NCBI GenBank assembly: GCA_016189025.1
Contig: JACPGS010000027.1
Span: 22,506 to 86,505, forward strand
Length of the DNA: 64,000 nt
From: Candidatus Magasanikiibacteriota bacterium
GTDB lineage: Bacteria; Patescibacteriota; Patescibacteriia; Magasanikbacterales; GWA2-37-8
Direction of reading: 5' to 3'
In this document: positions 1 to 64,000 of the stretch, one piece after another
Layout: each line of letters starts with the position of its first letter
Position numbering within the stretch: the stretch's first letter is position 1
Made by a program: the position numbers and the translations under genes
The notes under the pieces: model-generated
Seen by the model: the letters and a program-made list of their open reading frames with translations, nothing else
What the model was told of the DNA's origin: nothing
The model's database searches: none

Positions 1-8283: not shown

Positions 8284-9424
8284 TCAGTTGCGTCAGTGGT
8301 TTTATCGGCTGAAGGCGCCGCGCCGCCCTTATCGGTCGCTGGTTGAGATAAAAATTTCGGCGGGAGCCTTACGTCGTAATTTAGCAGTCTTCCAGATTCG
8401 CTACCCAAACCTGGCCTTTGCCCCGGTGTTAAAAAGCAATGCTTATGGCCACGGATTGGCTTTGGCGGCGCGGATTCTTGAGGCGCTGCCGATCCCTTTC
8501 CTGGTAGTGGATTCTTACTTTGAAGCATTATTATTGCGCCGCGCCGGCATTCATACCCCGCTGTTAATTATCGGTTATGCGAGTGATGAACAACTGGCGC
8601 GGCCAATATCTAATTGCGCTTTTACCATCAGTAGTCTGGATCAGCTCAAACGTCTGGCAGAATTACAGCATCAGCGCTTGGTTATTCATCTGAAAATTGA
8701 TACCGGCATGCACCGGCAGGGGATAGCGCCGGCTGAAGCAGGAGAGGCGATGGCAATTTTGCAGCGCTCGCCGCGGTTAAGGCTGGAAGGCATTGCTTCG
8801 CATTTGGCGCAGGCCGAAACCGCCGATGATAATTTTACCTCCGGGCAGATTGCCGCCTGGAACAATTTAGCAGGGGAGTGGCGCCGCGCCTTTCCGGATC
8901 TGCGTTACGTTCATTTGTCCAATACCGAAGGCACCCGCTGGAGCAATCAGATTGACGCCAACCTGGTGCGCTTGGGGCTTGGCCTTTACGGGTATCGCCT
9001 GCGGCCGGATTCTGAATTAGGTCTAACGCCGGCGCTCTCCCTGCATACCGTGGTGACAGCCGTAAAATCAGTTGCCGCCGGCGCTCAAGTTGGCTATAAT
9101 ACCACTTTTACGGCGCCGCGGCCGATGCGCCTGGCGATTCTGCCCTTAGGGTATCACGAGGGGATAGACCGCCGCTTATCTAACCGGGGAGTAGTGAAAA
9201 TCGCCGACCGATTTTGCCCGATTGTGGGGCGCGTCAGCATGAACATCACCATTATTGATGTCAGCGCGGCGCCGGCAGTGCGCGAGGGCACGCCGGTGAC
9301 GGTAATCAGCGCTAATCCGGCTGATTTAAATTCAGTAACGGCCATCGCCGAGCAATGCGGCACGATTCCTTACGAGATTTTAGTACATTTGTCGCCCTCC
9401 TTGCGGCGGACAGTAGTTGATTGA
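8276..9424 (+). CDS. alr: Alanine racemase
   Basis: PVLKSNAYGHGL PLP-lysine motif with typical length; overlaps the murF end by 8 nt. Confidence 0.85.
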   Translation: MLSQLRQWFYRLKAPRRPYRSLVEIKISAGALRRNLAVFQIRYPNLAFAPVLKSNAYGHGLALAARILEALPIPFLVVDSYFEALLLRRAGIHTPLLIIGYASDEQLARPISNCAFTISSLDQLKRLAELQHQRLVIHLKIDTGMHRQGIAPAEAGEAMAILQRSPRLRLEGIASHLAQAETADDNFTSGQIAAWNNLAGEWRRAFPDLRYVHLSNTEGTRWSNQIDANLVRLGLGLYGYRLRPDSELGLTPALSLHTVVTAVKSVAAGAQVGYNTTFTAPRPMRLAILPLGYHEGIDRRLSNRGVVKIADRFCPIVGRVSMNITIIDVSAAPAVREGTPVTVISANPADLNSVTAIAEQCGTIPYEILVHLSPSLRRTVVD

Positions 9425-9426
9425 TT

Positions 9427-10623
9427 ATGAATCAAACCATTGGCGTATTTTTTGGCAGCCGCAGCCCGGAGCATGACGTATCCATTGTTACCGGGGAGTT
9501 TGTCATGCGGCGCTTGCGCGATCTTAACTACCGGGTAGTGCCGGTATATATCGGCAAAGACGGGCAGTGGTATATTCAGGAACAATTGGGAAAGCTTAAA
9601 TTTTTTACCAACGATGCATCGTTTTCTGAACAACTGGCTGGGAGCGGCTGGAATCGGTTTTATCTTGATTTAGAGGCCTCCCGCGGCAAGTTGGCGTTCT
9701 GTACTAAAGGATGGCGAAAGCGCACGGTAGAAATTGATTTAGTTTTTCCTACGGTCCATGGCTCCGGCGGCGAAGACGGCACCCTGCAGGGTTTATGCGA
9801 AATGTTTCAGGCGCCTTACGTGGGGTGCGAGGTGGCCGCTTCGGCCGTGGCGATGGATAAGGTATTAACTAAGTTGATTCTTCAGGGCGCCGGGATTCCC
9901 ACCGCTAAGTTTATTTTCTTCACTAAGGCTGAATTTAACCGCGAGCGGGCGGCGATTCTGGCGCGGTTGCGCCGCGAGCTTAACTATCCGGTGATAGTAA
10001 AACCGGCGCGCTTGGGTTCATCGATCGGCGTAGCCAAAATAGCCGATCCAGATACTGATGCTTTGGCTACCAGTATTGAAGTGGCTCTTCAATATGACCA
10101 TAAAGTATTGATAGAACAGGCGATTGAACCAGTCGCTGATCTGACGGTTTGCGTGTTAGGCACGGAACCAGTGAGATTGTCTTTAATTCAGCAGTCGGTT
10201 TTTTCGCGCGCAGTATTGGATTTTACGGCGAAGTATTTGGAAGAAGGCGGTACCCAGTTAGGGGGGAAAGATACCTCGGTAGTAATTCCGGCGCCGCTCT
10301 CGCCAGAAGTAACCGAGGCGATTAGCGAAGTGGCACGTAAAATTTTTCGTCTGTTAGGGTGCAGCGGCATTGCCCGGGTTGACTTTTTGTATAACCAGAA
10401 AACCGGGGAATGGTTTGCCAACGAAGTAAATACTCTCCCGGGCACGCTGTATCATCATTTGTGGGAGCGCTCTGGGGTGCCGTTTGACGAAGTTTTGCAG
10501 ACCTTGATAAAATTAGCCGCCGAGCGGGCGCTGGAGCGCCGGCGTTTGGTCTATAGCTTTCCTTCGCAGTTGCTGACGGCCGCCGGCAGTTTAAAGCTGG
10601 CCGGCAATAAACTCGGGCTTTAG
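9427..10623 (+). CDS. ddl: D-alanine--D-alanine ligase
   Basis: Shows VFFGSRSPEHDVSI, HGSGGEDGTLQG and ATP-grasp C-terminus motifs. ATG at 9427 was chosen over the track's TTG at 9421. Confidence 0.85.
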   Translation: MNQTIGVFFGSRSPEHDVSIVTGEFVMRRLRDLNYRVVPVYIGKDGQWYIQEQLGKLKFFTNDASFSEQLAGSGWNRFYLDLEASRGKLAFCTKGWRKRTVEIDLVFPTVHGSGGEDGTLQGLCEMFQAPYVGCEVAASAVAMDKVLTKLILQGAGIPTAKFIFFTKAEFNRERAAILARLRRELNYPVIVKPARLGSSIGVAKIADPDTDALATSIEVALQYDHKVLIEQAIEPVADLTVCVLGTEPVRLSLIQQSVFSRAVLDFTAKYLEEGGTQLGGKDTSVVIPAPLSPEVTEAISEVARKIFRLLGCSGIARVDFLYNQKTGEWFANEVNTLPGTLYHHLWERSGVPFDEVLQTLIKLAAERALERRRLVYSFPSQLLTAAGSLKLAGNKLGL

Positions 10624-10783
10624 AGCCTGTCTAACAAGTCCATTTCTGCTGCCAGTCGCCAATTCCGGCTGCAAAAAACTCATCGCTCGTCGGCGTATAT
10701 TCCATATACACCTCCTCACGCTTCGTTTTTTTCGCTCGAAATTGTCGCCTTTCGCTACGAAAGCGACTTATTAGACAGGCTCT
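10622..10783. repeat. Single-copy palindromic element bounded by perfect 13-bp inverted repeats AGAGCCTGTCTAA / TTAGACAGGCTCT
   Basis: Terminal inverted repeats read from the sequence. An internal hairpin GTCGCCTTTCGCTACGAAAGCGAC is present. The element fills the ddl-to-next-gene spacer. Confidence 0.6.
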
Positions 10784-10792
10784 TAGATTTAT

Positions 10793-11353
10793 ATGGCTTT
10801 ACCACGTTTAACCTTAATCCTAGGCACGGCCCGCGCCGGCCGCCGTTCCGAGGCGGTGGCAAAATATCTGCAGGAGATATTACAGGAACGCTCGGATTTG
10901 AGCGTGGAATTCGCGGATGTGCGTGATTATCTTTATGGGCACACTATTCCTCCCTGGGAAGAAAATCCGGTTACTGCCCGCTGGCGGGAATTAGTGGCGC
11001 GCACGGACGCCTTTTTGATTGTGGCGCCGGAATATAACCACGGCTATCCGGGTGAGTTAAAAATTCTGCTGGACGCCGCGGCGGATTCCGGCGGCTATCA
11101 CGGCAAACCAGTGGCTTTTTGCGGAGTGTCCCAGGGGCTAATCAGCGGGGCGCGCGGGGTGGAACAGCTGGCCGGGGTAGCGCGCGATCTGGGTTTGGTA
11201 ACAATGCGGGCCAGTCTTTATGTCGCCAATGTTAATAGTTTTGCGGAAAAATCCCGCGCCGAACGCGACGAAAAATATCGCGAATCTTTAGATCGCTTAA
11301 TTGCCGCGCTGTTTGAGCATCTTCCCGCCTTCCGCAAGGGGAGCGCCCTATGA
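10793..11353 (+). CDS. NAD(P)H-dependent FMN reductase-type flavoprotein
   Basis: The LTLILGTARAGRRSEAV...FLIVAPEYNHGYPGELK pattern matches the NADPH-dependent FMN reductase family. Confidence 0.65.
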   Translation: MALPRLTLILGTARAGRRSEAVAKYLQEILQERSDLSVEFADVRDYLYGHTIPPWEENPVTARWRELVARTDAFLIVAPEYNHGYPGELKILLDAAADSGGYHGKPVAFCGVSQGLISGARGVEQLAGVARDLGLVTMRASLYVANVNSFAEKSRAERDEKYRESLDRLIAALFEHLPAFRKGSAL

Positions 11354-11441
11354 GTGTCTGCCGCTCCCAACCAAGTGAGTGACCGCAATAGCGACAGCGA
11401 CCAGGCGGATAACGATTATCGCTGGCATTCTTCTATAGTCT
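11352..11441 (-). mobile_element. MITE-like family 1, truncated copy G in reverse orientation (TIR plus 5' half only)
   Basis: The reverse complement reads AGACTATAGAAGAATGCCAGCGATAATCGTTATCCGCCTGGTCGCTGTCGCTATTG...GCGGCAGACACTC. It abuts the stop codon of the flavoprotein gene. Confidence 0.55.
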
Positions 11442-11475
11442 TATGATAAACAGTTATTCTTAATGAAATAGAGAT

Positions 11476-11664
11476 ATGTCAAAGTCGGTGGTTCGCTGCC
11501 TTAATTGCGGCGAAAAGTTCAAAGCAGGAGTTAGTCGCTGTCCTCACTGCAGCCAAAATCAGGAAAGTTCGCCGGAGAAAGCCCCGGGGGAAACCAGCGG
11601 TAATTGGTTAGGCGTGAGCGCAGAAGAAATGAGAGCCAGATTGCGCCAACAGCGCGCTGCCTGA
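11476..11664 (+). CDS. Small zinc-ribbon protein (62 aa)
   Basis: Contains a CLNCG...CPHC four-cysteine ribbon motif. Confidence 0.35.
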   Translation: MSKSVVRCLNCGEKFKAGVSRCPHCSQNQESSPEKAPGETSGNWLGVSAEEMRARLRQQRAA

Positions 11665-11677
11665 CCGGTAAGCATTT

Positions 11678-12445
11678 ATGTCATCGCTCTTCCCCTATAA
11701 AACGAAAGCTTCCCATACTTTATTTGATCCCGGTAGTCACCGGCCGTTTCGGATCAGCCGGTCGCGGATTGATCGCTGGTTAGAATGCCCGCGCTGTTTT
11801 TATCTGGAATGGAGAAGGGGAGTGGGGCGGCCGTCAATGCCGGGATTTTCGCTTAATAACGCGGTAGATGCCCTCTTGAAGAAAGAATTTGATATTCACC
11901 GCGCCCGGGGCACGGCGCACCCCTTAATGCAGGCCTACGGCCTGGATGCAGTGCCGTTTGACCATGCCCAAATTGATGCCTGGCGCGATGCCCTGCGCCG
12001 CGGCGTTACTTATTTGCATCCGCCGACTAATTTACTGATTACCGGCGGCATAGATGACGTCTGGAAAAATGCTACCGGCGAGCTGATCGTAGTAGATTAT
12101 AAAGCCACTGCCACCAGCCAGCAAATCAGTTTAGACGACGGCTACAAAAGCGGCTATAAAAAGCAGGTGGAAGTGTACCAGTGGCTGTTGCGCCAAAACG
12201 GATTCCCGGTGTCTCCGGTCGCTTATTTTGTGTTTGTCAACGGCCAGACCGATCGGGAGGCGTTTGACGGCAAGCTGGAATTTGATATTCAGCTGATTAG
12301 CCATACCGGCGATGACCGGTGGGTAGAGCCGGCAATTTACCAAATTCACGAATGTCTGATGAACGATAATATCCCGGCGGCAGGGAACATCTGTGAATAT
12401 TGCGGCTACCGGGCTGCCGCAGCACAGGCGACCGGAGAGAAATAA
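11678..12445 (+). CDS. Stand-alone PD-(D/E)XK nuclease with a Cas4/RecB-like Fe-S cysteine arrangement
   Basis: Has an N-terminal CPRC, central GGIDDV and ELIVVDYK (D...E-x-K) motifs, QVEVYQ, and a C-terminal CEYCGY. Confidence 0.55.
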   Translation: MSSLFPYKTKASHTLFDPGSHRPFRISRSRIDRWLECPRCFYLEWRRGVGRPSMPGFSLNNAVDALLKKEFDIHRARGTAHPLMQAYGLDAVPFDHAQIDAWRDALRRGVTYLHPPTNLLITGGIDDVWKNATGELIVVDYKATATSQQISLDDGYKSGYKKQVEVYQWLLRQNGFPVSPVAYFVFVNGQTDREAFDGKLEFDIQLISHTGDDRWVEPAIYQIHECLMNDNIPAAGNICEYCGYRAAAAQATGEK

Positions 12446-12453
12446 TCAGAAAT

Positions 12454-13248
12454 TCACGGGGCGGCCCATTCTTTTTGAACGGATAGATTTTCGGCATTTT
12501 CATTTTTGAGCATGACTTTTTTCCACCAGTTATAATGAGGAGATTCAGTATCTAAATTTAGAGAAGCCGGAGTGTGGGACTGGCGGCGGGCAGCGATTGA
12601 TTGATAGTCCAAGGTAACTGGTTTAGTAAAGAGCGGATGATCTTGCTGGAAGAGTTCAGCGAATTCTGGGAATGCAGTGGTAAAATTATTCAGGTAAGAG
12701 CGATAATAATCGGTGGGAAGAGTAATGGTGCCGTATTTATTTATTAAGGGCGTAACAAAACGGCGGTTGCCCGCAAAAATTTCGTGCAGCGCCTCGCCAA
12801 AAGCATCAAATTTATCCGTCAGTTTCATTAAACGCGCTTCCGGGGTTTTTAATTCTGCTGCTTCTCTCAACAGGGCGCGATAAGAATAGTCGCCGAGCCG
12901 CTTCGGAAAACGTTTGGCGAGTAAGTCAATGGCGTTGAGTTCTTCAGTCTTAAGGGCGGCTAGCTCGGCAGGAGTCATTTTTAATTTATTGCCCATTTCC
13001 ACATCGCCGGTAATGATTTCCGGGTCATCATGCACCAATGCCAATAATTGCGTGCGGCAAGCATCAAAAGATAAGCCAAAAATTTGTTGAGCAAGAGGTA
13101 ATAGCGGCTGGACTAAAGCCAGGACGCGGCGCGAATGAATTTTCAGATCAGTGCGGTAGAACATTGGCCGGTAACTGGCATAACGCGTAATTTTTTCAAG
13201 TGCTTCTGCTCGACCAGCAAAGTTAATGATAGAATGGTGGATAAGCAT
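12454..13248 (-). CDS. HD-domain phosphohydrolase (YfbR-like 5'-deoxynucleotidase family)
   Basis: Shows HSRRVLALV ... LVHDDPEIITGD, i.e. H..HD..D metal-ligand spacing. Confidence 0.5.
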   Translation of the reverse strand: MLIHHSIINFAGRAEALEKITRYASYRPMFYRTDLKIHSRRVLALVQPLLPLAQQIFGLSFDACRTQLLALVHDDPEIITGDVEMGNKLKMTPAELAALKTEELNAIDLLAKRFPKRLGDYSYRALLREAAELKTPEARLMKLTDKFDAFGEALHEIFAGNRRFVTPLINKYGTITLPTDYYRSYLNNFTTAFPEFAELFQQDHPLFTKPVTLDYQSIAARRQSHTPASLNLDTESPHYNWWKKVMLKNENAENLSVQKEWAAP

Positions 13249-13347
13249 AGAGTAAGGCTTTTTTTGTTCATTTGACGCCAGTAAACGCGGGATAGCGTGT
13301 TATCTAGCAAGCAAATTTTACAAAAAATTTGAATAACCAGGGAGAAC

Positions 13348-13378
13348 AAAATAGCTGGTAAGAGGTCAGCTATTTTTT
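13348..13378. terminator. Hairpin ATAGCTG-gtaagagg-CAGCTAT with T runs on both strands, overlapping the xer stop codon
   Basis: Read from the sequence; it is the likely terminator for the minus-strand recombinase gene. Confidence 0.45.
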
Positions 13379-14341
13379 GTTTCCCCGGTGGAATTTTTGG
13401 TGGATATCACGCAATCGGCGATTGGTAATGTGGGTATAAATTTGGGTGGTAACAATGTTTTTGTGCCCCAGTAGTTCCTGCACCGAGCGGACATCAGCGC
13501 CTTGTTCCAGCAAATCAGTGGCAAAGCTATGGCGGAGCGTATGGGGGGTGGCATCTATTGGGAGGCCAGCCCGGGCGGCATAAGTTCTTACCAGGCGCTC
13601 TACCGAGCGGGCTGTCAGCCGCCGCTCGCTGTCTTTAGGCTGATTTTTGCTATAGCTGATAAAGAGGGGAGGAGAGAGGTCAAGTTGCCTGGTTTGCAGA
13701 TATTTTCCTAGCCAATGCAAGGCGCGCTCGGAAAAATAGACGGTACGCACCGCGCCGCCTTTGCCGGCAATGCTGATTTCCAGCGTTTTATATTTGCCTT
13801 TGGTAATAGCCGGAATATCAAAGCTACGTATATTAAGCGACGTTAACTCAGAAACCCGCATCCCGGTAGAAAAGAGGACCTCCAGAATAGCGCGGTCGCG
13901 CCCGCCTTCTTTAGTGGTAACATCGGGGATGTTCATTAGCTTCTCTATCTGCTCATAGGATAAAAATTTAATAGTTTTTTCTTTTTCAGTTAATTTAGGC
14001 AGTTTAATCTTATCTGATGGCAAAGCTTGAATATCGCGATCGGCAAAATAGGCCAACAGGGCGCGCAAAGCAATCAGGTAATAGTTCTGAGTAGTTTTTT
14101 TGAGATAATGGCCGCGGGCCTCTTTTTTCCGCGATAAATAAAGGCGATAGTGCCAAACCTGCTCCGAGGTTAATTCATGAGGTTTAATTTTGTTTAGCTT
14201 GTTATCTTGCAACCATTGTTTAAACATTTTAAGAAAGTTATGATAATTTTTGGTAGTGAGGGGGCTTAATCCTTTTTCTACTTCGCAATAATCCAAAAAC
14301 GAGGGGATCTCTTGAATAAGGGAGGTGGCTGATTTATGCAT
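13370..14341 (-). CDS. xerD: Tyrosine site-specific recombinase (XerC/XerD family)
   Basis: C-terminal HTLRHSFATDLLEQGADVRSVQELLGHKNIVTTQIYTHI catalytic box and N-terminal SAM-like core-binding domain. The symbol assignment is tentative. Confidence 0.8.
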   Translation of the reverse strand: MHKSATSLIQEIPSFLDYCEVEKGLSPLTTKNYHNFLKMFKQWLQDNKLNKIKPHELTSEQVWHYRLYLSRKKEARGHYLKKTTQNYYLIALRALLAYFADRDIQALPSDKIKLPKLTEKEKTIKFLSYEQIEKLMNIPDVTTKEGGRDRAILEVLFSTGMRVSELTSLNIRSFDIPAITKGKYKTLEISIAGKGGAVRTVYFSERALHWLGKYLQTRQLDLSPPLFISYSKNQPKDSERRLTARSVERLVRTYAARAGLPIDATPHTLRHSFATDLLEQGADVRSVQELLGHKNIVTTQIYTHITNRRLRDIHQKFHRGNKK

Positions 14342-14448
14342 AGAAAGTCGCTTAATCTATCTTATACGACGTTAGAAACACTGAAATTAAGGCCCAGTTT
14401 CCTTTCTTTTTCTTTCTCCCCTACCCCCCGTTCAACTAGTAGAAGATG

Positions 14449-14627
14449 AGACTGTAGAAGAATGCCGACCATAATCGTTATCCGTCTGGTCGCTGTCGCT
14501 ATTGTTGGAAATTACCTGGTCGGTCGCGGCAGACACTCTTTGGGTGCTCATAAATAATTGCGCGCCCAAAGACACTCGTCTGCCGCGCCCTGATGCTAAC
14601 TGGTTTTTTCAATTCTTCTCCAGTCTT
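14449..14627 (+). mobile_element. MITE-like family 1, copy B
   Basis: TIRs AGACTGTAGAAGAAT / ATTCTTCTCCAGTCT with one mismatch and a conserved core. The apical hairpin is replaced by ATAAATAATT. The copy lies between xerD and the ftsQ-like gene. Confidence 0.7.
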
Positions 14628-14633
14628 AAGATA

Positions 14634-15677
14634 TCAACGCCAGAACAACCGATCGGCAAAGCGCACGTCAATGTATTCCTGGGGTTTTTGCTGTTGGAGT
14701 AAAAGCTGCAGATTGGCTAATTGGGCGGCGATTTCTTTATCGGGCTGAAAGCGGATTTGGTAGCGGCGCGGGGAAAAAGCAATGACTCCGGCCCGCGGGT
14801 CCTGTACCGTATAATAAATCCCCTCTCCCCTGCCCGGGGCGAAAGACTGGTGCCACTCTGCCAATCCGGCAATAAAATCAGCGGTAAAAATTTTTTCTCC
14901 GGTTTCCGTAGTGGTAGGCGTACGCTCATCAAAGATAACCGGGTAATCGCCATAGAGTGTTTTTAGCTTGTTCGTATCCGGCGCGTAGCTGGCAGGCCGG
15001 GTGGTGCTGGCATTATTAAGTTGAGTCGGTGGCAATTTCCCCAGTGGCGTAGTGGTAACGGTAGTGGAAGCCGAAATAATCGGTGAATGTTCCCCCAGTT
15101 TCTGCCGCGCGATTCCCTGTTCGTCTAAAAAAAAGTAGGCTTTTCCCGTATCGTAGATTGCTCCTCGGGCGCGGGGGGAAAAGGTTATTTTAAGCGTGTG
15201 AGGAAAAATTCGTTCCGCGGTAACGGCAAAAAGCGGGAATTGATTTTCCAGCCGGGCGGCTAAAGTGCGTTCCCGCAGAAGAAAATAATTGGTGGGAGGC
15301 AGAAAATTTTTAATTTCAGCGTTGGCGAGAACGGCCTGCACAGCCGCGGCATCCGGCGCGGCCGCTGCCCCGAGAGTAATAATCCGTTTAATTCTAAAAA
15401 ATGGCAGGAACAGCAGCAGCCCGGCCCAAGCAATAATCAGGATCAGCAGGAGGCCGCCGCGCTTTAGGATCGGCGTTAAATTAAAAGTCCAGGTTATTCT
15501 GGGGTAAAACCCGGCGCCGGCAGCGGCATTATGCATTCGCATCAGGCGCCGGCGGTTGCGTAAACGGCGGGTACGCAGCCACCAATGGCTAAACGTTGAT
15601 CCGGGCTGATAGCGCCGGAAATGACGTGGCGAACGAAGCGATCGCAGACCCGCCATAAATGGAGAGAGATAAAACAA
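14634..15677 (-). CDS. FtsQ/DivIB-like cell-division protein (single TM plus POTRA-like region)
   Basis: The C-terminal EYIDVRFADRLF resembles the FtsQ consensus, there is one hydrophobic helix, and the N-terminal part is Arg-rich. The true start may be the internal M (MRMHN...). Confidence 0.5.
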   Translation of the reverse strand: MFYLSPFMAGLRSLRSPRHFRRYQPGSTFSHWWLRTRRLRNRRRLMRMHNAAAGAGFYPRITWTFNLTPILKRGGLLLILIIAWAGLLLFLPFFRIKRIITLGAAAAPDAAAVQAVLANAEIKNFLPPTNYFLLRERTLAARLENQFPLFAVTAERIFPHTLKITFSPRARGAIYDTGKAYFFLDEQGIARQKLGEHSPIISASTTVTTTPLGKLPPTQLNNASTTRPASYAPDTNKLKTLYGDYPVIFDERTPTTTETGEKIFTADFIAGLAEWHQSFAPGRGEGIYYTVQDPRAGVIAFSPRRYQIRFQPDKEIAAQLANLQLLLQQQKPQEYIDVRFADRLFWR

Positions 15678-15807
15678 AATAAAAAAATTCCTAGGGTTTC
15701 TCTAAATTAAGTATACCATACTTTTAATAGTTTTTTAAGCGACGATTCCAGCGGGGCGAGGCTAATCCCAAGTAAATCTTCCAGCCCTCTCCCCTATTCC
15801 CGGGGCT

Positions 15808-15836
15808 AGTTATGCACATTAAGATTGTGCTATACT
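15808..15836 (+). promoter_or_regulatory. Candidate promoter with extended -10 element TGcTATACT upstream of the cupredoxin gene
   Basis: TGCTATACT lies 32 nt upstream of the ATG; the -35 is weak. Confidence 0.3.
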
Positions 15837-15867
15837 ATGATAGTAATTAATTATTAACTTTATTTTT

Positions 15868-16698
15868 ATGAGATTACGCCTTTGGCTAACGGGAATCGGA
15901 GGGATTTTAATTATGGCGGGAGCGGGCTGTGTTAAATCTCCGGCTTTGACGCCGGCGGGAGGGGTTCCTCCGGCGAGTGCCCCCCAGCCCCTTAGTCAGC
16001 CGGTTTTAGAGGTTAAAGACCAGGCGGTAATCAATGATCAGGTAGTAGTGGAACGGGTGGTTTCCGCGGCGTCGGTTTGGGTAGCAATTCACCGAATGGC
16101 CGGCAACCAAGCCGGCGAAGCCGTTGGGCAGCTGTTAGTGAGCGCCGGGGAAACCAAAACTTTTGCGGTACCGGTACAAAAGTCTAAAATTACCGATGAA
16201 TTGACGGCCATGTTGCATACTGACCGGGGCGTGGTCGGCACCTGGGAATTTCCCGGCGCCGATGCTCCGGTAGCCGGCCCGGACGGTAAGCCGGTGATGG
16301 TTAAGTTCAGGATAATTAAGAGTCCGGTTCCGGCCGGGGCGTCGTCCCGCGATCAGGCGCGGCAGGTGAAATTAGAAGCGAAGTTAGATGCGATTGCCGA
16401 GGCGGCAACGGCATCTCCTGCTCCGGTAGTAATAATGATGGAAGCCAAACAATGGGAATTTGTGCCGGCTATCGTACGGGTGAAAAAAGGCGCGCGGGTG
16501 CAGCTGAAAATAAAGAGCGTAGACGTAAACCATGGATTGGGATTGCCGGAGTTTAATGTCCGCGCCCAGCTGGCCGTCGGGAAAACCACCACAGTATCGT
16601 TTACCGCCGATCAGACAGGCAGTTTCCCTTTCTTTTGCACGGTCTATTGCGGCGAAAAACACGGTGAGATGCGGGGGATGCTGATAGTGGAGGAATAA
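15868..16698 (+). CDS. Lipoprotein with a C-terminal CuA-type cupredoxin domain
   Basis: Lipobox MAGAGC. The C-terminus H...CTVYCGEKHGEM has the CuA spacing C-x3-C-G-x2-H-x2-M. Confidence 0.6.
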   Translation: MRLRLWLTGIGGILIMAGAGCVKSPALTPAGGVPPASAPQPLSQPVLEVKDQAVINDQVVVERVVSAASVWVAIHRMAGNQAGEAVGQLLVSAGETKTFAVPVQKSKITDELTAMLHTDRGVVGTWEFPGADAPVAGPDGKPVMVKFRIIKSPVPAGASSRDQARQVKLEAKLDAIAEAATASPAPVVIMMEAKQWEFVPAIVRVKKGARVQLKIKSVDVNHGLGLPEFNVRAQLAVGKTTTVSFTADQTGSFPFFCTVYCGEKHGEMRGMLIVEE

Positions 16699-16733
16699 AA
16701 ACAAACACCCCGACTTAGTCGGGGTGTTTTGTT
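16697..16733. terminator. Bidirectional terminator CACCCCGAC-tta-GTCGGGGTG with flanking A/T runs
   Basis: Read from the sequence; it overlaps the serS stop. Confidence 0.6.
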
Positions 16734-18054
16734 AAGCGGCGGGCGGTTTAATGCGATCAAAACCAAGGTAACTACGTAACACTTCCGGAACCATTACGCT
16801 GCCGTCCGCTTGCTGGTAATTTTCCAGAATGGCAATTAAAGCGCGGCCGATGGCAAATACCGTGGCGTCATTCATGTGCACCAGTTCAGTTTTTCCGTCG
16901 CGGCGGCGCACTTTGGTATTAAGGCGGCGCGCCTGATAGTCGGTCATTAAATCCGCGGTATGGGTTTCCCGGTATTGATTTTGGCTGGGCAGCCAGGCCT
17001 CCAGGTCAAGCTGGCGGAAATCCGGCAATCCCATATCGCCGGTGCAGTTAATTACTACCCGGTAAGGAATTTGGAGCGACTGCATCAGAGTTTCCTGGAG
17101 CGCTACCAGAAAGTCCTGCTCGGCTTCCGACTGTTCAGGCACGGTAAAGGATTCAAATTCCAGCTTATCAAACTGATGTACTCGGAAAATGCCGTGAGTG
17201 TATTTGCCGTACGTGCCGGCTTCTCGCCGGAACGCCGGAGAGAATCCCACATAGCGTAACGGCAGTTTAGCTTCGGGAATTATTTGGTCCAGATGCAGCG
17301 GGCCTAAAGTATGTTCGGCGCTGCCGACCAGGTATAAATTATCGCCGGGGATATGGTAGCGCTCTTCCCGCGGTTCTAGGCGCGCCATTTTAGCCATCGT
17401 TTCTTCTTTAATAAGAGCCGGCGGAATTACCGGAATAAAGGGCGTGGGAGGAACCGCCAGGTTATTTTTAGCGATTACTTCCTGCAATTTTACCTGATTG
17501 ATGACCAGGGAAAGGGCGTGCTGGATGAGGGCAAATTCCAACAGCGCTCCGGCGCCTTTAAGATAGCTAAAGCGCGCGCCGACGACGGCCGGAGCGGTAG
17601 CCACATCAATAATATCCAGTGACTCGCCCAGCGCCAGGTGATCGCGCGGGGTAAAATTAAATTCAGGCGGCGCGCCCCACTGCCGCAGCACCTGATTAGC
17701 AGTGTCGCTCTCCCCCACCGGCACGCTGGGGTGGGTCAAATTAGGCAATTTTTCCAATACTTCGTTTACCGCGCTTTCTTTTTCCTTCAGGAGTTCCTCT
17801 AAATTTTTAATTTCGTCGCTTAACTTTTTTAGCAGAGCCAGTTCTTCCGCCGTCGGTTTTCCGGTCGATCGTTTATTACGCTCGGCGCGCAGGTCTTCTA
17901 CGGTTTGTTTTAATTTCAGCCGTTCCGCATCCCGCCGGAGTAAATCTTCCAAATCAACTTCCGCCTGGCGGCGGCGGCAGTTTTCCGCCACCAGGGCAGT
18001 TTGTTCGCGCACTAGTTTGATGTCAATCATAGGAATGGTTAAGAGGTTTACCAA
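16732..18054 (-). CDS. serS: Seryl-tRNA synthetase
   Basis: N-terminal coiled-coil arm (MIDIKLVREQ...) and class II core motifs with typical length. Confidence 0.9.
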   Translation of the reverse strand: MVNLLTIPMIDIKLVREQTALVAENCRRRQAEVDLEDLLRRDAERLKLKQTVEDLRAERNKRSTGKPTAEELALLKKLSDEIKNLEELLKEKESAVNEVLEKLPNLTHPSVPVGESDTANQVLRQWGAPPEFNFTPRDHLALGESLDIIDVATAPAVVGARFSYLKGAGALLEFALIQHALSLVINQVKLQEVIAKNNLAVPPTPFIPVIPPALIKEETMAKMARLEPREERYHIPGDNLYLVGSAEHTLGPLHLDQIIPEAKLPLRYVGFSPAFRREAGTYGKYTHGIFRVHQFDKLEFESFTVPEQSEAEQDFLVALQETLMQSLQIPYRVVINCTGDMGLPDFRQLDLEAWLPSQNQYRETHTADLMTDYQARRLNTKVRRRDGKTELVHMNDATVFAIGRALIAILENYQQADGSVMVPEVLRSYLGFDRIKPPAA

Positions 18055-18869
18055 TCAATATAGTTAGTTAAAATTTTTTTATTTTCTTTTAACATGGGGT
18101 GATTAAGGGGCAGTAAAGGCAGGCGCAGCGCCTGGCGGAGCGTACACCAGCGGGCGCGGTGAGATTCCGCGTCAAGCGTCGCCAGTTTTCCTTTCACAAC
18201 GGTGCAGATAAAGAGGACGACAAAAACCTGATAACCGTATTTTTTTTCCCAGCGCGAATAAATTTTCGGCAGGCGTTCCGCTATTTTCACCGTTAAGCCG
18301 GTTTCTTCTTTAGTTTCTCGCCCCAAGCATTCCTCTATCCCCTCCCCTATTTCCACGCCGCCGCCCGGGAATTCCCACTTGCCGTTAAACTGGGGCCGGG
18401 GATCGCGGCGTTGCAGCATCAGTAGCCGGCGGTGGTTAGCCACCATCGCCACGGCCACCAGCATCTGGCGCGGTTCTGGCGGCGCTAGCTGCGAGGTGGT
18501 GAATAATTCAGGATGAAACCCGGGTAAGCGGCGGATTTGCCAGCGTTTATTTGCCAGCCGCCTTAGGGAAGCGACAAAAAATTTTTGATCGTAACCTAAG
18601 GCGATGATATCCGGTTTTTCTTCGCTTACTACCTGCATTTTATCATCATTATTGCCCAGCCGGATGCGGTCGGCGATTTTTAGTTTGGCCAGGCGCCGCT
18701 TCCTTTCTTGCTCGCTGTGGCGCGGCCAGCGTCCTTTTAAGGCGCTGACGGTTTCATCGCGAGCGACGATTACCGTTAAATGGTCTCCTAATTTTTTGGC
18801 TTCTTGTAAAAAGAACAGGTGGCCAGGATGTAAAATGTCAAATGTCCCGAATGCCATCACTTTCTTCAT
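18048..18869 (-). CDS. Bifunctional nucleotidyltransferase (HxGH, NadM/RibL-like) fused to a Nudix hydrolase
   Basis: N-terminal AFGTFDILHPGH and C-terminal Nudix box GKWEFPGGGVEIGEGIEECLGRETKEETGL. Confidence 0.55.
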   Translation of the reverse strand: MKKVMAFGTFDILHPGHLFFLQEAKKLGDHLTVIVARDETVSALKGRWPRHSEQERKRRLAKLKIADRIRLGNNDDKMQVVSEEKPDIIALGYDQKFFVASLRRLANKRWQIRRLPGFHPELFTTSQLAPPEPRQMLVAVAMVANHRRLLMLQRRDPRPQFNGKWEFPGGGVEIGEGIEECLGRETKEETGLTVKIAERLPKIYSRWEKKYGYQVFVVLFICTVVKGKLATLDAESHRARWCTLRQALRLPLLPLNHPMLKENKKILTNYIDW

Positions 18870-18871
18870 AA

Positions 18872-20362
18872 TTATTCTGGTTTTGATTCCGGGCGCAAGG
18901 TCGGGAACATAATTACCTCTTTAATATTATTGGCGCCGGTGAAGAGCATTACCATCCGGTCAATGCCGATCCCCAGGCCGCAGGCGGGCGGCATGCCGTG
19001 CTTAACAGCCTCCAGATAGTCGGTATCGGTCTGGTGCGCTTCCCCCAAGCCGGCGCCGGCCCGTTTTTTTTCGGCAATAAAGCGCTGTTCCAAATCAAGC
19101 GGGTCGTTGAGTTCGCTGTAATTATTGCCGATTTCACTGCCCAGCGCAAAGGCTTCAAAGCGTTCGGTAAAACGGGGATCAGCGCCCCGCTTGGCCAGCG
19201 GCGAAACTTCCACCGGATAATCATAGATAATAGTGGGCTGTATCAGTTGTTCTTCCACCAATTCTTCAAACGCCAAGGCCAGGATTTCTCCGGCCGAATT
19301 TTTGGCGTTTAGTTCCTGCTGTTTTTTAGAATCGGTAATCCGGGGCTGGAGGGCGGTTTTTGCTTCGGCCGCATTCCCGGCCAGATCAAAATTAACTTGG
19401 CCGATGGTGCGCACCGCTTCCACTAAAGTCAGCCGGCGCCAGGGACGGGCAAGCTCAACCGTCAATTCGTTATGCTTTATTTGGGTAGTTCCTAAAACTG
19501 ATTGAGCGCAGGACTCAAAAATTTCCTCAAATAAATCCATGCCGTAGCGGTAGTCGGCATAGGCGATTTGCGCTTCCAACATGGTGAATTCCGGGTTATG
19601 ATCGCGATCAATCCCCTCGTTGCGGAATACTTTGGTAATTTCGTATACCTTTTCTAAGCCCCCGATAATGGCGCGTTTCAGGTACATTTCATCGGAAATG
19701 CGCAGGAAAAAATCCGCGCCGAGCGCCTGATGATGAGTGATAAAGGGGCGGGCGAAGCCTCCGCCGTAGACCGGTTGCAAGGTAGGCGTTTCAATTTCTA
19801 AGAATCCTTGGCGGTCTAGCAGCTGGCGTAAGGCGGCAATGATACGGGAGCGCGTGCGCAACCGCTCCCGCACCGTTTCGTTCATAATCAGGTCCAGGTA
19901 GCGTTTACGGAAACGCGCTTCAACGTCGGTTAGTCCGTGCCATTTTTCCGGCAGCGGCAGGAGCGCTTTCGCCAGCATCGTATAATGGTTTACCCGTACG
20001 GTAATTTCACCCTTTTTCGTGGTAAACATTTCTCCGGAAACGCCTACCCAATCCCCCACCTCAAAATTTTTCAGCCAAAATTGATAGTCTTCTTTAGCGA
20101 GGGTAGGCGATGCCAAAGCAATCTGGAGTCGTCCGCTGGCGTCTTGCAGCTCGCCGAAGCATAATTTGCCCATTTCGCGTTTGGCCATTAACCGCCCTGC
20201 CACTTTTACGGTGGCTCCCGCCGGGGCCTGCCTCGCCTCGGCCAGCGTATGGGTACGTTCGCCGGTAGCCGGATAGGGATTAAGGCCGGCGCGTTGAATT
20301 GCTTGCAAATGGGCGAGGCGTACTTGGTCTTCTTTAAACAACGTCGGGTCAGAACCGATCAT
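18872..20362 (-). CDS. lysS: Lysyl-tRNA synthetase (class II)
   Basis: N-terminal OB-fold anticodon-binding domain plus class II motifs and typical length. Confidence 0.9.
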   Translation of the reverse strand: MIGSDPTLFKEDQVRLAHLQAIQRAGLNPYPATGERTHTLAEARQAPAGATVKVAGRLMAKREMGKLCFGELQDASGRLQIALASPTLAKEDYQFWLKNFEVGDWVGVSGEMFTTKKGEITVRVNHYTMLAKALLPLPEKWHGLTDVEARFRKRYLDLIMNETVRERLRTRSRIIAALRQLLDRQGFLEIETPTLQPVYGGGFARPFITHHQALGADFFLRISDEMYLKRAIIGGLEKVYEITKVFRNEGIDRDHNPEFTMLEAQIAYADYRYGMDLFEEIFESCAQSVLGTTQIKHNELTVELARPWRRLTLVEAVRTIGQVNFDLAGNAAEAKTALQPRITDSKKQQELNAKNSAGEILALAFEELVEEQLIQPTIIYDYPVEVSPLAKRGADPRFTERFEAFALGSEIGNNYSELNDPLDLEQRFIAEKKRAGAGLGEAHQTDTDYLEAVKHGMPPACGLGIGIDRMVMLFTGANNIKEVIMFPTLRPESKPE

Positions 20363-20374
20363 ATTTTCGCAGTC

Positions 20375-20842
20375 TCAAACTTGCTTAATTTCTAAAATTT
20401 CATATTGGCTTGAGCCGGCCGGGGTTTTTACCGTTACCGTATCCCCTACCCGGTGCCCGAGGAACGCTTCGCCGAGCGGCGATTCGTTGGAGATATAGCC
20501 CTGGGCCGGATTAATTTCCTGGGGGCCGACAATGGTATAGGTGCGCAAGGTAGCGCCGGTTTTAACTGCGATGGTATTGCCGATCGTTACGACGTCGCTT
20601 GGCTGGCTGACAATAAGTTGCGCATTGCCCAGGATATTTTCCAAATCCTGCAGCTGGCCCTGGGCCCAGGACATTTCTTCGCGCGCCTGGTGGTATTCGG
20701 CATTTTCCGATAAGTCGCCCTGCTGTTTGGCATCGTCAATGCGGCGGGCAATTTCCGGGATGGTTTCATCTTTGAGCTGGCGGTATTCTTCTTGCAGTTG
20801 AGCGAGACTATGAGCGGTAAGATATTGAGCGCTGTCTTCCAT
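20375..20842 (-). CDS. greA: Transcription elongation factor GreA
   Basis: 155 aa with an N-terminal coiled coil and a C-terminal FKBP-like GreA domain. Confidence 0.85.
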   Translation of the reverse strand: MEDSAQYLTAHSLAQLQEEYRQLKDETIPEIARRIDDAKQQGDLSENAEYHQAREEMSWAQGQLQDLENILGNAQLIVSQPSDVVTIGNTIAVKTGATLRTYTIVGPQEINPAQGYISNESPLGEAFLGHRVGDTVTVKTPAGSSQYEILEIKQV

Positions 20843-20906
20843 ATAATAATAGAGGCGGGAATTAAGATTAAGTATCGGTTATCATACCGCAAGCAGCCGG
20901 GTATTG

Positions 20907-22853
20907 TCAACGAGAATCGGTGAAGTCTTTGGCATAATGCCGGCTCCACCAGGCCAACCAGTTGCGGGCGATGGGAAGAGCGGCGCTGGCTCCCTCGCCG
21001 CCGCGCTCTACCAGAACGGTAATGACAATGGCCGGATTCTGATAAGGCGCATAAGCAGTAAACCAGGCATGAGTGGGTTCCTGGGAATGCCACTGCGCCG
21101 TGCCGGTTTTGCCGGCGCTGGCAAACGGCAGCGTCTGCAGCGCCTGGCAGCTGCCGACGGTAACGCAGGCGCGCATGCCGGTTTGCACCGCCGTAATGCT
21201 GCCGCCGGGCAAGGCCAGCGGCTTGGTCTGCCAGGCGGTGCGTTCGGTGGTTTTGCGCACCGGATCGGTTATTTCCTGAACTAAATGAGGGGTAATTAAA
21301 TTACCGCCGTTGGCCACCGCCGCGGTCCAGCGGGCAACCTGCAGCGGCGTTACCAGAATATCGCCCTGGCCGATGGAAAGATTATAAGTATCCCCGATAT
21401 ACCAGGATTCTTGCTTGGTTTGTTTTTTCCATTCCGGCGAGGGAATAAATCCGGCGGCCTCGCCGGGCAGATCAATACCGGTAGGTTCTCCTAAGCCGAA
21501 TAGCTGTAGATAGTGGCGCAGTTTAGTTATTCCTAAACCAGGAAAATTTTCGTGACCGCCGCCGATATAGTAAAAAAAGGTATTGATCGACCAAGCCAAG
21601 GCACGGGTAAGGTTGCTAGGACCGTGTCCGCCGGCTAACCAGTCGCGGAAAATCCGGTCACCGGCGCGGACAAAACCGGTACTGATAATGGTGGTATCAG
21701 CCCGTACAATCCGCTCGGCCCAGGCGGCGGCGGCAATTATTAATTTAACGGTGGAGCCCGGAGCGTATTGTCCGGCAAGGGCGCGATTGAAAAACGGCTG
21801 ATCGGGGTCCGCCAGATAGCGGGTATAGACGTCATTGGTAACCGCGCCGGAAAAGTCGTTATTATTAAAGGCAGGCAGACTGACCAAAGCCAGAATCGCT
21901 CCGGTCTGGGGATTCAACGCTACGGCGGCAACGCGCTGGCGCCCTGGTTTGTATTGTTTTCGCGCCTGATTTTCCAGCTCGGTTTGCGCTAATTGGTCAA
22001 TGGTAAGGCGCAGGTGGCGCCCTGGTTCCGGCGGCTCGGTAGCGAGCACTGCTTGTTCGCGCCCCAGCGCGTTTACTTCAATTTTTTTACGTCCCGGGCT
22101 ACCCCGTAAGACCGATTCATACTGGCGCTCCAGCCCGGCGCGGCCTACCGTATCGGTGGGTTGATAGGGGGCAGCGCTGTCGGCCGCCAGTTCCGCCGGC
22201 GTAATTTTTGCCAAATAACCCAGGAGATGCGATAAACTCGGCGTGCGGGAAGCGGCCGGGTAAGCGCGCCGGCTGCCGGTGGTAATCAATACGCCGGGCA
22301 GTTCGGCGCTTTCCAGGTAAAGTTTAAGGGCGGTTTGGTAGTCCAGATTTTCTTTGAGAATAATGGTTTCAAAACTATAAGAGCGCCAGGTTTCCAGCTG
22401 GTTGGTGATTTCCGTCGGCGAGACGCCGGTAATGGCGGCCAGGCGCTCTAACAACTGCTGGCGTTCCGGCAGCCGGCGCGGTAAATTATGAGGAATGATG
22501 GAGAGCGAAAAATTGGGAATATTTTCCACTAAGGCTTTTCCCGCGCGGTCAAAAATAATGCCCCGTTCCGCCGGAATCGAGCGCAGGCGCAGCCGGTTAG
22601 TTTCGGCCAGCTGGCGGTAATGCCCGCCGCGCAGCAACTGCAGCTGAATAGTGCGCCCGATTAATAAAAATAATAATAATGCCAATATTGCCAATAACCA
22701 GCGTTGCGGCCGCCGGTTGAGCGAAGTGTCCAGGGTGCGCACGGCGCGGTGAGTAACTAGCGCACCGGGGAAAGATTCCTCCACCCAACGCTTACGGTAA
22801 CGCCCGTTCACCTGGTTGGAATTAGCAATTTTAGCCAAAAAAAAGCGCCACAC
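20907..22853 (-). CDS. mrdA: Penicillin-binding protein 2 (peptidoglycan D,D-transpeptidase)
   Basis: TM anchor, dimerisation domain, STVK/SxN-type transpeptidase motifs and a position next to mreBCD. Confidence 0.8.
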   Translation of the reverse strand: MWRFFLAKIANSNQVNGRYRKRWVEESFPGALVTHRAVRTLDTSLNRRPQRWLLAILALLLFLLIGRTIQLQLLRGGHYRQLAETNRLRLRSIPAERGIIFDRAGKALVENIPNFSLSIIPHNLPRRLPERQQLLERLAAITGVSPTEITNQLETWRSYSFETIILKENLDYQTALKLYLESAELPGVLITTGSRRAYPAASRTPSLSHLLGYLAKITPAELAADSAAPYQPTDTVGRAGLERQYESVLRGSPGRKKIEVNALGREQAVLATEPPEPGRHLRLTIDQLAQTELENQARKQYKPGRQRVAAVALNPQTGAILALVSLPAFNNNDFSGAVTNDVYTRYLADPDQPFFNRALAGQYAPGSTVKLIIAAAAWAERIVRADTTIISTGFVRAGDRIFRDWLAGGHGPSNLTRALAWSINTFFYYIGGGHENFPGLGITKLRHYLQLFGLGEPTGIDLPGEAAGFIPSPEWKKQTKQESWYIGDTYNLSIGQGDILVTPLQVARWTAAVANGGNLITPHLVQEITDPVRKTTERTAWQTKPLALPGGSITAVQTGMRACVTVGSCQALQTLPFASAGKTGTAQWHSQEPTHAWFTAYAPYQNPAIVITVLVERGGEGASAALPIARNWLAWWSRHYAKDFTDSR

Positions 22854-22858
22854 AGGTT

Positions 22859-23404
22859 TTAAGTAAGGGGAGAGGAGCGAGGAATATAGGAAGGATTAAG
22901 CCGTCGGGAGAATTGGCGTAAAATGGCAGTGATGACTCCCAAACTAACTCCGGTGATAAGGATTTCGGCGGAAAATAATTTCAGATATTCCCCGCTGGTG
23001 TAGGCCGCGGCAGGGGAAGAGGTAAAAACGGCAGTCAGTAAATAAGTAGTTAAATAACTTAAACGGCCGAGACCCAGACCAATCAGGGCGGCGCTGCCCA
23101 GAGAGAGCGGCACCGCCGCGGCAAAAATTCGTTTGCCGATCCATTGGTAGATTAACAAACCCAGCAACAACGCGGCCGTCTGAGCGCCGTAGAGATTGCT
23201 GTTAAATGATTCTGCAGTGAGGCTGCTGATTAGTAATAACCAAAGGGCGCTACGGCGCGATTCCAGGCTGATTAAAGCGGCTGCCAAAAAAAACAAATTA
23301 AGGGTAACCCAGGGGAAGGGCAGCCACAGAGACAGCCCGAATTGGCTAATAATTATCAAAGCCGCTCCCACGGTATATTGTAAGAGGCGCCAGCTGAATT
23401 GCAC
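22859..23404 (-). CDS. mreD: Rod-shape protein MreD (polytopic membrane protein)
   Basis: Multi-TM 181-aa protein located between mreC and pbp2. Confidence 0.5.
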   Translation of the reverse strand: MQFSWRLLQYTVGAALIIISQFGLSLWLPFPWVTLNLFFLAAALISLESRRSALWLLLISSLTAESFNSNLYGAQTAALLLGLLIYQWIGKRIFAAAVPLSLGSAALIGLGLGRLSYLTTYLLTAVFTSSPAAAYTSGEYLKLFSAEILITGVSLGVITAILRQFSRRLNPSYIPRSSPLT

Positions 23405-23417
23405 AATGGTTTAATTA

Positions 23418-24221
23418 CTATTGGTTGCGACCAGCCACAAATAAAACACCGACCGTCGTTAATTTTTGAGTATCGCTCCCCGGGGCGACGGTAGTTTGTT
23501 GAAAGGGTTGATAGGCTTCATTTTCAATTTCCGCCACGGTGCCGATTAGTAAACCCCGCGGCAGGCCCGCTTCCAGACCGGCAGTTATTATCTGATCGCC
23601 GATGCGTACCCGCTCGTTGCGGGGAATAAATTTCATTTTTAATCCGGCGCCAAATCCCCCTTCCACAATGCCGCGGCTGCGCTCCGGATTCAGGATCAAA
23701 GCGGCAATTTTACTGCGATGATCCTGCAGCAGGCGGACGACTGAAGTTCGGGGGCGGAGTTCGGTGATTTTACCGATTAAAATCCCTTCGGGCGAGATGG
23801 CGGCGCTGCCCATTGTTACGCCATCTCTCCCCCCCCGGTCAATAATTAGAGTTTGTTCGGCAGTAGCCAGCGACTGCCCGATTATCCCGGCGGCAACCAC
23901 GGTAGTGGTGGGAGTGGCAAATTTTAATAAAGAGCGCAGGGCGGCATTTTCATCCCGCAGCAAATCTCTTTCGGCAACGGCTGCCAGCAGCGCGGGACGG
24001 TTGTTTAAACAGCTTTGCAGGGTGGTGCGGGTGATGGCGCAATCCGAGGGAATTTGTCGTTTGGTAAGGGCACTGGCGCGCCAGGCGCGCAGGAAACGGG
24101 TTGCCGGGGCAAATAACTTTATTACTCCGTCGGTAAACGCGCCAGACCAGCCTAAAGCATGAACCCCGATAGCGACGCCAACAACTAAAATAACTAGTAG
24201 CGCGGGGCGATTAACGCGCAT
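23418..24221 (-). CDS. mreC: Rod-shape protein MreC
   Basis: Single N-terminal TM, coiled coil and beta-rich C-terminal domains, and operon position. Confidence 0.7.
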   Translation of the reverse strand: MRVNRPALLVILVVGVAIGVHALGWSGAFTDGVIKLFAPATRFLRAWRASALTKRQIPSDCAITRTTLQSCLNNRPALLAAVAERDLLRDENAALRSLLKFATPTTTVVAAGIIGQSLATAEQTLIIDRGGRDGVTMGSAAISPEGILIGKITELRPRTSVVRLLQDHRSKIAALILNPERSRGIVEGGFGAGLKMKFIPRNERVRIGDQIITAGLEAGLPRGLLIGTVAEIENEAYQPFQQTTVAPGSDTQKLTTVGVLFVAGRNQ

Positions 24222-24239
24222 ATCTATAATAATATTCTA

Positions 24240-25295
24240 TTAACGCGAGCGTTTTCCCAGTTCAGGGAAGACCGCCACTTCGCGGAGCAATTCTGGTTCG
24301 TCCAGCAGAATCCCCGTGCCGCGTACCACGGCGGTCAGCGGATCATCGGCCAGGCGCACAGGAATTTCCAGGGCGCGCTGAATCAGCTGGTCTAGCCCGC
24401 GCAGCAGGGCGCCGCCGCCCGAAAGTAGCAGCCCCCGCTCGTGGATGTCGGCCACTAATTCGGGAGGAGTAATTTCCAGGATATCTTTAATGCTGTCAAC
24501 AATGGTACGGAGCGATTTAATCATCGCTTCGCGCACCTGGGCATCGTTAATCATTACTTCGCGCGGCAGTCCGGTTATCAAATCGCGTCCGCGCATGGGA
24601 AATTCTTTGGTTTCTTCCCCGGATACGGCGGAGCCGATTTTGATTTTTATTTCTTCCGCCTGCCGTTCCCCCAGCAGCAGATTGAAAACGTCGCGGGCGT
24701 ATTGGACGATATTGCGGTTTAATTCATCGCCGGCAATTTTAATTGATTTGCGCGTAGTAATGCCCGAGAGCGAAATGACGGCAATTTCCGAGGTGCCGCC
24801 GCCGATTTCAATAATCATATTGCCCACCGGTTCGCGAATCGGCAGGCGCGAACCGATGGCGGCGGCCATCGGTTCTTCCACAATCCATACCTCGCGGGCG
24901 CCGGCGTGCGTTACCGCATCCTGAATGGCCCGCAATTCCACCTCGGTGATATTAATGGGAGCGCCGATTACCACTTTGGGCCGGGATAATACCCCCGGGG
25001 TGGCGCCGTGATACACCTGTTCAATAAAATAACGGAGCATTTTTTCGGCAATTTCAAAATCGGAAATAATCCCGCCGGTCAGGGGGCGGGTAGTAATAAT
25101 GTGCGGCGGCGTTTTTCCCAGCATGTCTTTGGCTTCCTGGCCGACGGCCAGGATTTGTTCGGTGCGGGTATTTACTGCCACCACGCTCGGTTGGTTGATG
25201 ATAATGCCGCGACCCTGGACGTAAACCAAGGTATTAGCCGTGCCCAAATCAATGCCCAGTTCCTGGCGCCAGCGCTGCCATAGATTAGTGATCAT
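24240..25295 (-). CDS. mreB: Actin-like rod-shape protein MreB
   Basis: DLGTANT phosphate-1 motif and a full actin/Hsp70 fold. Confidence 0.9.
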   Translation of the reverse strand: MITNLWQRWRQELGIDLGTANTLVYVQGRGIIINQPSVVAVNTRTEQILAVGQEAKDMLGKTPPHIITTRPLTGGIISDFEIAEKMLRYFIEQVYHGATPGVLSRPKVVIGAPINITEVELRAIQDAVTHAGAREVWIVEEPMAAAIGSRLPIREPVGNMIIEIGGGTSEIAVISLSGITTRKSIKIAGDELNRNIVQYARDVFNLLLGERQAEEIKIKIGSAVSGEETKEFPMRGRDLITGLPREVMINDAQVREAMIKSLRTIVDSIKDILEITPPELVADIHERGLLLSGGGALLRGLDQLIQRALEIPVRLADDPLTAVVRGTGILLDEPELLREVAVFPELGKRSR

Positions 25296-25680
25296 AAGAG
25301 GCCGGAGAGCGAGAGCGACGCGTGAACCTAAAAATTAATAACCCTCCCCCCAGAATCAATAGTCCGCTGAACCAAGTTGCCAGCCCCTGGCGCAACAGTA
25401 TCAGGAGCAGTAAAACTCCCGACGCAATTGCCAATCCCCGCCCGGCGGCCTGGCGCGCCGGTTGGTACCGGAGCGGCGCGGCGCGGTCGCGCGGGAATTC
25501 TCGGGATAGGCCAATGAGGATGGTGCTCCCCCCGATGAAAGCGAGCAAGCTCGCGTAAAAAAGAATAATTCCTAACCGGCCGCTTTCATCCGGATTTACC
25601 CAGACTAAAATCAAAACCCAGGCCGCCAGGCTGAACAGCGTCCCCAGGGTTAAAACCAAGCAGTATTGGCGCCAGGTCAT
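25285..25680 (-). CDS. Hypothetical membrane protein (131 aa, 3-4 TM helices)
   Basis: Hydrophobic ORF overlapping the mreB start by 11 nt. Confidence 0.4.
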   Translation of the reverse strand: MTWRQYCLVLTLGTLFSLAAWVLILVWVNPDESGRLGIILFYASLLAFIGGSTILIGLSREFPRDRAAPLRYQPARQAAGRGLAIASGVLLLLILLRQGLATWFSGLLILGGGLLIFRFTRRSRSPASYDH

Positions 25681-25705
25681 AGTTAAACGGTATTTTAGCA
25701 GGTGT

Positions 25706-26020
25706 TTATTGGTTTGGCAAGGCGGTCTGATAAGTTAAACGTCGCACCAGATTTTGGCCCAAACGCCGATTAATTGCTGCCATTAATTTGGTCGCCTGTA
25801 ATCTGGTTTCCTGGGCTGCCGCGGCACTGGCACAGGAAAGCGCCAGGGTACCCTGGCGGAAGTAACGGGGCACTACGGTTGATTGGAGGGCGCCGCCGGC
25901 TACAATCAATAAACTGGCGCGACTGGCCGCCAATACTAATTCGGCAGTGATTTGTTCGCGGTGGGTAGTAGCGGAAAATTGGCGTAGTAGTCGGGCCAGG
26001 GGCTCCATCATAAGGGACAA
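25706..26020 (-). CDS. Hypothetical protein (104 aa)
   Basis: Starts 4 nt after the helicase stop, suggesting translational coupling. The alternative overlapping frame 25770..26069 would run into the helicase gene. Confidence 0.3.
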   Translation of the reverse strand: MSLMMEPLARLLRQFSATTHREQITAELVLAASRASLLIVAGGALQSTVVPRYFRQGTLALSCASAAAAQETRLQATKLMAAINRRLGQNLVRRLTYQTALPNQ

Positions 26021-26023
26021 AGG

Positions 26024-29002
26024 TTAGACGCGGAATTCGCAGATATCCCGGAAGGGACAGCGCTCGCAAACAAATTTGCCGGGGGTAGCGGTAAAATCTT
26101 TGGCCTGAATCCGGTTAATCGTGTTAATCAGTTTGTCCTGAAGTTCCTGCAATTCAACCGCGTCGCCGAGAAATGAAGTGCGCTGGTTATCATCTAGATA
26201 ATAGAAAGTCAGTTTGCCCGGCCGGCCTAACGGCTGGTATTCCGGCAGCTGCGCTACCGCCAGCTGGTAGATTAGCAGCTGTTCTTTGTCAGCGGCGTCC
26301 AGGGTTGCTTTAGGCGTTCCGGTTTTGTAATCAATAATTTCCAGGGTGCCGTCGGGTTGGCGATCAATCCGGTCAATTCTTCCCTGGATCAGATACTCCC
26401 CTACTCTGATTTTAAACCAGCTTTCCAGGTAAGCCGGCACGATCCAGTGGCCAGCGGAGGCCACGTAAAAAATTTTTAAGATGGCTTTCCCCTTTTTATA
26501 ATATTCCTCCCGCTGGTACGGGCTGTCATACCAGTCAGGAATCCAGCTCTGCTCGTATAATGCCAATAATTCTTCTAAAGAGGGTGCCTTAGGGCCGGGA
26601 GTGGTTTCCGGTTGACTTGCCGGTAGGAGGTGAGCCGGATAATTAAACAGCGAAGTTTGCTGGACATTATTAAGGGCCTGGATTTTTTTATAGAAAGCAA
26701 ACAGGGTATTATGAATAGTCTGGCCGAAACTAAAGCTGGCATTACCCTTCACCGGCAGGTTTAGAATATGAGCCAGTTTGTATTGATAAGGACAAGTGGC
26801 GTAAGAGCGCAACTGGGAAAAAGAAAAGACCCGGGGCAGAGTAAAAATAAATTCGCCCGGCGGGGTGACGGCGACGGTGGTTGGGGGCGGGGGCGGTAGC
26901 GATGATTTTTGAATAACTGGCGGAGTAACTCCGGAAGAATATCCTAATTCAGCCAGGAATCGGCTGATTTTTTTGGCGCGGATTCCTCCGTAATTACCGG
27001 CGCTGGTAAAATACACCCGCTCCTTGGCGCGCGTGATTGCCACATAGAATAAACGCCGTTCTTCTTCCTGGTGGCTGTCCCCCTCCGGCAGCTGTTCTTT
27101 AATTAAAGCAAGCGGGATCTCAATTCCGTCTCCGCGGTAACGAGTAGGAAAGCGATCTTCCACCAGATTGACAATGAAGACGTATTTGAATTCCAGACCT
27201 TTGGCCGCGTGGACCGTTAAGATATTCACCGAATCAGGCGTTTCGGCCGGCTGCCACCCCCCACCCCGATCTCCGGCGGTTAACACCAGATTAAAAGACT
27301 CCAGCCAGTCAGCTACTCGGGCGCCGGGGTTCAAAGTCTCCCACTCCGCCAGCTCATCAAAGAATTCTTTCAGATAATAAATTTGACGGATCGCTTCTCG
27401 GTTCCCCTCTCCTTCCTCGTGAGTTAAATAACTCAAATAGCCGATGGTGGCTAAAAAATTATAGAGAATCACCGAAGGTTTTTCTTGCCGTTGTCTGCTA
27501 GCTCCGGCCTGAATAATTGCCATCAGCCGGGCACCGGTATTTTGTCCGGCGGGAGAGAGATTTAATTCCGGCGCCCGCTGCAGCGCTTCGTAGTAAGAAA
27601 TTGATTTTTTTTTGGCGAACAGGGTTAATTTTTGCAAATCGGGTTCCGGAAATGCCAGGAACGGCAGGCACAGCAGGCGGAATACCGCCGGCGATTCGTG
27701 GTAGTTATCCAGCAGTCGGAAATAATTAAGGGCGTCAATCATCACCGGCTGGCGATAGAGGCCGCCCGCCGCCAGATATTCATAAGGGATGCGCCGGGCC
27801 TCCAGGGCATTGATAAAGGGATCGGCGTGATTATTAGCACGCACGAGAATGGCAAAATCATCCCACGCCGCTTCCGGGTCAGCTTCCTTGAGTTTTATTA
27901 TTTCCTTAATTACCAGTTCAGTTTCGGCGGCGAGCGTGGGGGCGGCCAGGTGCGTCAGGCAAACCCCCCGAGTGGCCGGGTGTCGGGCAGCTGATTTTAG
28001 CTGTTTAGTAATGCCTAATTTTATTTCCAGCCGATCCGGGTTATTATTTTGGATTAAGGTATAGGCCGCGTCCAGAATAGGCTGGCAAGAGCGATAATTT
28101 TCGTTTAAGACGATTTCTTTAGCCGACGGATAATCGTTTTTGAAGTGCAGAATATTGGAAACGCTGGCCCCTCGGAAAGCGTAAATGGATTGGTCGTCGT
28201 CGCCGACCACGGTAAGCTGGGGAGCGGGGGCGGGTGCGGCCCCAGTCAGTAATTGTACCAGGCGATACTGGGCCCAGTTGACATCCTGGAATTCATCTAC
28301 CAGGATATATTTGAATTGTTGCTGCCAGGTTTGCAAAATCGCCGGCCGTTCGGTAAATAATTTTACGGCGTAATAAATTAAATCGCCAAAATCCAGCCGG
28401 GCATTGTCTAGCAGCAGTTGATTGTAGATATGGTAGGCGTTGGCAATCTCGGTGAGGCGATTCCTCTCTTCCACGTTCATATCGCCCTGATTTTTGGTGG
28501 AGGCTTCGGCGTATTCCAGATATTCCCGGGGTGAAATTAATTCGTCTTTGCATTTAGAAAAATGTTTCAGCAGTTCCCGCAAATGCCGCGTGGGGTGACC
28601 CAGCGGGCGGTAGTAATCCAGCTTTAATTTGGTTAAATTTTTATGCAGTAGAATCCAGGCCGCGGTTTCGGTAAGCAATTGAAATTGGTTGCTTAAACCG
28701 ATATCCAGGGCATGGCGCTCCAGAATATTCTGGCCGAAAGCATGGAAAGTGGAGATGGTGAGCGCCGTATAGCCGGTATTAATCAGGCGGTCTACCCGTT
28801 CCTGCATTTCCGCGGCGGCTTTGTCGGTAAAGGTCAGGGCCAGAATTTCCTCCGGTTGGGCAAGTTTCCGTTCCAGCAGGTAGCAGATTTTACTGGTAAT
28901 TACGGTAGTTTTACCGGTGCCGGCCCCGGCGACAATCAGCAAGGGACCAGCCGTATATTCCACCGCCTCCCGTTGCGCTGGATTGAGATTGGTAAAAGAC
29001 AT
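26024..29002 (-). CDS. UvrD/PcrA-family helicase fused to a C-terminal Cas4/RecB-like Fe-S PD-(D/E)XK nuclease (AddA-like)
   Basis: N-terminal GAGTGKT Walker A and UvrD motifs. The C-terminus shows IQGRIDRIDRQPDGTLEIIDYKTG and CERCPFRDIC. The likely ATG is at 29002; the track uses GTG at 29011. Confidence 0.8.
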   Translation of the reverse strand: MSFTNLNPAQREAVEYTAGPLLIVAGAGTGKTTVITSKICYLLERKLAQPEEILALTFTDKAAAEMQERVDRLINTGYTALTISTFHAFGQNILERHALDIGLSNQFQLLTETAAWILLHKNLTKLKLDYYRPLGHPTRHLRELLKHFSKCKDELISPREYLEYAEASTKNQGDMNVEERNRLTEIANAYHIYNQLLLDNARLDFGDLIYYAVKLFTERPAILQTWQQQFKYILVDEFQDVNWAQYRLVQLLTGAAPAPAPQLTVVGDDDQSIYAFRGASVSNILHFKNDYPSAKEIVLNENYRSCQPILDAAYTLIQNNNPDRLEIKLGITKQLKSAARHPATRGVCLTHLAAPTLAAETELVIKEIIKLKEADPEAAWDDFAILVRANNHADPFINALEARRIPYEYLAAGGLYRQPVMIDALNYFRLLDNYHESPAVFRLLCLPFLAFPEPDLQKLTLFAKKKSISYYEALQRAPELNLSPAGQNTGARLMAIIQAGASRQRQEKPSVILYNFLATIGYLSYLTHEEGEGNREAIRQIYYLKEFFDELAEWETLNPGARVADWLESFNLVLTAGDRGGGWQPAETPDSVNILTVHAAKGLEFKYVFIVNLVEDRFPTRYRGDGIEIPLALIKEQLPEGDSHQEEERRLFYVAITRAKERVYFTSAGNYGGIRAKKISRFLAELGYSSGVTPPVIQKSSLPPPPPTTVAVTPPGEFIFTLPRVFSFSQLRSYATCPYQYKLAHILNLPVKGNASFSFGQTIHNTLFAFYKKIQALNNVQQTSLFNYPAHLLPASQPETTPGPKAPSLEELLALYEQSWIPDWYDSPYQREEYYKKGKAILKIFYVASAGHWIVPAYLESWFKIRVGEYLIQGRIDRIDRQPDGTLEIIDYKTGTPKATLDAADKEQLLIYQLAVAQLPEYQPLGRPGKLTFYYLDDNQRTSFLGDAVELQELQDKLINTINRIQAKDFTATPGKFVCERCPFRDICEFRV

Positions 29003-29003
29003 A

Positions 29004-29025
29004 AAAAGCACCTAGAGTGGTGCTG
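29004..29025 (-). terminator. Terminator of the atp operon (AGCACC-tagagt-GGTGCT plus a T run on the minus strand)
   Basis: Hairpin immediately 3' of atpC on the minus strand. Confidence 0.55.
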
Positions 29026-29055
29026 GTAGTATAGCGAACCAGGAGATTTTGTAAA

Positions 29056-29484
29056 TCAGCCGATGTTATGGATTTTAATTTTCTTATATTTTTGCCCCAC
29101 CCGCAGGCGGGCTAATTCTTTTTCCAACTTCGACGCCAGCGCAGTGTAGTCTACGTCATCACGATGTCGCGCTTCGGACATGAGTTTTTCGGCGCGGGCT
29201 TTGGCCTCTTCGGCGCGGGTAAGGTCAATGGCGGCGGCGTGTTCGGCGGTGTCGGCGAGAATTACTACCGAGCCGTCCGGCCTGACTTCCGCAAATCCGC
29301 CGGAAACGGCCAGAGTTTGTTCCTGACTATCTTTAATATAACGTAATTCTCCGGGCTTAAGCAGAGTAACCAAAGGAACATGATGGGGAAGAACCGTAAT
29401 TTCCCCTTCTACGGTAGGCAGGCTGACTTGTTTAATTTCTTCAGAAAATACCGGACGTTCCGGGGTGATGATTTGGAATTTCAT
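29056..29484 (-). CDS. atpC: ATP synthase F1 epsilon subunit
   Basis: 142 aa with a beta-sandwich plus helical hairpin pattern, last gene of the atp operon. Confidence 0.85.
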   Translation of the reverse strand: MKFQIITPERPVFSEEIKQVSLPTVEGEITVLPHHVPLVTLLKPGELRYIKDSQEQTLAVSGGFAEVRPDGSVVILADTAEHAAAIDLTRAEEAKARAEKLMSEARHRDDVDYTALASKLEKELARLRVGQKYKKIKIHNIG

Positions 29485-29499
29485 AAATGACAGATCAGG

Positions 29500-30882
<1,383 letters not shown>

Positions 30883-30902
30883 TTAGTTATTGATTGGTTA
30901 GT

Positions 30903-30943
30903 GTGTCATTGCGAGGAGCCTCGCGGCGACGAAGCAATGACAC
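30903..30943. repeat. Nested palindrome GTGTCATTGCGAGGAGCCTCGCGGCGACGAAGCAATGACAC, a small palindromic repeat of the REP kind (repetitive extragenic palindrome), in the atpG-atpD spacer
   Basis: 10-bp outer stem GTGTCATTGC/GCAATGACAC with an inner CGAGG/CCTCG stem. It is related to the GTCATTCCGAGCG copies at 31630, 40091 and 46447. Confidence 0.6.
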
Positions 30944-30945
30944 CG

Positions 30946-32079
30946 TTATTCAAGTGCCGCCGCCCCTCCCACAATCTCCGCTATCTCCCGCGTAATCGCT
31001 CCTTGCCGCGCTTTATTAAACGAATAATTCAGCTCTTTAATTATATCTTCGGCCGCGTCGCTGGCGTTCCTCATTGCCATCATGCGGGCGCTGTGTTCGG
31101 AGGCGTCGGATTCTAGAATTGTTTGGTAGACTTGGGTTTCTACCAGGCGAGGCAGTAGCACATTCAAAACTTCTTTAGCGCCGGGTTCAAAGAGGAAGAT
31201 GTTTTGGTCGAGCGAGACCTCTCCCTGCCCTCTTCCTTCACTTTGTTCAGGACAGGCTCTTTGCGATGGAGAGGGTTCGATTTCTTCCGCTCCTTCTTGC
31301 CACCCAGGGGTCGGTTCTTCCGTTTCCCACAGTTCCTGCATTAAATGATGCCAGCCGCCGGCCAGATCCATTTCGGTAAGGGGCAAAATTTGTTTAACGC
31401 GCGGGATTTGTTGAACTGCCGAAACAAAGTCGGTGTAGGCGACGACTATTTTATCGTAAACGCCGTTGGTGTAATCAAGAATCGCCTGCTGGACTAAAGG
31501 CATTATTTCTTCAATTTTAGTTGTTAAGTCTTCTTTAGGATATTCGGCCGCGATGCGGTGGCCAAAGCGCTGGTATAATTTTTTGCCTTTTTTGCCGGTG
31601 AGGATTATTTGGACTTCGACGCTCCGTTTGTCATTCCGAGCGGAGTCCGCCGCAGTGGACGGAGTCGAGGAATCGCTTGAACTTTGTGACTCAACGGTCA
31701 AGGGATTCCTCCGCTCGCTGTGACGCTCGGTCGGAATGACAGTGGTGGTGACACCCTCTGCTTCAACAATATACTTATGCGCCTCTTGCAAAAGCCGGCT
31801 GTTAAACCCGCCCGCCAGACCGCGGTTGCTGGTGATATAGATCATGCCGATGGTTTTTACCGGCCGCTGATGCAACAGCGGATGCAGGCGGATATCCGTG
31901 CGCTTGGCAATATCCTGCAGCATCTCCCACGCCAAATTGGCGTAGCTCCTGGTACCCAAAACATTCCCCACCGCCCGGCGCATTTTCACGGCAGAAATCA
32001 TCTCCATCGCTTTTGTTATTTTTTTGGTGTTGCCAATGGATTTGATGCGGCGTTTGATTGTTTTGGTTGAGAGGGCCAT
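30946..32079 (-). CDS. atpG: ATP synthase F1 gamma subunit, unusually long (377 aa) because of in-frame insertions
   Basis: Conserved N-terminal (MALSTKTIKRRIKSI) and C-terminal (ITREIAEIVGGAAALE) gamma helices. Internal inserts PTERHSERRNPLTVESQSSSDSSTPSTAADSARND and EEPTPGWQEGAEEIEPSPSQRACPEQSEGRGQGE are absent from typical ~290-aa gamma subunits. Confidence 0.85.
   Translation of the reverse strand: MALSTKTIKRRIKSIGNTKKITKAMEMISAVKMRRAVGNVLGTRSYANLAWEMLQDIAKRTDIRLHPLLHQRPVKTIGMIYITSNRGLAGGFNSRLLQEAHKYIVEAEGVTTTVIPTERHSERRNPLTVESQSSSDSSTPSTAADSARNDKRSVEVQIILTGKKGKKLYQRFGHRIAAEYPKEDLTTKIEEIMPLVQQAILDYTNGVYDKIVVAYTDFVSAVQQIPRVKQILPLTEMDLAGGWHHLMQELWETEEPTPGWQEGAEEIEPSPSQRACPEQSEGRGQGEVSLDQNIFLFEPGAKEVLNVLLPRLVETQVYQTILESDASEHSARMMAMRNASDAAEDIIKELNYSFNKARQGAITREIAEIVGGAAALE
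31630..31740. repeat. 111-bp nested palindromic element inside the atpG coding sequence (GTCATTCCGAGCG...CGCTCGGTCGGAATGAC)
   Basis: Outer arms at 31630-31642 and 31724-31740, with inner arms GAGGAATCGC / GGGATTCCTC. The length is 37 codons, in frame. Confidence 0.65.
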
Positions 32080-32121
32080 ATTTTCCTTAACACACTTTTC
32101 AACTAACTTTTATAGTTCCAT

Positions 32122-32472
32122 TTATGATAAATCTATAATTTTCTTAGCGCTTTTTCGTATCTCCTCCATTTTTTCTGTTACTTTTATGCCTAAAGTTTCC
32201 AATTTTTGCCTCAATCCAGTAAAAACTGAAGAGGGAATCATCTCTTCATTCCTTAATAAAAGTTCGACAAGCTTCTCCGCATTCGCTGCAAAAATATTGA
32301 GTTGTTTCAGTCGTTTAATTAGTACAGCCGCCAATAACTCTCTGGATAAATCTACGGGAGTGGTTCCAATTTCAGTTAAGTAGGCACCAACAGCTTTATT
32401 AAAAGCTTCGATCGACGCTCTAAAAGTAGGAATGTCAAAAACTTCAATTTTTCCTCCTTCAGTCTCGTCCAT
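32122..32472 (-). CDS. Hypothetical protein (116 aa) encoded by an AT-rich insert between atpA and atpG
   Basis: Clean ORF with no recognisable family. Its base composition is visibly AT-rich compared with the flanking atp genes. Confidence 0.45.
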   Translation of the reverse strand: MDETEGGKIEVFDIPTFRASIEAFNKAVGAYLTEIGTTPVDLSRELLAAVLIKRLKQLNIFAANAEKLVELLLRNEEMIPSSVFTGLRQKLETLGIKVTEKMEEIRKSAKKIIDLS

Positions 32473-32482
32473 ACATTTAAAA

Positions 32483-33967
32483 TTACCTAAACTCCCCTAT
32501 CGCCTCTTTCAAATCCTTCTCTATCTTCTCATCCCACCCCCCCTTAGCAATCTTATCAAGGAGTGGACGTTTACTTTTATCCAGGAACGTATGGAATTTT
32601 TCTTCCCATTCCTTCATATTTTTCACCTCAACATCATTCGCAAATCCGTTTGACACCGCGTAGATAATTGCTACTTGATGTTCCACCGGCATTGGCGCGT
32701 ATTGCGGCTGTTTTAGGATTTCGGTGAGGCGCGCGCCGAGGTCAATTTGTTTTTTGGTTTCGGGGTCTAAATCGCTCGCGAATTGGGCAAAGGCTTCCAG
32801 CTCGCGGAATTGGGCCAGCGAGAGCTTCATTTTGCCGGCTACCTTCTTCATCGGTTTAATCTGGGCATCGCCGCCGACGCGCGAAACGGAAATACCGACG
32901 TTCATGGCCGGCCGGATGCCGCGGTAAAATAAATCGCTTTCCAAAAAAATCTGACCGTCGGTAATGGAAATAACGTTTGTCGGAATGTAGGCGGTTACGT
33001 CGCCGGCTTGGGTTTCAATAATCGGCAAAGCGGTAATGGAACCGCCGCCGTGTTCCTGGTTGCGGCGCGCGGCGCGCTCCAACAGACGGGAGTGGAGATA
33101 GAAGACATCACCCGGGTACGCTTCGCGGCCCGGCGGACGGCGGAGCAGGAGCGAAACTTCGCGATACGCCACGGCTTGTTTAGAGAGGTCATCGTATACT
33201 ACCAGCACATCCTTGCCAGCATCCATAAAATACTCGGCCATGGCAACGCCGGCGTACGGCGCGAAATATTGCAAGGCGGCGGATTCCGAAGCGCCCGCAC
33301 TCACGACGATGGTATAATCCATGGCGCCGGTGGCTTTTAGTTTGGCAACAATACGAGCCACTTTAGCTTCTTTTTGGCCAACGGCCACATACACACAGAT
33401 CATGTCCTGCCCTTTTTGGTTAATGATGGTGTCAATCGCCACCGCGGTTTTACCGGTCTGCCGGTCGCCGATAATCAGCTCGCGCTGGCCGCGGCCGATC
33501 GGTATCATCGCATCAATCGCTTTAATACCAGTCTGCACCGGCTGGCTCACCCGTTCGCGCGTCATTACGCCCGGCGCGATTTTTTCAATCGGGTAGAATT
33601 TCTTGCTGGTGATAGCCGCGCCGCCATCAATCGGTGCGCCGAGCGGGTTAACCACGCGGCCGATCAGCGCTTCGCCGACCGGCACCGACAAAATGCGCCC
33701 GGTGCGCTTTACCGTGTCCCCTTCTTTAATATGCTTAAATTCACCCAAGATAACTGCGCCGACAGTTTCCTCCTCCAGGTTCAGGGCAACGCCAAAAGTG
33801 TTTTGCGGAAATTCAAGCATTTCACTGGCTTGGCATTTTGATAATCCGCCGACGCGCGCAATGCCGTCACCGACTTCGGTAACGGCGCCGACCTCTTCTA
33901 CCTCGACTTGCTTTTCAAAGGAGGCGATGTTCTTTTTGAGTTCTTCGACGATTTGGTTGATAGACAT
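32483..33967 (-). CDS. atpA: ATP synthase F1 alpha subunit
   Basis: GDRQTGKT P-loop and typical length. Confidence 0.95.
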
Positions 33968-33973
33968 AGCGGC

Positions 33974-34360
33974 TTAAATTAGGCTTTGTTTTAGTCTTAC
34001 TAATTGTGTTTTTAAACTCGCGTCAAAAATTTTATCTTCGGTCCGCACCACAAACCCGCCCAGCAAACCGGCATCCACTTTTTCCGTTGACTCTGCTTTA
34101 TCCGCGAACGCTTTTTTTATTTTATTCAAGGTTGCCTCGGGCAGTTCCCGCGCCGAGGTGATGGTCATTTCCTCTATCCCCTCTTGTCGCTTGGCATACT
34201 TCACAAAGTCCGCGATAATGCGGTCGGTTTTTTTCAATAATTGCTGGCGCGCTAATAGTTCGGCAAAATTTTGAATAATCTGGTGCAAATCCTTGCCGGA
34301 TAAATTTTCGGTAGCTTGATAAAGAGCCTTGGCGTAGTCGGAAATACTTGATTTGCTCAT
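33974..34360 (-). CDS. atpH: ATP synthase delta (OSCP) subunit, short form (128 aa)
   Basis: N-terminal YAKALYQ and C-terminal LLGGFVVRTEDKIFDASLKTQL delta signatures. It is shorter than typical delta subunits. Confidence 0.7.
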   Translation of the reverse strand: MSKSSISDYAKALYQATENLSGKDLHQIIQNFAELLARQQLLKKTDRIIADFVKYAKRQEGIEEMTITSARELPEATLNKIKKAFADKAESTEKVDAGLLGGFVVRTEDKIFDASLKTQLVRLKQSLI

Positions 34361-34376
34361 ATTCTAAATACCCGAC

Positions 34377-34952
34377 TTAGATTTTTAATTTTAAACCGGC
34401 AACCATTTCTTCAACCAGCTCCTTATCTTTCTTGCTGTCAACTTTCTCGGTAAGAATTTTTTCCACCGCGGCCACCACTAAATTAGCGGCCTCGGTTTTA
34501 ATGTCCGCCATCATTTCGGCGCGTTCAATTTTGATGTTGCGCTTGGCCTGGTCTACCAGCAGCCCGATTTCTTTTTTGGCTTTTTCTTTCAGCTGGGCGC
34601 TTAGTTGGTCCGCTTCCGTAGTTGTTTTTTCTAAAATTTTGTTGGCGGCAACCTTGGCCTGGTCAATGCGTTCCTGATATTTTTGTTCGCTGCGCTGCAG
34701 ATTGGTCTCCACTTTTTTAGCGTTAGTCAAACTCTCGTCAATTAATTTTTGCCGTTCCGCCATTTTTTTAGTGAGCGGTTTAAGGATTAGCCGCCAGATA
34801 ATCGCCGCCACGATGGCAAAATTAATCAGTTGAAAAACCAGCGACTGGGCATTGATGCCTAAAGAAGCAAAAACGCCGGAATCGGCAGGCGCTTCGCTTG
34901 CGCGGGGAACTAATTCTTGTGGACTAGCGTAGGCAGTGGGTGTGAATAACAT
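34377..34952 (-). CDS. atpF: ATP synthase F0 b subunit
   Basis: Single N-terminal TM helix followed by a long charged helix. Confidence 0.8.
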   Translation of the reverse strand: MLFTPTAYASPQELVPRASEAPADSGVFASLGINAQSLVFQLINFAIVAAIIWRLILKPLTKKMAERQKLIDESLTNAKKVETNLQRSEQKYQERIDQAKVAANKILEKTTTEADQLSAQLKEKAKKEIGLLVDQAKRNIKIERAEMMADIKTEAANLVVAAVEKILTEKVDSKKDKELVEEMVAGLKLKI

Positions 34953-35019
34953 AAACTAATCGTGCGAACAGTAAATAACTCAATCCCGTTAGGCCTCTCG
35001 CGAGACCTGACGGGGTGAA

Positions 35020-35241
35020 TTACTTTAACGTGAATACCACCACCAGCGCGTAAATGGCGATGGCTTCCGCAAACGCGGCGCCGAGCAGCATCGGCACGAA
35101 CAGTTTGCCGGCCGATTCCGGATTGCGGCCGATGGATTCCATGGCTTTGGAAACCAGCCGACCAATGGCGAGGGCCGGGAAAAATCCCCCGATCGCCATC
35201 GTCAGGCCCTTGGCGAGCACGACAATGGATGCGTGTTCCAT
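35020..35241 (-). CDS. atpE: ATP synthase F0 c subunit
   Basis: 73-aa helical hairpin with a conserved acidic residue in the LGAAFAEAIAIY helix. Confidence 0.85.
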   Translation of the reverse strand: MEHASIVVLAKGLTMAIGGFFPALAIGRLVSKAMESIGRNPESAGKLFVPMLLGAAFAEAIAIYALVVVFTLK

Positions 35242-35351
35242 AATGTTTTGACCTTTATGATACCAGAGCCTGCTCCGGCAGGCCTTTACTCCCGCTTAAG
35301 TCGGGATTTGCCTGTCTCGGGCGGATGGCATCGTTAATTAATGACAAATAC

Positions 35352-36134
35352 CTAGTGTTCCGCGCCGTGCGGTTTGGCGCTGGCCACTGTCAGATACACC
35401 AGCGTTAGCATGGTGAACACCCCCGCCTGAATTAGCCCGACCAGCAGTTCTAACATCATAAACGGCACCGGAATTAATCCGGCCACCAAGGCGCTGATTA
35501 CGGAAATCAGCACCTCGCCGGCAAAAATATTGCCGAATAACCGAAGTGAGAGCGACAATACTTTGGCAAACTCGCTGATAATTTCTATTAGGCCGACGAC
35601 AAACTCGATGACAGCTTGAAAAATGGCAACGGGGCCTTTAGCGAAACTTTTAATTAAACTGCCGATCTGGATAAATTTATTCAGGTGGGTAAAAATGCCG
35701 ACCGTAATAAAACCAAAAATGTGCGAAGCCACTACCGAGACCAGCGCCATCGCCACCGTCAGATTCAGGTCGGTATTAGCCGGGCGCAGCAGCGGTTCTT
35801 GGTTCCAGGTCAGGCTGCCGGTGCCCGGGAGCAGCCCCAGCCAATTGGAGAGCAGAATAAAGAAAAATACCGAGCCGACAATCGGCAAGAAGCGCCGGGT
35901 AGTTTTCCGGTCTCCGGTTACCTGGTCAAAGTATCCTAGGAGCAATTCCAAAATATATTCCCAAAAATTTTGTAATTTCCCCGGGCGCAGCGTTACCCGG
36001 CGCCGTACCAGCAAGCCGATAATTAAAAAAATAATAATCGCCAGCCAGGAGTTAATGATAGTATTGGTAACGGTAATGCCACCGAGGGAGAATACCGGTT
36101 CGGCGGCCAGGGTCGGAATATGAATTTCTGCCAT
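35352..36134 (-). CDS. atpB: ATP synthase F0 a subunit
   Basis: Polytopic membrane protein with a conserved Arg in the LSLSLRLFGNIFAGE helix. Confidence 0.85.
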   Translation of the reverse strand: MAEIHIPTLAAEPVFSLGGITVTNTIINSWLAIIIFLIIGLLVRRRVTLRPGKLQNFWEYILELLLGYFDQVTGDRKTTRRFLPIVGSVFFFILLSNWLGLLPGTGSLTWNQEPLLRPANTDLNLTVAMALVSVVASHIFGFITVGIFTHLNKFIQIGSLIKSFAKGPVAIFQAVIEFVVGLIEIISEFAKVLSLSLRLFGNIFAGEVLISVISALVAGLIPVPFMMLELLVGLIQAGVFTMLTLVYLTVASAKPHGAEH

Positions 36135-36138
36135 ACAG

Positions 36139-36411
36139 TTATTTCTTTCCTAGTTCCTGATATTCTTGGCCGTATTTTTTCGCTTTTTTGTAGATAATTT
36201 TGGCGGAGGTCAAAGCGGCCAGGGCAAAGGCCAAGATCGTAAACCGGGGGCTGGTCTGATATTTTTCATCCAGCCATTGCCCGACCAGAACAAAAATGAT
36301 TACGGGGATGGCTAGAGTGGCGCCGAAGTCGCCGACAATGCGCAGAGCAAATCGGTAATACTCCTTTTCGTCCTTAAGGGGAGATTTAGTCGGAGGAAGC
36401 GGAACGGGCAT
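36139..36411 (-). CDS. AtpZ/AtpI-like small membrane protein preceding the atp operon
   Basis: 90 aa with two TM helices, sitting immediately upstream of atpB. Confidence 0.45.
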   Translation of the reverse strand: MPVPLPPTKSPLKDEKEYYRFALRIVGDFGATLAIPVIIFVLVGQWLDEKYQTSPRFTILAFALAALTSAKIIYKKAKKYGQEYQELGKK

Positions 36412-36452
36412 ATTTTAATGGTTTTTGGCTTGGCGGTCAAGGGTTTTTAGCG

Positions 36453-37301
36453 TCAGTTATGCACAATTTTGGTGAAGAGGCGGTAGGCATTAGCGGTAGT
36501 GGCGGCGGCTACTTCAGTTAAAGAAATACCGCGTAGTTCAGCGATTTTTTTGGCGGTTTCTATTACCATCCAGGGTTCAGAGCGTTTACCGCGGTGGGGC
36601 AAGGGCGCCAGATAGGGACAGTCGGTTTCCAGCAAGATCCGATCTAAAGGCAGGCGGCGAACGACTTCCCAAAGGTCTTCCTGCGCCTGGGGATTCTTTT
36701 TGAGGGGCGGAAAGGTGATAACGCCGGTAAAGCCGAGGTAGAAACCCATTGTCAGATACTGTTCAGCGTTAGTCCAGTGGCTGGTGTAGCAGTGGATGAC
36801 GCCGGAGACATTTTTTTGCGAGCGCAACGCTTCAATTAATTGCTGATGCGCCTCGCGGCAATGTATCACCAGCGGCAGATTCATTTCTTGGGCTAATTTA
36901 ATATGCTGTAAAAAGACCTCCTTTTGTTTCGGCAACATTTGCTCGGGGGTTAAACCTTCAGGAATCCGATATAAATCCAATCCACACTCCCCTATTCCAA
37001 TTACCTTAGGATGCTCGGCTAGTTTTTTGTAATAGGTATAGTCAAAATTTTCTTCGCGTGACTGAAACGTTGATTCTTCTTCATCTACCCATTTAGAAAA
37101 AAGATGCTCGGGGTGGAGCCCGACGCTGGCATAGACTCCTTGATATTCTTCTGCCACCTCGATTGCCCGGCGGCTGGTATCGCTTTGGGTTCCGATCAAA
37201 TTTATTATTACGCCTTGAGCCAGACTTCGTTTGATTACTTCGTCTTGGTCAGCTTGGAAAGCGTTAAAATGGGCATGGGCATGAGTGTCAAAAATTTCCA
37301 T
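36453..37301 (-). CDS. tatD: TatD-family metal-dependent hydrolase/DNase
   Basis: N-terminal DTHAHAH motif and TIM-barrel hydrolase length. Confidence 0.8.
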   Translation of the reverse strand: MEIFDTHAHAHFNAFQADQDEVIKRSLAQGVIINLIGTQSDTSRRAIEVAEEYQGVYASVGLHPEHLFSKWVDEEESTFQSREENFDYTYYKKLAEHPKVIGIGECGLDLYRIPEGLTPEQMLPKQKEVFLQHIKLAQEMNLPLVIHCREAHQQLIEALRSQKNVSGVIHCYTSHWTNAEQYLTMGFYLGFTGVITFPPLKKNPQAQEDLWEVVRRLPLDRILLETDCPYLAPLPHRGKRSEPWMVIETAKKIAELRGISLTEVAAATTANAYRLFTKIVHN

Positions 37302-37307
37302 AGCTTA

Positions 37308-37832
37308 TTACATAATTCCCCGGATGGTGCTCTCTACCGAACGCAGCGCCTGGGGCACCAGCGGCCAAACGACAGAAGCTGTGCGGGTGATAAACGGTAT
37401 CAGGCGGGAAGACTCCACCCCGGCGCGTAGACTCGCGCCGAAAGGAAAGCGGGCATAGAACAGAAAGAAGGTGCCCAAAAAAATGACTCCTTCAAAAAAA
37501 CCAAAGAGCAGGCCCAAAATCCGGTTAAGACTATTGAGAAAAGGCAGTTTAGTTAAGGCGCGGAAAAAACGTTCTACCAAGAAAAACGCCAGGCCAATCA
37601 GGCGATTAATAATCAAAAAGGCCACCGCAAACATAATAACGCTGGCCACGTTGTCGCCCCAGCCGGTAATTTTTATCAGCCAAATAGAGAGCGGCTGGTA
37701 AAAACGGCTAGCCAGGAATATCCCTAAGATAGTACCGAGGAGCGACCCCAGGGTATGAATTAAGCCGAACCAGACGCCGAACAGAGCAAAGCCGATAATC
37801 AGGAGGCCGAGAATCAGGTCAAAGAAAGACAT
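37308..37832 (-). CDS. cvpA: CvpA-family membrane protein
   Basis: Four TM helices with CvpA-like pattern and length. Confidence 0.55.
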   Translation of the reverse strand: MSFFDLILGLLIIGFALFGVWFGLIHTLGSLLGTILGIFLASRFYQPLSIWLIKITGWGDNVASVIMFAVAFLIINRLIGLAFFLVERFFRALTKLPFLNSLNRILGLLFGFFEGVIFLGTFFLFYARFPFGASLRAGVESSRLIPFITRTASVVWPLVPQALRSVESTIRGIM

Positions 37833-37842
37833 AAGAAAAAAA

Positions 37843-39375
37843 TCAAGTTGCTAAACGCGGGAAGAGCGGCCCCGCTTTTTGAATTTTATTCCCTACCGTC
37901 AATTCCACCCATTGTTGCAGTTCCGCTAACGGTTTGGCTAGTTCAAGGGCAACGTCTAAGCCCAGCTGGGTAAAAATTTTTTCCGCGGTTTCCGGTAATA
38001 CCGGCCAGATCATTACGGCAATATGGCGTAGCGCTTCCGCCAGGTGATACAACAAGTCATTAACTTCGTTCATTTTACCGGCTTTAACCAGTGCCCAGGG
38101 CTCCGCATCGGAAATAATCTGATCGCAGAAGCTGACAAATTTCCCGGCGGCCTCCAGCGCCCGGTCAAAGCGCCAATTATTCAGGTGCTCGCTGTAGGCC
38201 GGCCAGGTTTCTTTAGTTAAAAAGTTAATCAGAGCGTGGTTAATTTCCCGGACCGGCGGAATCTGCCCGGCGCTGTATTTTTCCATCATGGTCAAGACGC
38301 GATAGGTAAGATTCCCGATGCCGTTGGCTAAATCTCCTTGATAACGCTCACGGAATTGCTGATGAGAAAAATTGCCGTCAGTATCAAAAGGAATTTCTCG
38401 CATAAAGAAATAGCGTACCGCTTCCAGTGGGTATTGTCGGGTAAGTTCACGCGGGTCAATGACGTTATTAAGCGATTTGCTCATTTTTTGACCGTTCACA
38501 TTCAGAAAACCGTGTACGGCAATTTGCCGCGGCACCTCTAGCCCGGCGGAAATCAGCATCGCTACCCATAATAAAGAGTGGAAACGGTTAATATCTTTGC
38601 CAATAACGTGCACGGCCGGCCAATAGGTATTTAATTTTGTTTGGTCAGCCGAGCCATAGCCCAGGGCGGTTAAATAATTCCCCAGCTCATTGAACCAGAC
38701 ATACATCATCTGTGCCTCATCGCCGGGTACCGGAATTCCCCAAGCCACTTTTTCTTTGCTGCGGGAAACGCTGACGTCTTCCAGGCCGGCGATTAGCATA
38801 TTTTTTACTTCCAACAAACGGTTAGGTGGCACCACAAAGTCCTTCGTTTCGGAAAATAAAAATTCCAACGGTTCCTGATATTTAGACAGGCGAAAGAAAT
38901 AATTTTCTTCCGCCAGCTGTTCCGGTTCTGTTTGGTGGATGGGGCATTTACCGCTTTCTAAATCCTTTTCTGTTTTGAATGCCTCACAACCCACGCAATA
39001 CAAACCGACATAGGATTTTTTATAAATATCCCCGCTTGCCTCAGCCGCTTGCCATAATTTTTGGACGCCACGGATGTGCCGCTCTTCGGTGGTGCGGATA
39101 AAATCGTTGTGGCTGATATTCCATTCGTCGGCCAGCTCCTGGAAAGCGGCGGATTTTTGGGCGACAAATTCGTTTACTTCTATCCCGGCTGCTTGCGCTG
39201 CCTTAAGTATTTTTTGACCATGTTCGCTGGTGCCGGTAAGAAAGTAGACGTTCTTTCCCAACAGACGCTGGAAACGAGCCATCACATCGGCATATAAAAT
39301 CTCCAAAGCAAAGCCAATATGAGGATTGGCATTAACATAGGGAATGGCGGTAGTAAGATAATAGACCTGGCGCAT
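37843..39375 (-). CDS. metG: Methionyl-tRNA synthetase
   Basis: HIGH-region N-terminus AIPYVNANPHIGFALE, KMSKS loop and zinc knuckle CxxC...CPIH. Confidence 0.9.
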   Translation of the reverse strand: MRQVYYLTTAIPYVNANPHIGFALEILYADVMARFQRLLGKNVYFLTGTSEHGQKILKAAQAAGIEVNEFVAQKSAAFQELADEWNISHNDFIRTTEERHIRGVQKLWQAAEASGDIYKKSYVGLYCVGCEAFKTEKDLESGKCPIHQTEPEQLAEENYFFRLSKYQEPLEFLFSETKDFVVPPNRLLEVKNMLIAGLEDVSVSRSKEKVAWGIPVPGDEAQMMYVWFNELGNYLTALGYGSADQTKLNTYWPAVHVIGKDINRFHSLLWVAMLISAGLEVPRQIAVHGFLNVNGQKMSKSLNNVIDPRELTRQYPLEAVRYFFMREIPFDTDGNFSHQQFRERYQGDLANGIGNLTYRVLTMMEKYSAGQIPPVREINHALINFLTKETWPAYSEHLNNWRFDRALEAAGKFVSFCDQIISDAEPWALVKAGKMNEVNDLLYHLAEALRHIAVMIWPVLPETAEKIFTQLGLDVALELAKPLAELQQWVELTVGNKIQKAGPLFPRLAT

Positions 39376-39381
39376 AACGGT

Positions 39382-40059
39382 TTAACGATTGATGACAATG
39401 ACGAATTCTCCCCGCTCATCAATTTTTTGTTGACTAATTTCAGTAATCGTCCCCCGATAAATTGTTTCAAATTTTTTGGTCAGCTCCCGGCCGATCATCA
39501 CTTTTGTGCTTGGCGAGAGTACCTGATTGAGCTCGGTTAAGCATTTTTTAATCCGGTGGCCCGATTCGTAGAATACCACGGTATAGGGACGGTTGGCAAT
39601 CTCGGCAAAGAATTTTTGCCGTTTATTTTTATGGGGCGGAAAACCTAAAAAAAGGAACTGATCGGTGGGAAAGCCGGAGATACTCAAAGCGGCAGTAACA
39701 GCGGCGGGACCGGGGATGGGTACGATGTTTAGTATTTCGTTGTTCAATTGTTTTATTGTTAATTGCTGAATAAGTGCGTTGCCGGGATCGCTGATGCCGG
39801 GAGTGCCGGCGTCGGTGACCAGCGCTAAATTTTTGTTTTCGGCCAGGAGTTTTTGAATATCTTTAATTTTTCTGGCATCGCTGTGGTGATGGTAACTGAT
39901 TAGCGGTTTGCTGATTTGGTAATGAGCCAAGAGTGGTTTGGTAACCCGCGTGTCTTCGCACAAAATAACATCAACCTGGCGCAGCGTGTCTAGGGCGCGC
40001 AAAGTGATATCCGCTAAATTGCCAATGGGGGTGGCGACCAAATAAAGAGTGCCGGGCAT
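39382..40059 (-). CDS. rsmI: 16S rRNA 2'-O-methyltransferase RsmI (tetrapyrrole-methylase fold)
   Basis: LYLVATPIGNLADITLRAL canonical N-terminus. The track's TTG start at 40119 adds 20 residues encoded by a palindromic repeat; the ATG at 40059 is preferred. Confidence 0.8.
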   Translation of the reverse strand: MPGTLYLVATPIGNLADITLRALDTLRQVDVILCEDTRVTKPLLAHYQISKPLISYHHHSDARKIKDIQKLLAENKNLALVTDAGTPGISDPGNALIQQLTIKQLNNEILNIVPIPGPAAVTAALSISGFPTDQFLFLGFPPHKNKRQKFFAEIANRPYTVVFYESGHRIKKCLTELNQVLSPSTKVMIGRELTKKFETIYRGTITEISQQKIDERGEFVIVINR

Positions 40060-40090
40060 AAAGCTATAGAAGCCATTAGTAAAAGAATAG

Positions 40091-40118
40091 GGATTCCTCG
40101 GCTTCGCTCGGAATGACA
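40091..40118. repeat. REP-like palindrome GGATTCCTCGGCTTCGCTCGGAATGACA
   Basis: Same family as the 30903, 31630 and 46447 copies. Confidence 0.55.
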
Positions 40119-40131
40119 ATTGAAAATAACC

Positions 40132-41313
40132 TCATTTAAACTTGCTCAATATCGTTTGCAAAGTATTTACCGTGTAATCAAGGTCGGATTTAGTGGTAGT
40201 GCGCCCTAACGTGAAGCGTAGGCTGCGGGCCGCGGCAGGCCGGCGGCCGATCGCTTGCAGAGTAGCCGATGGTTCGGCGCTGCTGGCAGCGCAGGCCGAA
40301 CCCGCGGAAGCGGCAATGCCCCAGCGGTCTAAATATAATAATAGCGTTTCGCCGTCAATTCCCGAAAAAGTAAGGTTCAGATTATTAGGCAGACGATTGG
40401 TGCCGATTGCCGGGCCGTTCAGCGAGTCCCGGCCAACCAGACCGCGATTGAGAAGAGTTTGATAAAAATAAGCGGTCAGCCGGTTTAATTTTTTGGTTAC
40501 GCTAGATTTTTCCCGCTCCGCCAGCGCCAGGGCTTTGGCCAGTCCGATAATGCCGGGCACATTTTCCGTGCCGCTGCGCGCCCCGCGTTCTTGGCCGCCC
40601 CCCCGCATCAGGGGTGTTAAAGTGATGCCGCGGCGGACATATAATAAGCCGCTGCCTTTGGGCCCGTAGATTTTGCTGGCGTTAATCGTCATTAAATCAA
40701 CGTGGAGTTTTTCTACCTTAAGGTCAAGGAATCCGGCCGCCTGGCAGGCGTCGGTATGGAAATAAGGGTAAGAACGGCGGTGCTGCTGGCGCCAACGCAG
40801 CAGTTGCCGCCCGATTTCGGCGATGGGCTGGACAGTGCCGATTTCATTATTGGCATAACCGATACTGATTAACACGGTATTGGCGCGGATTGCTTTAATT
40901 GCCTGGCGCGGGTCAACTAGGCCCTGGCGGTTATTTTTTAGGTAAGTAATTTTCCAGCCCTGCTTGGTTAAACTCTTTAAGGGATTAGCCACCGCCGGAT
41001 GTTCCAGGCGGGAAGTAATCAGGTGGCCGGGACGTTGACAGTTTTGGGTGATTCCGTAAATTGCCAGATTATTGGCTTCGGTGCCGCCGCTGGTAAAAAT
41101 TATGGTATCGGCCGGGGCGCCCAGAATTCGCCCAATGATGGCCCGGCTTTGTTCCAGCGCCTGTTTTGCTCTGACGCCGGCGGAGTAAAGAGCTGCCGGA
41201 TTGGCAAATTGCTTAACAAAAAAGGGCAGCATTGCCCTCCCCACTTCAGCTCGCACGGGAGTGGCGGCTGCGTGATCCAGATAAACAAAGCGGGTAGTTG
41301 GCAGCTGCTTCAC
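40132..41313 (-). CDS. Cysteine desulfurase (class V aminotransferase, IscS/NifS-like)
   Basis: PLP-fold protein with a SGHKIYGPKG-type lysine region (ASKIYGPKG) and a C-terminal cysteine loop. Confidence 0.8.
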   Translation of the reverse strand: MKQLPTTRFVYLDHAAATPVRAEVGRAMLPFFVKQFANPAALYSAGVRAKQALEQSRAIIGRILGAPADTIIFTSGGTEANNLAIYGITQNCQRPGHLITSRLEHPAVANPLKSLTKQGWKITYLKNNRQGLVDPRQAIKAIRANTVLISIGYANNEIGTVQPIAEIGRQLLRWRQQHRRSYPYFHTDACQAAGFLDLKVEKLHVDLMTINASKIYGPKGSGLLYVRRGITLTPLMRGGGQERGARSGTENVPGIIGLAKALALAEREKSSVTKKLNRLTAYFYQTLLNRGLVGRDSLNGPAIGTNRLPNNLNLTFSGIDGETLLLYLDRWGIAASAGSACAASSAEPSATLQAIGRRPAAARSLRFTLGRTTTKSDLDYTVNTLQTILSKFK

Positions 41314-41885
41314 AAAGGGAGCGTAAGATTAATGCGGGCGGCCGAGGCCGGCGTCGCCTGGAAATTGACCGGGAAAGTAAGAATTTCACCGGTCAGCGTG
41401 CGGTAACGCAGCTGGCCGTTATTCAGGCCGAATTCATAAAGTTCCTTGGTAACCCGCACGTCTTGTTCGCAATAGCGCTTTACTTCTTCGGTTTTGCCCT
41501 CTTTCCACCAGCGCATTGCTTCCAGACCGGTGGCGCTTTTTTTGATATCTTTCAGCGTCGCCTGCGCCACATCGTCAAGTTTGAGGCGAAAACCCAGCGC
41601 GGCTTTTATTTTTAACATCAAATCAAGATGCGGTAAACGGGATAAATCTCCCAGATAGTAGTTATTAAGGACCGGCAGATCAAAATGTTCGCTGTTGTAA
41701 CCGATTAGCAAATCAGCATGCTCCAAAACCGGCCACAGCCGGCCGAGCTCCGGTTCGGTAAAACTTTCGTAAGCATTAGCCTGATAGCGATAGATAGAAA
41801 CCACCGAAAGACGGAGTTTTCGCCAATCATTGGCAACGTCGGCAAAGGTATTTTGGGTTTCAATATCAAATACCACGGCGTTCAT
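41310..41885 (-). CDS. DEDD-family 3'-5' exonuclease
   Basis: VFDIETQ exo I motif, YNSEHFDLPVL exo II motif and a C-terminal Y-x3-D motif. Confidence 0.6.
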   Translation of the reverse strand: MNAVVFDIETQNTFADVANDWRKLRLSVVSIYRYQANAYESFTEPELGRLWPVLEHADLLIGYNSEHFDLPVLNNYYLGDLSRLPHLDLMLKIKAALGFRLKLDDVAQATLKDIKKSATGLEAMRWWKEGKTEEVKRYCEQDVRVTKELYEFGLNNGQLRYRTLTGEILTFPVNFQATPASAARINLTLPL

Positions 41886-41893
41886 ATCTAAAT

Positions 41894-42092
41894 ACTGTAG
41901 AAGAATAAGACTGGAGAAGAATGCCAGCTATATTGTTGTCCGCCTAGGCGCTGTCGCTCTTGCTCGGCATGCCTGGTCGGTCGCGGCAGACACTCATAGG
42001 GCGCTCCTCCCGACTCAAGTCGGGACTGCGCGCCCAAAGACACTCGTCTGCCGCGCCCTGATTCTGACTGATTTTTTAATTCTTCTCCAGTT
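41894..42092 (+). mobile_element. MITE-like family 1, copy C, with a tandemly duplicated left TIR
   Basis: ACTGTAGAAGAAT followed by AAGACTGGAGAAGAAT at the left end, ATTCTTCTCCAGTT at the right end, and a full core with apical hairpin CCCGACTCAAGTCGGG. Confidence 0.7.
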
Positions 42093-42324
42093 ACAACCCT
42101 AAAAGTTTATTAATTTTGGCCTGATCGTAGCCTACCACAATATTGCCGTCAATTTCTATTACCGGCACCCCCATTTGGCCGGATTTGGCAATCATTTCTT
42201 GGGCTTTTTGCTGGTCGGCAGCGACGTTGATATCGGTAAAAGGGATATTTTTGGCGGTGAGATATTGTTTTGTTTTATGGCACCAGGGGCAGGTGGGGGT
42301 GGAATAAACAGTAACGTTGGGCAT
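42091..42324 (-). CDS. Glutaredoxin-family small redox protein
   Basis: 77 aa with a CPWC active site and thioredoxin fold. Confidence 0.75.
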   Translation of the reverse strand: MPNVTVYSTPTCPWCHKTKQYLTAKNIPFTDINVAADQQKAQEMIAKSGQMGVPVIEIDGNIVVGYDQAKINKLLGL

Positions 42325-42341
42325 AGATAATTTTTTAAGAA

Positions 42342-43181
42342 TTAAAAAATGATAACCGGAAAAATAATTTGCTTCAGAACGGCAAGCTCTTGCTCCAGCG
42401 CTGGTTTAGCTAAAGAGCAGGCTGCTACCAGGCGCTCCCTTACCAGTTTATCAGGATTGGTAGTTAAAAACAAGGCTAAACCGCGGCGGCCAAACCAGAG
42501 ATTATAAAGCAAATAATTGCGCCAAGCCAATCGCCAATAATTTTCCGCTGGTTTTTCGGTTTTAAGAATCACTGCCTGGAGGCGCGCCTGATATTCGGGG
42601 ATTGAGTCAGCCGCTAATTCTTGGCGCCGCAATACCTGCAGCAGCCGATAGTCGCCGGCCGGGAGAGCCTGGGCAAGCAGACGCGCCTGTTCTGCTTGGG
42701 CAAACGGCGCCCGGGTGTTTAGCCTCCCCAGCACTAACAGCGCGGCGGCTAATTGATGCGCTGCCTTGCGCAGATCGCCGATTATAAGCGCCGGCGCGGA
42801 AGCAATTTTACTGTTGAGCAGATACCAAAGCGCAAATTTAAGGCTATTCCGGATAATTACGTCCGGGCGAAGAGGCGAAGTATAGCGCTCTTTGGCCAGG
42901 TCTTTCCCGTCAATAAAATACCAGCCCCGGCGAAACAGCCAGTCGGGAACCAGCATCAGAGAAAAGCGCACCCCCGGGAATTTTTGCCGAATTGACTGTA
43001 CCCGCTGTTTGATTTTTTTGGCCAGGAACAACGCGGTAACAGACGAGAGATAGTAGAAGTCTAAGTCACTCTGATCGTCGGCCTCACCGTAAAAGTAGCT
43101 GCCTCCCAGCAACAGTTTGCCGCGGGGAAAATTTCGTTGCAGCTCCTGATGCAGGGAGTTGATTAGGGCCGAAGAATACAT
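42342..43181 (-). CDS. Nucleotidyltransferase-domain protein (Pol-beta superfamily)
   Basis: GGSYFYGEADDQSDLDF matches the GS-x9-13-D-x-D nucleotidyltransferase signature. Confidence 0.45.
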   Translation of the reverse strand: MYSSALINSLHQELQRNFPRGKLLLGGSYFYGEADDQSDLDFYYLSSVTALFLAKKIKQRVQSIRQKFPGVRFSLMLVPDWLFRRGWYFIDGKDLAKERYTSPLRPDVIIRNSLKFALWYLLNSKIASAPALIIGDLRKAAHQLAAALLVLGRLNTRAPFAQAEQARLLAQALPAGDYRLLQVLRRQELAADSIPEYQARLQAVILKTEKPAENYWRLAWRNYLLYNLWFGRRGLALFLTTNPDKLVRERLVAACSLAKPALEQELAVLKQIIFPVIIF

Positions 43182-43196
43182 GTAGCTGCCGCCGGC

Positions 43197-44663
43197 CTAG
43201 TAGGCCCGAGCAAAAATTACCCGCTGCCCGGAGGGGCGCCCCGAATAAATACATTTGCCATTTTCCGGTTTGCCGTCTGCCGGAATACAGCGAATAGTCG
43301 CTTTGGTTTCCTCTTTAATTTTTAATTCAGTTTCGGTAGTGCCGTCCCAGTGCGCTAACGCAAAACCTCCCTGCTCCATTACTTCTTTAAGTTCTTCGTA
43401 AGTATCTACTATCCGGGTACGATCAGTGGTAAATTTGGTGGCCCGGGTAAATAGATTAGTTTGAATTTCCCGCAGCAGCGCTTCCACTTTATTAGCGATG
43501 TCGTTTATTGGCCAGGATTCTTTGGTTAGCGTATCCCGTCGCGCCACTTCAATAGTTCCTTGGGCCAGATCTTTCGGTCCTAGGCCCAAGCGAATCGGCA
43601 CGCCTTTTAGTTCAGATTCGGCAAATTTCCATCCCGGCCGCTTATTATCGCTATTATCATATTGCACCGAAATATTTTTAGCGGCGAGCGCCTGCTTGAT
43701 GTTTAAGGCCGTCCGGTCAAGCTCTTTTAGCTGGTCAATCGTCTGGTAAATAGGCACAATTATCGCTTGAATCGGGGCAAGTTTCGGAGGCAAAACTAGG
43801 CCGTTGTCATCGGCGTGCGCCATCACCAGGGCCCCCATCAAACGGGTGGAAACGCCCCAGGAAGTGGCCCAGACATAGTCTAATTTTCCGCTGGCATCGG
43901 TAAATTGTACGTCAAATGCCTTAGCAAAATTTTGCCCCAAAAAATGAGAGGTGCCAGCCTGGAGTGCCTTGCCGTCCTGGGTCATAGTTTCCAACGTATA
44001 GGTTTCCACCGCGCCGGCAAAACGTTCATTAGCCGTTTTGGTCCCCTTAATAACTGGCATCGCCAGCCAATTTTCTACAAAATTAACATAAACGTCCAGC
44101 ATCTGCCGCGCCTCAGCCTGTGCCTCTGCGGCGGTAGCGTGCGCCGTGTGCCCTTCTTGCCAGAGAAATTCGGCGGTTCTTAAAAATAAGCGCGGACGCA
44201 TTTCCCACCGCACGACATTTGCCCATTGGTTAATCAGCAGGGGCAGATCGCGGTATGACCCGATCCATTTTTTGTAAGCATGCCAAATGATGGTTTCCGA
44301 AGTGGGACGAATGATCAATTCTTCTTCTAATTTGGCTTCCTCGTCTACTATTAAGTTGCCGGCGCGGTCGTTCTTTAGCCGGTAATGGGTGACTACCGCG
44401 CATTCTTTAGCAAATCCTTCCACGTGTTTGGCTTCTTTATTAAAAAATGATTTAGGAATAAATAAAGGGAAATAAGCGTTTTGGTGTCCGGTATCCTTAA
44501 ACATTTTATCCAGTATTGCCTGCATTTTTTCCCAGATGGCATAACCGTATGGTTTAATAATCATACAACCGCGCACTGCCGAATGCTCGGCCAGTCCGGC
44601 GGCTTCCACTAATTGATTGTACCACTCCGAATAATTTTCCGCGCGCGTCGGCAGTTTAGCCAT
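43197..44663 (-). CDS. proS: Prolyl-tRNA synthetase (archaeal/eukaryote-like type)
   Basis: Class II motifs, no bacterial insertion domain and a C-terminal zinc-binding extension. Confidence 0.85.
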
Positions 44664-44669
44664 AAGGAA

Positions 44670-45149
44670 TTAATTTCGAGGGATGGATTTTTTAATATGG
44701 AAAGAATTAAGTCTAGAATAATAGAGAATTATCATAATTAGAAAAACTAAGACAAAACTGGCGATGATATCAATTAAATGATGCACGCCTGCCAATATCC
44801 TTCCCTCGCCAATCAGCAAAGCAAGCGCCGCCAATCCCAAACCCGCTTTGCGGTTAAACCACCAAACGCTGCCGGCAAGCGCGGCAGCTAAGAGCGCGTG
44901 ATCGGAGGGGAAGCCATTATCAGCGGGGTGCGGCACCAGCGGAGTAAAATTGGCTACCACAAAGGGGCGCGGGTGGAAATAAATAGCGCCGGCAAGACGT
45001 GATAGGATAAAAGCAGTCAGGAGGATGATGCCGGTGACTTTGATTACTTCGCGCCAGCGTATGCGAGCATACCAACCCAGAGTCAAGGTAGCGCCGGCGA
45101 TGCTGACAAAGATTAAATCACGCGCCATTAACTTAATCAGCCATTCCAT
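44670..45149 (-). CDS. PAP2-family membrane phosphatase
   Basis: PSDHAL and GVHHLID PAP2 motifs. Confidence 0.65.
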   Translation of the reverse strand: MEWLIKLMARDLIFVSIAGATLTLGWYARIRWREVIKVTGIILLTAFILSRLAGAIYFHPRPFVVANFTPLVPHPADNGFPSDHALLAAALAGSVWWFNRKAGLGLAALALLIGEGRILAGVHHLIDIIASFVLVFLIMIILYYSRLNSFHIKKSIPRN

Positions 45150-45158
45150 ACCAAAAAA

Positions 45159-45710
45159 TTAGGGCTGCACATTTACGCCGGCGGCGCCGCTGCCGTCGCA
45201 GGTAATATAATTGATGCCGATAGTTTGGGAAGTAACAATGGCAAAACCGTAAGCCTTAAGCTGATAAGCCTGGCCGCCCACCTCTACCCGGTGCGCCTTA
45301 GCATCGCGGTTATCAATCATAAACGGCACGCCTTTTTTAAGGTTAATCGTGCCGGGGGTGCCGCGGCAGTTCACCAATTGAAAATAGGCGCCGCTGGTGC
45401 GGTAGGTTTTAACCGCGTCGGTGTAAGAAAGATTCCGGGTGGGAGCCGTGGCCGGTTTGGCGGCGGGCGCTGCCGCCGCTCTGGTTGCCGGGCGAGCGCT
45501 GCCGCTATCGGTGGCAGTAGCCGGGGGCGGAACGAATTCCGCCGGCGGCGGATAAGGCAAGGGAGAGGGCAGTTGCCGGGGGATTTTTCCCGTTGCCGGC
45601 TGGGCAAAATCAGAAGCATCTTTAGAAAACCCCGGTATTCCCGGGCCGGCGGATAAGCACCCGGCGCCGAACAACACTACGGCTAACAATGGCAGATAGA
45701 TCTTTCCCAT
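45159..45710 (-). CDS. Hypothetical lipoprotein with a Pro/Ala-rich linker
   Basis: Lipobox LFGAGC, a proline-rich spacer and a cysteine-containing C-terminal domain. Confidence 0.4.
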   Translation of the reverse strand: MGKIYLPLLAVVLFGAGCLSAGPGIPGFSKDASDFAQPATGKIPRQLPSPLPYPPPAEFVPPPATATDSGSARPATRAAAAPAAKPATAPTRNLSYTDAVKTYRTSGAYFQLVNCRGTPGTINLKKGVPFMIDNRDAKAHRVEVGGQAYQLKAYGFAIVTSQTIGINYITCDGSGAAGVNVQP

Positions 45711-45752
45711 ATAATAGCGCTGATTATTATTGATATATTTTAGCCCTTATTT

Positions 45753-45816
45753 CGTTATCTACCTGGTCGCTATCGCTATTGCTAAAATTAGCCTGGTTGG
45801 TTGCGGCAGACACTCT
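45753..45816 (+). mobile_element. MITE-like family 1, truncated copy D (core 5' part only)
   Basis: Matches CGTTATCTACCTGGTCGCTATCGCTATTGCTAAAATTAGCCTGGTTGGTTGCGGCAGACACTCT and then diverges. Confidence 0.5.
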
Positions 45817-45907
45817 ACGGTTTTAGTATACTCTAGCCGACCGGGTTAAGCAAGGGAAAAGAAATCAAACAAAAAACTGCCGCCCCCGGCCGGAAAATCA
45901 GGGTAAG

Positions 45908-46031
45908 TAGGACTTACGCGTTTGGCTGCAGTTCAAGGCGGCAGCGAGCACCGGAGCGAGACGTAGCCAAAGCCTACGGCGAGCGAGGAGCGTAGCGACA
46001 ACGCCGAAATGCACCAAACGCGTAAGTCCTA
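45908..46031. mobile_element. Palindromic element family 2, copy 1, with 18-bp TIRs TAGGACTTACGCGTTTGG / CCAAACGCGTAAGTCCTA
   Basis: About 90% identical to the copy at 53199-53321. Confidence 0.65.
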
Positions 46032-46055
46032 GTAAGAGCGGCAGTTGGGAACGGC

Positions 46056-46295
46056 TTACATCCCAGCTGGTTTAGTTTCGCAGGCTTTGCAGTCGCCTTT
46101 ATGAGTTGCCAACAGATAAACGCTGGCTAACCCTACCAGAATATAGATTACCCGGGCTACTACGCTGCTGGTGCCGCCGAACAGCGCCCCCACTTCCCAC
46201 TGGAATACTCCCTGGAGCAGCCAATTAAGCCCGCCGATGATAACGAGCAGGAAAGCGACTATATGTAATCCCTTATTTTTCCCCATATCGGTCAC
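46056..46295 (-). CDS. DUF378-type small membrane protein
   Basis: LVIIGGLNWLLQG motif with two TM helices, preceded by a strong GGAGGTGA Shine-Dalgarno sequence. Confidence 0.55.
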   Translation of the reverse strand: MTDMGKNKGLHIVAFLLVIIGGLNWLLQGVFQWEVGALFGGTSSVVARVIYILVGLASVYLLATHKGDCKACETKPAGM

Positions 46296-46307
46296 CTCCT
46301 TTCACTT

Positions 46308-46323
46308 AGTGAAAGCCTCAATA
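46308..46323. promoter_or_regulatory. Palindrome TTTCACT-t-AGTGAAA in the leader of the DUF378 gene (candidate operator)
   Basis: Perfect 7-bp arms located between the putative promoter and the RBS. Confidence 0.25.
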
Positions 46324-46446
46324 TGGTACCACGGTTTAAGGGGATGGTATAGAATTTGTCAAGAGCGTGATTTTTGGTACTTTTAGACTGTTGAACAATT
46401 ATCTACGTCAGCTCTCCGGCAACAAATAATCGCTATGTTATAGTCC

Positions 46447-46502
46447 GAGATCCCTCGGCTTCGCCTCGGGATGAGAGCGTTGAATAGTTATTCAACGCTC
46501 TC
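46447..46502. repeat. REP-like palindrome GAGATCCCTCGGCTTCGCCTCGGGATGAGA followed by a 14-bp-stem hairpin GAGAGCGTTGAATA-gtt-ATTCAACGCTCTC overlapping the ribE stop
   Basis: Read from the sequence. The T run lies on the + strand side only. Confidence 0.5.
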
Positions 46503-47106
46503 ACTTTTTAAACCGCGGGCTTTCCCGGCAGCAGGCGGAAACTATTTTCGCCAGCTGATCAAATTCAAGATTAACCCGGTCCCCTACCGGCAATAATCCC
46601 AGGGCAGTATGTTTTTTGGTAAAAGGAGTAATCGCGACGGTAAAGCCTTTTTTGGATAGAGAAAAAATCGTCAAACTGACTCCGTTCAGCGCGATTGCTC
46701 CGCGCGTGATCAGCCACCCGGGGGCGGTGGCGTTAGCAGGCAGGGTAATTTGTATTTTGGTTTCTCCCCGACGGCGGGTCAGGTTGCTTACCGTGCCGAT
46801 GGCATCAATATGCCCATAGACAAAATGACCTTCCCAGCGCCCGGAGACGGGGAGCGATCGTTCCAGATTAACCCGGTCGCCGATACGCAGACGGGAAAGA
46901 GCAGTAACTTTAAGAGTGCCGGGCATATAGTGAAACCCTAATCGGCGTCCGGCTAGGATTGCGGTTGAGCAGACTCCGTTGACAGCAATGCTTGCCCCGG
47001 CGGAAATTCGCCAATTCCGCGGCTTAGCAACCTCCAGCTGCAGGGCTCGGCCGGTTCGTTTCACTCGGTTAACTCGGCTTACCGCCTCAATAATTCCGGT
47101 AAACAT
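46501..47106 (-). CDS. ribE: Riboflavin synthase
   Basis: MFTGIIE canonical N-terminus with two lumazine-binding repeats. The ATG at 47106 avoids overlap with the upstream flavodoxin gene. Confidence 0.85.
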   Translation of the reverse strand: MFTGIIEAVSRVNRVKRTGRALQLEVAKPRNWRISAGASIAVNGVCSTAILAGRRLGFHYMPGTLKVTALSRLRIGDRVNLERSLPVSGRWEGHFVYGHIDAIGTVSNLTRRRGETKIQITLPANATAPGWLITRGAIALNGVSLTIFSLSKKGFTVAITPFTKKHTALGLLPVGDRVNLEFDQLAKIVSACCRESPRFKK

Positions 47107-47114
47107 ATTATTAG

Positions 47115-47576
47115 TTATTTTTGAGTCAGTCGTTGCGCCACTTCCCTCCCCCATTCGGTAATCTGATTGATGCCTTCGGGAAGATGGAAGAGGAAACCAT
47201 CAAGGCGCAAGGAGGGGATGAGTGGCTGGATACCGTATTTAGCCAGCCACTCCTCTAGCACATCCACGGCGCCGCAAAAGTAGGTGTACGAGCGGTCGCC
47301 GCAGCCAAAAATTACCCACTTTTTGTTGGTAACGGTCGTCGGAGCCAGCTGAGTCAGCCGGGCGATAATTGATTCGGGTGGTTGGCCTTCTTTTTTATCG
47401 TGATCCCAGCTGGGAGAGCCGATGATGATGGCTTCGGCCGGTTCCACTACCGCCGGCGTTGCCATTTTCGCTTCAACTAAAGTCACCGAATGGCGGGGCG
47501 CGAGGAGCGACTGCAAAACCCGGGCGGCAGTAAAGGTGCTGCCAGAATTGGTGGCGTAAATAATCAGCACGCGCAT
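47115..47576 (-). CDS. Flavodoxin
   Basis: MRVLIIYATNSGST FMN-binding N-terminus, about 153 aa. Confidence 0.7.
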   Translation of the reverse strand: MRVLIIYATNSGSTFTAARVLQSLLAPRHSVTLVEAKMATPAVVEPAEAIIIGSPSWDHDKKEGQPPESIIARLTQLAPTTVTNKKWVIFGCGDRSYTYFCGAVDVLEEWLAKYGIQPLIPSLRLDGFLFHLPEGINQITEWGREVAQRLTQK

Positions 47577-47580
47577 ATTG

Positions 47581-48420
47581 CTAGCGATAGCGCCGCAGCA
47601 GCGGGGTAAGATTACGGTGGGGCGGATTTTTAGTGAGGCGGGGGAGCGGATCTTCGTAAGCCGGTTTTTTGGCAGCAAACAGTAGGCCGAGAGGAATTTT
47701 TTGTTCGCCCCATTCTTGCAATTTGTGCCAAGCCGCTGCCGCATCGGTGGGGTCGTAGTTCGGTCCTACCAGGTAGGTATTCTTTTGGAAAAATTCATGC
47801 GTATAAACATGATTAAAAGCAACACACGGTTGTAAAACTTGGATGACCGCAAATCCGGGATGTTGATTAGCTTGAATAATAAGCTCGGTTAAAGCCGGCA
47901 GATCGCCGGCATAAGCGCGCGCCAGCCAGGTAGCGCCGGCTGCCCAAGCCAAAGGCAAAGGATGAAGGGGGTCGGCGGGATTACCCTCCGGAGTTGATTT
48001 TGATTTAAAGCCGCGGGGAGAGCGGGGCGAAGTTTGCCCGGTAGTAAGCGCATAGACGGCATTGTCGTGCAAAATTACTGTTAAATTATGGTTGCGCCGC
48101 GCCGCGTGAATAAAATGGTTGCCTCCTTCTCCCAGACAGTCGCCGTCGCCGGTAAACACGAAGACATTGAGTTTAGGATTAGCCATTTTTATTCCGGCGG
48201 CAACCGGAATCGGCCGGCCGTGGAGGCCCTCAAAAGCAGTTAATCCCAGAAAATTCAACAAGTGACCGTGGCAGCCGATGCCGGCCACCATTACGGTATT
48301 AAAATTATTCCAGCCTTGGCGAACGGCGGCTTCTTTAAATGCCAGCCAAATGCCAAAATTCCCGCAGCCGGGGCACCAAGTACAGGGGTTATCGGTAGCG
48401 AAAGCGGTAAGGGAATCCAT
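47581..48420 (-). CDS. korB: 2-oxoacid:ferredoxin oxidoreductase beta subunit (TPP-binding)
   Basis: CPGCG cysteine motif and a GDG...N thiamine-PP binding fold. Confidence 0.85.
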   Translation of the reverse strand: MDSLTAFATDNPCTWCPGCGNFGIWLAFKEAAVRQGWNNFNTVMVAGIGCHGHLLNFLGLTAFEGLHGRPIPVAAGIKMANPKLNVFVFTGDGDCLGEGGNHFIHAARRNHNLTVILHDNAVYALTTGQTSPRSPRGFKSKSTPEGNPADPLHPLPLAWAAGATWLARAYAGDLPALTELIIQANQHPGFAVIQVLQPCVAFNHVYTHEFFQKNTYLVGPNYDPTDAAAAWHKLQEWGEQKIPLGLLFAAKKPAYEDPLPRLTKNPPHRNLTPLLRRYR

Positions 48421-48430
48421 AGCGGGTATT

Positions 48431-50128
48431 TTAGGCAGTTAAGAATTCAATAATTTCTTCCGGGTAAAACGGCCGGCCGTCGTATTTTAATAAATTCTCT
48501 TTAAGGGAGATACCGGTAGTTTCGGCAATTAGCCCCTGGAGTTGGCCAGAATAATTATTCTCAATATTGATTACCCGTTGCGAGGATTTAAGCATTGGTC
48601 GCAGGGCTGCCGCGGGGAACGGATTAAGCCAGGTGAGGTGAATAAAGTTCACGTCGGGCAGGCTGGGCAAAGCATCTAGAATTGGTCCTTTAGTGCTTCC
48701 CCAGGAGATAATAGTGGTAGACGCTTCGGGCGGTCCATAACGCCGGGGAGAAGGCAAATGATTATTAGCGCAAGTTACTAATTTTTTCATTCGTTTTTCC
48801 ATCTGCTGTTGGCGATTTTCGGCGCTTTCTTCCGAATAACCGGCTTCATTGTGTTCATCGGAATTAGCCAATATGTGATTACCTGATCCGGGCAAGGCGC
48901 GGGGCGAAATTCCCTCGGCGCTTAAGGCATAGCGCCGATAATTTTTTAATTGGCGGGTGATTAATTTTCCCCGTTCAATTTTGAATTTTTCTGCAGGCAA
49001 ATCCGGCGCGCTCCAATGACTTTCGCATAGATATTTATCAAGCAGAATCACCACCGGCGTCTGATAAATTTCGGCTAAATTAAACGCCTGACGAGTCAGA
49101 TTAAAAGTTTCCTGGGGGTCGCCCGGAGCGAGCACCAGGCGGGGAAATTCATCCTGATGGGCGTGAAGCAGAAAGCGCAAATCCGCCTGCCCGGTCCAGG
49201 TAGGTAATCCAGTAGCCGGTCCGGGACGCATTCCTTCAATAATAACGAGCGGCGTTTCCGTCATCCCGGCAAGGCCGTACCCTTCTACCATTAAAGAAAA
49301 TCCGCCCCCGGCGGTGGCGACCATCGCCCGCGCGCCGGCAAAAGAGGCGCCGATGGCCAGATTGATTGCCGCTATTTCATCCTCCGGCTGCTGGCAGATA
49401 AAATTAAATTCTGGTTGCAGCGGCGCCAGAAAGTGCAAAATGTTCGAAGTGGGGGTCATGGGATAAATTGCGGCAAACTGCATTCCGGCGGAGAGCGCTC
49501 CTAGCCCCGCGGCCTCATTACCGGTTATTACCCAGGAGCGCGGGGCACGGCGCGGCGCCAGAATGGGGGTAATATTATTGGGATAGTTAGCGCGAAGATA
49601 ATCATAACCGGCTAGGGCGGCCGTTTGATTTTTTTGCTTAATTTCCGGTGATTTGGCGGCAAATTCTTCATTGATTAAATCAACTAGTAGCGTTAGTTTA
49701 CCGCCGAGCAGAGCCACCGAGGCGCCGAGCGCTACCGTATTGCGCATTAAAATTGTGCCGCCTGCTGCTTTGGCCAAATGCTGCAGCGGCACGGCAATCA
49801 GATGTACTCCGTTAGGGACGTCGGCAACATTAGTGACCAGTTCTTTATCATAAAGTAAGGTGGCACCGGGGGTAAGTTCGTGATAGTGCCGAGCGACCGT
49901 TTCTTGATTAAGAGCCACCAGCAGATTGGTAGAGCGGCGTGGCGAGTTTACCGATTTGTCCGCTACCGTAGTCTGCATCACGTTGTGCCCGCCGCGGATG
50001 AGGGAAGGATATTCAGCGTAATCAAAAACTTGGTAGCCCGAGCGAGCCGCCAGTTTGCTGAAGGTTAGGCCGGTAGACATAATCCCAAAACCAGCCGCCC
50101 CGCCGATTTTAAAAGTAAAAGGAGACAT
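48431..50128 (-). CDS. korA: 2-oxoacid:ferredoxin oxidoreductase alpha subunit (with fused gamma-like N-domain)
   Basis: 565 aa with an N-terminal gamma-type domain followed by alpha domains; adjacent to the beta subunit. Confidence 0.8.
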   Translation of the reverse strand: MSPFTFKIGGAAGFGIMSTGLTFSKLAARSGYQVFDYAEYPSLIRGGHNVMQTTVADKSVNSPRRSTNLLVALNQETVARHYHELTPGATLLYDKELVTNVADVPNGVHLIAVPLQHLAKAAGGTILMRNTVALGASVALLGGKLTLLVDLINEEFAAKSPEIKQKNQTAALAGYDYLRANYPNNITPILAPRRAPRSWVITGNEAAGLGALSAGMQFAAIYPMTPTSNILHFLAPLQPEFNFICQQPEDEIAAINLAIGASFAGARAMVATAGGGFSLMVEGYGLAGMTETPLVIIEGMRPGPATGLPTWTGQADLRFLLHAHQDEFPRLVLAPGDPQETFNLTRQAFNLAEIYQTPVVILLDKYLCESHWSAPDLPAEKFKIERGKLITRQLKNYRRYALSAEGISPRALPGSGNHILANSDEHNEAGYSEESAENRQQQMEKRMKKLVTCANNHLPSPRRYGPPEASTTIISWGSTKGPILDALPSLPDVNFIHLTWLNPFPAAALRPMLKSSQRVINIENNYSGQLQGLIAETTGISLKENLLKYDGRPFYPEEIIEFLTA

Positions 50129-50155
50129 GGGAAATAAATTTTTGGCTAAAATATA

Positions 50156-52327
50156 TCAAGTTTGATTCAAGATTACTCGGATATCCACGGCCCAGGCCCG
50201 GGTGGGCGTAACGATCACCGGATTGATCTCTATTTCTTTGATCGCCGGAATTCTTAAGGCTAATTCTCCCAGACGGGTCATTAGCAACGCCAGTTCAGTG
50301 GTTGCCGAAGCGGGCGCGCCTCGGTAGCCTGTTAGCAGTCGGCCGACGGTTGATTGCTTAATCATTTCGGCGGCTTTATCAATAGTCAGAGGAAGCAGAT
50401 GTACAATTGACTGGCCAATTAATTCTGCCCAGGTGCCGCCGGCGCCGAATAATAATACCGGGCCAAAATTGCGGTCGCGCTTTACCCCCACTATTACCTC
50501 GATTCCTCCCTGGATTTGTCGTTGGATAAATAATTCAGGAGTTTCCCGCGTCTGCTTGAGGGAGCGCCGCTTTTTCTCCAGTTGGCGCCAAGCAGCAGTG
50601 AGCGCCCTCTGATTGGCGATGTTAGTGATGACTGCCCGTTGTTCTGTTTTATGAAGCAAGGCGCTAGACGATAATTTAAGCACCACGGGATAGCCGATTT
50701 TGGCTGCCCATTGCCCGGCCGCTTCCCCTGACCATACGGCCGCGCTCGGCGGAGTTGCCAAGCCGGTGGCGGCCAGCAAAGTATTAGCGGCAAGAGGAGA
50801 GAGCGCCAAAAGGCGGCGCCGCTGATGTTGCCGGATGATTTTTTGCGCGCGGGAGAGCAGGGGCAGAGATTTAAGATGAGGGCGGCGCTCTTTGGCTGTT
50901 GTTTGACGCCACTTTTGCCACCACCAAAGAGCCCCCAACGCCTGGAGCGCGCGTTCGGGGAAACGGAAAGAGGGAATTTTATAGCGGTTTAATACTTGTT
51001 CGCCGGCGACAATTTCCTGCCCCCCCATTAGGGCGCCGACAATCGGTTTTTGCCACTTTTTAGACAGCGCGCTGATTACTTCGGCAGTTTGTTCAATTTG
51101 CGTCATCAGCTGGGGAGTAATGATGACCAAAAGCGCATCCACCTGCGGCTCGGCCGCTACAGTTTGGAGGGCAATCTGATAGCGCTTAGCCAAAGCATCC
51201 CCCAGCAGATCAATCGGATCATTAACATTGGCAAAAGCCGGCAACCAGCGGCGCAGCGTTTTTTTGGCAGCGCCCGAAAGCGGGGCGAGAGTTAAACCGG
51301 CCTCCGTTAAATTATCAGTTGCCACCACCGCGGGGCCGCCGGCATTGGAGATAATCGCTACCCGCGGTCCCTGGGGAGCGCGCTCCCAAGAAGCGAAACG
51401 AGACAAATCAAATAAATCTTCCAGAGTGCGACAATGAATAACTCCGGCGCTCTTTAACGCCGCGGTCAAAACCGCTTCATCTCCGGCGAGCGCCCCGGTA
51501 TGCGATTGCATAGCAGTTTGGGCCGCGGCCGTTCTACCTGGTTTAATCAGGAAGACCGGATGATGACGGCTGAAAATTTTCACTGCCTGCAGAAATTCCT
51601 GTCCCCGCTCTAGCGATTCTAAATATAGCCCGATGGGCTGATAGGGAGCCAGTCCTTCGCTGGTTAAGTCCTCCATCGTCCGGTGGGGAGCGCCGGCGGT
51701 TTGCCAGTAGGTTAAAATATCCACCTCATCGATTACGGTTTTGTTGCCCAAAGTAATAAATTCGCTGAATCCCAGACTATTCGCCGCGGCATAATCAAAC
51801 AAGGCGGTGGCAATCGCGCCGGATTGACTGATAAAGCGTAAATTGCCGGCCTGCATCAGCACGCGCCCAAAGGTAGCATTGAGATTGACCGAAGCATTAA
51901 GAAAACCCAGGCAATTGGGCCCGAGGATATTGAGCTTGGCGCGCTCGGCTAGTTGTTTAAGCTTGATTTCTTGCTGTTCTCCCGCCGTTCCGGTTTCCCG
52001 CCAGCCGGCGCTGAAAATCACGATATTTTTGGTGCCGCGCGCCGCCAGCGCCGGTAATATTTTCAGCGTGGCCGGGGACGGCAGAGCGATAATGGCCAAA
52101 TCCGGCGCTTCCGGCAGATCACGGTATTTAGCATAGCAGGGCAGTTGATCGATGCTCTTGGCTTCCGGATTAACTAAATATACCGTACCGCGAAAGCCGG
52201 CCCCCAAGATATTATGGAGCACCACGTGCCCCACTTTTTTGTCGTCGCGCGAGGCGCCGACAATGGCCAGGGTGCGCGGCCGCAAAAGACGATCAAGCGA
52301 GCGCGGGTTTCCTTTCCTCATAATCAA
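50156..52327 (-). CDS. Acetyl-CoA synthetase (ADP-forming), fused alpha-beta form
   Basis: N-terminal CoA-binding LAIVGASRDDKKVG, succinyl-CoA-synthetase-like domains and a C-terminal ATP-grasp. Confidence 0.8.
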   Translation of the reverse strand: MIMRKGNPRSLDRLLRPRTLAIVGASRDDKKVGHVVLHNILGAGFRGTVYLVNPEAKSIDQLPCYAKYRDLPEAPDLAIIALPSPATLKILPALAARGTKNIVIFSAGWRETGTAGEQQEIKLKQLAERAKLNILGPNCLGFLNASVNLNATFGRVLMQAGNLRFISQSGAIATALFDYAAANSLGFSEFITLGNKTVIDEVDILTYWQTAGAPHRTMEDLTSEGLAPYQPIGLYLESLERGQEFLQAVKIFSRHHPVFLIKPGRTAAAQTAMQSHTGALAGDEAVLTAALKSAGVIHCRTLEDLFDLSRFASWERAPQGPRVAIISNAGGPAVVATDNLTEAGLTLAPLSGAAKKTLRRWLPAFANVNDPIDLLGDALAKRYQIALQTVAAEPQVDALLVIITPQLMTQIEQTAEVISALSKKWQKPIVGALMGGQEIVAGEQVLNRYKIPSFRFPERALQALGALWWWQKWRQTTAKERRPHLKSLPLLSRAQKIIRQHQRRRLLALSPLAANTLLAATGLATPPSAAVWSGEAAGQWAAKIGYPVVLKLSSSALLHKTEQRAVITNIANQRALTAAWRQLEKKRRSLKQTRETPELFIQRQIQGGIEVIVGVKRDRNFGPVLLFGAGGTWAELIGQSIVHLLPLTIDKAAEMIKQSTVGRLLTGYRGAPASATTELALLMTRLGELALRIPAIKEIEINPVIVTPTRAWAVDIRVILNQT

Positions 52328-53125
52328 TTAACTAAGCTCACCCTTTAAACAGATATTAAAGGCATCAATCTGTTGGTTATAAATTTCTACCCATTCCTGC
52401 AGGGTCTGATTTCGGAGTTTGATTTTGGCAATCAGGCCGTTATAATCAGCGACGCGGCCGTTATAATAATTGGCTTCGGCCAGGGTGCTGGTGGGCAAGG
52501 TATCCAGTTCTTTTTGCCAACTTAGCGCCGTAGCCTGCCATTCGGTCAGCGTGCGGTCGTGCTCGCTGATGGTATTTTTTAAAATAGCATCCGGCGTCGG
52601 GCAACTAGCGCGCGGCCGGCCGAAAATTTGCACTGCCAGCCAAACCGATCGGCCCCGGAAGTTCCCTCGTTTTACTGCCAATCCGATATCAGCAAATTTT
52701 TTCTCCAGCAGATTTTTACGATGCCCCGGGCTCTTTAGCCAGGCTGCCACTACGGCGGCGTCGCTCACAAAATTGCCTAAGGCTAGATTTTCCGCTACTC
52801 CCAAGTAATCATAGCCAAACTGATTGATTAAATCCGTGGCGGTGGTATTGTCTGGCGAGCGATGGGCAAAGTATTGCTGCTTAAACATGTCGGTTAACCG
52901 AGCCGCGGCGACGCGGTTAAGAATGACATTGGTTTTAAGGGCGGCCAGCCCCGTTTTTTTTCGTTGTTGGTTAGTGGCGGCAATGATCCTGGTGGCAGAT
53001 AATTGAGAAACGCTGGATCGTTTAGACAGTACCGCGGCGTTGACTGGCTGATAAACTATCAATAAGGCTGCCAAAATTAGCGCTAACCACCGGTAGATCA
53101 AGCACCGCGGTTTCCTCATAGGCAA
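52328..53125 (-). CDS. Secreted CAP/SCP/PR1-like domain protein
   Basis: Signal peptide plus HRSPDN...GVAENLA...SPGHRKNLL CAP motifs. Confidence 0.65.
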   Translation of the reverse strand: MPMRKPRCLIYRWLALILAALLIVYQPVNAAVLSKRSSVSQLSATRIIAATNQQRKKTGLAALKTNVILNRVAAARLTDMFKQQYFAHRSPDNTTATDLINQFGYDYLGVAENLALGNFVSDAAVVAAWLKSPGHRKNLLEKKFADIGLAVKRGNFRGRSVWLAVQIFGRPRASCPTPDAILKNTISEHDRTLTEWQATALSWQKELDTLPTSTLAEANYYNGRVADYNGLIAKIKLRNQTLQEWVEIYNQQIDAFNICLKGELS

Positions 53126-53126
53126 T

Positions 53127-53160
53127 TATCATATCATGTCCGGTGGTTATTCACAAAAAT
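53127..53160 (-). promoter_or_regulatory. Candidate sigma70-type promoter (TTGTGA-17-TATGAT) for the CAP-acd-kor operon
   Basis: Minus-strand read ATTTTTGTGAATAACCACCGGACATGATATGATAATTGCCTATG. Confidence 0.35.
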
Positions 53161-53187
53161 ACCCCGCTTGCCTAAGGCGAGCGGGGT
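53150..53187 (-). terminator. Hairpin ACCCCGCTTGCC-taa-GGCGAGCGGGGT with a T run on the minus strand
   Basis: 12-bp stem with one G-U pair, positioned after the small secreted-protein gene and the family-2 element. Confidence 0.45.
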
Positions 53188-53198
53188 ATTATCCCTAA

Positions 53199-53321
53199 TA
53201 GGACTTACGCGTTTGGATGCAGTTCCAGGCGGCAGCGAGCACTGGAGCGAGCCGTAGCCAAGACTACGGCGAGCGAAGGGCGCAGCGACAACGCTGAAAT
53301 GCGCCAAACGCGTAAGTCCTA
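53199..53321. mobile_element. Palindromic element family 2, copy 2
   Basis: TAGGACTTACGCGTTTGG...CCAAACGCGTAAGTCCTA. Confidence 0.65.
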
Positions 53322-53333
53322 CCTAAAAAGGAT

Positions 53334-53771
53334 TCAGGGTAAGGCAGACCGGATTTGGATATTAGCAGCAGTAAGGCTGCCGTCGGGATTGCCGGAGCCG
53401 TTGATGATAACGGGCGTGCCCGCCGTTAAATCGCTGGTGGCGCCGGCCGTGATCTTGCCGATAGTGGTAGAAGCGGAAAAGAAGATTATTTTCGATCCGC
53501 CGTCGCGCAATTTGACGGTAAGCGATTGTCCGTCTACCGCAAGTATTTCTCCGGCAGCTAAACTATCGCCGCGATTGCCGCCGGTCCGCTCCGCTCCCAA
53601 CCGCCCGCTCCGCTGACCGCGGGCTCCGAATTGGGCACCCGGAAAATTTTCTCCGGCCCCTCCCCTCATTCGGGCCGGGATTTTACTTTGCGCATATTTC
53701 ATTCCGCCGTAAAACGAGGCGCTGCCGACCACCAGCGCGCCCGCTAGTCCGCCGAGAAGGAGTTTTTTCAT
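53334..53771 (-). CDS. Small secreted hypothetical protein (145 aa, Gly/Arg-rich N-half, beta-rich C-half)
   Basis: Signal peptide MKKLLLGGLAGALVVGSASF and a clean ORF. Confidence 0.4.
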   Translation of the reverse strand: MKKLLLGGLAGALVVGSASFYGGMKYAQSKIPARMRGGAGENFPGAQFGARGQRSGRLGAERTGGNRGDSLAAGEILAVDGQSLTVKLRDGGSKIIFFSASTTIGKITAGATSDLTAGTPVIINGSGNPDGSLTAANIQIRSALP

Positions 53772-53800
53772 AATGATTTTCGTTAAAAATAATTAATTTG

Positions 53801-53988
53801 AGATTGTAGAAGAAGGCAAACTGTATCGCATTTTTAACCTGGTCGCTATCGCTATTGCTAAACTAACCTGGTTGGTCGCAGCAGACACTCTTTGGGTGCT
53901 CCTCCCGACTAAGGTCGGGACTGCGCGCCCAAAGATACTCGTCTGCCGCGCCCTGATGCTGGCTGGTTTTTATGTTCCTCTATAGTCT
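53801..53988 (+). mobile_element. MITE-like family 1, copy E
   Basis: Degenerate TIRs AGATTGTAGAAGAAG / TTCCTCTATAGTCT and a full core with apical hairpin CCCGACTAAGGTCGGG. Confidence 0.7.
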
Positions 53989-53992
53989 TAAT

Positions 53993-55210
53993 TTATTCGT
54001 ACCGCAGAGCTTCTATCGGATTAAGACGGCTGGCCCGGCGCGCTGGATAAAATCCGAAGATAATGCCGATGCCGGCCGAAACGCCGCTCCCCAGCGCGAT
54101 GGAGGCGAGGGAGACGGAGGTGGCGATGTTGGCAAAGCGGGCCACGCCCGCGGCAATCCCCCACCCCAGGCTGATGCCGATTACTCCGCCTAAAAAAGTA
54201 AGGGCCACCGCTTCCAGCAAAAATTGCCGCTCAATATCGCGGGCGCGGGCGCCGATAGCGCGGCGCAGGCCGATTTCGCGGGTGCGTTCGGTAACCGTAG
54301 TCAGCATCATATTCATAATGCCGATGCCGCCGACCAACAGAGATATGCCGGCCAGGGAAGCCAGAAACATGGTAAAGGTATCGGTTACCTGGGTCAAGGT
54401 GCCAATAATATCCGCCTGGGAAACAATGGAAAAATCCGGCGCTGCCGGATCAACGCGATGTTTGGCAATTAACGCCGCGGTGGCCGCTTCTTGTACCGAC
54501 GCCATTAATTCTTTTTGCTCCACGCTCACGGCCAGGCTGGAAAGATATTCGGAGCCGGCAACAATTTTTTGCATGGTGGAAAGCGGCACAAATACCGTAT
54601 CATCAGGATTGAAAAAACCGGAACCGCCCTTAGAGCGCAGCACGCCGATTACCTTAAAATTTATCCGGTTGAGGCGGATAATCTGGCCTACCGGATCGCG
54701 CTCCGCAAACAGATCAGCGGCGACCGTGGGCCCGAGCACCGCCACCCGCCCCAGGCTGCGCAATTGGCTTTCGGTAAAAAAAGAGCCGGCGGCGAGCGTG
54801 GCATTGCGGACCGCCAGATATTCTGGGGTGGCGCCGATTACCGTGGAATTGGTATTATTGCCGGTAGGCGCCACAATCTGCAGGCGCCGATTCAATTCCG
54901 GCGAAACATGAGCGACGCCGGGAAGGGCGCGCAATACCTCGCTGTCTTCATTTTTTAGCGATTGCGCCGAGCCGCGGCCCGCGGAAACAAAGCCGCGGCC
55001 GGGCTGCAAAAATCCCGGCATCACGGTAAGGAGATTGGATCCCAGCCCTTCAATGCTGGATTGGATGGTGCCTTGCGCTCCCTGGCCGAGGGAAACCATG
55101 GCAATGACCGAAGCAATGCCGATGACAATGCCGAGCATGGTCAGGCCGGAGCGCGCTTTATTGGCCGAGAGCGCCAGTTGAGTTTCTTGGAGCAGGTCGG
55201 TAATTCTCAT
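53993..55210 (-). CDS. ABC transporter permease (MacB/FtsX-like)
   Basis: N-terminal TM, large periplasmic domain and a C-terminal FtsX 3-TM bundle. Confidence 0.8.
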   Translation of the reverse strand: MRITDLLQETQLALSANKARSGLTMLGIVIGIASVIAMVSLGQGAQGTIQSSIEGLGSNLLTVMPGFLQPGRGFVSAGRGSAQSLKNEDSEVLRALPGVAHVSPELNRRLQIVAPTGNNTNSTVIGATPEYLAVRNATLAAGSFFTESQLRSLGRVAVLGPTVAADLFAERDPVGQIIRLNRINFKVIGVLRSKGGSGFFNPDDTVFVPLSTMQKIVAGSEYLSSLAVSVEQKELMASVQEAATAALIAKHRVDPAAPDFSIVSQADIIGTLTQVTDTFTMFLASLAGISLLVGGIGIMNMMLTTVTERTREIGLRRAIGARARDIERQFLLEAVALTFLGGVIGISLGWGIAAGVARFANIATSVSLASIALGSGVSAGIGIIFGFYPARRASRLNPIEALRYE

Positions 55211-55905
55211 AAAATACGCCGCTGATTGTTAGGGCGATCGTCAATAATTTCTCCGTCGCGGAGGCGGATAATCCGCTCCGCGTGTTCGCCGACGTACGGT
55301 TCGTGGGTAATCAGAATAATCGTGCGTTGTTGTTCAGTATGGAGTTTTTGAAAAGTAGCGAGTACGGCGGCCCCGGTTTTAGTATCTAAATTGCCGGTCG
55401 GTTCGTCGGCTAAAATTAAGGCCGGATTATTTACTAGCGCCCGGGCAATTGCTACCCGCTGCATCATGCCGCCCGAGAGCTGATGCGGACGGTAAGACCA
55501 AAATTTTTCCGGCAGCGCCGCGGCGGTTAGGGCCTCGGCGGCGCGTTGTTCGCGTTCCTGCCGTTTAATTCCGGCGTAAATCAGGGGCAGGGTGACATTG
55601 CGCAATACGCTGGCGCGGGGCAACAGATTAAAAGACTGGAAAACAAAGCCGATCTGCCGCATCCGGATACCGGAGAGTTCGTTATCATCCAGGGCCGAGA
55701 TATCAGCGCCATTCAGCAGATATTGGCCGGCAGAGGGAGTATCCAGGCAGCCTAGCAGATTCATCAGGGTGGATTTGCCGGAGCCGGAGGGCCCCATAAT
55801 GGCGACAAATTCTCCGTCGCGGATGGTAAAAGTAATATTTTTAACAGCATACGTTTCTTCTTCGCCGCTCCGATAAATTTTCGCCACGTTGCGACATTCA
55901 ATCAT
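55207..55905 (-). CDS. ABC transporter ATP-binding protein (MacB/LolD-like)
   Basis: GPSGSGKST Walker [16 protein letters not shown] signature and [11 protein letters not shown] Walker B. Confidence 0.9.
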
Positions 55906-55911
55906 ACTTTG

Positions 55912-64000: not shown

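Follow-up and report, generated by a model that had tools for sequence, protein, structure and literature searches.

How does the gene for a rotor subunit of ATP synthase come to hold a long palindromic repeat in its reading frame, and what becomes of that repeat in the protein? The question is raised by atpG, which encodes the gamma subunit in a 64-kb stretch of DNA (hereafter the window) from a Candidatus Magasanikbacteria genome. It is probable that a copy of a dispersed hairpin-forming repeat lies in-frame in a tolerant loop of atpG and is most likely translated as a disordered loop, and that a second loop holds a decayed insert from another repeat family.

The atpG gene and its product

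The gene and its two inserts are located as follows.

30946-32079, minus strand: atpG, F-type ATP synthase gamma subunit, 377 aa with two inserts, identified as an ORF and by PDB homology
31630-31740, minus strand: insert 1, a family-A palindromic element of 111 bp (37 codons, V114-D150)
31216-31359, minus strand: insert 2, residues ~241-288, LAGGWHHLMQELWETEEPTPGWQEGAEEIEPSPSQRACPEQSEGRGQGEVS, which has no counterpart in solved gammas

Three blocks of the atpG product (residues 4-114, 156-240 and 289-376) match gamma chains of the PDB with E = 6e-58, leaving ~41 aa (insert 1) and ~48 aa (insert 2) unmatched between them. Alignment with solved gammas, suggested earlier as a check on the insertion points, thus gives two clean inserts between three aligned blocks. 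Homology to the gamma family (PF00231) is full-length, covering the Rossmann-like domain and both terminal axle helices (N and C), and the secondary structure of the AF2 model fits the gamma topology. An identical protein from a Candidatus Magasanikbacteria MAG is annotated at NCBI as F0F1 ATP synthase gamma subunit with PF00231 recorded. The operon order atpB-E-F-H-A-x-G-D-C is syntenic with that of relatives, and cross-genome homology was not detectable for the small ORFs between atpA and atpG. In addition, bAvd-like and 23S_rRNA_IVP genes were found nearby in relatives.

A nested palindrome of 37 codons

Insert 1 is aligned with the codons of its host (32079-31740 = 339 nt = 113 codons) and encodes the peptide VIPTERHSERRNPLTVESQSSSDSSTPSTAADSARND. 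The original prediction of a 377-aa product with an insert of exactly 37 codons that preserves the frame was borne out by the ORF and this codon alignment. The palindrome reaches one base beyond the insert on each side (31629-31741, TGTCATT...AATGACA) and is built from the following parts.

31629-31642: outer arm on the low-coordinate side, pairing with 31728-31741, 14 nt, 93% complementary
31728-31741: outer arm on the high-coordinate side, pairing with 31629-31642
31662-31716: inner hairpin with arms 31662-31686 and 31692-31716, 25 nt, 80% complementary, 5-nt loop

A spacer of ~25 nt separates two inverted half-units (GTCATTCCGAsCGAG..GAGGAATC), and extra small hairpins are nested in each arm. 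The core of the inner hairpin is GAGGAATC / GATTCCTC. The coding-strand RNA folds at -51.6 kcal/mol (z = -3.9) and none of 200 dinucleotide shuffles was as stable, which agrees with the nested inverted repeat proposed at the outset. Several other kinds of element were discarded. The insert is neither an intein nor an intron or ribozyme, as its 37 aa lack splicing motifs and an Rfam search gave no match, and the hairpin has no following T-tail, which rules out an intrinsic terminator. A DGR variable region was also dismissed, since the window holds no template copy and the variation consists of whole-element replacement.

The gene stays open because the VIP...RND phase of the element has no stop codons and the length of the copy is a multiple of three. 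Frame and length preservation, together with the comparative data below, suggest that insert 1 is translated into the subunit. It would then give the predicted tryptic peptide NPLTVESQSSSDSSTPSTAADSAR and a junction peptide that includes TTTVIPTER.

A decayed hairpin in the second insert

Insert 2 had been described as a low-complexity segment of about 40 aa. The segment exists and is somewhat longer (~48 aa), but it is more than low-complexity sequence, as it contains the remains of a hairpin from a second repeat family (family B), whose signature is CCCTCTCC...GGAGAGG.

31213-31279, minus strand: degraded family-B hairpin, CGAACCCTCTCC ... GGAGAGGTCTCG, encoding PSPSQR...GQGEV; arms of 12 nt, 83%

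A second small hairpin sits inside its loop. The RNA structure of insert 2 could not be distinguished from shuffled sequence (z = -0.14 and -1.2), and a significant RNA structure is therefore unsupported here. The peptides PSPSQRRGQGEVSL and GQGE[VG]SL occur at the same insert-2 boundary in four other gammas (P0004, P0005, P0006 and P0016), and intact CCCTCTCC-N4-GGAGAGGG hairpins were found in relatives, including site 2 of atpG in L084. The loop just ahead of the C-terminal axle helix would hold an older, decayed insert from another, G+C-rich hairpin family.

Placement of the inserts in the gamma subunit

Insert 1 falls between a helix of the Rossmann domain (95-109) and the next strand (155-161). 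The equivalent positions in Bacillus-type gammas are ~105-112 for site 1 and ~198-202 for site 2. In the AF2 model, which is of modest quality (mean pLDDT 64), pLDDT is below 50 over residues 112-150 and 239-296 and reaches 81-90 in the flanking core; both inserts are predicted to be disordered and have a mean hydropathy of ~-1.2. They adjoin residues used for probe attachment in rotation assays, in the protruding part of gamma.

The gammas of phototrophs carry an insertion of 30 or 39 aa in the Rossmann fold (PMC8390522). Block offsets put it in the site-2 stretch, immediately before the C-terminal helix block, and insert 2 thus resembles it in adding residues to the same stretch of the Rossmann-fold part. 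However, the phototroph insertion is conserved at the protein level, forms a beta-hairpin and regulates activity (PMC8390522), whereas the inserts described here are hypervariable, repeat-derived and predicted to be disordered.

Copies in the window and in other genomes

The same palindrome family had been reported between genes at 30903, 40091 and 46447. Only the second of these is a solid relative of insert 1; the first belongs to a sister subfamily and the third is a look-alike.

40089-40117, minus strand: solo half-unit of the subfamily of insert 1, GTCATTCCGAGCGAAGCCGAGGAATCCCT; intergenic, just upstream of rsmI; nhmmer E = 1.6e-4
30903-30943: palindrome of 41 nt between atpG and atpD, from a sister subfamily (GTCATTGCGAG...GCAATGAC); matches the HMM weakly, E = 1.8
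46448-46474, minus strand: degenerate half-unit look-alike, TCATCCCGAGGCGAAGCCGAGGGATCT; intergenic; weak, E = 3.4

The half-unit upstream of rsmI, whose true start is the ATG at 40059, shares exact 13-mer and 11-mer matches with insert 1. In relatives, members of the sister subfamily lie in-frame within tatD, radical SAM and rsmI genes. The window therefore contains one full element and one to three partial copies. Since the 13-mer count in the window is not above chance (3 against 1.63 expected, with 3 reached in 20 of 100 shuffles), the status of the repeat as a family rests on other genomes.

In ~180 kb of Magasanikbacteria loci, 31 full elements were found, 20 of them in long ORFs. A search of these loci for the repeat inside other ORFs, as had been proposed, was successful, with hosts in five gene families (atpG, tatD, radical SAM, an AddA/UvrD-like helicase and rsmI). 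Copies of family A are also present in the atpD-atpC, atpE-atpF and atpF-atpH spacers of relatives. A full element has TGTCATT...AATGACA ends and consists of two inverted half-units of ~25-45 nt; smaller hairpins are often nested within it. Outside Magasanikbacteria the family is mostly intergenic, with ~13-14% of copies inside long ORFs. An exact 32-base subfamily signature was detected in at least 120 metagenome contigs and the general half-unit in at least 120 IMG/VR viral contigs. For a family so abundant in metagenomes, no description of the TGTCATT...AATGACA repeat was found in the searchable literature. A search with the encoded peptide for other host proteins gave no word-sharing candidates, and a scan of 1.84 billion representatives returned a single low-complexity match.

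All in-ORF copies are free of stop codons in the host frame. Their length from GTC to GAC is a multiple of three in 15 of 21 cases, against 3 of 10 for intergenic copies, a borderline contrast (Fisher p = 0.05) that is partly circular because in-ORF copies are defined by an open spanning frame. The gene tables of relatives show no split genes flanking intergenic copies. The arms of the window element are 82-93% identical to those of a relative, L081 (36/44 for its atpG copy and 38/41 for its tatD copy). Between the same two genomes, DNA identity in the host atpG is only 70-74% even where the gene is best conserved, and 49% at third codon positions.

Recurrent occupation of the same loops

Among 120 gamma homologues, the site-1 region has a median length of 16 aa and reaches at least 30 aa in 21, with 57 aa in the window protein. 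The site-2 region varies from 15 to 83 aa (median 28 aa; 63 aa in the window protein). DNA was retrieved for nine orthologous site-1 inserts, and each of them is a palindrome of the TGTCATT..ATGACA type, 67-116 nt long, with z values from -2.4 to -7.2. Depending on the genome, however, the segments at this site belong to differing subfamilies or to another hairpin family. Leaving the inserts aside, the gammas P0058 and P0068 share ~97% identity, yet both sites are occupied in the former and empty in the latter. In the same way, P0008 and P0012 are ~95% identical outside the inserts and carry at site 1 a family-A element and CCCCTCC..GGAGGGG hairpins, respectively. Insert-bearing gammas are scattered over the NJ tree and, in explicit alignments of the elements, atpG copies are closest to copies in other genes rather than to one another. 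Identical alignment positions in tatD and the helicase are also occupied by different subfamilies or families, and the radical-SAM gene shows the pattern of recurrent occupation seen in atpG.

A homologous segment at the same position in gammas from unrelated lineages had been named as the sign of an ancestral domain. Related gammas do hold segments at this position, but their pattern is not ancestral: the differing families, the patchiness and the presence or absence of inserts at ~97% identity argue for recurrent insertion and replacement. A single ancient insertion inherited vertically is ruled out by the patchy tree, the filled/empty and family-A/family-B pairs and the location of the nearest elements in other genes. 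The comparison of sequences indicates that the gamma loop is colonised repeatedly and that its occupants turn over fast. A clean excision footprint is absent from the filled/empty pair, and since the two genes also differ in a few codons beside the insert and AATGAC is already present at the empty site, the direction of gain or loss and its mechanism cannot be read from it.

Resemblance to known repeat systems

RPEs, the palindromic elements of Rickettsia (Ogata et al. 2000 Science 290:347), are described in two later papers (PMC10969869, PMC3733652) as repeats of ~100-150 bp dispersed in a small genome. According to these summaries they often lie in-frame in unrelated housekeeping genes, where they encode a family-specific peptide, and their hosts were judged functional from the permissive positions of the repeats. 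By description, the family reported here is RPE-like in palindrome size, with the imperfect 111-bp element within the RPE range, and in its in-frame hits in housekeeping genes; dispersal both between genes and in-frame in unrelated genes was seen on the loci of relatives. RPEs are hosted by Rickettsia, whereas the present family belongs to an unrelated phylum, is mostly intergenic outside Magasanikbacteria and is not confined to a single genus, occurring in numerous environmental genomes and viral contigs. Re-occupation of the same loop and filled/empty turnover, seen here, are absent from the RPE descriptions in PMC10969869 and PMC3733652. Because the host is a CPR bacterium, the resemblance is that of an analogue and not of a member. 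By analogy, insert 1 is an RPE- or intragenic-REP-like feature; it extends the phenomenon known from RPEs to a new phylum and does not represent biology of a novel kind.

REPs and REPINs share with the family short imperfect hairpins, inverted doublets around a spacer and a mostly intergenic location near gene ends (PMC3116915; Di Nocera et al. 2013, PMC3733652). An inverted doublet around a spacer is present in all full elements, and solo half-units occur too. A minority of REPs lie inside genes and add 20-80 residues to the product, with UvrD and other repair helicases as notable hosts (PMC3733652). Nevertheless, the two REP superfamilies are defined by a GTAG or CGTC tag, whereas all 62 termini read here are (Y)TGTCAT[TC], and the elements are longer and hierarchically nested. 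No candidate transposase and no RAYT (Y1 transposase) was found among the 10 window ORFs scanned against Pfam, nor any RAYT in the Pfam-annotated gene tables of relatives' loci, which cover a small fraction of any genome.

Bacterial MITEs (ERIC, BOX, Anabaena MITEs) are likewise small and non-autonomous, have inverted ends and can give rise to translational fusions (PMC10969869). In contrast to MITEs, the family shows no target-site duplication, with no direct repeats at the flanks and none in the filled/empty pair; moreover, the whole element and not only its ends is palindromic, and no parent IS is known. The conserved flanks, T(-1) in 62/62, Y(-2) and W(-3), merely extend the palindrome.

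Origin and fate of the insert

The reading that best fits these results is that the 111-bp segment, a member of a dispersed family of hairpin-forming repeats, entered atpG in-frame. Its most likely translation product would be a 37-residue hydrophilic, disordered loop in the region where the rotor protrudes, out of contact with alpha3beta3 and tolerated as a passenger. The core of the original prediction, a repeat palindrome in-frame in a tolerant surface loop of gamma, is supported. The inserts would be near-neutral, and we infer that the hot spots arise mainly because insertions survive only in permissive loops.

Alternatively, the hairpin could be kept as a cis-acting mRNA structure that tunes translation of gamma or of beta/epsilon, or the stability of the transcript, with the peptide as a by-product. 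All site-1 inserts have retained a highly stable fold, with z as low as -7.2, stems vary in a compensatory manner between genomes (GAATC followed by CCTT/AAGG, TCTG/CAGA or TAGTT/AACTA), family copies lie in atp spacers here (30903-30943) and in relatives, and the REP literature leans to roles at the RNA level (PMC3733652). Compensatory stems are, however, expected anyway if the copies are independent members of a family. Near-identical gammas lack any element, the same loop can carry an unrelated hairpin family, the same elements occur in unrelated genes, and neither a terminator-like tail after the hairpin nor an Rfam match was seen, so that we regard a retained RNA structure as improbable.

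It is less probable still that the inserts serve gamma as functional loops peculiar to the lineage and built from repeat DNA, with a regulatory role like that of the phototroph beta-hairpin or the mycobacterial gamma loop. The coincidence of site 2 with the phototroph regulatory region and the enlarged loops at both sites in many Magasanikbacteria gammas would fit such a role. Yet the loops show no conservation at the protein level, their sequences track DNA repeat subfamilies and the region is predicted to be disordered. Moreover, gammas that share ~97% identity apart from the inserts differ in whether they carry them, and tatD, helicase and radical SAM proteins contain the same peptides.

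In Magnusiomyces mitochondria, palindromic "byp" inserts are skipped by translational bypassing. The element of atpG could similarly be missing from the mature protein through bypassing or mRNA removal, and the very stable hairpin inside a coding region would suit this, as translation is deduced from sequence. Against it stand the open frame and the multiple-of-three length, here and in 15/21 in-ORF against 3/10 intergenic copies, the stop-free host frame of all in-ORF copies, and the lack of take-off/landing codon pairing, of intron-like features and of Rfam intron or ribozyme matches; skipping of the element is thus very unlikely. Finally, some library or assembly errors do generate palindromes, but a chimeric inverted repeat of this origin is effectively refuted already, as the NCBI MAG and three independent Logan assemblies (SRR12113385, SRR12113422, SRR12113390) share identical DNA at the locus and dozens of independent assemblies hold analogous inserts.

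Beyond an in-frame repeat copy in a permissive loop, a more speculative and rather doubtful proposal is that the TGTCATT...AATGACA hairpins are currently active, horizontally spreading, very small mobile elements with site selectivity. It draws on arms better conserved between genomes than the best-conserved stretches of essential genes, on the viral contigs, on nesting and on codon positions in atpG, tatD, a radical-SAM gene and a helicase that are re-occupied by different subfamilies. Re-occupation of the loops could then reflect homing of elements to elements or gene conversion and not mere survival in permissive loops. If these elements were active in this way, they would systematically give rise to loops of varying length in streamlined CPR proteomes.

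Translated selfish palindromes, so far a Rickettsia oddity, would thus also occur in CPR bacteria, including in the rotor of ATP synthase. Such elements lengthen proteins and create hypervariable segments and spurious ORF starts, as for rsmI here, which can lead to errors when CPR genomes are aligned, annotated or used for phylogeny. The two gamma loops, which adjoin the positions chosen by biophysicists for probe attachment and of which site 2 shares its stretch with the phototroph insertion, may also be read as a natural tolerance map of the subunit.

The atpG inserts

The gamma-subunit gene, its inserts and the related repeats lie at the following positions.

30946-32079, minus strand: atpG, ATP synthase gamma subunit, 377 aa (ORF and identical deposited protein)
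31629-31642 and 31728-31741: outer arms of insert 1, 14 nt, 93% complementary
31662-31686 and 31692-31716: inner arms of insert 1, 25 nt, 80% complementary
31216-31359: insert 2, residues ~241-288, including EPSPSQRACPEQSEGRGQGEVSLD
40089-40117: solo half-unit GTCATTCCGAGCGAAGCCGAGGAATCCCT upstream of rsmI (nhmmer E = 1.6e-4)
30903-30943: 41-nt palindrome GTCATTGCGAG...GCAATGAC of a sister subfamily, in the atpG-atpD spacer
46448-46474: degenerate look-alike only

The atpG product is identical to a gamma subunit deposited for a Candidatus Magasanikbacteria MAG, which places the organism in the CPR (Patescibacteria). The original prediction of an in-frame 37-codon insert encoded by a nested inverted repeat was borne out: the 111 bp at 31630-31740 are exactly codons 114-150 (product VIPTERHSERRNPLTVESQSSSDSSTPSTAADSARND), with the outer and inner arms listed. 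The coding strand folds at -51.6 kcal/mol (z = -3.9), a stability reached by 0 of 200 dinucleotide shuffles. Aligning the protein with its orthologues, the check then proposed, gave three blocks against all solved gammas (window residues 4-114, 156-240 and 289-376, matching reference residues of about 3-116, 116-200 and 200-288) and therefore two clean inserts of ~41 and ~48 residues, with no residues missing.

Three intergenic relatives had also been claimed in the window. The one upstream of rsmI is solid, the one in the atpG-atpD spacer belongs to a sister subfamily and the third is a degenerate look-alike. The count of 13-mers in the window showed no excess over chance, so family membership had to come from other genomes. 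The solo half-unit also touches the annotation of rsmI: the longest ORF (39382-40119, minus strand) begins with TTG at 40119 and its LSFRAKPRNP... is the translated half-unit, the actual start being the ATG at 40059 (MPGTLYLV), an example of repeats giving spurious N-terminal extensions.

The second insert was likewise found where low-complexity sequence had been noted, but it goes beyond low complexity. The DNA for EPSPSQRACPEQSEGRGQGEVSLD consists of CGAACCCTCTCC...GGAGAGGTCTCG arms around another small hairpin; taken alone, this whole fold is not significant (z = -1.2). PSPSQRRGQGEVSL and GQGE[VG]SL occur in orthologues at the same boundary, and intact CCCTCTCC-N4-GGAGAGGG hairpins are found in relatives, including one atpG at this very site (L084). 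With moderate confidence, insert 2 is read as an older, decayed insert from a second repeat family.

Anatomy and distribution of the repeat family

Among 120 gamma homologues, the region of the first insert (site 1) has a median of 16 residues against 57 in the window, and that of the second (site 2) a median of 28 (range 15-83) against 63. Site 1 reaches at least 30 residues in 21 of the 120, and 13 of these long regions show the pattern VI[LPSM]...[RQ][ND]D (e.g. VILSETKNPSHQSNVKGSFAPTQDD, VIPTESRDERRNPL... and VILNEAQRSEESLSQSQNGQRSFANAQDD). DNA was obtained for ten orthologous atpG loci, and all nine site-1 inserts fetched in this way are (A)CTGTCATT...AATGACA(GT) nested palindromes of 67-116 nt with fold z-scores of -2.4 to -7.2. 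These family A elements are built alike, with GTCATTCYGAGCG as terminal arm, GARGAATC-YCT as inner arm and a variable spacer, and some have small additional hairpins nested in the arms. At the 62 termini examined, the bases outside are always T, then Y, then W, which merely lengthens the palindrome, and no target-site duplication was seen.

The same repeat was sought in other ORFs. In ~180 kb of Magasanikbacteria sequence, a sample biased by loci picked via atpG, 31 full elements comprise 20 copies in long ORFs and 11 intergenic ones, a split of 12 to 11 without the atpG copies. The host ORFs are atpG, tatD, rsmI, a radical-SAM gene and an AddA/UvrD-like helicase, the last with up to four copies per gene. 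Less biased samples place most of the family between genes: among the matches listed, ORFs hold 8 of 60 full elements on IMG/VR contigs and, on metagenome contigs with the exact 32-base subfamily signature of the window copy, 11 of 87. Both scans gave at least 120 matches, and the family is thus very widespread. Predicted viral contigs of 32%-64% G+C (L090-L169 from IMG/VR), at least 120 of them, carry the half-unit, in some cases four times within 12 kb; phages may act as its vectors, or the contigs may be misclassified host fragments. No Rfam family matches the element, and no description of this repeat family, or of the phenomenon in CPR, was found in the literature searched.

Probable structural tolerance of the gamma subunit

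In an AlphaFold2 model (24-sequence alignment, mean pLDDT 64), pLDDT falls below 50 at 112-150 and 239-296 against 81-90 in neighbouring Rossmann-fold elements. In the model, site 1 connects helix 95-109 to strand 155-161, and site 2 connects strand 224-232 to the C-terminal axle helix (301-376). The two inserts are strongly hydrophilic. In Bacillus-type numbering the sites fall at ~105-112 and ~198-202. The standard TF1 single-molecule rotation construct has the gamma substitutions S107C and I210C, so the natural insertions occur beside positions already known to accept bulky attachments. Gammas of phototrophs have a conserved 30- or 39-residue insertion in the Rossmann fold (PMC8390522), which block offsets against solved gammas assign to the site-2 stretch (C-terminal block start at 235 in the chloroplast chain vs 200 in bacteria).

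Recurrent occupation and turnover

It had been stated in advance that an ancestral domain would be indicated if other lineages carried a homologous segment at the insertion position. Such segments do exist, but the resemblance is superficial and the pattern is one of recurrent colonisation. Insert-bearing sequences are interspersed among insert-free ones in a neighbour-joining tree of the gamma core. Homologues P0058 and P0068, ~97% identical outside the loops, have palindromic inserts at both sites and at neither, respectively. For P0008 and P0012 (~95% identical outside the loops), site 1 holds a family A element in the former and, in the latter, a pair of CCCCTCC...GGAGGGG hairpins from another family; P0012 also has an additional site-2 insert.

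The copies most closely related to those in atpG lie in other genes. The 5' arm of the window copy is identical to a tatD copy of a relative (L081) at 38 of 41 positions, and in L081 and L085 the arm or loop variant of the atpG copy is common to other copies of the same genome. Element arms of the window and L081 are 82-93% identical. Identity is 55% between the two gamma proteins and no more than 70-74% even in the best-conserved stretches of atpG DNA (third codon positions 49%). On the scale of host divergence single copies are therefore young, and the family is constrained. Other genes show hot spots of the same kind. The identical tatD position is filled in L081 and L085 by different subfamilies and empty in the window and L083. 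Of four helicase sites, one holds family A in one genome and a G+C-rich hairpin family in a second. The L001 helicase copy is the L083 copy with a 36-nt CCTGCCTGC...GCAGGAGGCAGG hairpin added, a nested event. Relatives' helicase genes (L001 17631-21020; L084 9729-13238; L083 18079-21002) carry up to four in-ORF palindromes at four recurrent positions; the window orthologue (26024-29011) has zero.

Origin of the inserts

The best-supported account, which we consider probable, is a selfish hairpin repeat resembling Rickettsia palindromic elements and REPINs, with survival of its insertions confined to permissive surface loops and quick turnover of its copies. Restricted survival would create apparent hot spots, and copies would be rapidly lost, re-inserted or replaced. 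Action of the hairpin in cis, as RNA or DNA, is compatible with this account but unlikely as the explanation. That the insert is a selected regulatory loop appears rather less plausible still. Bypass or excision, which would leave the peptide out of the protein, is very improbable: all in-ORF copies are stop-free in the host frame, the GTC-to-GAC length is divisible by three in 15 of 21 in-ORF against 3 of 10 intergenic copies (Fisher p = 0.05, in a partly circular test), intergenic copies are flanked by intact genes rather than gene fragments, and the atp operon is intact. For these reasons in-ORF copies, insert 1 included, are probably translated. An artefact has a negligible chance, assembly error being excluded by identical DNA at this locus in three independent run-level assemblies.

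By function, Rickettsia palindromic elements and intragenic REPs are its closest analogues (PMC10969869, PMC3733652). Absence of the defining tag from the termini of the element rules out membership of the GTAG/CGTC REP superfamilies; no Y1 transposase was found among the ORFs scanned. The lack of target-site duplication sets it apart from MITEs. The principle is not new, but the phylum of the host and the family of the repeat are; repeated occupation and turnover of the same loops of an essential rotor subunit, documented here, add to a known phenomenon.

Other repeats and small genes

32122-32472, minus strand: small ORF between atpA and atpG, no Pfam match
10622-10783: 162-bp intergenic region, 25-nt terminal inverted repeats (88% complementary), no spanning ORF
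809-887, 14522-14590, 41979-42058 and 55982-56058: second hairpin element, ~70-80 bp, GG(G/T)CGCGGCAGAC...GTCTGCCGCGCCC, variable central mini-hairpin
45908-46031 and 53199-53321: ~124-bp element (copies of 124 and 123 bp) ending in perfect inverted repeats of 18 nt, TAGGACTTACGCGTTTGG

Small ORFs between atpA and atpG also occur in six aligned relatives' loci (L081 9642-9944, L083 9678-9977, L084 2189-2467, L085 9720-9950, L086 2165-3022, L087 3485-3802) and in the gene tables of further loci. With the window they span 76-285 aa, none matching Pfam; those of relatives share only 13-19% identity with the window ORF, and what is conserved is thus the slot and not the sequence. Relatives also carry PF05635 "23S_rRNA_IVP" four-helix-bundle genes with weak bAvd similarity in atp-operon spacers and near rsmI (L082 44-370 and 1682-2074; L086 4095-4466; L088 1670-2059; L085 1662-2069), with none at the corresponding places in the window.

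All four window copies of the ~70-80-bp hairpin are intergenic, and nothing in Rfam matches it. The two ~124-bp copies, in the same orientation, bracket ~7.2 kb with 2-oxoacid:ferredoxin oxidoreductase-like and acyl-CoA synthetase-like ORFs, a block that could be a composite or MITE-flanked unit.

Follow-up and report, generated by a model that had tools for sequence, protein, structure and literature searches.

Why does an uncultured Candidatus Magasanikbacteria bacterium from groundwater (CPR/Patescibacteria) have, within its ATP synthase operon, a short, AT-rich open reading frame (ORF) between atpA and atpG, and how might it have come to be there? We addressed this question in a 64,000-nucleotide stretch of DNA, hereafter the window. 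GenBank already lists the ORF, here called orfX, as a 'hypothetical protein' under accession MBI2444456.1 and locus tag HYV42_04430. An initial annotation had interpreted it as a horizontally acquired insertion into an operon type that has no intervening gene, and had proposed that it encodes either an accessory ATP-synthase-associated factor or a selfish passenger.

The AT-rich spacer between atpA and atpG

A complete F1Fo operon encoding all canonical subunits lies on the minus strand of the window (29056–36411). Its first gene encodes a 90-aa protein matching Pfam ATPase_gene1 (AtpI/AtpZ-like), followed by atpB, atpE, atpF, atpH, atpA, orfX, atpG, atpD and atpC. The features around orfX are as follows.

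32122–32472, minus strand: orfX, a 116-aa orphan coding sequence with an ATG start (from the ORF list and the sequence)
32080–32482, minus strand: AT-rich inserted segment of 403 bp, GC 0.345, extending from the atpA stop codon to the atpG start codon
32483–33967, minus strand: atpA, F1 alpha subunit, 494 aa, matching Pfam ATP-synt_ab_N, ATP-synt_ab and ATP-synt_ab_C; the upstream flank of the slot
30946–32079, minus strand: atpG, F1 gamma subunit, 377 aa and unusually long, matching Pfam ATP-synt at E 1.2e-82; the downstream flank of the slot
32473–32482, minus strand: the 10-nt gap between the atpA stop codon (TAA, 32483–32485) and the orfX ATG
32084–32088, minus strand: AAGGA, the Shine–Dalgarno sequence of atpG, 4 nt 5′ of its ATG, as read from the sequence

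Exactly as initially claimed, the 116-aa ORF has a low GC content (0.362, compared with 0.512 for the window) and sits between atpA and atpG in the orientation of both; its stop codon is separated from the atpG ATG by 42 nt. When GC was computed in 351-bp windows, 1.5% of them were as low as orfX. Its GC1, GC2 and GC3 were 0.45, 0.33 and 0.30, respectively, compared with a GC3 of 0.61 in atpA and 0.57 in atpG. The GC3 of orfX was below that of all other ORFs of at least 100 aa in the window, the next-lowest real genes (0.39) being located in a restriction-modification-like island, and its overall GC was also under that of the intergenic DNA of the window (0.459). Because the last and first codon blocks of atpA and atpG keep a host-like GC3 up to the junction, the composition break is confined to the 403-bp spacer, and the sharp break that had been noted initially was evident both in the 351-bp windows and in codon GC3. 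A recombination tract from an AT-rich relative was considered and ruled out, as the atpA and atpG flanks keep the host GC3 and show normal identity to relatives.

Lower GC is also a feature of operon genes that are conserved less well, atpH and atpF among them, and the AT-richness of orfX could in part come from weak selection and mutational bias and not from foreign origin. We observed no direct or inverted repeats bracketing the insert, of the kind that a mobile element might leave as scars. No donor or mobility gene for the insert was identified, and no similar DNA or protein was present in any collection searched. Other low-GC islands of the window are located at 1701–2661 (an 86-aa orphan and a Peptidase_S51 gene), 13881–14531 (the 5′ part of a tyrosine recombinase gene), 44381–44801 (the junction of two unrelated genes at 44.4–44.8 kb) and 60991–63991 (3 kb, with an SLFN/AlbA_2-HATPase_c_4 protein, a 93-aa orphan and an N6 DNA methylase).

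The neighbouring genes have peculiarities of their own. AtpG, with 377 aa compared with 296–340 aa in aligned relatives, carries two insertions. One is a 111-nt palindromic MITE-like element inside atpG (31630–31740, minus strand) with the terminal inverted repeat GTCATTCCGA, which is in frame and contributes 37 codons, 'VIPTERHSERRNP...SARNDK'; similar element-derived peptides are present at the same site in AtpG of the relatives L006 and L166. The second, at about 31200–31350, is a low-complexity segment, 'WETEEPTPGWQEGAEEIEPSPSQRACPEQSEGRGQGEVS'; the relative L167 has a related 'SPSQRRGQGEVSLD' segment at this site and a second copy at the site of the MITE-like element. Directly 3′ of the atpG stop codon, the 78-nt junction between atpG and atpD contains a perfect hairpin, GTGTCATTGC-N21-GCAATGACAC (about 30905–30945), which shares a GTCATT(G/C)CGA-type core with the element inside atpG; a further half-site is found at 40108–40117. 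On the other side of atpA, atpH (33974–34360) encodes a delta/OSCP subunit of just 128 aa. The Pfam OSCP profile was matched at positions 55–172 alone, indicating that roughly the initial third of the canonical N-terminal domain is missing from the product. AtpH of L168 is also 128 aa long, and tblastn matches in other relatives were of similar span.

The predicted orfX product and its coding signal

The product of orfX is predicted to be a soluble, all-helical protein of roughly 13 kDa. Its charge is near neutral (K+R 17, D+E 18), and no long hydrophobic segment that could span a membrane is seen in its sequence. An AlphaFold2 model from the single sequence, of low confidence (pLDDT 58.8), places helices at residues 14–34, 44–74 and 81–114 after a disordered N terminus. 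The initial description of a charged, helical protein without a family was upheld: searches of Pfam and NCBIfam (E up to 1–10), PHROGs, PADLOC and PDB sequences gave no family match, the sole PHROG match having an E value of 0.19. Comparing the low-confidence model with the PDB by Foldseek returned just generic helical bundles, at E values of at least 0.43.

Searches for relatives of any kind were equally negative. In a word-indexed search of 5.8 billion proteins, orfX retrieved itself alone, and collections of phage, plasmid and viral sequences gave no match. When phmmer was run exhaustively against 1.84 billion cluster representatives, it returned orfX and one further match, P0002 (2189 aa, E 4.5e-12), which we rejected as spurious. 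P0002 is a eukaryote-like acidic tandem-repeat protein, and its score adds up eight repeats of about 30 bits each, none of which is significant database-wide by itself. The window holds no paralogue or repeat of orfX. With no detectable homologue outside its own genome, orfX is an ORFan.

The absence of homologues means that conservation of orfX cannot be shown, and the insert might accordingly be read as a spacer in which the ORF, either born de novo or decaying, is translated incidentally or not at all and has no selected function. We consider such a proto-gene or neutral passenger unlikely. Its appeal lies in the low-confidence structure and in the Shine–Dalgarno sequence of orfX, which by inspection is just a weak and distant AGG/GGGGAG within the end of atpA. 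The opposite strand also has an ORF of 119 aa, and for bacterial orphans in general, transfer, divergence and de novo birth are all under discussion as origins (PMC12315717). However, the heterogeneity of nucleotides across codon positions in orfX (chi2 30.2) is on a par with that of known genes, lying above their median of 25.3, and is beyond the 99.9th percentile of shuffles (20.3); codon position 1 consists of 71% purines. The antisense ORF (32024–32383, plus strand), which has a TTG start, overlaps the start of atpG, is rich in S, F and I and has no Pfam match, displays a weaker, shadow-like periodicity (chi2 18.3), and we judged it to be a shadow ORF. Moreover, a stop-free run of at least 116 codons appeared in 0.6% of shuffles of the AT-rich spacer, the ORF fits the spacer precisely on the operon strand, and relatives are without a long spacer in which a gene could have emerged in place. 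orfX exists as a predicted protein gene and carries a coding signal.

The locus is not an assembly chimera, because the DNA spanning atpA, orfX and atpG is identical in five other metagenome assemblies from separate sequencing runs. As their DNA is identical, these five contigs contain no polymorphism in orfX from which dN/dS could be calculated. In four of the five other assemblies, the contigs stop at exactly position 32984 of the window, inside atpA, which hints at a break in the assembly upstream that is due to strain variation or to a repeat. The spacer was also considered as an RNA element and rejected, having no Rfam family and a folding energy like that of shuffles (z-score 0.13). In the search for a promoter or terminator of its own, a hairpin inside orfX (32227–32248) is one of 5 found, compared with 5.7 expected.

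Repeated use and fast turnover of the junctions flanking atpG

We compared 80 atp loci from species-representative Patescibacteria genomes, 80 metagenome loci and the contigs of the closest AtpG relatives. The rule from which the initial annotation started, that atp operons have no intervening gene, fails in Patescibacteria. Gaps of at least 300 bp were present between atpA and atpG in 10 of 76 loci, between atpG and atpD, oftener, in 18 of 63, and between atpD and atpC in 6 of 59; the remaining junctions were seldom expanded. Nearly all inserts in these slots are AT-richer than the host locus.

None of about 165 related loci contains a homologue of orfX, and the synteny check showed that the slot between atpA and atpG is mostly empty in relatives and is otherwise filled by unrelated genes. 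The junction measures 9–15 nt in the close relatives L007, L008, L009 and L012, 3 nt in L086 and 23 nt in L167, whose GC of 0.51 is the same as that of the window. Because the junction is empty in several of the closest relatives, orfX represents a lineage-specific gain. Together with the foreign composition, these junctions of 3–23 nt argue for the horizontally acquired insertion that had been proposed. A metagenome scan and an AtpG protein search for closer relatives yielded none beyond about 69% AtpG and about 88% AtpD identity.

Where the slots are occupied, their contents vary widely. Genes for 23S_rRNA_IVP four-helix bundles lie in slots of L006, L013, L014, L040, L166 and the P0006 and P0009 contigs, and L166 has one on both sides of atpG. 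A PDDEXK_3 gene is located between atpA and atpG in L067, and a GIY-YIG gene between atpG and atpD in L167. The remaining occupants are orphans, either soluble helical or small membrane ORFs. Expanded atpG–atpD junctions, seen in the loci and contigs with 23S_rRNA_IVP genes and in L167, usually hold 23S_rRNA_IVP and in one case GIY-YIG. Between atpD and atpC, L021, L023, L024 and L039 have a gene for a 217–260-aa cyclophilin-like, lipoprotein-like protein, the cyclophilin assignment being made by eye from the sequence and not through Pfam; unlike other slot occupants, the gene is kept between genomes.

The slot orphans are unrelated to each other and to orfX by BLASTP, Smith–Waterman alignment with shuffles (z-scores −0.5 to 1.3), hhalign (probabilities of at most 1.3%) and blastn. 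The orphan of L006 was a singleton in the search of 5.8 billion proteins, and those of L168 and L093 fall into 90%-identity clusters of one and two members, respectively. Direct evidence of replacement comes from L011 and L015, which are sisters with 100% bootstrap and whose DNA is 75% identical over the final 300 nt of atpA. The slot of L011 (6486–6806) contains a 95-aa soluble ORF and that of L015 (6486–6773) an 82-aa membrane ORF, with no shared DNA similarity, and the slot content has thus been replaced completely. The junctions flanking atpG are repeatedly used in Patescibacteria, and their contents turn over fast. Our literature search found no description of such recurrent, fast-turnover use of these junctions in Patescibacteria, which we regard as mildly new; short, AT-rich, lineage-restricted orphans are of an already known kind.

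A position-conserved gene might nevertheless hide behind this variety. By this account, the common ancestor of the clade comprising the window, L006, L168, L008, L012 and L086 acquired, in a single event, a fast-evolving gene for a small helical protein, which was later lost on two occasions and otherwise changed until its copies were no longer recognizable as related; the constancy of its position behind atpA would imply a role tied to the ATP synthase, for example as an IF1-, zeta- or AtpTheta-like inhibitor or as an assembly factor. The clade itself was recovered in a tree of concatenated AtpA, AtpG and AtpD with 91% bootstrap, and the occupied genomes cluster in it: three of the six members (the window, L006 and L168) have a slot ORF. 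In these three and in the close relatives L093 and the P0006 contig, the last two being outside the tree, the slot ORFs are alike in length (99–117 aa); that of P0006, a 4819-bp contig in ENA ERZ27297570, has 117 aa. The slot ORFs of the window, L006, L093 and L168 are helical, charged and without a Pfam match, and begin 7–10 nt after the atpA stop codon. AtpH is just about 50% identical among these genomes, so a weakly constrained protein of 110 aa could fall below detection, and known ATP synthase inhibitors are small, helical and different between lineages (PMC9317440; 10.1101/2021.07.30.454416). In terms of parsimony, three independent gains score no better than a single ancestral gain followed by two losses and extreme divergence, and no worse.

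Against this stand the zero pairwise protein, profile or DNA similarity among the slot ORFs and the interleaving of empty-slot genomes in the same clade. The slot holds 23S_rRNA_IVP in L166, PDDEXK_3 in L067 and membrane ORFs elsewhere, its replacement is seen directly in L011 and L015, and a GC3 of 0.30 in a genome with a GC3 of 0.55–0.6 speaks against long residence. We thus regard a position-conserved gene as an improbable explanation. As for a role in the ATP synthase, an epsilon subunit with C-terminal helices is already present, and orfX matches neither zeta, IF1 nor any ATP synthase family: there was no profile match to F1Fo subunits and accessory proteins (AtpI/AtpZ, alpha, beta, gamma, delta, epsilon, a, b and c), no Pfam match to ATPase inhibitors and no ATP synthase chain in the PDB sequence search. 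With no such similarity, no conservation and slot occupants that differ between genomes, the initial suggestion of an ATP-synthase-associated factor found no support. A more specific version, in which orfX, the ORFs of L006, L093 and L168 and perhaps the 117-aa ORF of P0006 are one fast-evolving F1Fo modulator, a CPR analogue of IF1, zeta and AtpTheta, strikes us as highly improbable. If it were true, a sequence in reduced, episymbiotic hosts would be nearly free to drift provided that its amphipathic helical shape stays.

Most doubtful is the idea that orfX is a highly diverged or decayed member of a slot family (23S_rRNA_IVP/bAvd four-helix bundle, GIY-YIG or PDDEXK_3): its 116 aa and helicity resemble 23S_rRNA_IVP proteins (108–130 aa), and in L166, which by AtpG is one of the two nearest relatives, the same slot is occupied by a gene of this family, but Pfam, PF05635 included, gave no match at E up to 10, hhalign probabilities were 0.2% against an alignment of four atp-slot IVP genes and 0.1% against the L166 IVP, and orfX contains no GIY-YIG or PD-(D/E)XK motifs.

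A lineage-specific orphan in comparison with known systems

We think it somewhat likelier than otherwise that orfX is a real, lineage-specific orphan gene in a high-turnover slot, which entered one Magasanikbacteria lineage on a foreign, AT-rich stretch of about 400 bp. In such a course of events, the junctions flanking atpG would pick up small AT-rich genes, among them 23S_rRNA_IVP, GIY-YIG and PDDEXK_3 genes, which are suspected to be selfish, and unrelated orphans; foreign DNA entering the slot between atpA and atpG would have brought in orfX. Because promoter-like and terminator-like sites of its own did not exceed the counts expected by chance, orfX would be co-transcribed on the atp operon mRNA. 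Because its Shine–Dalgarno sequence is weak and distant, its translation is probably coupled to atpA termination, with re-initiation 10 nt past the atpA stop codon. atpG retains its own ribosome-binding site 3′ of the insert and would be translated from this AAGGA.

The orfX product would in this way ride on a constitutively expressed essential operon and would be neither a stoichiometric nor a conserved component of the ATP synthase. The genomic context may point to an accessory or selfish function. Of the two functions initially suggested, the selfish passenger fits this context, in which the slots of relatives hold 23S_rRNA_IVP, GIY-YIG and PDDEXK_3 genes and unrelated orphans.

By itself, orfX is one more uncharacterized orphan, and its slot context is more useful. 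As the slot is bracketed by near-universal genes and is easy to locate in any genome, it is a clean natural setting in which to study the arrival, persistence and loss of orphans and small selfish genes in streamlined genomes, the tolerance of operon expression towards such passengers and the possible recruitment of any of them as regulators of the ATP synthase. For annotators, the lesson is that synteny rules from model bacteria do not transfer to CPR.

Several known systems invite comparison. The mitochondrial IF1, the alphaproteobacterial zeta and the cyanobacterial AtpTheta are small, largely helical, lineage-restricted F1Fo inhibitors (PMC9317440; 10.1101/2021.07.30.454416). orfX is similarly small, predicted to be helical and lineage-restricted, and it adjoins F1 genes. 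Each of IF1, zeta and AtpTheta is conserved within its own lineage, and their genes mostly lie elsewhere than in the atp operon. Unlike them, orfX is a singleton with no sequence match to any of the three, and its slot is empty in close relatives.

The small, free-standing 23S_rRNA_IVP (bAvd-like), GIY-YIG and PDDEXK_3 (GxxExxY) genes, which are found scattered over intergenic sites, share the same atp slots in relatives, with products of 83–137 aa, and are also AT-rich relative to their hosts; orfX differs in that neither its sequence nor its profile resembles any of these families. The slot turnover between L011 and L015 looks analogous to what has been outlined for T4-type phage genomes, in which unique genes without homologues are inserted, deleted and replaced between conserved neighbours (PMC2839356). 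The T4-type system is viral and tied to defined regulatory cassettes, whereas around orfX no repeated cassette or boundary motif was found.

In kind, orfX resembles other bacterial ORFans, which in E. coli are short and AT-richer than their host (PMC3514957); orfX, with 116 aa, is likewise short, far AT-richer than its host and homologue-free outside its own genome. In contrast to the ORFans of PMC2718499, it does not reside in a prophage, island or integrative element. It also differs from them in its location: the F1Fo operon that surrounds it is essential and tightly packed, and in relatives other orphans occupy the slot.
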